From contig NZ_MPKA01000044.1 in the NCBI RefSeq assembly GCF_001945605.1, positions 150,001-182,000 on the forward strand: DNA of 32,000 bases, written 5' to 3'. Of this stretch, positions 1 through 32,000 are shown in pieces. This stretch comes from Dubosiella newyorkensis. GTDB lineage: Bacteria > Bacillota_I > Bacilli_A > Erysipelotrichales > Erysipelotrichaceae. The position numbers were made by a program, and so were the translations under genes. Within the stretch, counting starts at the first letter, position 1, and each line of letters opens with the position of its first letter. The notes below the pieces were generated by a model. The model was not told the DNA's origin. It saw only the letters and a program-made list of their open reading frames with translations, and ran no database searches.

Positions 1-221
1 GAATTCGCGAAGCGCTCATTCAACAAGGACAAGGTTTGTCTTTGACTCCAGAAAAAGTGACGACGCTCCAAGACAACTTGAACTCGTTGATTCCTGGACT
101 CGTACCATTGTTGTTGACACTCTTCTGCATGTGGTTGCTGAAGAAGAATGTTTCACCGATCGTGATCATCATTGGCTTGTTTATCGTCGGTATTTTAGGT
201 CACTTGATCGGACTTCTATAA
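1..221 (+). CDS. manZ: PTS mannose/fructose/sorbose-family EIID, C-terminal fragment (5' end outside window)
   Basis: The frame is open from the window edge (phase of nt 3) to TAA at 219-221. The tail ...LIPGLVPLLLTLFCMWLLKKNVSPIVIIIGLFIVGILGHLIGLL matches the conserved C-terminal membrane hairpin of ManZ-type IID proteins. A DUF956/manO gene follows, as in Firmicute man operons. Confidence 0.8.
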   Translation, partial: IREALIQQGQGLSLTPEKVTTLQDNLNSLIPGLVPLLLTLFCMWLLKKNVSPIVIIIGLFIVGILGHLIGLL

Positions 222-244
222 TATAGAAAGAATAGAGGTGGCGC

Positions 245-646
245 ATGCTAGAGGAAATGGTTGCATCAAAAAACACATCAGTCGATCTTGTCGCGAAGGG
301 AACTTCCTTTTTAGGGTTGAGCTCTTATGGACAAATCATGGTCGGCAACAACGCTTTTGAATTTTACAACGATCGAAATGTAGCCGATTATATCCAAATT
401 CCTTGGGAAGAAGTCGATTATGTTTGTGCATCTGTGTACTTTAAAGGCAAATGGATTCCTCGGTATGCGATCGCCACGCTTCATAATGGAACATACACAT
501 TTGCTTCGAAAGAACCATTAAAAGTGTTGAAAGCGATCAAAAAATATGTTCCAGCTGATCATATCGTTAAGTCTTTGACCTTTTTTCAAGTCGTCAAGCG
601 TGGCTTGAAGCGAAAAGAGAAAGACCCAGCAAAAAGCGCCAATTGA
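245..646 (+). CDS. manO: DUF956 family protein (ManO-like)
   Basis: 133 aa with VDLVAKGTSFLGL...NAFEFYNDRNVADYIQIPWEEVDYV...GKWIPRYAI, the characteristic DUF956/ManO signature. It sits directly downstream of the IID gene. Confidence 0.85.
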   Translation: MLEEMVASKNTSVDLVAKGTSFLGLSSYGQIMVGNNAFEFYNDRNVADYIQIPWEEVDYVCASVYFKGKWIPRYAIATLHNGTYTFASKEPLKVLKAIKKYVPADHIVKSLTFFQVVKRGLKRKEKDPAKSAN

Positions 647-660
647 CGGCGCTTTTTTTT
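631..660 (+). terminator. Rho-independent terminator of the man operon
   Basis: GCGCC (636-640) pairs with GGCGC (648-652) around a 7-nt loop containing the manO stop codon. An A-run precedes the stem and T8 (653-660) follows it. Confidence 0.8.
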
Positions 661-668
661 AGGAGGTT

Positions 669-677
669 TGCTATAAT
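669..677 (+). promoter_or_regulatory. Extended -10 promoter (TGcTATAAT)
   Basis: TG at 669-670, then one nt, then a perfect TATAAT at 672-677. It lies about 30 nt upstream of the ATG at 708, with a purine-rich SD (GGAAAAGGAAGAAAGAAGGAAAA) in between. Confidence 0.55.
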
Positions 678-707
678 GGTTGGAAAAGGAAGAAAGAAGG
701 AAAATGT

Positions 708-1265
708 ATGTTTGAAATGAATACAGGCTTACAATGGATCATTTCGATCGGATTGATCGCTTATGTGGGCTATTCCTTGTTCAAAACAGGAAAAGAATTT
801 AGAGAATACCGCAAGAATTCGAAAGAATATCTCGCCAAACACAAGGACGCGAAAGAAGAGCATTATGGGATATGGCAATGCACGCTGCTTGTGATCATGA
901 CGATCGCTTGTTTAGGGATGGCGCTTTTTGCTCAACTATTTTCAGTGGACGAAAGCCAATTGCTGCTCTATCGAGTCGCTTATTTATGTATTGGGATCTT
1001 GTTTGTCGGATTGACAATGGAGATGTGGATCCATCGCTCGATCATTTTTACAGAAGATGGTTTTTTTATCGGAACGAGAGCATATCGTTATCGTATGATC
1101 ACAACCTTGGAAAAAAGCAAGGGGATCATCAAAACGATCCGTGTTCTTTTTCAAAATGGCGATGTGATCCAAGTCTCGCTGAAGATCGGAGAACTGATAC
1201 GCGTCCGCTATAATGAATTTAAGGCGATCAAAAAAGAAAAGAAAGAAAAAAGGAGACGTCGATGA
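708..1265 (+). CDS. Hypothetical membrane protein (about 3 TM helices, soluble C-terminal domain, polybasic tail)
   Basis: 185 aa with hydrophobic segments WIISIGLIAYVGYSLF, LLVIMTIACLGMALFAQLF and VAYLCIGILFVGLTM. The C-terminus is KKEKKEKRRRR. The stop overlaps the next ATG (ATGA). I recognise no family. Confidence 0.6.
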   Translation: MFEMNTGLQWIISIGLIAYVGYSLFKTGKEFREYRKNSKEYLAKHKDAKEEHYGIWQCTLLVIMTIACLGMALFAQLFSVDESQLLLYRVAYLCIGILFVGLTMEMWIHRSIIFTEDGFFIGTRAYRYRMITTLEKSKGIIKTIRVLFQNGDVIQVSLKIGELIRVRYNEFKAIKKEKKEKRRRR

Positions 1266-2050
1266 AGCTCTTCCTGAGCGATGTGGATGGAACTCTTTTG
1301 AGCTATGACCATCATGTGCGCAAAGAAGATATCGAAGCGATCAAAGTCTGGCAAGCCAAAGGGGATCTTTTTGGACTCGTTAGCGGAAGAGGCTATGCGT
1401 TTTGCACCGATCTGCTCAGGGAGCATGGAATAAAAAGCGATGTTTTGATCACCAACAATGGTGCTTGCGCCTATATAAAAGATGAATGCGTCTTTTCAGA
1501 TCCGATCGAGAAACAATCCGTGTTCACTGTCTTTGAAGACCTTAAAACGATGAAAGAAGCCCTTATTCCGTTTATCACGATGGACGATGGGTATCATTAT
1601 GCGCGAAAAGAAGAGCTCGCTCTTCTCAAACAAAAACAAGCGCATTTGAAAAATTTTGGTGAAGGGGATGTTTTAGAAGAAGTGAAGGCGGGAAAAAAAG
1701 TATACAAGATCAGTCTTTATGTCTTTGATCCGAAAATGACCGATCGGCTCCTCGCTCTGTTTCAAGCAAAATGGCCTGCTTTGAATGTATCCAAAACGTC
1801 GATCGACTATATTGAGATCACCAATCAAGGGGTAGATAAAAGAAAAGCTTTTGACGCTTTAGAACAAAATATGGCGATCGATCGGGAACGCGTCGCTTTT
1901 ATTGGAGATGGAAGCAACGATCTTCCTTTGTTTGACGCGCTCCCCCATACGTATGGCATGCCTCATACACCAGGCGAAGTAAAAAAACATGTGAATAAAA
2001 TCGTCACTTCTATAGAAGAGGCGATCAAGATAGAAGAAGGAAGAATTTGA
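1262..2050 (+). CDS. HAD-superfamily hydrolase, subfamily IIB (Cof-type sugar-phosphate phosphatase)
   Basis: Motif I is FLSDVDGTLL at the N-terminus and motif IV is FIGDGSNDLPLF. The 262-aa length is typical of Cof-like phosphatases. Confidence 0.85.
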   Translation: MKLFLSDVDGTLLSYDHHVRKEDIEAIKVWQAKGDLFGLVSGRGYAFCTDLLREHGIKSDVLITNNGACAYIKDECVFSDPIEKQSVFTVFEDLKTMKEALIPFITMDDGYHYARKEELALLKQKQAHLKNFGEGDVLEEVKAGKKVYKISLYVFDPKMTDRLLALFQAKWPALNVSKTSIDYIEITNQGVDKRKAFDALEQNMAIDRERVAFIGDGSNDLPLFDALPHTYGMPHTPGEVKKHVNKIVTSIEEAIKIEEGRI

Positions 2051-2052
2051 TT

Positions 2053-2385
2053 ATGTCAAGAAAACGAAAAGCAGGACCTCGGGCGACCGCCGCTTCGATG
2101 GTCTTGGAAACTTTAAAAAAAAGAAAGGCGTTTGATTCCAAGAGCGCGATTCCAGTTTCCGCCTTTAAAGATCTGCCTTTAGCGACAAAGACATTGGCGT
2201 ATACGATCGCTAATTTGGTCGAGGAGGGAGTCGTTGTCCAAACAGATGGCGATCTCTATTATTATGATGAGCTTGGCTTCAAAGCGCTGGAAGTGAAGTT
2301 CGTGAAAGGATATTCGATGTTTATCGTGATTCCGATCGTTCTTTTAGTGATCGTTTTGCTCGTTCAGCATTTTTTTCATATTTAG
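2053..2385 (+). CDS. Hypothetical small protein, possible winged-helix domain with C-terminal TM anchor
   Basis: ATG at 2053 is preceded by AAGGAAG; the ORF track's TTG at 2047 is less likely. The C-terminal segment MFIVIPIVLLVIVLLV is a single TM helix. I recognise no family. Confidence 0.5.
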   Translation: MSRKRKAGPRATAASMVLETLKKRKAFDSKSAIPVSAFKDLPLATKTLAYTIANLVEEGVVVQTDGDLYYYDELGFKALEVKFVKGYSMFIVIPIVLLVIVLLVQHFFHI

Positions 2386-2389
2386 ATTG

Positions 2390-2417
2390 ATGATGTGGCA
2401 TTCCACATCATTTTTTT
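2390..2417 (+). terminator. Rho-independent terminator
   Basis: ATGATGTGG (2390-2398) pairs with CCACATCAT (2403-2411) as a perfect 9-bp stem with a 4-nt loop, followed by a T-run to 2417. Confidence 0.8.
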
Positions 2418-2426
2418 GTGTTCGTG

Positions 2427-2435
2427 TGCTACATT
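2427..2435 (+). promoter_or_regulatory. Extended -10 promoter (TGcTACATT)
   Basis: TG at 2427-2428, one nt, then TACATT at 2430-2435. It lies between the terminator and the GGAGAG SD that precedes the ATG at 2458. Confidence 0.4.
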
Positions 2436-2457
2436 GAAAGAAAAAGGAGAGACGTTT

Positions 2458-4392
2458 ATGTCAATTGAAGCGGCCGACGCGTATGCAGAAGCAAGAAAAG
2501 CGGGAAAAAAAGAAGAAGCAGAAGGGAAAGGGCTGCCCGTCCTCGATCAAATCTTACAAGATCCAAGCGAGTATGCTAAGGAAAGGATCGGAATTCGAGA
2601 AATTCCTTTAGAGCAAATCGTAGGAACGAAGACAGAAGGACGAAAGGGCGCCATGACAGGGCAGTTTTTACCTCTTTTAAAGGAAGATAGCGAATTTGCC
2701 AATAAGTGGATGCGCTTATATGACGCGCAAATCGAAGAAGGCTTGCGCGACCCGATCAAAGTATACGAATATTATCATCAATATTATGTGGAAGAGGGAA
2801 ATAAACGCGTTTCTGTCATGAAGTTTTTAGGCGGCAATTCGATCATGGCGGATGTCACTCGAATCTTGCCAAAAAAAGAAAAGACCCAAAAAAGCCAGGC
2901 GTACTACGCGTATCTCGATTTTATTCGCGAACACCATCTTAATTTTATCGACTTGCCAAAAAAAGAAGAGTATAGCCAGCTTGAAAAGCTCTTGTCGCTT
3001 GGTAAAGAGGAGCGGATGAACCGAGAAAAAGAGCGCCAGATCAAAGCAGAATATGAATTGTTCAAAAAAGCGTTTGCTCAAATCAAAGACGAAGGAATGC
3101 ATTTGAGCGTTGGAGAAGCGTTTCTCTTGTATTTAGAAACATATGGACTCGAGGGCTTTACTGAAAAAAGCCGGCTCGAGCTTGAAAAAGAATTGCTGCG
3201 CATCCAAGCGGATCTGCGCGCTTTTCCAAAAAAACTAGAAGCGAAGATCGAAACCCAGCCCCTCGATAAGGAACTGAAAAAAAGGATCCTGCTCAAACCA
3301 AAAGTCAATGTTGGCTTTATTTATGTGAAAGATGAAATGCGCTCGGCTTGGACAAAGCTTCATCTCGAGGGCCAAGAGTATGTCAAGCACCTCATGCCAG
3401 AAGAAGTGTATACGAAATCGTATTTTGACGCGAACACGTTGGAAGAACAAATCAGCCAGATCGAGAAGGCGATCGAAGACGGGGCGCAAGTCGTCTTTAC
3501 AACGTCTCCGATCATGCTGCGGGCAAGCATCATGATGGCGGCCAAATATCCAAAAGTGCAGATCTTGAATTGTTCGCTCAATACACGAACGGGGCATTTA
3601 CGGACTTATTTTGCCCGGAATTTTGAAGTTCAGTTTCTTAACGGGATGATCGCAGGGATCCTCTCGGAATCGGATGAGTTAGGCTATATCGCGGATTATC
3701 CATTTTATGGGATGATCTCTAATATCAACGCGTTCGCACTAGGAGCTAAGATGGTCAACCCTCGAGCAAGAGTATTTTTGGATTGGTCCACTGCCAAACA
3801 GACGCTGCAGACAGGCCACGAAATCAAGAACGTAGATATCACTTATATTGCAGGAGAAGAGTTCAACACGGAACTCAATTCGCCAAAAATGTTTGGCTTA
3901 TACGATCTAAGCAAACAAAGATTCATGAATTTAGCAACTCGCAAATATTATTGGGGAGAATTTTATAAGCAACTTTTGACGAGTATATTGAACGGATCGT
4001 TCCGTTTGATCGAGCGTCATGGTAACGAGTCGATTAATTACTGGTGGGGATTGAGCAATGGAATGCTGGATCTCTATTTAAAAGATAGTTTGCCTAAGCA
4101 GACAAGACGTTTGATCGAAGTGATGAAGGAACACATGTCTGAGGGAGGATTCAATCTTTTTTCCACAGAAATGAAGGATCAAAAGGGCCGCATTCGCAAC
4201 CATGAAAACGAATCGATGTCTTTGCAGGAAATCGCCGACATGGATTGGCTTCTAGAAAATGTGGTCGGAAAGATCCCTAAGCTTTCTGATTTTACAGAAG
4301 AGGCGCAAGAATTGATTGCCCAATATGGAATCTATTCTCTTCAGGAAGGAAGTGTGGATCATGGAATTGAAGATCCTAGCGATCAGCGATGA
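2458..4392 (+). CDS. Cytoplasmic fusion protein: ParB/sulfiredoxin-like N-terminal domain, helical linker, BMP (PnrA/Med)-family periplasmic-binding-fold domain
   Basis: The start is set at ATG 2458 (SD AAAGGAGAG) because the 2395 start in the ORF track runs through the terminator hairpin. The N-terminal region IREIPLEQIVG...GLRDPIKVYEYYHQYYVEEGNKRVSVMKFLGGNSIMADV follows the ParB N-domain pattern (IP..I, P-I-x-V, G-x-x-R-x-x-A/V-x-x-x-LG). The C-terminal region VVFTTSPIMLRASIMMAAKYPKVQILNCS...GYIADYPFYGMISNINAFALGAKMVNPRARVFLDWS follows the BMP-family pattern. There is no signal peptide or lipobox. Confidence 0.6.
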   Translation: MSIEAADAYAEARKAGKKEEAEGKGLPVLDQILQDPSEYAKERIGIREIPLEQIVGTKTEGRKGAMTGQFLPLLKEDSEFANKWMRLYDAQIEEGLRDPIKVYEYYHQYYVEEGNKRVSVMKFLGGNSIMADVTRILPKKEKTQKSQAYYAYLDFIREHHLNFIDLPKKEEYSQLEKLLSLGKEERMNREKERQIKAEYELFKKAFAQIKDEGMHLSVGEAFLLYLETYGLEGFTEKSRLELEKELLRIQADLRAFPKKLEAKIETQPLDKELKKRILLKPKVNVGFIYVKDEMRSAWTKLHLEGQEYVKHLMPEEVYTKSYFDANTLEEQISQIEKAIEDGAQVVFTTSPIMLRASIMMAAKYPKVQILNCSLNTRTGHLRTYFARNFEVQFLNGMIAGILSESDELGYIADYPFYGMISNINAFALGAKMVNPRARVFLDWSTAKQTLQTGHEIKNVDITYIAGEEFNTELNSPKMFGLYDLSKQRFMNLATRKYYWGEFYKQLLTSILNGSFRLIERHGNESINYWWGLSNGMLDLYLKDSLPKQTRRLIEVMKEHMSEGGFNLFSTEMKDQKGRIRNHENESMSLQEIADMDWLLENVVGKIPKLSDFTEEAQELIAQYGIYSLQEGSVDHGIEDPSDQR

Positions 4393-4960
4393 AGTTTCTA
4401 AAGCGCTTTATGAGTATTTTGATCCAAAAAAGCTAGAGGGAATCGATATGATCGTTTCTTGTGGGGATCTTCCAGCGTATTATTTGACCTTTTTGGCGAC
4501 AGTCTTTCGAGGACCTGTCTTATATATCCATGGCAACCATGATGTCAAGTACGCGTATAAGCCTCCTGAAGGATGCATCTGCATCGAAGATACGATCTAT
4601 GAATATAAAGGCGTCCGTTTTTTGGGGTTGGGAGGCTCTTATCAGTACAACAGCACAGAATGGCAGTTTACTGAAAAACAAATGGAGAAAAGAGTGCGCA
4701 AGCTCTGGTGGATGATCCGTAAATACAAAGGATTTGATGTGCTTGTCACTCATGCTCCGGCTTATCGTTTGAGCGATGGAAAGGATCTTTGCCACCGGGG
4801 ATTCCGTGCTTTTCGAATTTTAATGGACAAATACGCGCCAAAATTATACTTATACGGACATGTCCATATGTCATATGGGGATTTTCCGCGTAAATTCTAT
4901 TACAAGCATACGTTGTGCGTGAATGCGTACGGGTATAATGAAGTGGATTTGAGGGCTTAG
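4361..4960 (+). CDS. Calcineurin-like metallophosphoesterase
   Basis: ATG at 4361 is preceded by AGGAAGGAAG and overlaps the upstream gene by 32 nt. Motifs present are ILAISDE, SCGDL, HGNHD, LVTHAP and YGHVHM. The first motif has DE instead of the usual DxH. Confidence 0.8.
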   Translation: MELKILAISDEVSKALYEYFDPKKLEGIDMIVSCGDLPAYYLTFLATVFRGPVLYIHGNHDVKYAYKPPEGCICIEDTIYEYKGVRFLGLGGSYQYNSTEWQFTEKQMEKRVRKLWWMIRKYKGFDVLVTHAPAYRLSDGKDLCHRGFRAFRILMDKYAPKLYLYGHVHMSYGDFPRKFYYKHTLCVNAYGYNEVDLRA

Positions 4961-4974
4961 GTCCTCTTTTTTTT
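4951..4974 (+). terminator. Rho-independent terminator
   Basis: GAGGGC (4951-4956) pairs with GUCCUC (4961-4966), including one G-U pair. The 4-nt loop contains the TAG stop, and T8 (4967-4974) follows. Confidence 0.6.
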
Positions 4975-5178
4975 GAATCTGTGACAATTTTCACTATGTT
5001 TATACGTCGAATCCTGAAATACTATATATAAAAGAGATTGTGGTAAGGACTGCATGTTGTTTGTGGCAAAAAGAAATGATGTTGCGAATTTTAAAGAAAT
5101 TATCGAAAAGTCAACAAAAAAAGAGCAGAAATTATTCAGTAAACCTGTTAAAATTATGGATAAATATGGGAATTTTGC

Positions 5179-5193
5179 TCGAAAACGCTTGCA
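5179..5193 (+). promoter_or_regulatory. cre-like (CcpA) operator overlapping the PTS promoter -35
   Basis: TCGAAAACGCTTGCA compared with the cre consensus WTGNAANCGNWNNCW has one mismatch (C for T at position 2). It overlaps the TTGCAT -35 box. Confidence 0.35.
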
Positions 5194-5217
5194 TATCAAA
5201 TAACATATAGATATACT
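5189..5217 (+). promoter_or_regulatory. Sigma-A-type promoter of the PTS operon
   Basis: TTGCAT (5189-5194), an exact 17-nt spacer, then TATACT (5212-5217). It lies about 40 nt upstream of the IIA start. Confidence 0.55.
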
Positions 5218-5255
5218 TACCTTAGTAAATCACATAGTTGAGATGGAGGAGAAAT

Positions 5256-5687
5256 ATGAAATATGTAGTTATGGTAAGCCATGGCGAATTTGCTCCAGGT
5301 CTTCATTCCGCTGTTAAAATGATGACTGGAAATCGTGACGATGTATTATCCACTAGCTTGAAAGAGGATATGAGCGCGGATGAATTCGCGGCGAACTTCA
5401 AGGAACTTGTGAAAGATCTAAAACCAGGGGAAGATCAAGTGATCTTGCTTGCGGATATTTTGAGCGGATCTCCATTCACGAACGCTTTAAGCGTTTTGGA
5501 TGAAAAAGGAATGCTTCAAGACTCGCTTGTGATCGCTGGAATGAACATGCCTCTTGCGATCACGGCTGTGCTCATGAAAGATAACTTTGACGATATGAAC
5601 GCTTTGAAAGAAACGCTGCTTAGTGAAGGAAAAGCGGGATTGACTGAATTCGTCGTTGCTGCTAACGATGACGAAGACGATCTTTAA
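5256..5687 (+). CDS. PTS mannose/fructose/sorbose-family EIIA
   Basis: ATG at 5256 follows GGAGGAG. The N-terminus MKYVVMVSHGEFAPGL carries the phosphorylatable His in the typical EIIA-Man context. Confidence 0.85.
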   Translation: MKYVVMVSHGEFAPGLHSAVKMMTGNRDDVLSTSLKEDMSADEFAANFKELVKDLKPGEDQVILLADILSGSPFTNALSVLDEKGMLQDSLVIAGMNMPLAITAVLMKDNFDDMNALKETLLSEGKAGLTEFVVAANDDEDDL

Positions 5688-5749
5688 AATTGGGTTTAAG
5701 CGTTAGGAAGCGCTGAATCATACGATCAAAATTAGAGGAGGAAAGAAAA

Positions 5750-6241
5750 ATGATTACTTTTATGCGTGTGGATGACCGTATCATTCACGGTCAAATCATC
5801 ACTCGTTGGTCAAAAGAGTACCCTTGTGATGGAATCATCGCGGTCAACGACAAAGCGGCTACGACACCAGTTCTTGCTCAATCTTTTAAAGCAAGCACGG
5901 ATAAGAAGGTGTTCGTATGGACGAAGGAACACTTCAAGGAAGTTCAAGACAAAGTTCTGAATTCTCCAAAGCGCTATTTCTTGATCACAAAGAATCCTGT
6001 GGATATGAAAGAGATCCTCGTAGATATGGATTTCAAGCCTAGCGATGTAAAAAAATTGATCATCGGACCTTGCAATGACCGTCCAGGAGCTACAAAACTT
6101 GGTCAAAACCAAAGTATCACGCAAGAAGAAGCAGACGCTCTTGAAGCGATCTACAAAAAAGGCTATGATGTTGAATTCGCGCTTTTGAAGGAAACATCGA
6201 TCGGTGAATGGCCAAAATTCAGATCTAAATTCGGTTATTGA
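5750..6241 (+). CDS. PTS mannose/sorbose-family EIIB
   Basis: The N-terminus MITFMRVDDRIIHGQIITRW is the canonical EIIB-Man/Sor active-site His motif. SD is GAGGAGG. Confidence 0.9.
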   Translation: MITFMRVDDRIIHGQIITRWSKEYPCDGIIAVNDKAATTPVLAQSFKASTDKKVFVWTKEHFKEVQDKVLNSPKRYFLITKNPVDMKEILVDMDFKPSDVKKLIIGPCNDRPGATKLGQNQSITQEEADALEAIYKKGYDVEFALLKETSIGEWPKFRSKFGY

Positions 6242-6294
6242 TTGGGAAGAACGATAATCGGTTAGATAAATTTAAGTAAAAGGAGAAGAGTTTT

Positions 6295-7137
6295 ATGAGT
6301 TTATTTCAAGCTATCTTGATTGGTTTGGTTTCTTGTACAGCTGCTTCCACGATTGCTTGCTTAGGTACGACAGTCGGTAACTATACGTTGAACCGTCCGC
6401 TCGTTGCATCCATGATCGTTGGTATCATTCTTGGCGATGTTTCTGGATGTATCTTAATTGGTATCCCTATGCAGGTTATGTGGATCGCGCTCGTTACACC
6501 TGGTGGAACTGTTGCATCAGACTTACGTGCCGTTTCTTATATCGGTATTCCTCTTGCCTATGTTGGCGTTAAGGCCGCTGGTATCGATCCTGCGTCCGAC
6601 GAAGCGTTCCAATTGGCAAGTTCTATTTCGGCCATGACTGGTACGATCGGTATCACGTTGTTCTATGGTACAGCGATGATGAACCTGATCTGGCAGCATA
6701 TTGGATGGGCAAAACTTGATAAAGGCGATTTCGAGATCGTTGGAAAAGTAGACGCTTTGATGCCTTTGATCTCTCACTTCTGCTTGTCTTTCTTGCCTGT
6801 TACTTTGCTTTGCTATTTTGGATCCGGAGCCGTTGAAGAAGTATTCAAGACGTTGGATGTATCTGTTTGGTATGTCAAGGCCCTTCTTTGCGTAGGTTCT
6901 GTTCTTCCAGCTGTTGGTATCGCGATCTTGTTGAAATCTGTGGTGAACAAAACATCTGACTTAGTATTCTTCCTTCTTGGTTTCGTTCTTGCAGCTGCAA
7001 TGGGATTGACTCTTCTTGCTGCTACAGTTGTTGGTGGTGTATTCGCTTTGATCAACTACCAGATGACAATGATCAAGATCGAGGCAAACAAAGGCGGCGG
7101 AGCTGCTGTTGTCGTTGAAGAAGAGGAGGATATTTAA
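6295..7137 (+). CDS. PTS mannose/fructose/sorbose-family EIIC
   Basis: 280-aa polytopic membrane protein located between IIB and IID, with an acidic tail VVVEEEEDI. SD is AAAGGAGAAG. Confidence 0.85.
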   Translation: MSLFQAILIGLVSCTAASTIACLGTTVGNYTLNRPLVASMIVGIILGDVSGCILIGIPMQVMWIALVTPGGTVASDLRAVSYIGIPLAYVGVKAAGIDPASDEAFQLASSISAMTGTIGITLFYGTAMMNLIWQHIGWAKLDKGDFEIVGKVDALMPLISHFCLSFLPVTLLCYFGSGAVEEVFKTLDVSVWYVKALLCVGSVLPAVGIAILLKSVVNKTSDLVFFLLGFVLAAAMGLTLLAATVVGGVFALINYQMTMIKIEANKGGGAAVVVEEEEDI

Positions 7138-7139
7138 TT

Positions 7140-7955
7140 ATGAAAAAGATTTCTAAAAAGACATTAAATTCATCCTTCTGGCGTTGGTGGTATGGAAACT
7201 TGACTTGTTTCTCTCACGAACACATGCAGACTTTTGGTTACATGTGGGCGATGATCCCTATTTTGAAGGAATTGTACCCTACTCATGAAGAACAAGCTGA
7301 AAAGCTTCAAACATACTATGCATTCTTCAATACAGAACCTCAAATTGGATGTATCGTAGTCGGTGTTACAGCTGGTTTGGAAGAAGCTCGTGCAAATGGC
7401 GCTGAAGGAATCGATGATGAAATGATCAATGGTATCCGTGCTGGTTTGATGGGTCCATTGGCTGGTATCGGTGACTCTTTGATCGTTGGTACGTATATTC
7501 CGATCTTGTTAGGTATCGCGGTAGGTCTTGCTGAAGGCGGATCTGTGATCGGTCCTATCTTCTACATCGTAGTTTGGAATATCACATCGACTTGGTTCCA
7601 AAAATTCGTATTCGATAAAGGATATTCTCTTGGTGGTTCTGCCGTAGAACTTCTCGTTGGTGAAAAGGCGACAGCGTTCCGTGAATCCGTTATCGTTATG
7701 GGTCAAGTTATCGTTGGTGCCATGGCCGCTTCTTGGGTCAACATCACTACTCCACTTCAAATCGCTACGAACTCTGAGGGTGAACCTGTAATGTTGCAGG
7801 CGAACTTAGATGGAGCGTTCCCTAAGATCTTGACAATGTTGTTTGTCGTATTCTGCTGGTGGCTCCAAGCGAAAAAAGGTTTAACACCAATCAAAGTCCT
7901 TCTTTTGATGGCAGTGATCGCTTTCGTTGGATCTGTTTTGGGTATTCTTGGATAG
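7140..7955 (+). CDS. PTS mannose/fructose/sorbose-family EIID
   Basis: The N-terminus SFWRWWYGNLTCFSHEHMQTFGYMWAMIPILKELY is typical of IID proteins. It starts 2 nt after the IIC stop. Confidence 0.9.
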   Translation: MKKISKKTLNSSFWRWWYGNLTCFSHEHMQTFGYMWAMIPILKELYPTHEEQAEKLQTYYAFFNTEPQIGCIVVGVTAGLEEARANGAEGIDDEMINGIRAGLMGPLAGIGDSLIVGTYIPILLGIAVGLAEGGSVIGPIFYIVVWNITSTWFQKFVFDKGYSLGGSAVELLVGEKATAFRESVIVMGQVIVGAMAASWVNITTPLQIATNSEGEPVMLQANLDGAFPKILTMLFVVFCWWLQAKKGLTPIKVLLLMAVIAFVGSVLGILG

Positions 7956-7970
7956 AATTAAAATCAGATG

Positions 7971-8006
7971 GAAGTGAAGATCAACACGTGTCTTCACTTC
8001 TTTTTT
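7971..8006 (+). terminator. Rho-independent terminator of the PTS operon
   Basis: GAAGTGAAGA (7971-7980) pairs with TCTTCACTTC (7991-8000) as a perfect 10-bp stem with a 10-nt loop, followed by T6. Confidence 0.85.
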
Positions 8007-8031
8007 ATACTTTTTAGAAAGGGGGTCAAGT

Positions 8032-8358
8032 ATGAAACTATCAAAAAGGGAACGAGAGGCGCTTGCTTTATCCATTCAACAAGAAAATGAAATGCTGAAG
8101 CGCGTAGGAAAGATCATTCGAAATTCATTTGTGGCTTTGGCGGTTTTTCTCTTGTTGTTTTACTGGGGATATTCTGAAATCCATGATGTATTTTTTCCTA
8201 ATCTTTCCGCAAGCGGCCATCAAGTGATCAAATGGATCGGGATCATAGGCTCGATCGCATCGCTAGCGATGTTGATCTTCTCATTGACAGCTCGCCATTA
8301 TGGAAAGAAGAACGTCTTGAAAAAGATCGATAAGTATCAAGGAAGAACATCTTCGTAG
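8032..8358 (+). CDS. Hypothetical small membrane protein (2 TM helices)
   Basis: 108 aa with SD AAGGGGG 5-6 nt upstream. The TM segments are FVALAVFLLLFYWGY and WIGIIGSIASLAMLIFSL. I recognise no family. Confidence 0.55.
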   Translation: MKLSKREREALALSIQQENEMLKRVGKIIRNSFVALAVFLLLFYWGYSEIHDVFFPNLSASGHQVIKWIGIIGSIASLAMLIFSLTARHYGKKNVLKKIDKYQGRTSS

Positions 8359-8439
8359 ATTTACTTTGGTCACTGTTCTTCACATATTTTTACATATTGT
8401 TGACATATTGAGTAGGTAGGATTTGAGTATTCTATAACC

Positions 8440-8519
8440 GAGCAAAGAAATGCTCACTTCATAATCAAATTCCCTTTCTTAAAACTTTCTTGGAAAGAAC
8501 CAGCGCGAGCTGGTTTTTT
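8440..8519 (+). ncRNA. Candidate small RNA, copy A (about 80 nt)
   Basis: A -10-like TATTCT (8428-8433) sits 7 nt before a 5' hairpin (GAGCA-AAGAAA-TGCTC). This is followed by an unpaired AU-rich stretch containing TTCCCTTTCTT, a small hairpin (CTTTC-TTG-GAAAG), and a terminator (CCAGC-GCGA-GCTGG plus T6). There is no convincing -35 box and the ends are only predicted. Confidence 0.45.
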
Positions 8520-8570
8520 CTTTTATACCGTTATTTCACATAAGTCTCCCATTCGATTGCGAAGATGAAT

Positions 8571-8579
8571 TGTTATGAT
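8571..8579 (+). promoter_or_regulatory. Extended -10 promoter (TGtTATGAT) of sRNA copy B
   Basis: TG at 8571-8572, one nt, then TATGAT at 8574-8579. The 5' hairpin of unit B begins 7 nt downstream. Confidence 0.5.
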
Positions 8580-8585
8580 ATAAAA

Positions 8586-8658
8586 GAACAGAAAGTAATC
8601 TGTTCACTTCATAATCAAATTTCCTTTCTTAAAAAAGTCGGTGTTTGCCGATTTTTTT
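8586..8658 (+). ncRNA. Candidate small RNA, copy B (about 73 nt)
   Basis: The 5' hairpin is GAACAG-AAAGTAAT-CTGTTC (8586-8605). The shared core carrying TTTCCTTTCTT follows. The terminator is AAAAGTCGG-TGTTTG-CCGATTTTT with a T7 run. Confidence 0.5.
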
Positions 8659-8739
8659 CTTTTTTATGCTTTAGTGCTTTCACATCAAATCACAAATTAT
8701 ATACATATTAAAAAAGTAGGTTTTAGGTATTCTATAACC

Positions 8740-8821
8740 GAGCAAAGAAATGCTCACTTCATAATCAAATTCCCTTTCTTAAAACTTTCTTGGAAAAAAA
8801 CCAGCTCTAGCTGGTTTTTTT
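8740..8821 (+). ncRNA. Candidate small RNA, copy C (about 80 nt)
   Basis: Same architecture as copy A at an exact +300 offset. The terminator is CCAGC-TCTA-GCTGG flanked by A7 and T7-8. Confidence 0.45.
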
Positions 8822-8866
8822 CATATTTACCTAAAAATCATGTAAGGTTTCTTTATGATAGGAATC

Positions 8867-8875
8867 TGATATAAT
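8867..8875 (+). promoter_or_regulatory. Extended -10 promoter (TGaTATAAT) of the glycosyltransferase cluster
   Basis: TG at 8867-8868, one nt, then a perfect TATAAT at 8870-8875. It lies just downstream of the copy-C terminator and about 25 nt upstream of the first GT start. Confidence 0.6.
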
Positions 8876-8899
8876 GAGCCCGAAAGGATGAAGAATGCT

Positions 8900-9958
8900 A
8901 TGAATCAAAGAAAATTAGAGATTACTATGTTCTCGAGTGCAGACAAGGTTGCTGGACAAGGCGTAGGGTCGGCCTATTTGGAACAAGTCAATCTATTGAA
9001 ATCGCAAGCAAGCGAGCTATTCGATATTAAGATAAATGACTGGTTCGCGAAAGCGGATATCAAGCATTTTCATACGATCGATCCTGCGTTTCTCGTTCCT
9101 ATGCTCGATAAAAAAGCAGTAAAGGTGGCGTATTGTCACTTTTTACCGGATACAGTTATCGATGGAAGTTTGAAGATCCCTTCTGCTTTTCAACCTTTAA
9201 CTTCTCACTATATCATTCATTTTTATAATATGGCGGATCATTTAGTCGTTGTAAATCCAAGCTTTATACCCGACTTAGTCCGTTATGGGATCCCTCGCGA
9301 AAAGATAACGTATATTCCAAATTATGTTTCAAAAGAAAAATTCCACTCTTTAGGACAAGCCAAGAAGGAAGAAACACGCCAAAAATATAATATTCCAGAA
9401 GACGCGTTCATCGCTTTAGGCGTTGGACAAGTTCAGACCCGGAAGGGAGTGCTTGATTTTTGCGAAGTCGCTCAGCTTTGTCCTGAAATCACATTCGTAT
9501 GGGCGGGCGGTTTTTCATTTGGCGCCATGACAGACGGCTATGAAGAACTAAAAGCGCTTATGGAAAATCCACCCGCAAATGTGCGGTTTATTGGAATCAT
9601 CGATCGAAGCGAAATGGTTTCCATTTATAATATGGCTGATGTTCTTTTTGTGCCAAGCTATAATGAACTATTTCCTATGACGATCTTGGAAGCAAGCAAT
9701 CTTGGAATTCCGCTGTTGCTTCGAGACCTGGATCTTTACCGAGATATCTTATTTGGCCATTATCTTATGGCCCAAAACAACGAGCAGTTTGCCAAAGATC
9801 TCATGGTCTTAAAAAAAGATCCGGCACTCTATCAAAAATATCAAAAAGAAAGCGAAGCGATCAGCGCCTATTACTCGAAAGAACACGTGGTCGAAATGTG
9901 GAAATCGTTTTATTTGGATGTTTATCATCAAAAACAAAGAGAGCTAGGAAACGAATAG
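8900..9958 (+). CDS. GT4-family glycosyltransferase, glycosyl-diacylglycerol (membrane glycolipid) synthase-like
   Basis: The N-terminus MFSSADKVAGQGVGSAY and the EX7E-type region FVPSYNELFPMTILEASNLG are typical of the Firmicute glycolipid GT pair. The start is ambiguous (ATG at 8888, 8900 or 8927); 8900 was chosen for its spacing from GAAAGGA. Confidence 0.75.
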   Translation: MNQRKLEITMFSSADKVAGQGVGSAYLEQVNLLKSQASELFDIKINDWFAKADIKHFHTIDPAFLVPMLDKKAVKVAYCHFLPDTVIDGSLKIPSAFQPLTSHYIIHFYNMADHLVVVNPSFIPDLVRYGIPREKITYIPNYVSKEKFHSLGQAKKEETRQKYNIPEDAFIALGVGQVQTRKGVLDFCEVAQLCPEITFVWAGGFSFGAMTDGYEELKALMENPPANVRFIGIIDRSEMVSIYNMADVLFVPSYNELFPMTILEASNLGIPLLLRDLDLYRDILFGHYLMAQNNEQFAKDLMVLKKDPALYQKYQKESEAISAYYSKEHVVEMWKSFYLDVYHQKQRELGNE

Positions 9959-9971
9959 AAAGATTTGGGAA

Positions 9972-11015
9972 ATGAAAAAGACAAACTATTTTTGGAATTT
10001 TGTCCTAATTGCGCTCATTACGGTTGTCGCGTTATGGTTTGCCCTCAAAGATAATTATCATGAAGTGATCAATGCGATCTCAAAATTGAATGGTTTTGCC
10101 CTCGCTCTCATATTAGCGTGGGGCATCGTCTATACGTGTGTATGGGGTATTGTATACCGCGTCCTTGGAAAAAAGTTCGTAAAAAATTATTCATTGTTAG
10201 ATGGGATCATCGTCGCCTTTACCGGTACCTTCTTTTCAGGCATCACGCCTTCGGCGACAGGCGGACAATTTGGACAAGCCTATGTTTTGAAAAAACAAGG
10301 AATCAGCTATGCCGACGGAGCTTCTCTGTTATGGGCTGATTTTATTATTTATCAAACAACAATGATGTTGTATGTAACTCTTTTATTTTTAAGTAAATTT
10401 TCCACCTATTCAGGCCATTCTGTTTGGTTTACACTTGTCTGGGCGGGATATGCGGTCAATGTCGTCGTTATTTTAGGCTTATATACGATGGCGATTTTTC
10501 CAAATGTATATATCCGACTCTCTCAATGGGCGGTAAAGATCCTTTCAAAGATCAAAGTCGTCAAAGATCCAGAAAAGACGCTCGAATCTTGGACGATGCA
10601 GATGACATCCTTTACCGGAGAAATCAAAAAACTATCAAAAGATAAATTGATCATTTTAAAATGTATGCTGATCAATTTTGTCCGCTTGACTTTGCTGTAT
10701 GCTTTGCCTTATGTGATCGCCGTGCTTTTAGGGATCCATTTGCCTTTGAGCAAACTCCTCGACGTGATCGCGCTTAGCTCCTTTGTGACGATGGCCAATA
10801 GCTTTATCCCTATTCCTGGAGCGAGCGGAGGAACGGAAATGATGTTTTCGATCGTCTTTTCTCCATTGTTTCACTCTCTAACAAGCGCCGTCTTGATTTT
10901 ATGGAGAGTTTCCACGTATCATATTATATTGGTGCTAGGAGGGATCATCTTCATGGTTGCCAAAGCGTACTACGAAAGAAGAAAAGACGCTCCTCATCCA
11001 GAAAGCGAGGCATAA
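9972..11015 (+). CDS. Lysylphosphatidylglycerol-synthase TM-region / flippase-like (UPF0104, MprF N-domain-like) membrane protein
   Basis: 347-aa polytopic protein with FFSGITPSATGGQFGQAYVLKKQGI and IPIPGASGGTEMMF, the two conserved glycine-rich motifs of this family. It sits between the two GT4 genes. Confidence 0.75.
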   Translation: MKKTNYFWNFVLIALITVVALWFALKDNYHEVINAISKLNGFALALILAWGIVYTCVWGIVYRVLGKKFVKNYSLLDGIIVAFTGTFFSGITPSATGGQFGQAYVLKKQGISYADGASLLWADFIIYQTTMMLYVTLLFLSKFSTYSGHSVWFTLVWAGYAVNVVVILGLYTMAIFPNVYIRLSQWAVKILSKIKVVKDPEKTLESWTMQMTSFTGEIKKLSKDKLIILKCMLINFVRLTLLYALPYVIAVLLGIHLPLSKLLDVIALSSFVTMANSFIPIPGASGGTEMMFSIVFSPLFHSLTSAVLILWRVSTYHIILVLGGIIFMVAKAYYERRKDAPHPESEA

Positions 11016-11018
11016 TAC

Positions 11019-12992
11019 ATGAATGTAGGTATTTTTACAGATTCCTATTTACCCGATATCAATGGTGTGGTCACCAGCATCGTGACGCTCAAAAAGGCGC
11101 TCGAGCAACTCGGTCACACCGTCTTTATTGTGTCCAATCATATCGGTACTCGAATTCTTTATGATCCAGAAGAAAGGATCTTACGCCTGCCTGGTGTCGA
11201 ACTTAAACATTTATATGGGTATACGATGTCGAGCCCCCTAAATTTCGCAAGAGAATATCTTGAAGAAATGGATCTAGACATTATTCATACCCAACACGAA
11301 TTTGGCGTATCGCTCTATGGAAGAATGATGGGCAAAGAACTCAATATTCCTGTTGTCTACACCTATCATACAATGTATGAAGATTATACCCACTACATCA
11401 ATCCATTCGACTTGAATCATATCGAAAAAGCCGGAAAATGGGTCGTCAAAAGCGCGTCCAGAAAGCTAGGCAATACAGTCCAGGCCGTGATCGCTCCTTC
11501 CGAAAAAACCAAAGAAACTTTATATGAATACGGCGTCCGTGCTCCAATCTATGTTGTTCCTACCGGACTGGACCTGGATCGTTTCAAACTTGAAAACCTC
11601 GAACTAGAAAAGATCCAAAACATCCGTGAACAGCTCGGATTTCACGAAGACACAAAAACACTCGTCTTTGTAGGACGGATCGCCAAAGAAAAATCAATCG
11701 AAATACCGATCGAAGCGCTCTCCCTCCTGAACGATCAAGACATCCATTTGATCATTGTTGGAGCAGGAACCGATGAAGAGTATTATCAAGAGCTTACTTG
11801 GAAAAAAGAGCTGGATCACCGCGTTCACTTTATCGGTAAGATCCCATCCGAACAAATTCCGTATTATTACGCCGCATTTGATGGATTCGTTTCTGCTTCT
11901 TTGACAGAAACACAAGGCTTGACTTATATTGAAGCGCTCGCGAGCGGATTGAATATATTTGGTCGCCGCGACGAAGTGCTCTACGATTTGATCGATGAAG
12001 GAAATACAGGCTATTATTTTGACGATGCGCAAGAACTCAGTCAAAAAATCGAACACTTTTTTTCTTTGTCGCGCGAAGAACGACAAAAAAAAGCCGACCT
12101 ATGTAGAGAAAAGACCATTCCTTACGCGAAAGAGCTTTTTGGACAAAAAGTCATCGCCGTCTATGAACAAGTGATCGATGATTATCGTTTGACGTTTACC
12201 GTAGAAAAGATCCGGATCCAAGATGACTTTGTGAAACTCTATTTAGAGCGCGAAAGCGATGAAGACACGATCAAGATCTTGATCCCGTTGGATGATTTTT
12301 TTGAATTGAAGATCGGACTGCATACGAAAGTCGATGCCTATCTTGTGTCTGGTTATTTAACGATGCAAGAATATTATCAAGCGTATTCGATACTCAAACG
12401 ACGAGTCTTCACGAAAGAACAGTCCGTATTTGAATTGAAACAATATGCCCATCATCATTTTGAATTGGATGAAGCCAAACTCAATCAGCTTATCCAAGAA
12501 TTCCAAGAAAAAAACTGGCTCAACGATCAAAAATATGCCTATGAAAAAGCAGAATATTGGCATGATATGGGCAACTCAAGACGAAATATCGCAGCCAAGC
12601 TTTCAAAAGCCGGGATCGCACGCGATTTGATTGACGAAGTTCTTCAAAATCTAAATACAAAAAAAGAGCTCGCGAACGCCCAAGCGCTCGCTCAGCGCTT
12701 GATCCAGACGGTAAAATTGCAGTCATCGAACATGAAACGGAAAAATATCATCCATAAATTGATCCAAAAAGGATACTCAAGCGATATCGCCCAAGAAGTT
12801 GGAGAAGCTCTAGAACTCGATGACAACGATGAAGAAGCGCTTCAGCTAACCTTTAAAAAGGCTGTGCGCCTCTATTCTTCCTTGCCAGAAGAAAAACGGC
12901 GCCAAAAAATTCGTCAATATTGCTTGCGGAACGGTTTTTCAGGACAAGAAATCGATGAAAAATTAGAAATGAGTGAAGAATTTAATGATTAA
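11019..12992 (+). CDS. Fusion protein: GT4 glycosyltransferase (aa 1 to about 388) plus full-length RecX-like domain (aa about 390-657)
   Basis: The N-terminus MNVGIFTDSYLPDINGVVTSIVTL and the EX7E region SLTETQGLTYIEALASG mark the GT4 part. The C-terminal part carries the three RecX helical repeats: WLNDQKYAYEKAEYW...IAAKLSKAGIARDLIDEVL, IIHKLIQKGYSSDIAQEV, and IRQYCLRNGFSGQEIDEKL. The frame is uninterrupted across the junction near nt 12180. Confidence 0.75.
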   Translation: MNVGIFTDSYLPDINGVVTSIVTLKKALEQLGHTVFIVSNHIGTRILYDPEERILRLPGVELKHLYGYTMSSPLNFAREYLEEMDLDIIHTQHEFGVSLYGRMMGKELNIPVVYTYHTMYEDYTHYINPFDLNHIEKAGKWVVKSASRKLGNTVQAVIAPSEKTKETLYEYGVRAPIYVVPTGLDLDRFKLENLELEKIQNIREQLGFHEDTKTLVFVGRIAKEKSIEIPIEALSLLNDQDIHLIIVGAGTDEEYYQELTWKKELDHRVHFIGKIPSEQIPYYYAAFDGFVSASLTETQGLTYIEALASGLNIFGRRDEVLYDLIDEGNTGYYFDDAQELSQKIEHFFSLSREERQKKADLCREKTIPYAKELFGQKVIAVYEQVIDDYRLTFTVEKIRIQDDFVKLYLERESDEDTIKILIPLDDFFELKIGLHTKVDAYLVSGYLTMQEYYQAYSILKRRVFTKEQSVFELKQYAHHHFELDEAKLNQLIQEFQEKNWLNDQKYAYEKAEYWHDMGNSRRNIAAKLSKAGIARDLIDEVLQNLNTKKELANAQALAQRLIQTVKLQSSNMKRKNIIHKLIQKGYSSDIAQEVGEALELDDNDEEALQLTFKKAVRLYSSLPEEKRRQKIRQYCLRNGFSGQEIDEKLEMSEEFND

Positions 12993-13920
12993 AGATATTC
13001 ATGAAGAAGGAAAGATCCATATCAAAGCGCTGATCACAAAATGCGATCGCGGACGGACCGCCAAAAACACCCCCTACCTTTCGCTGATCTTAGAAGATAA
13101 GTCTGGTATCCTCGATGCCAAATTTTGGAATTTGACCGAAGAACAAATTGGCCAATATCGCGTCGGGATGGTCGTGGAAGCCTATGGAGAAATCCTTTTT
13201 CATAAAAACGCGACGCAGCTGCGCGTCAGAAAATTGATCGTAGACGAAGAAGCCAACCTTCTCGATTACGTGCGCGAAGCGCCGATGGAAAAAGAAGCGA
13301 TGGAACAAGAGATCGACACGATCATCGCCAATATGAAAGATTCAGTGATCCAGGAAGTCGTAAAAAAAGTATTAGAAAGCGTCAAGGAACGCTTTTACCT
13401 CTATCCTGCTGCGACTCGAAATCATCACAATTTCGTAGGCGGACTCGCTTACCATACGATTTGCATGGCAAGAATGGCAAAACCTGTCGTAGAACAATAT
13501 CCATTTTTAGATGAAGATCTCGTTCTCGCAGGAATCCTGCTCCACGATGTTGGAAAAGTCGATGAATTATCGGCCCCGATGTTGCCAGAATATACGAATG
13601 TAGGCAATCTGCTCGGTCATATTTCCATTATGTCGAATCGAATCGATCGGATCGCCACTTCCTTAGGCTATGAAGACGATGAGCGAGTGATCTTGTTGAA
13701 GCACTTAGTGCTTTCCCATCATGGAAAGCTCGAATATGGATCTCCTGTATTGCCAATGATCCCGGAAGCGGAAGTATTGACGATCCTCGACAATCTCGAT
13801 TCAAGAATGTATATGATGAAACAAAGCATCGACGCAAGCCAGCCAGGCACTTTTGGACCTCGCATTTACGCGCTTGACAATCGGATGATCTACCATAGAA
13901 AGAAGGAGGAACAAGAATGA
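12985..13920 (+). CDS. yhaM: 3'-5' exoribonuclease YhaM (OB-fold plus HD domain)
   Basis: The N-terminal OB-fold region reads TPYLSLILEDKSGILDAKFWN. The HD domain carries GGLAYHT, LLHDVGK and LSHHGKLEYGSP. The start is ATG 12985 or GTG 12973; both overlap the upstream stop. Confidence 0.8.
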   Translation: MIKDIHEEGKIHIKALITKCDRGRTAKNTPYLSLILEDKSGILDAKFWNLTEEQIGQYRVGMVVEAYGEILFHKNATQLRVRKLIVDEEANLLDYVREAPMEKEAMEQEIDTIIANMKDSVIQEVVKKVLESVKERFYLYPAATRNHHNFVGGLAYHTICMARMAKPVVEQYPFLDEDLVLAGILLHDVGKVDELSAPMLPEYTNVGNLLGHISIMSNRIDRIATSLGYEDDERVILLKHLVLSHHGKLEYGSPVLPMIPEAEVLTILDNLDSRMYMMKQSIDASQPGTFGPRIYALDNRMIYHRKKEEQE

Positions 13921-15209
13921 AGATCGGATTCGTTTCTTTAGGGTGTTGTAAAAATTTAGTGGATTCCGAAAACATCATGGGAGTCCTTCAAGAAAATGGG
14001 CACCAAATCGTTGGCGATCCCAAACAAGCAGACGCGATCGTCGTCAATACGTGCGGATTTATCGAGTCCGCAAAAGAAGAAAGCATCCAGACGATCTTTA
14101 AAATGAGTCAATACACCGACAAGCTGATCGTTACGGGCTGTCTAGCTCAACGGTATGAACAAGAGCTCAAAGAACAGATCCCGGAAATCAAAGCGGTCAT
14201 TCCGATCAAGGATTATGGAAATCTAGCCGCCCGCTTGCAAGAGGTGCTCCACGATGAAGGAAAGGGCGCTTTTTTGAAAAGCGAAAGACCTCTATCCGGA
14301 AATCCATGGAGCGGTTATGTAAAGATCAGCGATGGCTGCTCGAACCACTGTACTTATTGCGCCATCCCATTGATCCGGGGCGATCAAGTCAGCAAACCAA
14401 TCGAAGATGTGGTCGAGGAAGTCGAGCATCTTTCCAAACTTGGGGTAAAGGAAGTGACTTTGATCGCGCAAGACACGACAAAATACGGACTTGACCTCTA
14501 TGGAAAACTCATGCTTCCAGAGCTTTTAAAAAAAGTGGACGCGATCGAAGGGATCCACTGGATCCGGATCCTTTACATGTATCCAGATGAGATCGAGCCA
14601 GCCGTATTGGATGTGATGGAGAACTCGAACAAGATCTTGCCTTACTTTGATATACCGATGCAGCACGCCAATAACGCTCTGTTAAAAAAGATGAATCGAA
14701 GAGGAACGAAGGAAGACGTGATCGATCTTGTCAAAGAGATCCGCTCCCGCTTTCCGGAAGCGACGCTTCGAACGACGGCGATCGTTGGATTTCCCCAAGA
14801 AAGCGATGCCGACTTTGAAGAGCTCATCGATTTTATTCAAGAGATCAAATGGGATCGATTTGGCGCTTTCACCTATTCAAAAGAAGAAGACACGCCAGCC
14901 TACTCTCTAGAAGGCGAGATCGAGCCAGAAGTTGCGAAAGCTCGATTGGATCGTTTGATGGCTGTCCAAAAGGAAATTTCTTTGAAAAAAAACAAAGCCA
15001 AGATCGGAAAGCGGATCGAAGTTCTTGTCGAAGAAAAAGAAGCGCTGAAGAAACAGTATCGCGGACGCTCGAAAGCGGACGCACCCGATGAAGTCGATGG
15101 ACAAGTGATCTTCACGAGTCCAAAAGAAATTGCGCTCGGAGAATTCGTCACAGTTTTGATTACGGACGCAGCGGCGTATGATTTATTTGGAGAACAAGTC
15201 ATAGAATAA
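13917..15209 (+). CDS. rimO: Ribosomal protein S12 methylthiotransferase RimO
   Basis: The N-terminus MKIGFVSLGCCKNLVDSE with NTCGF and GCLAQR gives the N-terminal cysteine triad. The radical-SAM motif is CSNHCTYC. There is a C-terminal TRAM-like region. It overlaps yhaM by 4 nt (ATGA). Confidence 0.8.
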   Translation: MKIGFVSLGCCKNLVDSENIMGVLQENGHQIVGDPKQADAIVVNTCGFIESAKEESIQTIFKMSQYTDKLIVTGCLAQRYEQELKEQIPEIKAVIPIKDYGNLAARLQEVLHDEGKGAFLKSERPLSGNPWSGYVKISDGCSNHCTYCAIPLIRGDQVSKPIEDVVEEVEHLSKLGVKEVTLIAQDTTKYGLDLYGKLMLPELLKKVDAIEGIHWIRILYMYPDEIEPAVLDVMENSNKILPYFDIPMQHANNALLKKMNRRGTKEDVIDLVKEIRSRFPEATLRTTAIVGFPQESDADFEELIDFIQEIKWDRFGAFTYSKEEDTPAYSLEGEIEPEVAKARLDRLMAVQKEISLKKNKAKIGKRIEVLVEEKEALKKQYRGRSKADAPDEVDGQVIFTSPKEIALGEFVTVLITDAAAYDLFGEQVIE

Positions 15210-15231
15210 ATAGAATAGGAGTCAATAGAAT

Positions 15232-15483
15232 ATGGTAAAAGAAGAATTGATGGCGCGATTAAGCGCTGGGGTTGGCGCAAGCGAAGAAGGCGCCAAGATC
15301 TTAAAAGATGTTGAAAAGGATGGGTCTCTCGTTTCTAAGGAAGACTTTGAAACACAGTTGAAGAGCCTTGAAGAACTCAGCAAAAAATATGCCGAATATG
15401 GAGATGAAGATATGCTCGCCTTCACAAAGAAAAAGATCGAGATCTTTGAGCGCGCGATCAATATTTTAGAAGGAGAGGACTAG
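15232..15483 (+). CDS. Hypothetical small acidic helical protein
   Basis: 83 aa with SD AGGAG 8 nt upstream. I recognise no family. Confidence 0.5.
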   Translation: MVKEELMARLSAGVGASEEGAKILKDVEKDGSLVSKEDFETQLKSLEELSKKYAEYGDEDMLAFTKKKIEIFERAINILEGED

Positions 15484-15485
15484 CT

Positions 15486-15986
15486 GTGTACGATCGTCCA
15501 GGATTGCAGTTGTACAAAGCCCTTCCTCCGCTCGTATTTGAAAATAGTCGGTATTTGTTTTTGGTGACGATGCCTAGTGTGAAAGCAGAAGAAGCGAAGT
15601 TGTATTTTGGCGATCCATCCAATCATTTTTGGGATGTGCTTTCCGCTATTTACGATCTTCCTGTAAACACCAAAGAAGAAAAACTCGCTTTATGCCAACA
15701 AGAAAAGATCGCGATCACTTCAATCGTTGCTTCTTGTTTGAGGCATATGTCCGAAGCCGATACGATGGAAGAGATCCAACTTAATGATATCCAAGGCTTC
15801 TTAGAAGCCCATCCTACGATCGATACGATCATCTGCGTTTCCCATCGTGCCAAAGAGTTGCTGGAACGTTCCAATTATCAAGGTGGATGCGCGATCGAAT
15901 ACGTTCCATCCCCTTCAGGTGCCGACTTGGATTATGAAAGTGTCGACAAACTTCTTCCGAAGTATAAAGAGGCGCTAGGAGTTTAA
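15486..15986 (+). CDS. UDG-superfamily protein, hypoxanthine-DNA (deoxyinosine) glycosylase-like
   Basis: GTG start 8 nt after AGGAGAGGA. The region LFLVTMPSVKAEEAKLYFGDPSNHFWDVL resembles the motif-1 region (G-S-x-P-S...YY..P.N.FW) of family-6-type HDG proteins. The leading Gly-Ser of that motif is replaced here. Confidence 0.55.
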   Translation: MYDRPGLQLYKALPPLVFENSRYLFLVTMPSVKAEEAKLYFGDPSNHFWDVLSAIYDLPVNTKEEKLALCQQEKIAITSIVASCLRHMSEADTMEEIQLNDIQGFLEAHPTIDTIICVSHRAKELLERSNYQGGCAIEYVPSPSGADLDYESVDKLLPKYKEALGV

Positions 15987-15988
15987 GT

Positions 15989-16486
15989 ATGAAACTCTAT
16001 TTTGCGAAAGTGAAGGTGGACGCTATCATTCCCTCCAAACGGGATGAAGATGCAGGCTACGACCTTTATCCTTGCTTTGAGGAAGGATTCATGCAGATCG
16101 AGCCAATGCATACCAAACTCGTTCCTCTTGGGATCGCGAGCGCCTTTGATTCAAATTATGTGATGCTCTTAAAGGAAAGAGGCTCGACAGGTTCGATCGG
16201 GCTTGCTCAAAGAGCCGGAGTGATCGATAGCGGATATCGTGGCGAATATTTGGCGCCGATCACGAATTTAAATGAAAAGCCATTGCGGATCGTGAAAAAG
16301 GATGTTCTTTCTCAAATGGAGGAAGAAGAAAAAAAACAATTTGTTCTCTATCCTTATGAAAAGGCGATCGCGCAAGGGATTTTATTGGAGATCCCGAAAG
16401 TCGAAAAAGAAGAGATCCCCTATGAGCAGCTGAAACAGATCGCTTCTTTACGCCGAGAAGGACGGCTCGGCAGCTCTGGAAAATAA
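15989..16486 (+). CDS. dut: dUTP diphosphatase
   Basis: DAGYDLYP, GVIDSGYRGEY and the C-terminal RLGSSGK are dUTPase motifs 2, 3 and 5. SD is AGGAG. Confidence 0.85.
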   Translation: MKLYFAKVKVDAIIPSKRDEDAGYDLYPCFEEGFMQIEPMHTKLVPLGIASAFDSNYVMLLKERGSTGSIGLAQRAGVIDSGYRGEYLAPITNLNEKPLRIVKKDVLSQMEEEEKKQFVLYPYEKAIAQGILLEIPKVEKEEIPYEQLKQIASLRREGRLGSSGK

Positions 16487-16494
16487 GAAGATCT

Positions 16495-16526
16495 AAAAAA
16501 GACCGGTTATATCGATCGGTCTTTTC
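16495..16526. terminator. Bidirectional terminator between convergent dut and gntR-family genes
   Basis: A6, then GACCG (16501-16505) and CGGTC (16517-16521), then T4. The loop contains the stop codon of the minus-strand regulator. Confidence 0.55.
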
Positions 16527-17172
16527 GCATGGATATTAAAATGGAATGGATCTTTTTCAAGTGAGAAAGCATCATTTGCTCCGCTTCCTCTTCGTTCTGG
16601 TTTTGGATCGCTTCATTGATCTTTTGATGATCGAACCGAACTTGTTCACGAACGATTTCCGGTTCAAGTTTCATGACATGCGAGATCGAATAGGAAACGA
16701 TCGGCAAGATCGAGCGAATCAAGGAATTGGGGGAGCATTCTATGATCTTTTGATGAAAGTAAAAATCACGATAATAGGCATCCGACTCGTGCTCTTGATC
16801 CGCTAGATCAAAGCCCTCTTGGATGCTTTCACGCATTGGCTGGGGCGATCTTGTGGCACAAGCCGCACAGGAAGGTTCGATCAAGCATCTCAACTCCATG
16901 GCTTCGATCAAACGGTCCAGTTGCGCGATGTGGTAGGCGGCCCTAAAGGTCGGATCTTGAAATTTAGAATGATCCGTTAAGAAAGTTCCTTTTCCACGCC
17001 GGATCTCTAAAATACTTTCGTCGACTAAAAGACTGACGGCTTGGCGGATCGCTTTTCTAGATACTTGGAAGATGTCGGCAAGCTCGTATTCATTGGGAAG
17101 CTTGTCGCCTTCTTTCAGTTTATGATCAATGATATAGTGCATTAATTGATCGGAAACTTCATAACTTTTCAT
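16507..17172 (-). CDS. GntR-family transcriptional regulator, FadR subfamily (FCD domain)
   Basis: The start is set at ATG 17172 (MKSYEVSDQL...). The wHTH reads GDKLPNEYELADIFQVSRKAIRQAVSLLVDESILEIRRGKGTFL, and an all-helical FCD-type C-terminal domain follows. The longer TTG-initiated ORF in the track runs through a poly-C tract and has no SD. Confidence 0.8.
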   Translation of the reverse strand: MKSYEVSDQLMHYIIDHKLKEGDKLPNEYELADIFQVSRKAIRQAVSLLVDESILEIRRGKGTFLTDHSKFQDPTFRAAYHIAQLDRLIEAMELRCLIEPSCAACATRSPQPMRESIQEGFDLADQEHESDAYYRDFYFHQKIIECSPNSLIRSILPIVSYSISHVMKLEPEIVREQVRFDHQKINEAIQNQNEEEAEQMMLSHLKKIHSILISMRKDRSI

Positions 17173-17179
17173 GACTCCT

Positions 17180-17188
17180 ATTATATCA
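17180..17188 (-). promoter_or_regulatory. Extended -10 promoter (TGaTATAAT) immediately upstream of the regulator ATG
   Basis: The reverse complement of 17180-17188 is TGATATAAT. Only 7 nt (AGGAGTC) separate the hexamer from the ATG. Confidence 0.5.
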
Positions 17189-17196
17189 AAAATTTC

Positions 17197-17213
17197 GGGG
17201 GGGGGGGAGGGGG
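17197..17213. repeat. Homopolymeric tract G11-A-G5 (C5-T-C11 on the coding strand of the regulator)
   Basis: Counted directly: G at 17197-17207, A at 17208, G at 17209-17213. It occupies the spacer and -35 position of the promoter above. Confidence 0.95.
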
Positions 17214-17228
17214 TGAACAAAAAATTTC

Positions 17229-17263
17229 TAAAAAACCTAGATCCAAATCCATGGATCTAGGTT
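17229..17263 (-). terminator. Rho-independent terminator after adenine deaminase
   Basis: AACCTAGATCCA (17234-17245) pairs with TGGATCTAGGTT (17252-17263) as a 12-bp stem, followed on the minus strand by a T-run. Confidence 0.8.
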
Positions 17264-17270
17264 CAATACA

Positions 17271-18938
17271 TCAATCAATAAAGGTTTGCTTTTCAACATC
17301 GTACAAACCCGTATCCATCAGGCGGATACTTGGGATTACTGGCAAGGAAAGAAAAGCGAGCGCGTTAAATGGATCGATCGTCTCACTCACACCCATTTCG
17401 TGGGCTTCGTGCTCGAGCGAACTTGCTAAAGCCGCGACTTGGCTCGCTTTATCCATGCTCATGAGCCCTCCGATCGGAAGCGGCAAAATATGTTTCACTT
17501 CATGGTCTTTGACAAGGACATAGCCTCCATGGATGTCGGCTAAGGTTTTTGCCGCCAAGAGAATGTCTTTATCGTTGTCGCCAACGATGATCATATTGTG
17601 AGAATCGTGACTGATCGTGGAGGCGAGCGCTCCATTTTTTAGACCATAGCCTTTAAGGATGCCGGCGCTGATGTTTCCATTTTTCCCGTGGCGTTCGACA
17701 ACGACGAGCTTATTGTAGAGACCATCAGGTTCAAAATAAATCATGCCAGGTACTTCTTCTTGAAGGTGTTTTGTCAACAAGGAGTTTGGTACGAGCTCGA
17801 TCACATCGTTTTTCTCTTTTTTCTTGATTTCGATCGACTCGCTCGTGATGGCTGGAATCGTGACAGTATCGAGCAGAGTGGATGGATCGATCGGCTTTAA
17901 GTGCTTTAAGGAAGCACGATGTCCATTTTTGATGACAGAATCGATCTCGACTGTTTCTGGATCGTTCAAGATCACTAGATCGGCTTGGTAGCCGGCCGCG
18001 ATCGCGCCTTTCCGTTTCAGCTTATACATTTGGGCAGGATTGATCGTCGCCATTTTATAAGCGTCAAAAAGATTCACGCCACACTGGATCGCTTTTTTGA
18101 TGCAGGCCGAAATATGGCCTTCTCTTAAAATATCGGCGATATGCTTATCATCGGTACAATACGCGCAGCGATCAAAAGGAATATGGTTCTTGACAAAGCC
18201 TTGGACGATCGGCTCAAGATCGTGGGCTTGGCTTCCATCTCTCAACAAGACAAAGAAACCGGCTCTTAGCTTAGCGAGAGCTTCTTCATACGCTGCGCTT
18301 TCATGGTCAGTGAGAACATCCGCGAAACGATAGGCTTCTAGCTTTTTTCCAGCGCAGCCTGGGGCATGGCCATCGATTGGCTTGTCTTTGAACAATTCAA
18401 ATTTTGCCATCATGCCAGGCTCTTCATAGATCACATCTTCAAGACGCATCGCTTCCCCTAGACCGAGCACATCCGGGTGCTTCGAATACGCTTCCATATC
18501 TTGCAGCATGAAAGTGCCTGCCCCATTCGTGTCAAGCTCTGTGGCAGGAACCGAAGAGGGAAGCATCGTATAAATATCTAAGATCGTGTTGGCGTTGGCT
18601 TTGAGCATATATTCGAGCGCTTCTTTTCCCTTGACGTTGACGATCTCGTGCGGATCAGCCAAAATCGTCGTCGTTCCTTCTTGAAGGAGCGCTTTGGAGA
18701 GCTCTTCTGGAGCAAGCATCGAGGATTCGATGTGCATATGGGCGTCAATGAAGCCAGGCACGATATACTTTCCACTCAGATCGATCTCGATCTCACCTTC
18801 GTATTGGCCGACGCCAACGATCGTTCCATACTGGATCGCGATGTCTTGCTCGAGCCACTCGTTGCTGAAGACATTCATGATTTTGGCGTTTTTTAACACG
18901 ATCTGCGAACGGATCGTGCCTAAAGAATATTCAAACAT
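17271..18938 (-). CDS. ade: Adenine deaminase
   Basis: 555 aa with PGFIDAHMHIESSML and overall amidohydrolase-fold Ade architecture. SD is AAGGGGGA. Confidence 0.85.
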   Translation of the reverse strand: MFEYSLGTIRSQIVLKNAKIMNVFSNEWLEQDIAIQYGTIVGVGQYEGEIEIDLSGKYIVPGFIDAHMHIESSMLAPEELSKALLQEGTTTILADPHEIVNVKGKEALEYMLKANANTILDIYTMLPSSVPATELDTNGAGTFMLQDMEAYSKHPDVLGLGEAMRLEDVIYEEPGMMAKFELFKDKPIDGHAPGCAGKKLEAYRFADVLTDHESAAYEEALAKLRAGFFVLLRDGSQAHDLEPIVQGFVKNHIPFDRCAYCTDDKHIADILREGHISACIKKAIQCGVNLFDAYKMATINPAQMYKLKRKGAIAAGYQADLVILNDPETVEIDSVIKNGHRASLKHLKPIDPSTLLDTVTIPAITSESIEIKKKEKNDVIELVPNSLLTKHLQEEVPGMIYFEPDGLYNKLVVVERHGKNGNISAGILKGYGLKNGALASTISHDSHNMIIVGDNDKDILLAAKTLADIHGGYVLVKDHEVKHILPLPIGGLMSMDKASQVAALASSLEHEAHEMGVSETIDPFNALAFLSLPVIPSIRLMDTGLYDVEKQTFID

Positions 18939-18950
18939 AGTTGATCCCCC

Positions 18951-20051
18951 TTATGTGTTCTTTTTGATTTTTAAATGATTCAATACATCTATATAGAATG
19001 ATACACCAGATGTCAATAAACTTTCATCAAAATTAAACGTATCGCTGTGGAGCGCTTCCTCCATGCCGCTTCCAATAAAACAGAAAAAACTAGGCGCATA
19101 TTTCCCGTAGAAGGCAAAGTCTTCCGCGATCAGGACAGGCGCTTCTAGATTCGCGAACGGGATCTCTTTTTGGATATTTTCAAAGAGATTTTGATCGTTG
19201 TAGAGAGGCGGATAATGCTGGTCGATCGAGAAGGCATAATGAATACCCATCCTTTCTTGAAGAATAGAGAGTTCTTTTTTGAGCAGGTCGACGATTTGAT
19301 CAAAAACATAAGGATCAAAATAGCGAATCGTCCCTTTTATGCTTGCGTGATTCGCCACGACGTTGAAGGCGGAGCCACTCTCTATGAGGCCATAATGCAA
19401 CAGATGATACACATCTTTTTCAAAAAGCTGTTCTTCTTGGGCTAATGTTTTGGTGATGAATTGGGCAGCCGCCTTTAAGGCGTTGATTCCTCTTTCTGGT
19501 TGAGCGGCGTGAGAAGCTTTTCCATAGATCTCGATATTGAGATCGCAGGCGCCCGCCATCATGACCCCTTTTTTCGAGACGATCTGTCCAGAAGGAAGAT
19601 GGGGATAAATATGCAAGCCAAAGATCGCGTCGATCGAATATCGTTCGAATAATCCAGCATCGATCAGGAGCTGGGCGCCGCCGGGATCTTCTTCGCCTGG
19701 CTGAAAGATCAGCAAGATGTTGTAGGGCGCTTGTTCGAGCTGGTCGATGTGATCAGCGAAACCTAATAAAATGCTCATATGTCCATCATGACCGCACGCG
19801 TGCATATTCGAGTTTTTAGATCGATAGGCGATTTCGTTTTGTTCAAGGATCGGAAGCGCGTCCATGTCAGAACGGAATGCGAGTGTCTGTTCTTGTCCGA
19901 AATCAAAATACGCGCAAATAGAATTGGGAATCAAAGATGTTAATTCGCATTTCATAGGCTCCAAGTGGTTTTTGATATAGGTGGCTGTTTGTGTTGTATC
20001 CAGTTTAAGCTCTGGAATCTGATGCAAGGCTCTTCGATAGCTTGAAAGCAT
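18951..20051 (-). CDS. M20D-family amidohydrolase (N-acyl-amino-acid / hippurate hydrolase-like)
   Basis: The start is set at ATG 20051 (MLSSYRRALHQIPEL) after AGAGAGG. The metal-binding motif MHACGHDGH and the FQPGEE motif are present. It lies 12 nt upstream of ade on the same strand. Confidence 0.8.
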   Translation of the reverse strand: MLSSYRRALHQIPELKLDTTQTATYIKNHLEPMKCELTSLIPNSICAYFDFGQEQTLAFRSDMDALPILEQNEIAYRSKNSNMHACGHDGHMSILLGFADHIDQLEQAPYNILLIFQPGEEDPGGAQLLIDAGLFERYSIDAIFGLHIYPHLPSGQIVSKKGVMMAGACDLNIEIYGKASHAAQPERGINALKAAAQFITKTLAQEEQLFEKDVYHLLHYGLIESGSAFNVVANHASIKGTIRYFDPYVFDQIVDLLKKELSILQERMGIHYAFSIDQHYPPLYNDQNLFENIQKEIPFANLEAPVLIAEDFAFYGKYAPSFFCFIGSGMEEALHSDTFNFDESLLTSGVSFYIDVLNHLKIKKNT

Positions 20052-20115
20052 TTGGACTACCTCTCTTTCGCAGTTCCATTGTATACTGTAAAAAGACAAT
20101 ATGTGAGGAAAAGAT

Positions 20116-20865
20116 ATGGAAGTTGAACAGCTTTTAAATACAGTGATGCGAGTAGGCACGATGCTGATGTCTAGCGGGGCGGAAGTGTATCGGGTAGAGG
20201 ATACGATGAACCGGATCGCAAAGAGTTTTCAAGAAGTGGAATCTGTGCAAAGCTATGTGACAGCAACAGGAATCATGCTTTCGATCAACGTCGAAGGCAA
20301 GACACGCACCCACATTGCCAGGGTGCGGAATCGAAACGTGAATGTCGATACGATCGATCAGATCAATCAGCTTTCGAGAACGTGTGTCCACCAGCATTTG
20401 AGCACGGCGCGCATCGAAGAAGAGCTCGATCGGATCGCTAATCAAAAACGATATTCCTTTTTAACGACCACGCTTTTTGGGGCGCTTGGCGCTTTTGGGT
20501 TCGCGATCTTTTTTAAAGGGAATTGGCAGGAGATGCTCGCCTCTTTTGGTATCGGGATCATGATCCGATGCGCAGGCTGGTGTTTGACAAGCTTAAAAGT
20601 GAATGATTTCTTAAACAATTTGGTGTGCGCGATGGTGGCGGCCTGGATGTCGGTCGAGATCCACTCTTTCGTGCCGGAAGCGAATATCAATGTGATGGTG
20701 ATCTCGAGCATCATGCTTCTTGTTCCAGGACTTGCGATCACCAACGCGATCCGGGATACGATGTCGACCGATTATTTATCTGGACTTGCGCGGGGAGCGG
20801 AAGCTTTTTTATGCGCGACCGCGATCGCCATCGGGGCAGGCGTGATCTTGTATATCTGGAGGTAG
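20116..20865 (+). CDS. Threonine/serine exporter family protein (ThrE / DUF1212, YjjP-like)
   Basis: The N-terminus VMRVGTMLMSSGAEVYRVEDTMNRIA is the family signature. Five C-terminal TM helices follow. Confidence 0.8.
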   Translation: MEVEQLLNTVMRVGTMLMSSGAEVYRVEDTMNRIAKSFQEVESVQSYVTATGIMLSINVEGKTRTHIARVRNRNVNVDTIDQINQLSRTCVHQHLSTARIEEELDRIANQKRYSFLTTTLFGALGAFGFAIFFKGNWQEMLASFGIGIMIRCAGWCLTSLKVNDFLNNLVCAMVAAWMSVEIHSFVPEANINVMVISSIMLLVPGLAITNAIRDTMSTDYLSGLARGAEAFLCATAIAIGAGVILYIWR

Positions 20866-20868
20866 GCG

Positions 20869-21321
20869 ATGCATCAAATTTTAACAGCGGCACTCGGCTC
20901 TTTTTTAGCCAGTCTAGGGTTTGGCGTGTTATTCAATATTCGGCAAAAGAGCAAGCTGTTCGTGGCTGGCTTGATTGGAGGGGTTGGAGGATTTGTCTAT
21001 GAGCTGCTTTTGGTGCTTCATGCTTCGGATCTGGCGGCGAATTTTATGGCGGCGATCGTTTTTACGGTTTTTGCGGAAATAAGCGCGCGGAAGATGAAAA
21101 CACCCGTCACTTCCTTTATCGTGTGCGCTTTGATTCCTCTTGTTCCTGGGGGGACGATGTACGATATGATGATCGAGATCATTACGAACGACCCTTATGA
21201 GGCGCTTGTTTTGTTTTTGAAGACATTGACGGTGGCGGGCGTCTTAGCGCTAGGGATCTTGATCGTTGAAACGATCACATCGTTATATTATAGATTGAAA
21301 AGAAAGTGGAGGCGGGGATGA
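20869..21321 (+). CDS. Threonine/serine exporter small subunit-like protein (DUF3815, YjjB-like)
   Basis: 150-aa four-TM protein starting 3 nt after the ThrE-like gene, the usual partner arrangement. Confidence 0.7.
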   Translation: MHQILTAALGSFLASLGFGVLFNIRQKSKLFVAGLIGGVGGFVYELLLVLHASDLAANFMAAIVFTVFAEISARKMKTPVTSFIVCALIPLVPGGTMYDMMIEIITNDPYEALVLFLKTLTVAGVLALGILIVETITSLYYRLKRKWRRG

Positions 21322-21593
21322 AAAAGATCACACGAGCGGAATTGATCGAAAGAAGCAATAAGTCGCATCCATATCCAGTAGGGGACGAGGCGCTTCAATC
21401 GTATTATCACTTTTTTGAACAGTATTCTTCTATTCACGAGGTGCGGGTTTTAGTGACGTTGATGAAACTCAATGAAGTAGATTTTGAGGGGCATCGCCTC
21501 GTGATTTTTGATACATCAAAACTTCAAAGAGCGTATCAGGAAATGGGGGAAGTGATTCCGGAAGAGTTTGCCAAATTTTTGTTTGAGCAATAA
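21318..21593 (+). CDS. Hypothetical protein
   Basis: ATG at 21318 after GGAGGCGGGG, overlapping the upstream stop. 91 aa. I recognise no family. Confidence 0.45.
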   Translation: MKKITRAELIERSNKSHPYPVGDEALQSYYHFFEQYSSIHEVRVLVTLMKLNEVDFEGHRLVIFDTSKLQRAYQEMGEVIPEEFAKFLFEQ

Positions 21594-21704
21594 ATTTGGC
21601 TTGGTTTGTCCTTTTTCCGTCTTGTTTAGACAAACTATTGCATGTCCTCTTGATTTAGAACATTATGATGGTGAGTAGAGAGAATTAGATAAGAAGGTGT
21701 ATAT

Positions 21705-21977
21705 ATGGAATCTACAAATCTGTCTTCGGAAGGAAGATTGCAGCTTGCTAAAATGATGCTCGAAATCGAACACAACGAATTGCCACGTTCGTATGACGTG
21801 AATAGCGCGGTTGGCTATTATTTTGATCATCTTCGTCCACTCGTGAAAATGTTGGGAAAAGAGAGCGAGATCGATCTCGATGTGGCGATGGATCAACTTC
21901 GAAACGGTAAAATCGAAAGCGACGCATTGCTTCGTTCTCAAACGCTGCTTCAAAAAGCGATGGAGCTTAGTGCTTAA
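21705..21977 (+). CDS. Hypothetical protein
   Basis: 90-aa predicted helical protein with SD AAGAAGGTG. I recognise no family. Confidence 0.45.
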   Translation: MESTNLSSEGRLQLAKMMLEIEHNELPRSYDVNSAVGYYFDHLRPLVKMLGKESEIDLDVAMDQLRNGKIESDALLRSQTLLQKAMELSA

Positions 21978-22005
21978 AAAAGAGGGCTTTCCACCCTCTT
22001 TTTAT
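21975..22005. terminator. Bidirectional terminator between convergent genes
   Basis: AGAGGG (21981-21986) pairs with CCCTCT (21994-21999), flanked by an A-run and a T-run. It overlaps the tyrA stop codon. Confidence 0.65.
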
Positions 22006-22838
22006 TGGTCAAATTTTTTTCGCCGGTCCGTTGACTGGATAAATTCCTTCTTCATTCCATCAATGTCTTCGTTTTGAAGCAAAGTTCGAAAGTTTTGGAT
22101 CGAAGCCATAAATTGATCGATCTCATCAAGCAAGATCTCTTTATTCAAAACAAAGAGTTCGCTCCACATATCTTCGTTGATCTTAGCGATCCGCGTCAAA
22201 TCGCGGAAACTATCTCCTGTATATTCCACAAGGTGCGCGTTTTCATGCGTGTTCATGAGCGATACAGCGATCACGTGAGTCAGCTGGGATAAAAATCCGA
22301 TCATCCGATCATGTTCCTCTACGCTGAGGACACCGATGTTTTTACATCCAAGCTCTTTCGCGAACGCGCTGATCGCCACGACCGCTTTTGTGGAATTGTT
22401 TTCTAGCGGAATGATAATAAAGTTGGCGTTTTCGAAGATCTTAGGATCCGCGAAACGGATCCCTCTCGATTCTCGGCCACACATGGGATGGATCGATAAA
22501 AGCTCGAGATCAGGACGAAGAATATTTTGGAGCTCTTTCGAGATGTTTGACTTGACGCCGCTGATCTCCAACAATAAAGTTCCGGGTTTCAATTCCTTCT
22601 GGTTTTGTTCGATCCAGCTTTTGAGCTGCTTTGGATAGAGTGCAAGAAGAACCATATCGCATTTCCACAACGATCCATCCCCCTTTGTATCTCCTTCATC
22701 GATCATGTCGTGATCCAATGCGTATTCGATCGTTTCATGGTCGATATCGATCCCATAGACAATGTAGCCAAGCTGTTTGCAGCGCATCGCAAAACTAGCG
22801 CCCATGACACCTAGGCCGACGATCCCGATCGTCTTCAT
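22002..22838 (-). CDS. tyrA: Prephenate dehydrogenase
   Basis: The NAD-binding N-terminus is MKTIGIVGLGVMGASFA, and SIHPMCG is present in the catalytic region. It is the last gene of the aro operon. Confidence 0.8.
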   Translation of the reverse strand: MKTIGIVGLGVMGASFAMRCKQLGYIVYGIDIDHETIEYALDHDMIDEGDTKGDGSLWKCDMVLLALYPKQLKSWIEQNQKELKPGTLLLEISGVKSNISKELQNILRPDLELLSIHPMCGRESRGIRFADPKIFENANFIIIPLENNSTKAVVAISAFAKELGCKNIGVLSVEEHDRMIGFLSQLTHVIAVSLMNTHENAHLVEYTGDSFRDLTRIAKINEDMWSELFVLNKEILLDEIDQFMASIQNFRTLLQNEDIDGMKKEFIQSTDRRKKFDQ

Positions 22839-24103
22839 ACAAGTTCCACCTTTCCTTTCAGTCGCTTGATATCTTCAAAAAATGTTGGGTATGATTTTTC
22901 GATCGCTTCAGCTCCCGAGATACAGGAAGGCGATAAAGCCAACAAGCCAAAGATCGTGCAAGCCATCACGATTCGATGATCATTATGACCTTCCATAGTT
23001 ATGATTTCTTCTTTTTTATAGTTTCTTTTCCCGTTGATCGTGATCGTATCCTCATCGCTTTGGATATCGACACCCCATTTTTTTAATTCATCTTCCATCG
23101 CCTGGATCCGGTCGGATTCTTTGATACGGAGCCGTCCGGCATGGATTATCTTGGTCTGCCCAGGACAATAAGCGGCCAATACACATAAGATAGGGCCTAA
23201 ATCAGGACAATCGGCTAGATCGATCACTTGTTCATGAAGCTGGCTAGGCTTGATCGTTAATGTTCGTTCCTTCCACTCGATCGAGGCGCCCGCTTTTTCT
23301 AGGATCTTTAAGATCGTTTTATCGCCTTGCTTGGAATCGGGATCGAGTTCGATAAAGGATAATGGCGCCTTCAAAGCGGCATAGACCGCAAAAAACGCGA
23401 GCTGCGAGTAATCTTTTTCTACGTGATACGTTGTTGGCGCATATGTTTGATGGCCTTCAATCGCATAGCCATTCTCGATCGGTGTGATTTTTATGTTCGC
23501 CTTTTCAAGAGTATCGAGCGTCAAATCGATATAGCTCTTGGATTCTAGCTTTCCTTGAATATGAAGCGTGCTCTCTTTTTCCATCAAAGGAAGAGCGAAC
23601 AAGAGCCCCGAAATAAATTGGCTGGATACGTTTCCAGGAAGCGTAAAGTTTCCTGACTGGAGGGGGCCTTGCGCTTTGATCGCTTCGTTTGTTTGGCTAT
23701 ACCACAATCCTTGGGCTTCGAACAAGTCTTGATAAATCTTCATCGGACGTTCCATCAAACGACCTTTTCCATAGAAGGTGATCGTCTCCTTGCTCAAACA
23801 AGCGACAGGTAAAAGAAAACGCAAGGTGGAGCCAGATTCATTGCAATGTAATTGGGCAGGTCGATTCAAGCTTCTAGGATCGCATCCAACCACATGCCAT
23901 GTCTCTTTTTCTTTTTTAAAGGAAGCGCCCAGCGCTTCTAAGCACTGGATCGTCGCTTCCATATCTTTGGAATGGCCAAGGCCTAAAATCGTGCTGCTTC
24001 CTTGCGTGAGCCCGGCGCAGATCAAAGCTCTATGCCCCATCGATTTCGAAGGAGGAACACAAAGCGCGCCTTCTAATCGGCTAGGTTGGATATGGATCTT
24101 CAT
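22835..24103 (-). CDS. aroA: 3-phosphoshikimate 1-carboxyvinyltransferase (EPSP synthase)
   Basis: 422 aa with PPSKSMGHRALI, GNVSSQFISGLL and HNDHRIVMA motifs. Confidence 0.9.
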   Translation of the reverse strand: MKIHIQPSRLEGALCVPPSKSMGHRALICAGLTQGSSTILGLGHSKDMEATIQCLEALGASFKKEKETWHVVGCDPRSLNRPAQLHCNESGSTLRFLLPVACLSKETITFYGKGRLMERPMKIYQDLFEAQGLWYSQTNEAIKAQGPLQSGNFTLPGNVSSQFISGLLFALPLMEKESTLHIQGKLESKSYIDLTLDTLEKANIKITPIENGYAIEGHQTYAPTTYHVEKDYSQLAFFAVYAALKAPLSFIELDPDSKQGDKTILKILEKAGASIEWKERTLTIKPSQLHEQVIDLADCPDLGPILCVLAAYCPGQTKIIHAGRLRIKESDRIQAMEDELKKWGVDIQSDEDTITINGKRNYKKEEIITMEGHNDHRIVMACTIFGLLALSPSCISGAEAIEKSYPTFFEDIKRLKGKVELV

Positions 24104-25212
24104 AGGGTTTCCTCTTCAAATTCTTCTTTGGCCGCCTTTGACATCCAAGCATCCAAAAGCGTGAAGGCGATCATAGAATCGACAACGATCCGCGCGCGAT
24201 GGGCGATACATGGGTCGTGACGTCCCTCGATCGTGAGTTCGATGTTTTCTTTCGTGTCGTATTCGACAGATTTTTGCGCTTTGAAGATCGAAGCTGTCGG
24301 CTTGATCACGGTATGGATCAAGATCGGCATTCCATTCGAAATGCCGCCATTGATGCCCGCATTGTTGTTGGAAGTCGTCTCGATCCTTCCATCGTGCGCA
24401 TACAAGGCGTCATTGGCTTCGCTTCCTTTTTTGGCGGCAAAATCAAAGCCTAGGCCAAAGCTGACGCCTTTGACTGCCGGAATGGAAAAGAGCGCGTGCG
24501 CGAGCAAGCTTTCTAAGCTGTCAAAGAAAGGTTCTCCGATTCCTGCTGGAAAGTGAGTGATCGCGCTTTCTAAGATACCGCCTACGGAATCTTTTTCGAG
24601 GGCGGCTTGCTCGATCGCGGTTTTCATTTCTTCGCCTTTTTTTTCATTGAGTGTTGGAAATTGCTTTTCGTTGAGAAGATCGATTTGTTGATCGAGTTCT
24701 TCTGCTTTTGTTGAAAAAGCATCGTCCTCAAGAGTATAAAGGGCTTCAAGATGGGTCGCGATCTTGACGCCTTTTTGATTCAGGATCTGTTTGCAGATCG
24801 AACCAGCCGCGACGATGGGCGCGGTGAGCCGGCCAGAAAAATGACCGCCTCCTCGATAGTCTTGGTAGCCATGGTATTTTTCAAAGGCGCTCCAATCGGC
24901 ATGGGAAGGACGTAGACGATATTTCAAAGGCGCGTAGTCTTTTGAGCGCTGCGCCTTGTTTTCGATAAGGATCGTCAAAGGAGAACCGGTCGTATAGCCG
25001 TTGAAGAAGCCAGAGACGATATGGATCGTGTCTTCTTCATGGCGTTGGGTGCCGGTTTTTCCTTTAGGCTTTCTAAGTTCCATGTCGTGTTCGATTTGCT
25101 TTTCGTCGATTGAAAAGCCGGCTGGCAATCCATCGAGCACGATCCCGATACAAGGTCCGTGGCTTTCGCCGAATACAGTGATTTGCAAGTTCGTTCCAAA
25201 GCTATTTTTCAT
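24100..25212 (-). CDS. aroC: Chorismate synthase
   Basis: The N-terminus FGTNLQITVFGESHGP plus RPSHAD and GRHDPC motifs identify it. Confidence 0.9.
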   Translation of the reverse strand: MKNSFGTNLQITVFGESHGPCIGIVLDGLPAGFSIDEKQIEHDMELRKPKGKTGTQRHEEDTIHIVSGFFNGYTTGSPLTILIENKAQRSKDYAPLKYRLRPSHADWSAFEKYHGYQDYRGGGHFSGRLTAPIVAAGSICKQILNQKGVKIATHLEALYTLEDDAFSTKAEELDQQIDLLNEKQFPTLNEKKGEEMKTAIEQAALEKDSVGGILESAITHFPAGIGEPFFDSLESLLAHALFSIPAVKGVSFGLGFDFAAKKGSEANDALYAHDGRIETTSNNNAGINGGISNGMPILIHTVIKPTASIFKAQKSVEYDTKENIELTIEGRHDPCIAHRARIVVDSMIAFTLLDAWMSKAAKEEFEEETL

Positions 25213-26215
25213 GAATGCCTCCTTGAAGGATCTGTCTGATTTCTGGATAGGTGATCGTTTTCATTTGCCATGAGCCTGCTTTAGGGACCTCGATGATGTT
25301 GATCGTTTCGCTTTTTCCTTTTTTATCGTGCTTGACGTAGCTTAGGATCTCTTCGGGATCGTAGTCGGGAATGGATGGGATATTCAGCTTTTCCAAGATC
25401 GCTTCCACCCGATGCTTAAGGGCGGGGTCGTTCAGAAAAAAGAGCATGCCCATGCCAATGCACTCGCCATGATAATAAGGAACATCGAAATATCGGCTTT
25501 CGAGGGCGTGGCCGATCGTATGTCCGAAATTCAAGATCGCTCTTTTTCCTTGTTCTTTTTCATCGTCTTGTACGATTTGACGTTTGAGGTCGATCGAAGC
25601 AGCGATGATCGTATCTAGATCGAGCGTGTCTTTTTCAAATTCTTGCACGAGTCTTTCATCAAGGATCAAGCCCATTTTTAAGGCTTCGACTAGACCATTG
25701 GAAATTTGACGTGGATCGAGCGTTGTCAGTGTTTCAGGGTCGATGATCACAGCTTTTGGCTGGTAAAAGGCGCCGATAATATTTTTATAGGTGTCGAAAT
25801 CGACCGCGACTTTGCCGCCAACGCTAGAATCCACTTGGGATAGAACGGTCGTAGGGATGTTGTAGAAATCAATGCCTCGCATATAGGTGCTGGCGACAAA
25901 TCCGCCAAGATCGCCGACGACTCCGCCCCCTAAAGCGATCAAAGCATCGCTTCTTGACATATGGTGTTCGATGAGTTTTTTCATGACTGTTTGATACGTT
26001 TCGAGATTTTTGTTGGCTTCACCATGGGGAAAGCAGATCACAAAAGCGTTAGGAAGCTGCGCCTGCAGCTTGTCGACCCATTTTTTTGGGAGGCCATCGT
26101 CGGTGACGATCGCGTATTTTCGGTTTGGATCGAGGTAGTTTTTGATTCGATCGAGAGCGTGATGCTCTATATATATAGGGTAGCTGTGTTCTTCCAGCTG
26201 GACTTGAAGTTGCAT
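25202..26215 (-). CDS. aroB: 3-dehydroquinate synthase
   Basis: ALGGGVVGDLGGFVASTYMRGI and NFGHTIGHALE motifs are present. SD is GAGGTGA. Confidence 0.9.
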   Translation of the reverse strand: MQLQVQLEEHSYPIYIEHHALDRIKNYLDPNRKYAIVTDDGLPKKWVDKLQAQLPNAFVICFPHGEANKNLETYQTVMKKLIEHHMSRSDALIALGGGVVGDLGGFVASTYMRGIDFYNIPTTVLSQVDSSVGGKVAVDFDTYKNIIGAFYQPKAVIIDPETLTTLDPRQISNGLVEALKMGLILDERLVQEFEKDTLDLDTIIAASIDLKRQIVQDDEKEQGKRAILNFGHTIGHALESRYFDVPYYHGECIGMGMLFFLNDPALKHRVEAILEKLNIPSIPDYDPEEILSYVKHDKKGKSETINIIEVPKAGSWQMKTITYPEIRQILQGGIHEK

Positions 26216-26233
26216 ATTTTCACCTCAATTTCC

Positions 26234-26242
26234 ATGATACCA
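26234..26242 (-). promoter_or_regulatory. Extended -10 promoter (TGgTATCAT) of aroB operon
   Basis: The reverse complement of 26234-26242 is TGGTATCAT, about 20 nt upstream of the aroB ATG. The leader is therefore very short. Confidence 0.45.
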
Positions 26243-26340
26243 TAAGAATGAAACACATTTCAGAAAATTGGTGAAAAGAATCAAGAGAATTGTTTTCTCT
26301 TTTTTTTTTTATTTATTTAATAAAAAAGCATGACAAAAAG

Positions 26341-26349
26341 TGTTATGAT
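26341..26349 (+). promoter_or_regulatory. Extended -10 promoter (TGtTATGAT) of pheA operon
   Basis: TG at 26341-26342, one nt, then TATGAT at 26344-26349. SD AGAGGTGG and the ATG at 26366 follow closely. Confidence 0.45.
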
Positions 26350-26365
26350 AACTCAGAGGTGGATT

Positions 26366-27439
26366 ATGAATCAATTGGAGAAGGCGCGAGCCAAAATCGA
26401 TTCGATCGATCGAGAACTCGCTCGTCTATACGAGGAGCGAATGAAGACGCTTCAAGATGTGGCTGCCTATAAGCAAGCCCATGGTCTAGCTGTCGTGGAT
26501 ACCTCGAGAGAAGAGGCGATCGTCCAAAAAAATCGGAAATTTATCACGGATCCCGCTTTTATGGACTCGTATGAGCGTGTGCTGCGCTTTATGATCTCGG
26601 AATCTTGTGATTATCAGCGGGCGCTTTTAGCCAAAGGAAAAGTTGGCTATGCGGGGATCGAAGGCGCTTTTTCGCATATGGTGGCCAAGCGTTTGTTCCA
26701 TGACCATACACTTGTGGCGTATTCCAATTTCGAGGATGTGTTTCAAGCCTTGGTCGATAAAAAGATCGAATTTGGCGTCATTCCTTTTGAAAATACAAAT
26801 TCTGGTCTTGTGGGCGAAGTGCTCGATGCGCTGTTGAAGTATCCGGTTTTTATTGAGCAAGTTTGGGATCAAAAGATCGAGCAGTGCTTGCTTGGGATCG
26901 AAGGTGCGACTTTAAAAGATATTGAATGGGTTTATTCGAAGGATCAAGCGCTCAACCAGTCTAGGGAATTTATTCAAAGCTTGAATGCGCAGCCAGTCGC
27001 CTATCCGAATACCGCTTTGGCCGCTCAATATGTTGCGATGCAAAGAGATAAGACGAAAGCGGCGATCGGGGCGAAAGAAAATGCGGCTTTGTATAATTTG
27101 AATATTTTGGCGAGCCGTATCGAGGAAAATAGTGAAAATACGACACGCTTTCTTGTGATTTCTAGAGAGCGGAATCAAGAGGGCGACCGCTTTGCGATGT
27201 GTGTTACTTTTAAAAACGAAGTGGGCGCTTTAGGTAAGGTCATTGAGGAGATCTCCCGACAACATTTGAATATGTGTTCGATCCAATCAAGACCGCTCAA
27301 AGGGCATCCGTTTGAATATTTTTTCTTTATTGAGATCGAGGGCAATGTAGATCAGAGGGCGCTGGATGCGATCCGTTCCGTGTGTGATCAAACAAAAGTG
27401 CTTGGATCGTATACGATGCGAAAGGAGAATAACGAATAA
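26366..27439 (+). CDS. pheA: Bifunctional chorismate mutase / prephenate dehydratase (P-protein)
   Basis: The start is set at ATG 26366 after AGAGGTGG. The chorismate mutase N-domain reads LEKARAKIDSIDRELARLYEERM. The PDT domain carries NTTRFLVIS, and the ACT domain carries IQSRPLKG. Confidence 0.85.
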   Translation: MNQLEKARAKIDSIDRELARLYEERMKTLQDVAAYKQAHGLAVVDTSREEAIVQKNRKFITDPAFMDSYERVLRFMISESCDYQRALLAKGKVGYAGIEGAFSHMVAKRLFHDHTLVAYSNFEDVFQALVDKKIEFGVIPFENTNSGLVGEVLDALLKYPVFIEQVWDQKIEQCLLGIEGATLKDIEWVYSKDQALNQSREFIQSLNAQPVAYPNTALAAQYVAMQRDKTKAAIGAKENAALYNLNILASRIEENSENTTRFLVISRERNQEGDRFAMCVTFKNEVGALGKVIEEISRQHLNMCSIQSRPLKGHPFEYFFFIEIEGNVDQRALDAIRSVCDQTKVLGSYTMRKENNE

Positions 27440-28665
27440 TGAATTTCGTAAAAGATAGCGTAAATCAAGAGCCGATCGTGGATACAGTATTCGTGATCGT
27501 CGATGCAGCAAAAAAAGCAAAAGAGAAATTTGGAGAAGACGCCGTGGTCGACGCGACGATCGGTTCTCTCTATGATGAAGAGGGCCGATTGGTGGCCTTG
27601 CCTTCTGTATTCGAGTCATTGAAAAACTTAGATAACCGTGTATTGGCCAAATACGCGGCAAGCTTTACCGGAAATCCTGATTTTAAGGATCACGTGAAAA
27701 AATGGGTGCTTCAAGATCGTTCTTCGCTCTATACGGATGTGATCGCGACGCCTGGAGGAACTGGAGCGGTCGGCATGGTCGTCAACGAGTGTCTCGATCC
27801 AGGACAGACCTTGATCATTCCTGAGATCGCTTGGGGATCGTACGCGCTCATGGCTCAAATGAATAATGTGGATGTGGCGCGCTATCATCTTTTTGATGGA
27901 GACCGGTTTGATCTGGATTCGTTTAAAAAGACGTGCGAAGAAGTGATGAAAAAACAAGATCGGCTCGTGATCATCATCAATGATCCTTGTCATAATCCGA
28001 CAGGATATTCCTTGAGCCGGAAGGAATGGAGCGATGTGATCGAGTTCTTGAATGTTTGTTCTCAAACGCATTCGGTCGTTTTGCTCAACGATATCGCCTA
28101 TATCGATTATTCGTATCGTCAAGAAAAGGCAAAGGAATATTTTGAGGTTTTTGATCAAATCAGCGACAATATCGTGGTCGTGATCGCTTTCTCTTTATCG
28201 AAATCGATGACTTCGTATGGATTGCGTTGCGGAGCGGCTCTTCTTCTAGCGAAAAAAGAAGAAGCGATCGATCAAGTCAAGACGGTATTTGAAAAGGATG
28301 CCAGGGCGACATGGTCGAATATCAACAATGGAGCGATGGCGATGTTCGTCGATGTGATGGATCATCGCCTCGAAGATTATGAAAAAGAAAAGGCGTATTA
28401 TGTAGATCTTCTTAAAAAAAGGAGCGATTTGTTCTTGAAGGAGGCTAACGAGGTCGGCTTGGCGCATTATCCTTATAAGGAAGGCTTTTTCGTAACGCTT
28501 TCGATGGACAATGATTTGCGTGATCGTTTCCATCAGGCGCTCATGGATGAACATATTTATACGGTGAAGGTCAATCAAGGCATCCGTGTCGCGATCTGTT
28601 CGCTTTCTTTAGAAAAAACAAAGGGCTTAGCTAAAAGGATGAAAGAGATCTTAAATACGATCTAA
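27439..28665 (+). CDS. Class I/II PLP-dependent aminotransferase (aspartate/aromatic-type)
   Basis: 408 aa with the PLP-lysine context FSLSKSMTSYGLRCG. The start overlaps the pheA stop (TAATG). Confidence 0.75.
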   Translation: MNFVKDSVNQEPIVDTVFVIVDAAKKAKEKFGEDAVVDATIGSLYDEEGRLVALPSVFESLKNLDNRVLAKYAASFTGNPDFKDHVKKWVLQDRSSLYTDVIATPGGTGAVGMVVNECLDPGQTLIIPEIAWGSYALMAQMNNVDVARYHLFDGDRFDLDSFKKTCEEVMKKQDRLVIIINDPCHNPTGYSLSRKEWSDVIEFLNVCSQTHSVVLLNDIAYIDYSYRQEKAKEYFEVFDQISDNIVVVIAFSLSKSMTSYGLRCGAALLLAKKEEAIDQVKTVFEKDARATWSNINNGAMAMFVDVMDHRLEDYEKEKAYYVDLLKKRSDLFLKEANEVGLAHYPYKEGFFVTLSMDNDLRDRFHQALMDEHIYTVKVNQGIRVAICSLSLEKTKGLAKRMKEILNTI

Positions 28666-28670
28666 AAATT

Positions 28671-29963
28671 ATGAAAAAATATAAACATGTGTATGATTAC
28701 TATCGAAACGCGATTCTCGATGGGTATTTAAAAAAAGAAGACACGCTGCCAAGCATTCGAAAGTCGTGTGAGATCTTTCAATGTTCGCAAACGACGATCG
28801 AACACGCGTATGAACAGCTCGTTTTAGATGGATATATTGAATCGATCGAAAAGGTGGGCTATCGCGTGCGCTTAGAGCCAGCGCAGATCAAAATGCATAA
28901 GGAGATCGAGAGCACGCCAGCGAAAGAATATGAAGAGGAATATGATCTTGATCTTCGGCCTCGTTCCGTTTCGCTTCAATCTTCCGAGATTCAAACGTGG
29001 AAGCGGTATTTGAAGCAAGCGTTCAAAGCGGAGCAAATGAGTTCTTATGGAGATCCGCAAGGGGAATTTCCACTGCGGCAGGCGCTTTCTTTATATGCCT
29101 ATAAAAACCGTGGCGTGATGTGTTTGACTGAACAGATCTTAGTGGGTCCGAATTATCAGACGTTGCTGTTTGTCCTTTGCGGCATGTTCGATGTGCCTGG
29201 GATCGTGGGAATGGAGCATCCGTTTCATCCACAGGCGAAAAGGGTCTTCGAGTCCTATGGCTGGGAAATCAAGGAAGTGGATCTCGAACATTTGAACGAT
29301 ATCGATATTTTATATATCAATTCTTCTTCTTCGGGGAAAAAACGGGAACCGATCTCAAACGAGGTGCGAGATCGTGTCCTAGAGCAGGCGGAAGAGCATG
29401 ATTTTTTGATCATCGAAGATGATTATAATGGTGAGTTGACGTATCGTTCTAAAAACCGGCGGGCGATGTATAGCGCGGATACGAATGATCGTGTCATTTA
29501 TTGTGGGTCGTTTTCTCGACTGCTTCTTCCTTCGGTGCGAATCAGTTATTTGGTGCTGAATGAGACGTGGGATCAATATTATCGTTCGCATAAGATGGAA
29601 TATGGTCCTATGGCTAGCAAGCTAGAACAAATGGCTTTTGCGAACTATATTGCGGATGGTCATTTGGAACGGCATGTTCGAAAGCTGAAGCGGGAATATC
29701 GGGATAAGTCGCTTTTAATGGAAGAAGAGCTTCAAAAGAAAGGGTTTGAATTCTTTTTGAATGAAGCGTATTTATCGTATTTGGTTCATTTACCGAATGT
29801 GGATCAAAAGAAGTTCAAGGAACTAGCAGAGCAGCGTGGGATCGGACTTCCTGAATTTGATGAGGGCTGGATGGAGATTTCTTTCGCGTCTTTGGATGAG
29901 GATTCGATCGCGGATTCGATCGAGCAGTTCGATCAATTAGTTAAAGAGAGCACGCTTTCTTAA
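28671..29963 (+). CDS. MocR/GabR-type regulator (GntR wHTH fused to aminotransferase-like domain)
   Basis: The N-terminus LPSIRKSCEIFQCSQTTIEHAYEQLVLDGYIESIEKVGYRV is a GntR wHTH. A roughly 330-aa fold-type-I aminotransferase-like domain follows. Confidence 0.8.
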   Translation: MKKYKHVYDYYRNAILDGYLKKEDTLPSIRKSCEIFQCSQTTIEHAYEQLVLDGYIESIEKVGYRVRLEPAQIKMHKEIESTPAKEYEEEYDLDLRPRSVSLQSSEIQTWKRYLKQAFKAEQMSSYGDPQGEFPLRQALSLYAYKNRGVMCLTEQILVGPNYQTLLFVLCGMFDVPGIVGMEHPFHPQAKRVFESYGWEIKEVDLEHLNDIDILYINSSSSGKKREPISNEVRDRVLEQAEEHDFLIIEDDYNGELTYRSKNRRAMYSADTNDRVIYCGSFSRLLLPSVRISYLVLNETWDQYYRSHKMEYGPMASKLEQMAFANYIADGHLERHVRKLKREYRDKSLLMEEELQKKGFEFFLNEAYLSYLVHLPNVDQKKFKELAEQRGIGLPEFDEGWMEISFASLDEDSIADSIEQFDQLVKESTLS

Positions 29964-29969
29964 TATCAT

Positions 29970-29999
29970 GTCCCATTGTATGAAATGGGACTTTTTTTT
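29970..29999 (+). terminator. Rho-independent terminator
   Basis: GTCCCAT (29970-29976) pairs with ATGGGAC (29985-29991) around an 8-nt loop, followed by T8. Confidence 0.85.
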
Positions 30000-30060
30000 A
30001 TGGTGAAAGCGCGTCTTATGTGTTAATATAAGGAAAATGAAAGGGTTTTCAGGTGAGAGT

Positions 30061-31548
30061 ATGACTGTTAGACGCGCTGGATTGTTGCTTCCTTTATTTT
30101 CAGTTCCAGGGAATCAAGGGATTGGTGATCTTGGACAAAAAACGCTCAGAATGATTGATCATATTACGGAAGCTGGTTATTCGATATGGCAGATCTTGCC
30201 CATCCAAGCGATGGGCCCTTCGCACTCTCCTTATGAGAGCGTGTCGTGTTTTGCGGGCGATCCCATTTATATCAATATTGATCGATTGAGTGAAATGTCG
30301 CTTTTGACACAGAGCTCGATCGTCAATTGTAATAAATTTAAAGACTTTGTGAATTACGATGAAGTGCGTGCTTTTAAGGAAGTATACTTTAGGAAGGCAT
30401 TTCGGAATTTCAAAAAGTTTTATGGGGATTATCAAGCGGAATTCAAGAAGTTTAAAGAAGAAGCGTTTTGGTTAGAGGATTGGACGCGTTTTGCTTTGTT
30501 CAGATCTTTGTATGAAAACGAGCCGTGGAACAAATGGGAAGAAGAGTATCGTGATTTTCCTCTTGATCATTCGAATGTGGATCTGAAAGAGCATGCCGAC
30601 GAACTTCTTTATTTGGAGTTTTTACAATTTATATTTTATAAACAATTGGATGAGGTTGTCGCGTATGCCAAAGAGAAAGGGGTCCGGCTCATGGGCGACG
30701 CTCCTTTCTATCTTTTGCACGATAGTGCGGAGGTTTGGTCGGATCGAAGTCAATTTTTGTTGGATCAAGAAGGAAAGTTGTCTTATGTGGGTGGATGCAT
30801 GCCTGAGAAGTTCCGTGATCAAGAAGCAGAGAAATTTGTATTATACGATTTTAAAAAACAAAAAGCGGAAGAGTATTCTTTTTGGCAAAAGCGGATGCGC
30901 TGGTTGGCGCGATATTATGAGATCATTCGGATCGAGCCGTTCAGCGCCATGGATACGTATTGGAGGATCCCGGCCGAAGCAACAACCGTCCGCGATGGAA
31001 AGTGGATCATTGGTCCTCGGGGCGCTTTGATCGAGATGATCGAAAAGGCGCTCCCTTCTGTTGAGCTTGTGGCCCAAGATCTTGACGCTTTGCGTCCGGA
31101 AGTGAAAGAGCTGGAAGACCAATATGGGATTCCGGGAATGGATGTTTTATTGTCACGTCTAGATACAAAGGGTTTGAAGCGCGATGTGAAAATAAATTCA
31201 GTCGTCTATACGACAACGCACGATATGCCAACGATCGAAGAAGAGTATGCGACTTTTGATGGCAATAAGCGGATCGCCTTGCGTCGCTTCTTTAAGAAAC
31301 GAGGGTATGGATATCGAAGCTTTCATGATATGGTTTGCGCGTTCGCTCTAGAGAGCGAGGCGGATACGGTTATCTTGCCTTTGCAGGATGTTTGCGGGTA
31401 TAAGGGCAATACGAGGATCGATGCGCCTGAAGTAGAGGGTGCTTCAAATTGGACGTGGAAGCTGAAGGATTTTAAGACATTTCCAGATGATTTGATGAAG
31501 TCGAGGGAGTGGATCGAGGCTTCTGGGCGGCTTAAGCAAAATGGTTGA
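30061..31548 (+). CDS. malQ: 4-alpha-glucanotransferase (amylomaltase, GH77)
   Basis: The start is set at ATG 30061 after AGGTGAGAG. The N-terminus RRAGLLLPLFSVPGNQGIGDLG, plus GDAPFY and YTTTHD motifs, are typical of MalQ. Confidence 0.85.
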   Translation: MTVRRAGLLLPLFSVPGNQGIGDLGQKTLRMIDHITEAGYSIWQILPIQAMGPSHSPYESVSCFAGDPIYINIDRLSEMSLLTQSSIVNCNKFKDFVNYDEVRAFKEVYFRKAFRNFKKFYGDYQAEFKKFKEEAFWLEDWTRFALFRSLYENEPWNKWEEEYRDFPLDHSNVDLKEHADELLYLEFLQFIFYKQLDEVVAYAKEKGVRLMGDAPFYLLHDSAEVWSDRSQFLLDQEGKLSYVGGCMPEKFRDQEAEKFVLYDFKKQKAEEYSFWQKRMRWLARYYEIIRIEPFSAMDTYWRIPAEATTVRDGKWIIGPRGALIEMIEKALPSVELVAQDLDALRPEVKELEDQYGIPGMDVLLSRLDTKGLKRDVKINSVVYTTTHDMPTIEEEYATFDGNKRIALRRFFKKRGYGYRSFHDMVCAFALESEADTVILPLQDVCGYKGNTRIDAPEVEGASNWTWKLKDFKTFPDDLMKSREWIEASGRLKQNG

Positions 31549-31601
31549 ATTTTATCTTGATTTATGGCCCGATATTCGATAAAATATCTCATTCACATCA
31601 A

Positions 31602-31630
31602 CTGATTTTTTGAAATGACTTCCTTATAAT
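31602..31630 (+). promoter_or_regulatory. Sigma-A-type promoter candidate
   Basis: CTGATT (31602-31607), a 17-nt spacer, then a perfect TATAAT (31625-31630). It lies about 28 nt upstream of the ATG at 31658. Confidence 0.4.
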
Positions 31631-31657
31631 GGAACTATATTTGAGGAGGTCAGATTT

Positions 31658-32000
31658 ATGACTGGTTTAGGAACTGGCACAAAAATTTTGTATATTGTTT
31701 TGGGAATCATCTCTTGCATCGCTGGAGTATGGTTGTTTATGTACCCTGGACTTACGGAGGGAACTCTTGGTCTAGTGATGGGTTGCATGATGATCGGCTA
31801 TGGTGTCGCAGCGATCTTATCGTATTTTGCGGAAGGTGATTTTAAACAATTTTTCCGTTTCAACTTGATCTTAGGAATCGTTTTGATCGTATTTGGGATC
31901 GTTTTGTTGATGAACATCCATGGAATGATGAATTTCTTAGGAATGTTGGTCGGCGCGTTCTTGGTGATCGATGCGGCTTTAAGGATCTGGTTGTCATTCT
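31658..32000 (+). CDS. HdeD-family (DUF308) membrane protein, 3' end outside window
   Basis: ATG at 31658 after GAGGAGG. The sequence MTGLGTGTKILYIVLGIISCIAGVWLFMYPG...LGIVLIVFGIVLL shows the repeated DUF308 TM-pair pattern. The frame stays open to the window end. Confidence 0.7.
   Translation, partial: MTGLGTGTKILYIVLGIISCIAGVWLFMYPGLTEGTLGLVMGCMMIGYGVAAILSYFAEGDFKQFFRFNLILGIVLIVFGIVLLMNIHGMMNFLGMLVGAFLVIDAALRIWLSF

Follow-up and report, generated by a model that had tools for sequence, protein, structure and literature searches.

Three tandem putative small RNA genes with start-region-antisense cores in Dubosiella newyorkensis

The three repeat units and their neighbourhood

The window, i.e., the whole stretch of Dubosiella newyorkensis DNA analysed here (32 kb), carries three tandem repeat units, A, B and C, at 8379-8822. 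They lie between a mannose-type PTS operon and a glycosyltransferase operon that runs on to 12992 and beyond. The features of this region are:

5153-5172, minus strand: inverted, degenerate tandem box (ATTATGGATAAATATGGGAA on the plus strand) in the promoter region of the mannose-type PTS
5238-8358, plus strand: upstream neighbour, with the mannose-type PTS genes IIA-IIB-IIC-IID (5238-7955) and the gene of a 108-aa membrane protein (8032-8358), assigned with Pfam
8379-8405, plus strand: unit A operator, TTCACA 8379-8384, N4, TTTACA 8389-8394, N5, TTGACA 8400-8405; PWM score 20.9
8428-8433, plus strand: unit A -10 box TATTCT, spacer ATAACC, 6 nt before the hairpin
8440-8520, plus strand: predicted small RNA A, ~81 nt, with 5' hairpin GAGCA/TGCTC (8440-8455), unpaired putative anti-initiation-region core (8456-8491) and terminator (8492-8520); fold -20.7 kcal/mol, z -2.9; covariance model score 74.7 bits
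8454-8484, plus strand: core TCACTTCATAATCAAATTCCCTTTCTTAAAA, 0 mismatches
8535-8540, plus strand: operator box TTCACA of unit B, followed by the weak box CTCCCA (8546-8551); PWM score 13.7
8571-8579, plus strand: unit B extended -10 box TG-t-TATGAT, spacer ATAAAA, 6 nt before the hairpin
8586-8660, plus strand: predicted small RNA B, ~75 nt, with hairpin GAACAG/CTGTTC (8586-8605), core (8606-8630) and terminator (8631-8658); fold -16.0 kcal/mol, z -3.6; covariance model score 54.7 bits
8604-8634, plus strand: core TCACTTCATAATCAAATTCCCTTTCTTAAAA, 1 mismatch
8679-8705, plus strand: unit C operator, TTCACA 8679-8684, ATCACA 8689-8694, TATACA 8700-8705; PWM score 19.3
8728-8733, plus strand: unit C -10 box TATTCT, geometry as in unit A
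8740-8822, plus strand: predicted small RNA C, ~82 nt, with hairpin (8740-8755), core (8756-8791) and terminator (8793-8822); fold -18.4 kcal/mol, z -3.4; covariance model score 74.7 bits
8754-8784, plus strand: core TCACTTCATAATCAAATTCCCTTTCTTAAAA, 0 mismatches
8870-11015, plus strand: downstream neighbour, with -10 box TATAAT (8870-8875), a GT4 glycosyltransferase gene (8900-9958) and the gene of an LPG_synthase_TM protein (9972-11015), assigned with Pfam

The core scan recovered the 31-nt core that the initial annotation had placed at 8454, 8604 and 8754, in an exact 150-bp register and with 30/31 identity. It detected no further copy in the 32 kb window with up to three mismatches allowed (expected number 0, from 100 shuffles). 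Units A and C are identical as had been reported, over 70 nt (8427-8496 versus 8727-8796) rather than the 69 nt originally given, and the core of unit B is the UUUCCUUUCUU variant without the second CUUUCUUG motif. The layout of -10 box, 5' hairpin, unpaired CU-rich stretch and terminator, which had been described from the letters alone, is present in all three units. In particular, the hairpin starts 7 nt past the last base of the -10 box in A, B and C, in agreement with the initial annotation, a check that covered the spacing only, no absolute -10 positions having been given there.

In the MFE folds, each unit likewise has a 5' hairpin and, after ~26-37 unpaired nt, the hairpin of the terminator and its U-run. 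The terminators of A (here 8493-8520) and C (8793-8822) are perfect or near-perfect inverted repeats followed by T-runs, that of C being a perfect 14-nt inverted repeat, and the unit B terminator (8631-8658) is listed by the terminator scan. Some terminators are bidirectional. The minus strand of every copy reads TTTTAAGAAAGGGAATTTGATTATGAAGTGA, i.e., a strong SD followed by ATG AAG TGA, a two-codon ORF.

Promoters and operator boxes

A sigma-70 consensus scan of the window found no canonical -35/-10 pair in the units, which is consistent with the promoters without -35 that emerge from the comparison of copies. The place of the -35 element is taken by tandem direct repeats with the consensus TTCACATAAT-TTCACATAAT and a period of 10-11 bp. 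The operator formed by them reads TTCACA-N4/5-nnnACA (tandem TTCACATAAT), with 22 nt between its end and the -10 box, and for the operator region of unit A, TRF reports an 11-bp period (8382-8410). The unit A box TTTACA begins exactly 51 nt before the hairpin, a geometry found in all other genera; TTCACA in unit B begins exactly 51 nt, and ATCACA in unit C 51 nt, before the respective hairpin. In at least 30 promoters from many genera, unit B of the window included, exactly 45 nt separate box 1 from the hairpin. The -10 hexamer TATTCT of unit A recurs in the copies of Allobaculum and Ileibacterium. The unit C operator resembles in sequence the glycosyltransferase-proximal copy of strain OPF54.

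Dispersed copies possess an ordinary promoter consensus (TTGnnA, 17 nt, TGnTTTAAT), and in every copy, whichever of the two promoter classes it belongs to, the hairpin comes 6 nt after the -10 box. A sigma-54 promoter was considered for the dispersed copies and dismissed, as TTGGCAC-N5-TTTGA is present in some of them and absent from most.

The tandem repeats in place of the -35 element suggest that transcription probably depends on an activator binding the direct repeats. Each gene would be transcribed on the plus strand from a promoter without -35, driven by such an activator, for which an OmpR/PhoB-type response regulator is the likeliest candidate. The transcript would begin at, or 1 nt before, the 5'-terminal stem-loop, a kind of structure that acts as a stabiliser in Firmicutes, and would end at the intrinsic terminator. 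Among individual regulators, PhoP was examined since the boxes fit the PHO-box of B. subtilis (TT(A/T/C)ACA, 11-bp periodicity). However, the link to the PTS promoter (see below) points away from PhoP, and the assignment is therefore kept only at the level "OmpR/PhoB-type". A DnaA box (TTWTNCACA), which some of the boxes match at 8/9 positions, was judged unlikely. The TTCACA box is also the reverse complement of the ResD half-site TTGTGAA. A tblastn search with E. coli OmpR detected no OmpR-type gene near any true copy in 600 kb; its sole match lies at a chance locus, L010.

Relation to the neighbouring operons

The ancestral copy of the element sits between the mannose-type PTS operon and a glycolipid glycosyltransferase operon, and synteny of the small RNA with the mannose-type PTS neighbourhood is observed at no less than, i.e., at least, 20 loci. 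In a PWM scan of 573 kb, all of the high-scoring sites away from small RNA genes (10/10) correspond to the mannose-type PTS promoter. In other genera, the site equivalent to the box at 5153-5172 is a strong inverted box, ATGTGAAAATATGTGT. The Dubosiella box, 8 nt upstream of a cre-like site (5181-5193), is degenerate, which counts against the shared-operator argument there. The inverted operator in the adjacent mannose-type PTS promoter of many genera suggests that the small RNAs and the PTS probably form one regulon.

The position of the ancestral copy raises the alternative of a cis module with no function in trans, which would either serve the glycosyltransferase operon as its leader or attenuator or, as a terminator stack, shield that operon from the PTS operon. 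The ancestral copy is indeed always found directly upstream of the GT4/LPG_synthase_TM operon, and this placement holds even at loci without an adjacent PTS (L006, L007, L017, L044, L045). However, in all genera the glycosyltransferase gene is separated from the small RNA terminator by a conserved gaTATAAT, with a -35 that reads, e.g., TTGGAC in Holdemanella. This separate promoter implies that the small RNA is not the leader of the glycosyltransferase operon, and the leader was rejected on the grounds that a complete conserved promoter separates terminator and gene, Holdemanella included. A terminator stack, in turn, needs no conserved 5' hairpin, core or operator, and the dispersed copies in the Dubosiella clade adjoin unrelated genes and carry their own promoter. 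We therefore regard a purely cis-acting role as very unlikely.

Distribution, conservation and covariation

The exact-core scan of 185,579 species genomes yielded 72 loci. About 60 exact-core matches possess the full hairpin and terminator context, nearly all of them in Erysipelotrichaceae or in MAGs with the same flanking genes. The genome scan and the covariance model (R1) together give ~70 copies, again nearly all in Erysipelotrichaceae, and the genera with the element are Holdemanella, Faecalibaculum, Ileibacterium, Allobaculum, Absicoccus, Faecalitalea, Catenisphaera and Floccifex. The loci closest to the window are those of D. muris, OPF54 and M10-2, and relatives of Dubosiella harbour at least 8-10 copies per genome. 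True copies score 42-82 bits with the covariance model and chance pattern matches no higher than 31 bits; diverged copies at two loci (L007 and L028) were recovered by the model.

A hairpin and T-run terminator follows 29-58 nt past the core in every unique copy (58/58), and, of 69 copies, 61 are not located within an ORF of at least 120 aa. In the MAFFT alignment 81.9% of the cells are paired, versus 22-40% when slid, and none of 500 shuffles reaches the observed score. The model-fitted alignment has 85.6% of the cells paired, versus 15-44% with the 3' partner slid, and displays double changes in six of seven pairs; the apical pair of the 5' stem alone occurs as UA (23), CG (21), UG (4) and AU (3). 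The initial annotation had pointed to a 5' hairpin that is kept as a structure while its sequence differs between A/C and B, and this proves to be one instance of a family-wide stem covariation. Since an exact 21-mer served as the seed of the family alignment, conservation of the core arises partly from the selection of copies, and an unbiased view comes only from the flanks and from three model-only copies.

The element possesses its own promoter and its own terminator, is intergenic, and has a conserved structure with covariation, as is generally expected of a small RNA gene. A dispersed repeat lacking promoter and terminator context, which the initial annotation had named as a refutation of its reading, is not what is seen: copies are dispersed in the relatives, but always as a complete gene. 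A passive REP- or MITE-like repeat is accordingly highly improbable, as is a feature of the minus strand (an SD with a two-codon ORF). The element is multi-copy and, in some genomes, dispersed, as such repeats are, but neither terminal inverted repeats nor target-site duplications are seen, the sole inverted repeats being those that form the hairpins of the RNA. What has been duplicated is a gene from promoter to terminator, and the synteny of the main copy across genera shows vertical inheritance. Plasmid matches were not found, and the single IMG/VR match lies at the very end of the DNA available for that contig and may thus be host flank. As to the minus strand, TTTTAAGAAAGGGAATTTGATTATGAAGTGA is present in every copy and some terminators work in both directions, yet the -10 box and the operator are conserved on the plus strand at fixed distances, with no conserved minus-strand promoter, and a T-run after the stem is confined to the plus strand in Holdemanella and others.

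Judged by these sequence comparisons, the three repeats are very probably genes for regulatory RNAs of ~80 nt, belonging to an undescribed family that is often multi-copy in gut Erysipelotrichaceae.

Complementarity of the core and candidate targets

The core (5'-ACUUCAUAAUCAAAUUCCCUUUCUUAAAACUUUCUUG) has the complement AAGAAAGGGAAUUUGAUUAUGAAGU, which reads SD, 9-nt spacer and AUG; in sequence, the core is the exact antisense of a ribosome-binding site and start codon. The complementarity of the anti-SD-like seed, noticed in the initial annotation, is thus present, but the anti-start-codon CAU had been missed there. With this CAU at the right spacing, the antisense character of the core extends over an entire translation initiation region, as it does in the csRNAs of Streptococcus. 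The best pairing partner of the CU-rich motif UCCCUUUCU is AGAAAGGG rather than the core GGAGG.

Given that the complement reads SD, spacer and AUG, we propose that the nearly invariant unpaired stretch pairs in trans with the translation initiation regions of mRNAs and blocks 30S binding, i.e., an anti-Shine-Dalgarno action. With moderate confidence, we interpret 8379-8822 as three tandem paralogous genes whose sibling small RNAs act in trans by masking the start sites of translation. The paralogues, both tandem and dispersed, would supply dosage or redundancy.

Translation initiation regions pair far better with the RNA than random, nine of the 32 start regions in the window reaching -18.5 kcal/mol or below, against a pairing background with a mean of -9.1, an SD of 3.5 and a first percentile of -19.2. 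The best target candidate in the window is ORF 2053-2385 (-26.1 kcal/mol, 13 contiguous pairs), of which the extended match is lost in strain M10-2 and in other genera. Pairing medians of gene families across species are unremarkable (-9.5 to -18.6 kcal/mol), and a target conserved across genera was not found. In particular, the start regions of ORF 2053-2385, of the 108-aa gene and of IID were rejected as conserved targets, their pairing being good in some species, not across genera.

The same single strand might instead serve as a decoy, the pyrimidine-rich stretch titrating an S1-like, KH-domain or CsrA-like factor or the 30S; we consider this rather unlikely. With 26-38 nt, the invariant single strand exceeds a typical seed and could point to a protein or ribosome partner, the copy numbers of at least 8-10 per genome in Dubosiella relatives would suit titration, and no conserved mRNA target emerged. 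Several 5'-hairpin loops also contain AAGGA, which resembles a CsrA site, but this loop is not universal, as Holdemanella and Dubosiella have AAAGAUA or GAAACAA. Moreover, an SD, a 9-nt spacer and an AUG in the complement of the core are unexpected from chance or from a protein site. LhrC and RoxS, CU-rich sibling RNAs, act by base pairing, which further counts against a decoy, and the same is true of the CU-rich sibling csRNA (PMC3091779).

Comparison with known regulatory RNAs

The initial annotation could place the units in no known RNA family, and no Rfam 15 family was found at threshold in the window and 18 related loci. Literature searches by organism or core sequence returned nothing relevant on the element, and no described regulatory RNA for Erysipelotrichaceae was found in Rfam 15 or the searchable literature. 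The recurrent best or near-best weak Rfam match is csRNA (RF02379), the family of cia-dependent small RNAs of Streptococcus; in three genera this match is full-length and has the correct strand. Its scores of 23.4 bits for unit C, 19.2 for unit A, 20.0 for Holdemanella and 18.7 for M10-2 stay below the cut-off of 57.

In csRNAs, the unpaired stretch that carries the anti-SD and anti-AUG sequences is flanked by two stem-loops, and a nonamer, [A/C]UCCUAAA[A/C], is conserved directly after the first of these (PMC3091779). The CiaR direct repeat in their promoter, NTTAAG-N5-TTTAAG, precedes the -10 by 10 bp (PMC3091779), and CiaR acts as an activator of csRNAs and a repressor of manLMN (PMC8317062). 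The element shares with them a length of ~80-100 nt, an unpaired stretch flanked by one stem-loop at the 5' end and another in the terminator, a CAU (anti-AUG) 5' of a CU-rich anti-SD, as in the core CUUCAUAAUCAAAUUCCCUUUCUU, several highly similar paralogues per genome, and a direct-repeat operator that replaces the -35. The csRNA regulator also controls a mannose-family PTS (PMC8317062), and the operator common to the small RNAs and the mannose-type PTS recalls this CiaR control of csRNAs and manLMN. By contrast, csRNAs occur in Bacilli and the element in Erysipelotrichia, and in place of NTTAAG-N5-TTTAAG at 10 nt from the -10 the element has TTCACATAAT repeats at 22 nt. The anti-SD is CCUCC in csRNAs and UCCCUUUCU in the element, and the 5' loop CCUCCU of csRNAs differs from the purine-rich one of the element. 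The nonamer is absent after the first stem of the element, where the nearest match, UCUUAAAAC, follows the anti-SD.

These likenesses may indicate that the element is a divergent true member of the csRNA family, under a CiaR orthologue with a drifted recognition sequence and with the mechanism unchanged, a relationship to which we assign a low probability. The recurrent full-length matches on the correct strand, the common UUCAUAAU...UCC layout, the resemblance of UCUUAAAAC to the nonamer UCCUAAA(A/C) and the control probably shared with a mannose-type PTS, a trait of the CiaR regulon, speak for such a membership. However, the scores are far under the gathering cut-off, the operator differs in both sequence and distance to the -10 (22 nt versus 10 nt), and the nonamer is missing from its canonical place. 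Convergence can also produce similar anti-initiation-region sequences, since start regions of low GC content resemble one another.

The LhrC family of Listeria (LhrC1-5, Rli22, Rli33-1; RF00616) consists of tandemly repeated sibling small RNA genes under the envelope-stress two-component system LisRK, and its CU-rich UCCC motifs pair with AG-rich ribosome-binding sites. Tandem sibling genes and CU-rich motifs are common to LhrC and the element, whereas the UCCC motifs of LhrC are spread over a loop, a single-stranded part and the loop of the terminator, and the element has one long single strand plus an anti-AUG. RF00616 has no match in the window at E ≤10, and a related locus (L011) reaches 15.7 bits versus a cut-off of 110. 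RoxS/RsaE (RF01820) of Bacillales is a conserved Firmicute small RNA that is transcribed under the response regulator ResD/SrrA and targets Shine-Dalgarno regions with C-rich unpaired motifs. Its unpaired anti-SD motifs parallel those of the element, but it has CCCC motifs, is single-copy, lacks an anti-AUG and has another structure; RF01820 has no match in the window, and L011 reaches 15.1 bits versus a cut-off of 79. The mechanism of csRNA and Listeria LhrC is the one proposed here for the small RNAs.

The small RNA family itself is new, and the kind of RNA is already known. Dubosiella, Faecalibaculum and Holdemanella are examples of Erysipelotrichaceae that abound in the gut and are studied for their links with host metabolism and immunity. 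With up to ~ten copies per genome, a clear operator and an equally clear candidate mechanism, the RNA family opens a way into the post-transcriptional control of Erysipelotrichaceae. Start-region-antisense sibling small RNAs such as csRNA and LhrC provide a natural comparison, be their likeness due to descent or to convergence, and the operator in common with the mannose-type PTS defines a concrete, testable regulon.

A possible sugar-flux circuit

The window encodes at 2053-2385, beside the mannose-type PTS, a conserved 110-aa protein with a predicted winged-helix DNA-binding fold and a C-terminal membrane anchor. It is a speculative and unlikely idea that this PTS-adjacent protein is the regulator, and that the small RNAs are the output of a local sugar-flux circuit, not of a classical two-component system. 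The protein would sense PTS transport in the membrane and bind the tandem TTCACATAAT repeats at the PTS and small RNA promoters. A burst of multi-copy start-region-antisense RNAs would then act as a broad brake on translation initiation, and the RNAs would feed back on the start region of the regulator itself. If such a circuit existed and were homologous to CiaR-csRNA-manLMN, it would represent an ancient module common to two classes of Bacillota.

Small RNA units and family distribution

The feature is real and very probably represents a new family within a known kind, that of sibling, CU-rich small RNAs antisense to translation start regions. The initial annotation had read units A, B and C as three small RNA genes, each with a -10-like element, a 5' hairpin, a single strand and a terminator, and this layout is accurate in sequence, repeats and folds. 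In a motif search of the window the 31-nt core recurs on the + strand at the positions first reported, 8454, 8604 (one mismatch) and 8754, and further copies were absent from the window even with three mismatches permitted, while chance alone would give no match at all; the identity of units A and C, given previously as 69 nt, measures 70 nt (8427-8496 = 8727-8796).

Promoter elements and 5' hairpins of the three units, read from the sequence
8428-8433, + strand: unit A, -10-like hexamer TATTCT
8440-8455, + strand: unit A, 5' hairpin GAGCA/TGCTC, 6-nt spacer after the -10
8571-8579, + strand: unit B, -10, TG-t-TATGAT
8586-8605, + strand: unit B, 5' hairpin GAACAG/CTGTTC, 6-nt spacer after the -10
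8728-8733, + strand: unit C, -10-like hexamer TATTCT
8740-8755, + strand: unit C, 5' hairpin GAGCA/TGCTC, 6-nt spacer after the -10

In all units the 5' hairpin is followed by an AU/CU-rich unpaired stretch and then by a GC-rich hairpin with a T-run, and the predicted RNAs A, B and C fold as hairpin, single strand and terminator (z-scores -2.9, -3.6 and -3.4).

A scan of 185,579 species, one genome each, for CATAATCAAATTNCCTTTCTT yielded 72 loci, D. newyorkensis itself not being among the matches. About 60 share with the window units the 5' hairpin, a terminator and two flanks outside the search pattern, CACTT and AAAACTTTCTTG, so that the repeat, when sought in relatives, recurs in the context first described; the other matches are isolated and lie within genes. 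True copies occur in Dubosiella muris, the related strains OPF54 and M10-2, Ileibacterium, Allobaculum, Faecalibaculum, Holdemanella, Absicoccus, Faecalicoccus, Faecalitalea, Catenisphaera and Floccifex, and a few in MAGs that bear other labels but share the flanking genes. D. muris, OPF54 and M10-2 possess at least 8-10 copies each, several as tandem pairs 250-300 bp apart. The covariance model R1, built on the hairpin and single strand, separates true copies (42-82 bits) from chance matches (31 bits or less) and detects three copies in the window and no more. Diverged copies missed by the pattern are recovered too, and Ileibacterium is thereby seen to have a three-copy tandem as well. A terminator-like hairpin with T-run lies 29-58 nt past the core in 58 of 58 unique copies, and 61 of 69 copies fall outside ORFs of at least 120 aa. 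No family member was found in a plasmid search. One IMG/VR contig holds a complete member (L076, 14618-14679, - strand) at the extreme end of the contig DNA available, which may be the host flank of a provirus call.

Conservation of the 5' stem

Covariation among the compared sequences supports the 5' stem, whose consensus is U-GAGC-N / N'-GCUC-A. In a MAFFT alignment 81.9% of stem cells pair, versus 22-40% after the 3' side has been shifted by 1-3 columns, and none of 500 shuffles matched the observed covariation score. In a model-fitted alignment of 58 copies, which is structure-biased by construction, 85.6% pair, two-sided changes occur in six of seven pairs, and the apical pair is UA 23, CG 21, UG 4 and AU 3 times. 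Wholly different stems occupy the same position in unit B, the Floccifex group (GGGGUU/AACCC) and locus L045 (AUGACC/GGUCAU). The structural conservation first noted between units A/C and B despite their different stem sequences thus extends across the family.

Antisense potential and relation to known RNA families

The invariant single strand has the complement AAGAAAGGGAAUUUGAUUAUGAAGU, which comprises a Shine-Dalgarno-like AAAGGG, nine nucleotides and AUG, so the RNA is antisense to a translation initiation region of a generic kind. The original reading as small RNA genes with an anti-SD-like seed is supported. A second CU-rich motif, CUUUCUUG, is next along in most copies, unit B being without it. 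We propose that the small RNAs would mask translation start sites in trans by antisense pairing. Start regions in the window pair much better than random windows, 9 of 32 reaching -18.5 kcal/mol or lower against a background mean of -9.1 (SD 3.5). The best single candidates are the start region of ORF 2053-2385, which reaches -26.1 kcal/mol with 13 contiguous pairs to the core including the AUG, and that of a 108-aa gene, with -20.9 kcal/mol in the window and -26.1 in D. muris. Across genera the pairing of these two is not exceptional and they are unconvincing as conserved targets; the extended core match of ORF 2053-2385 is lost in M10-2 and other genera.

Rfam 15 at gathering threshold gave no match for the small RNA in the window and 18 loci from many genera, in agreement with the earlier failure to place it in a family; the sole match there is an unrelated T-box. 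A T-box leader (L013, 3611-3814, - strand, 110.9 bits) adjoins the tandem small RNA pair of Faecalibaculum. At permissive thresholds the streptococcal cia-dependent csRNAs (RF02379) match recurrently, at full length and on the correct strand, with 18.7-23.4 bits (cut-off 57), and LhrC and RsaE with about 15 bits. The small RNAs share with csRNAs the architecture and the anti-SD/anti-AUG content, but not the model score, the CiaR box or the UCCUAAA nonamer (PMC3091779). Literature searched by organism and core sequence contained no description of the family. Distinctive are its unusually invariant core, its defined operator and its probable regulatory tie to the mannose-type PTS.

Promoters, operator and candidate regulators

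The -10 box and the hairpin are separated by 6 nt in every copy, which implies that the predicted RNA starts at the stem base. Two promoter classes exist. Class 1 comprises the syntenic copies, among them units A, B and C, and is devoid of a -35; in its place are tandem direct repeats of 10-11-bp period, with the consensus TTCACATAAT-TTCACATAAT and a weaker third repeat, and box 1 lies exactly 45 nt from the hairpin across genera. The unit A boxes, TTCACA-N4-TTTACA-N5-TTGACA, are the 11-bp repeat picked up by TRF. Class 2, to which the Dubosiella clade's dispersed copies belong, has an ordinary TTGnnA, 17 nt and TGnTTTAAT, with a conserved GAGCRTT ahead.

Tandem TTnACA half-sites about one helical turn apart are typical for OmpR/PhoB-type regulators, and we infer that such a regulator may bind the class 1 boxes. 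The PHO box of B. subtilis is TT(A/T/C)ACA with 11-bp periodicity (PMC11870197). No OmpR-type gene was found near any small RNA copy in the related loci. A doubtful candidate for a local regulator is the 110-aa product of ORF 2053-2385 (+ strand), without match in Pfam and NCBIfam searches. Its family is conserved (at least 68 clusters, one labelled 'predicted transcriptional regulator' by JGI), and a homologue stands beside the mannose-type PTS in several genera, in several directly upstream of a PTS promoter bearing inverted boxes. The AlphaFold model (39-sequence alignment, mean pLDDT 79.7) predicts helix-strand-helix-helix-wing, then a long helix and, at the C terminus, a hydrophobic one; every one of its best solved-structure matches is a winged-helix DNA-binding protein (TubR, LmrR, RTP, MarR, GntR-like, IclR), with modest statistics (best E-value 7.7e-3).

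Genomic neighbourhood and the mannose-type PTS

Exact-sequence look-ups identify the organism as Dubosiella newyorkensis, family Erysipelotrichaceae; the window has 43.5% GC.

Genes flanking the small RNA units
5238-7955: mannose-type PTS operon IIA-IIB-IIC-IID, upstream of the units
8032-8358: 108-aa membrane protein gene of no known family, after the PTS operon
8900-9958: GT4 glycosyltransferase, first gene of the downstream operon
9972-11015: LPG_synthase_TM protein, downstream operon
11019-12992, + strand: GT4-RecX fusion (657-aa ORF), GT4 glycosyltransferase with C-terminal RecX three-helix repeats
Also in the downstream operon: YhaM-like exonuclease and MiaB-like enzyme

Across genera the gene order is kept as PTS, 108-aa gene, small RNA(s) and then glycosyltransferase operon, the 108-aa gene and PTS being syntenic in at least 20 loci; in genomes with the PTS elsewhere, a small RNA copy is still directly upstream of the glycosyltransferase gene. 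The small RNA might be taken for the leader of that operon, a reading ruled out by the complete promoter that intervenes between its terminator and the glycosyltransferase gene in every genus (gaTATAAT, in Holdemanella also a -35); the small RNA therefore constitutes a separate gene.

The glycosyltransferase operon promoter (8841-8875, + strand) contains TGTAAG-N5-TTTATG 12 nt upstream of TATAAT; the ATCATGTAAGGTTT region, conserved within the Dubosiella clade, resembles CiaR (NTTAAG-N5-TTTAAG) and WalR (TGTWAH-N5-TGTWAH) boxes. Six or more related loci (L027, L012/L067, L053, L030, L031, L044) keep the GT4-RecX fusion at its full length. The 108-aa gene starts 31 nt past an intrinsic terminator (7970-8001, + strand), which leaves no space for a promoter, likewise in D. 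muris, OPF54 and M10-2, and is probably expressed by read-through. A DUF956 (ManO-like) gene (245-646, + strand) precedes the PTS operon by 4.6 kb, whereas in lactic acid bacteria it is found at the operon's end.

With a weight matrix derived from the operators of the small RNAs, 573 kb of related loci were scanned, and all ten high-scoring sites away from small RNA genes lie in the mannose-type PTS promoter region. There the boxes are inverted, immediately upstream of the cre/-35 element, in Holdemanella and at least four other lineages, with one more lineage fetched independently (L081); D. newyorkensis and the strains nearest to it have a degenerate box here (5153-5172). In S. pneumoniae, CiaR represses manLMN and activates five csRNA genes (PMC8317062). 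The common operator of the small RNAs and PTS is a striking parallel to this, which does not prove homology; a regulatory link between the small RNAs and the mannose-type PTS is probable.

A cre-like site, GAAAACGCTTGCA (5181-5193, + strand), lies just past the degenerate inverted box on its downstream side and suggests CcpA control of the PTS as well. In Holdemanella a -10-like TAGAAT comes after the inverted box that precedes the PTS (L043, 4036-4110), with equivalents in L048, L051, L036, L029 and L062; box and hexamer are spaced as in the small RNA promoters to within one base, an arrangement that hints at divergent transcription from the Holdemanella PTS promoter region.
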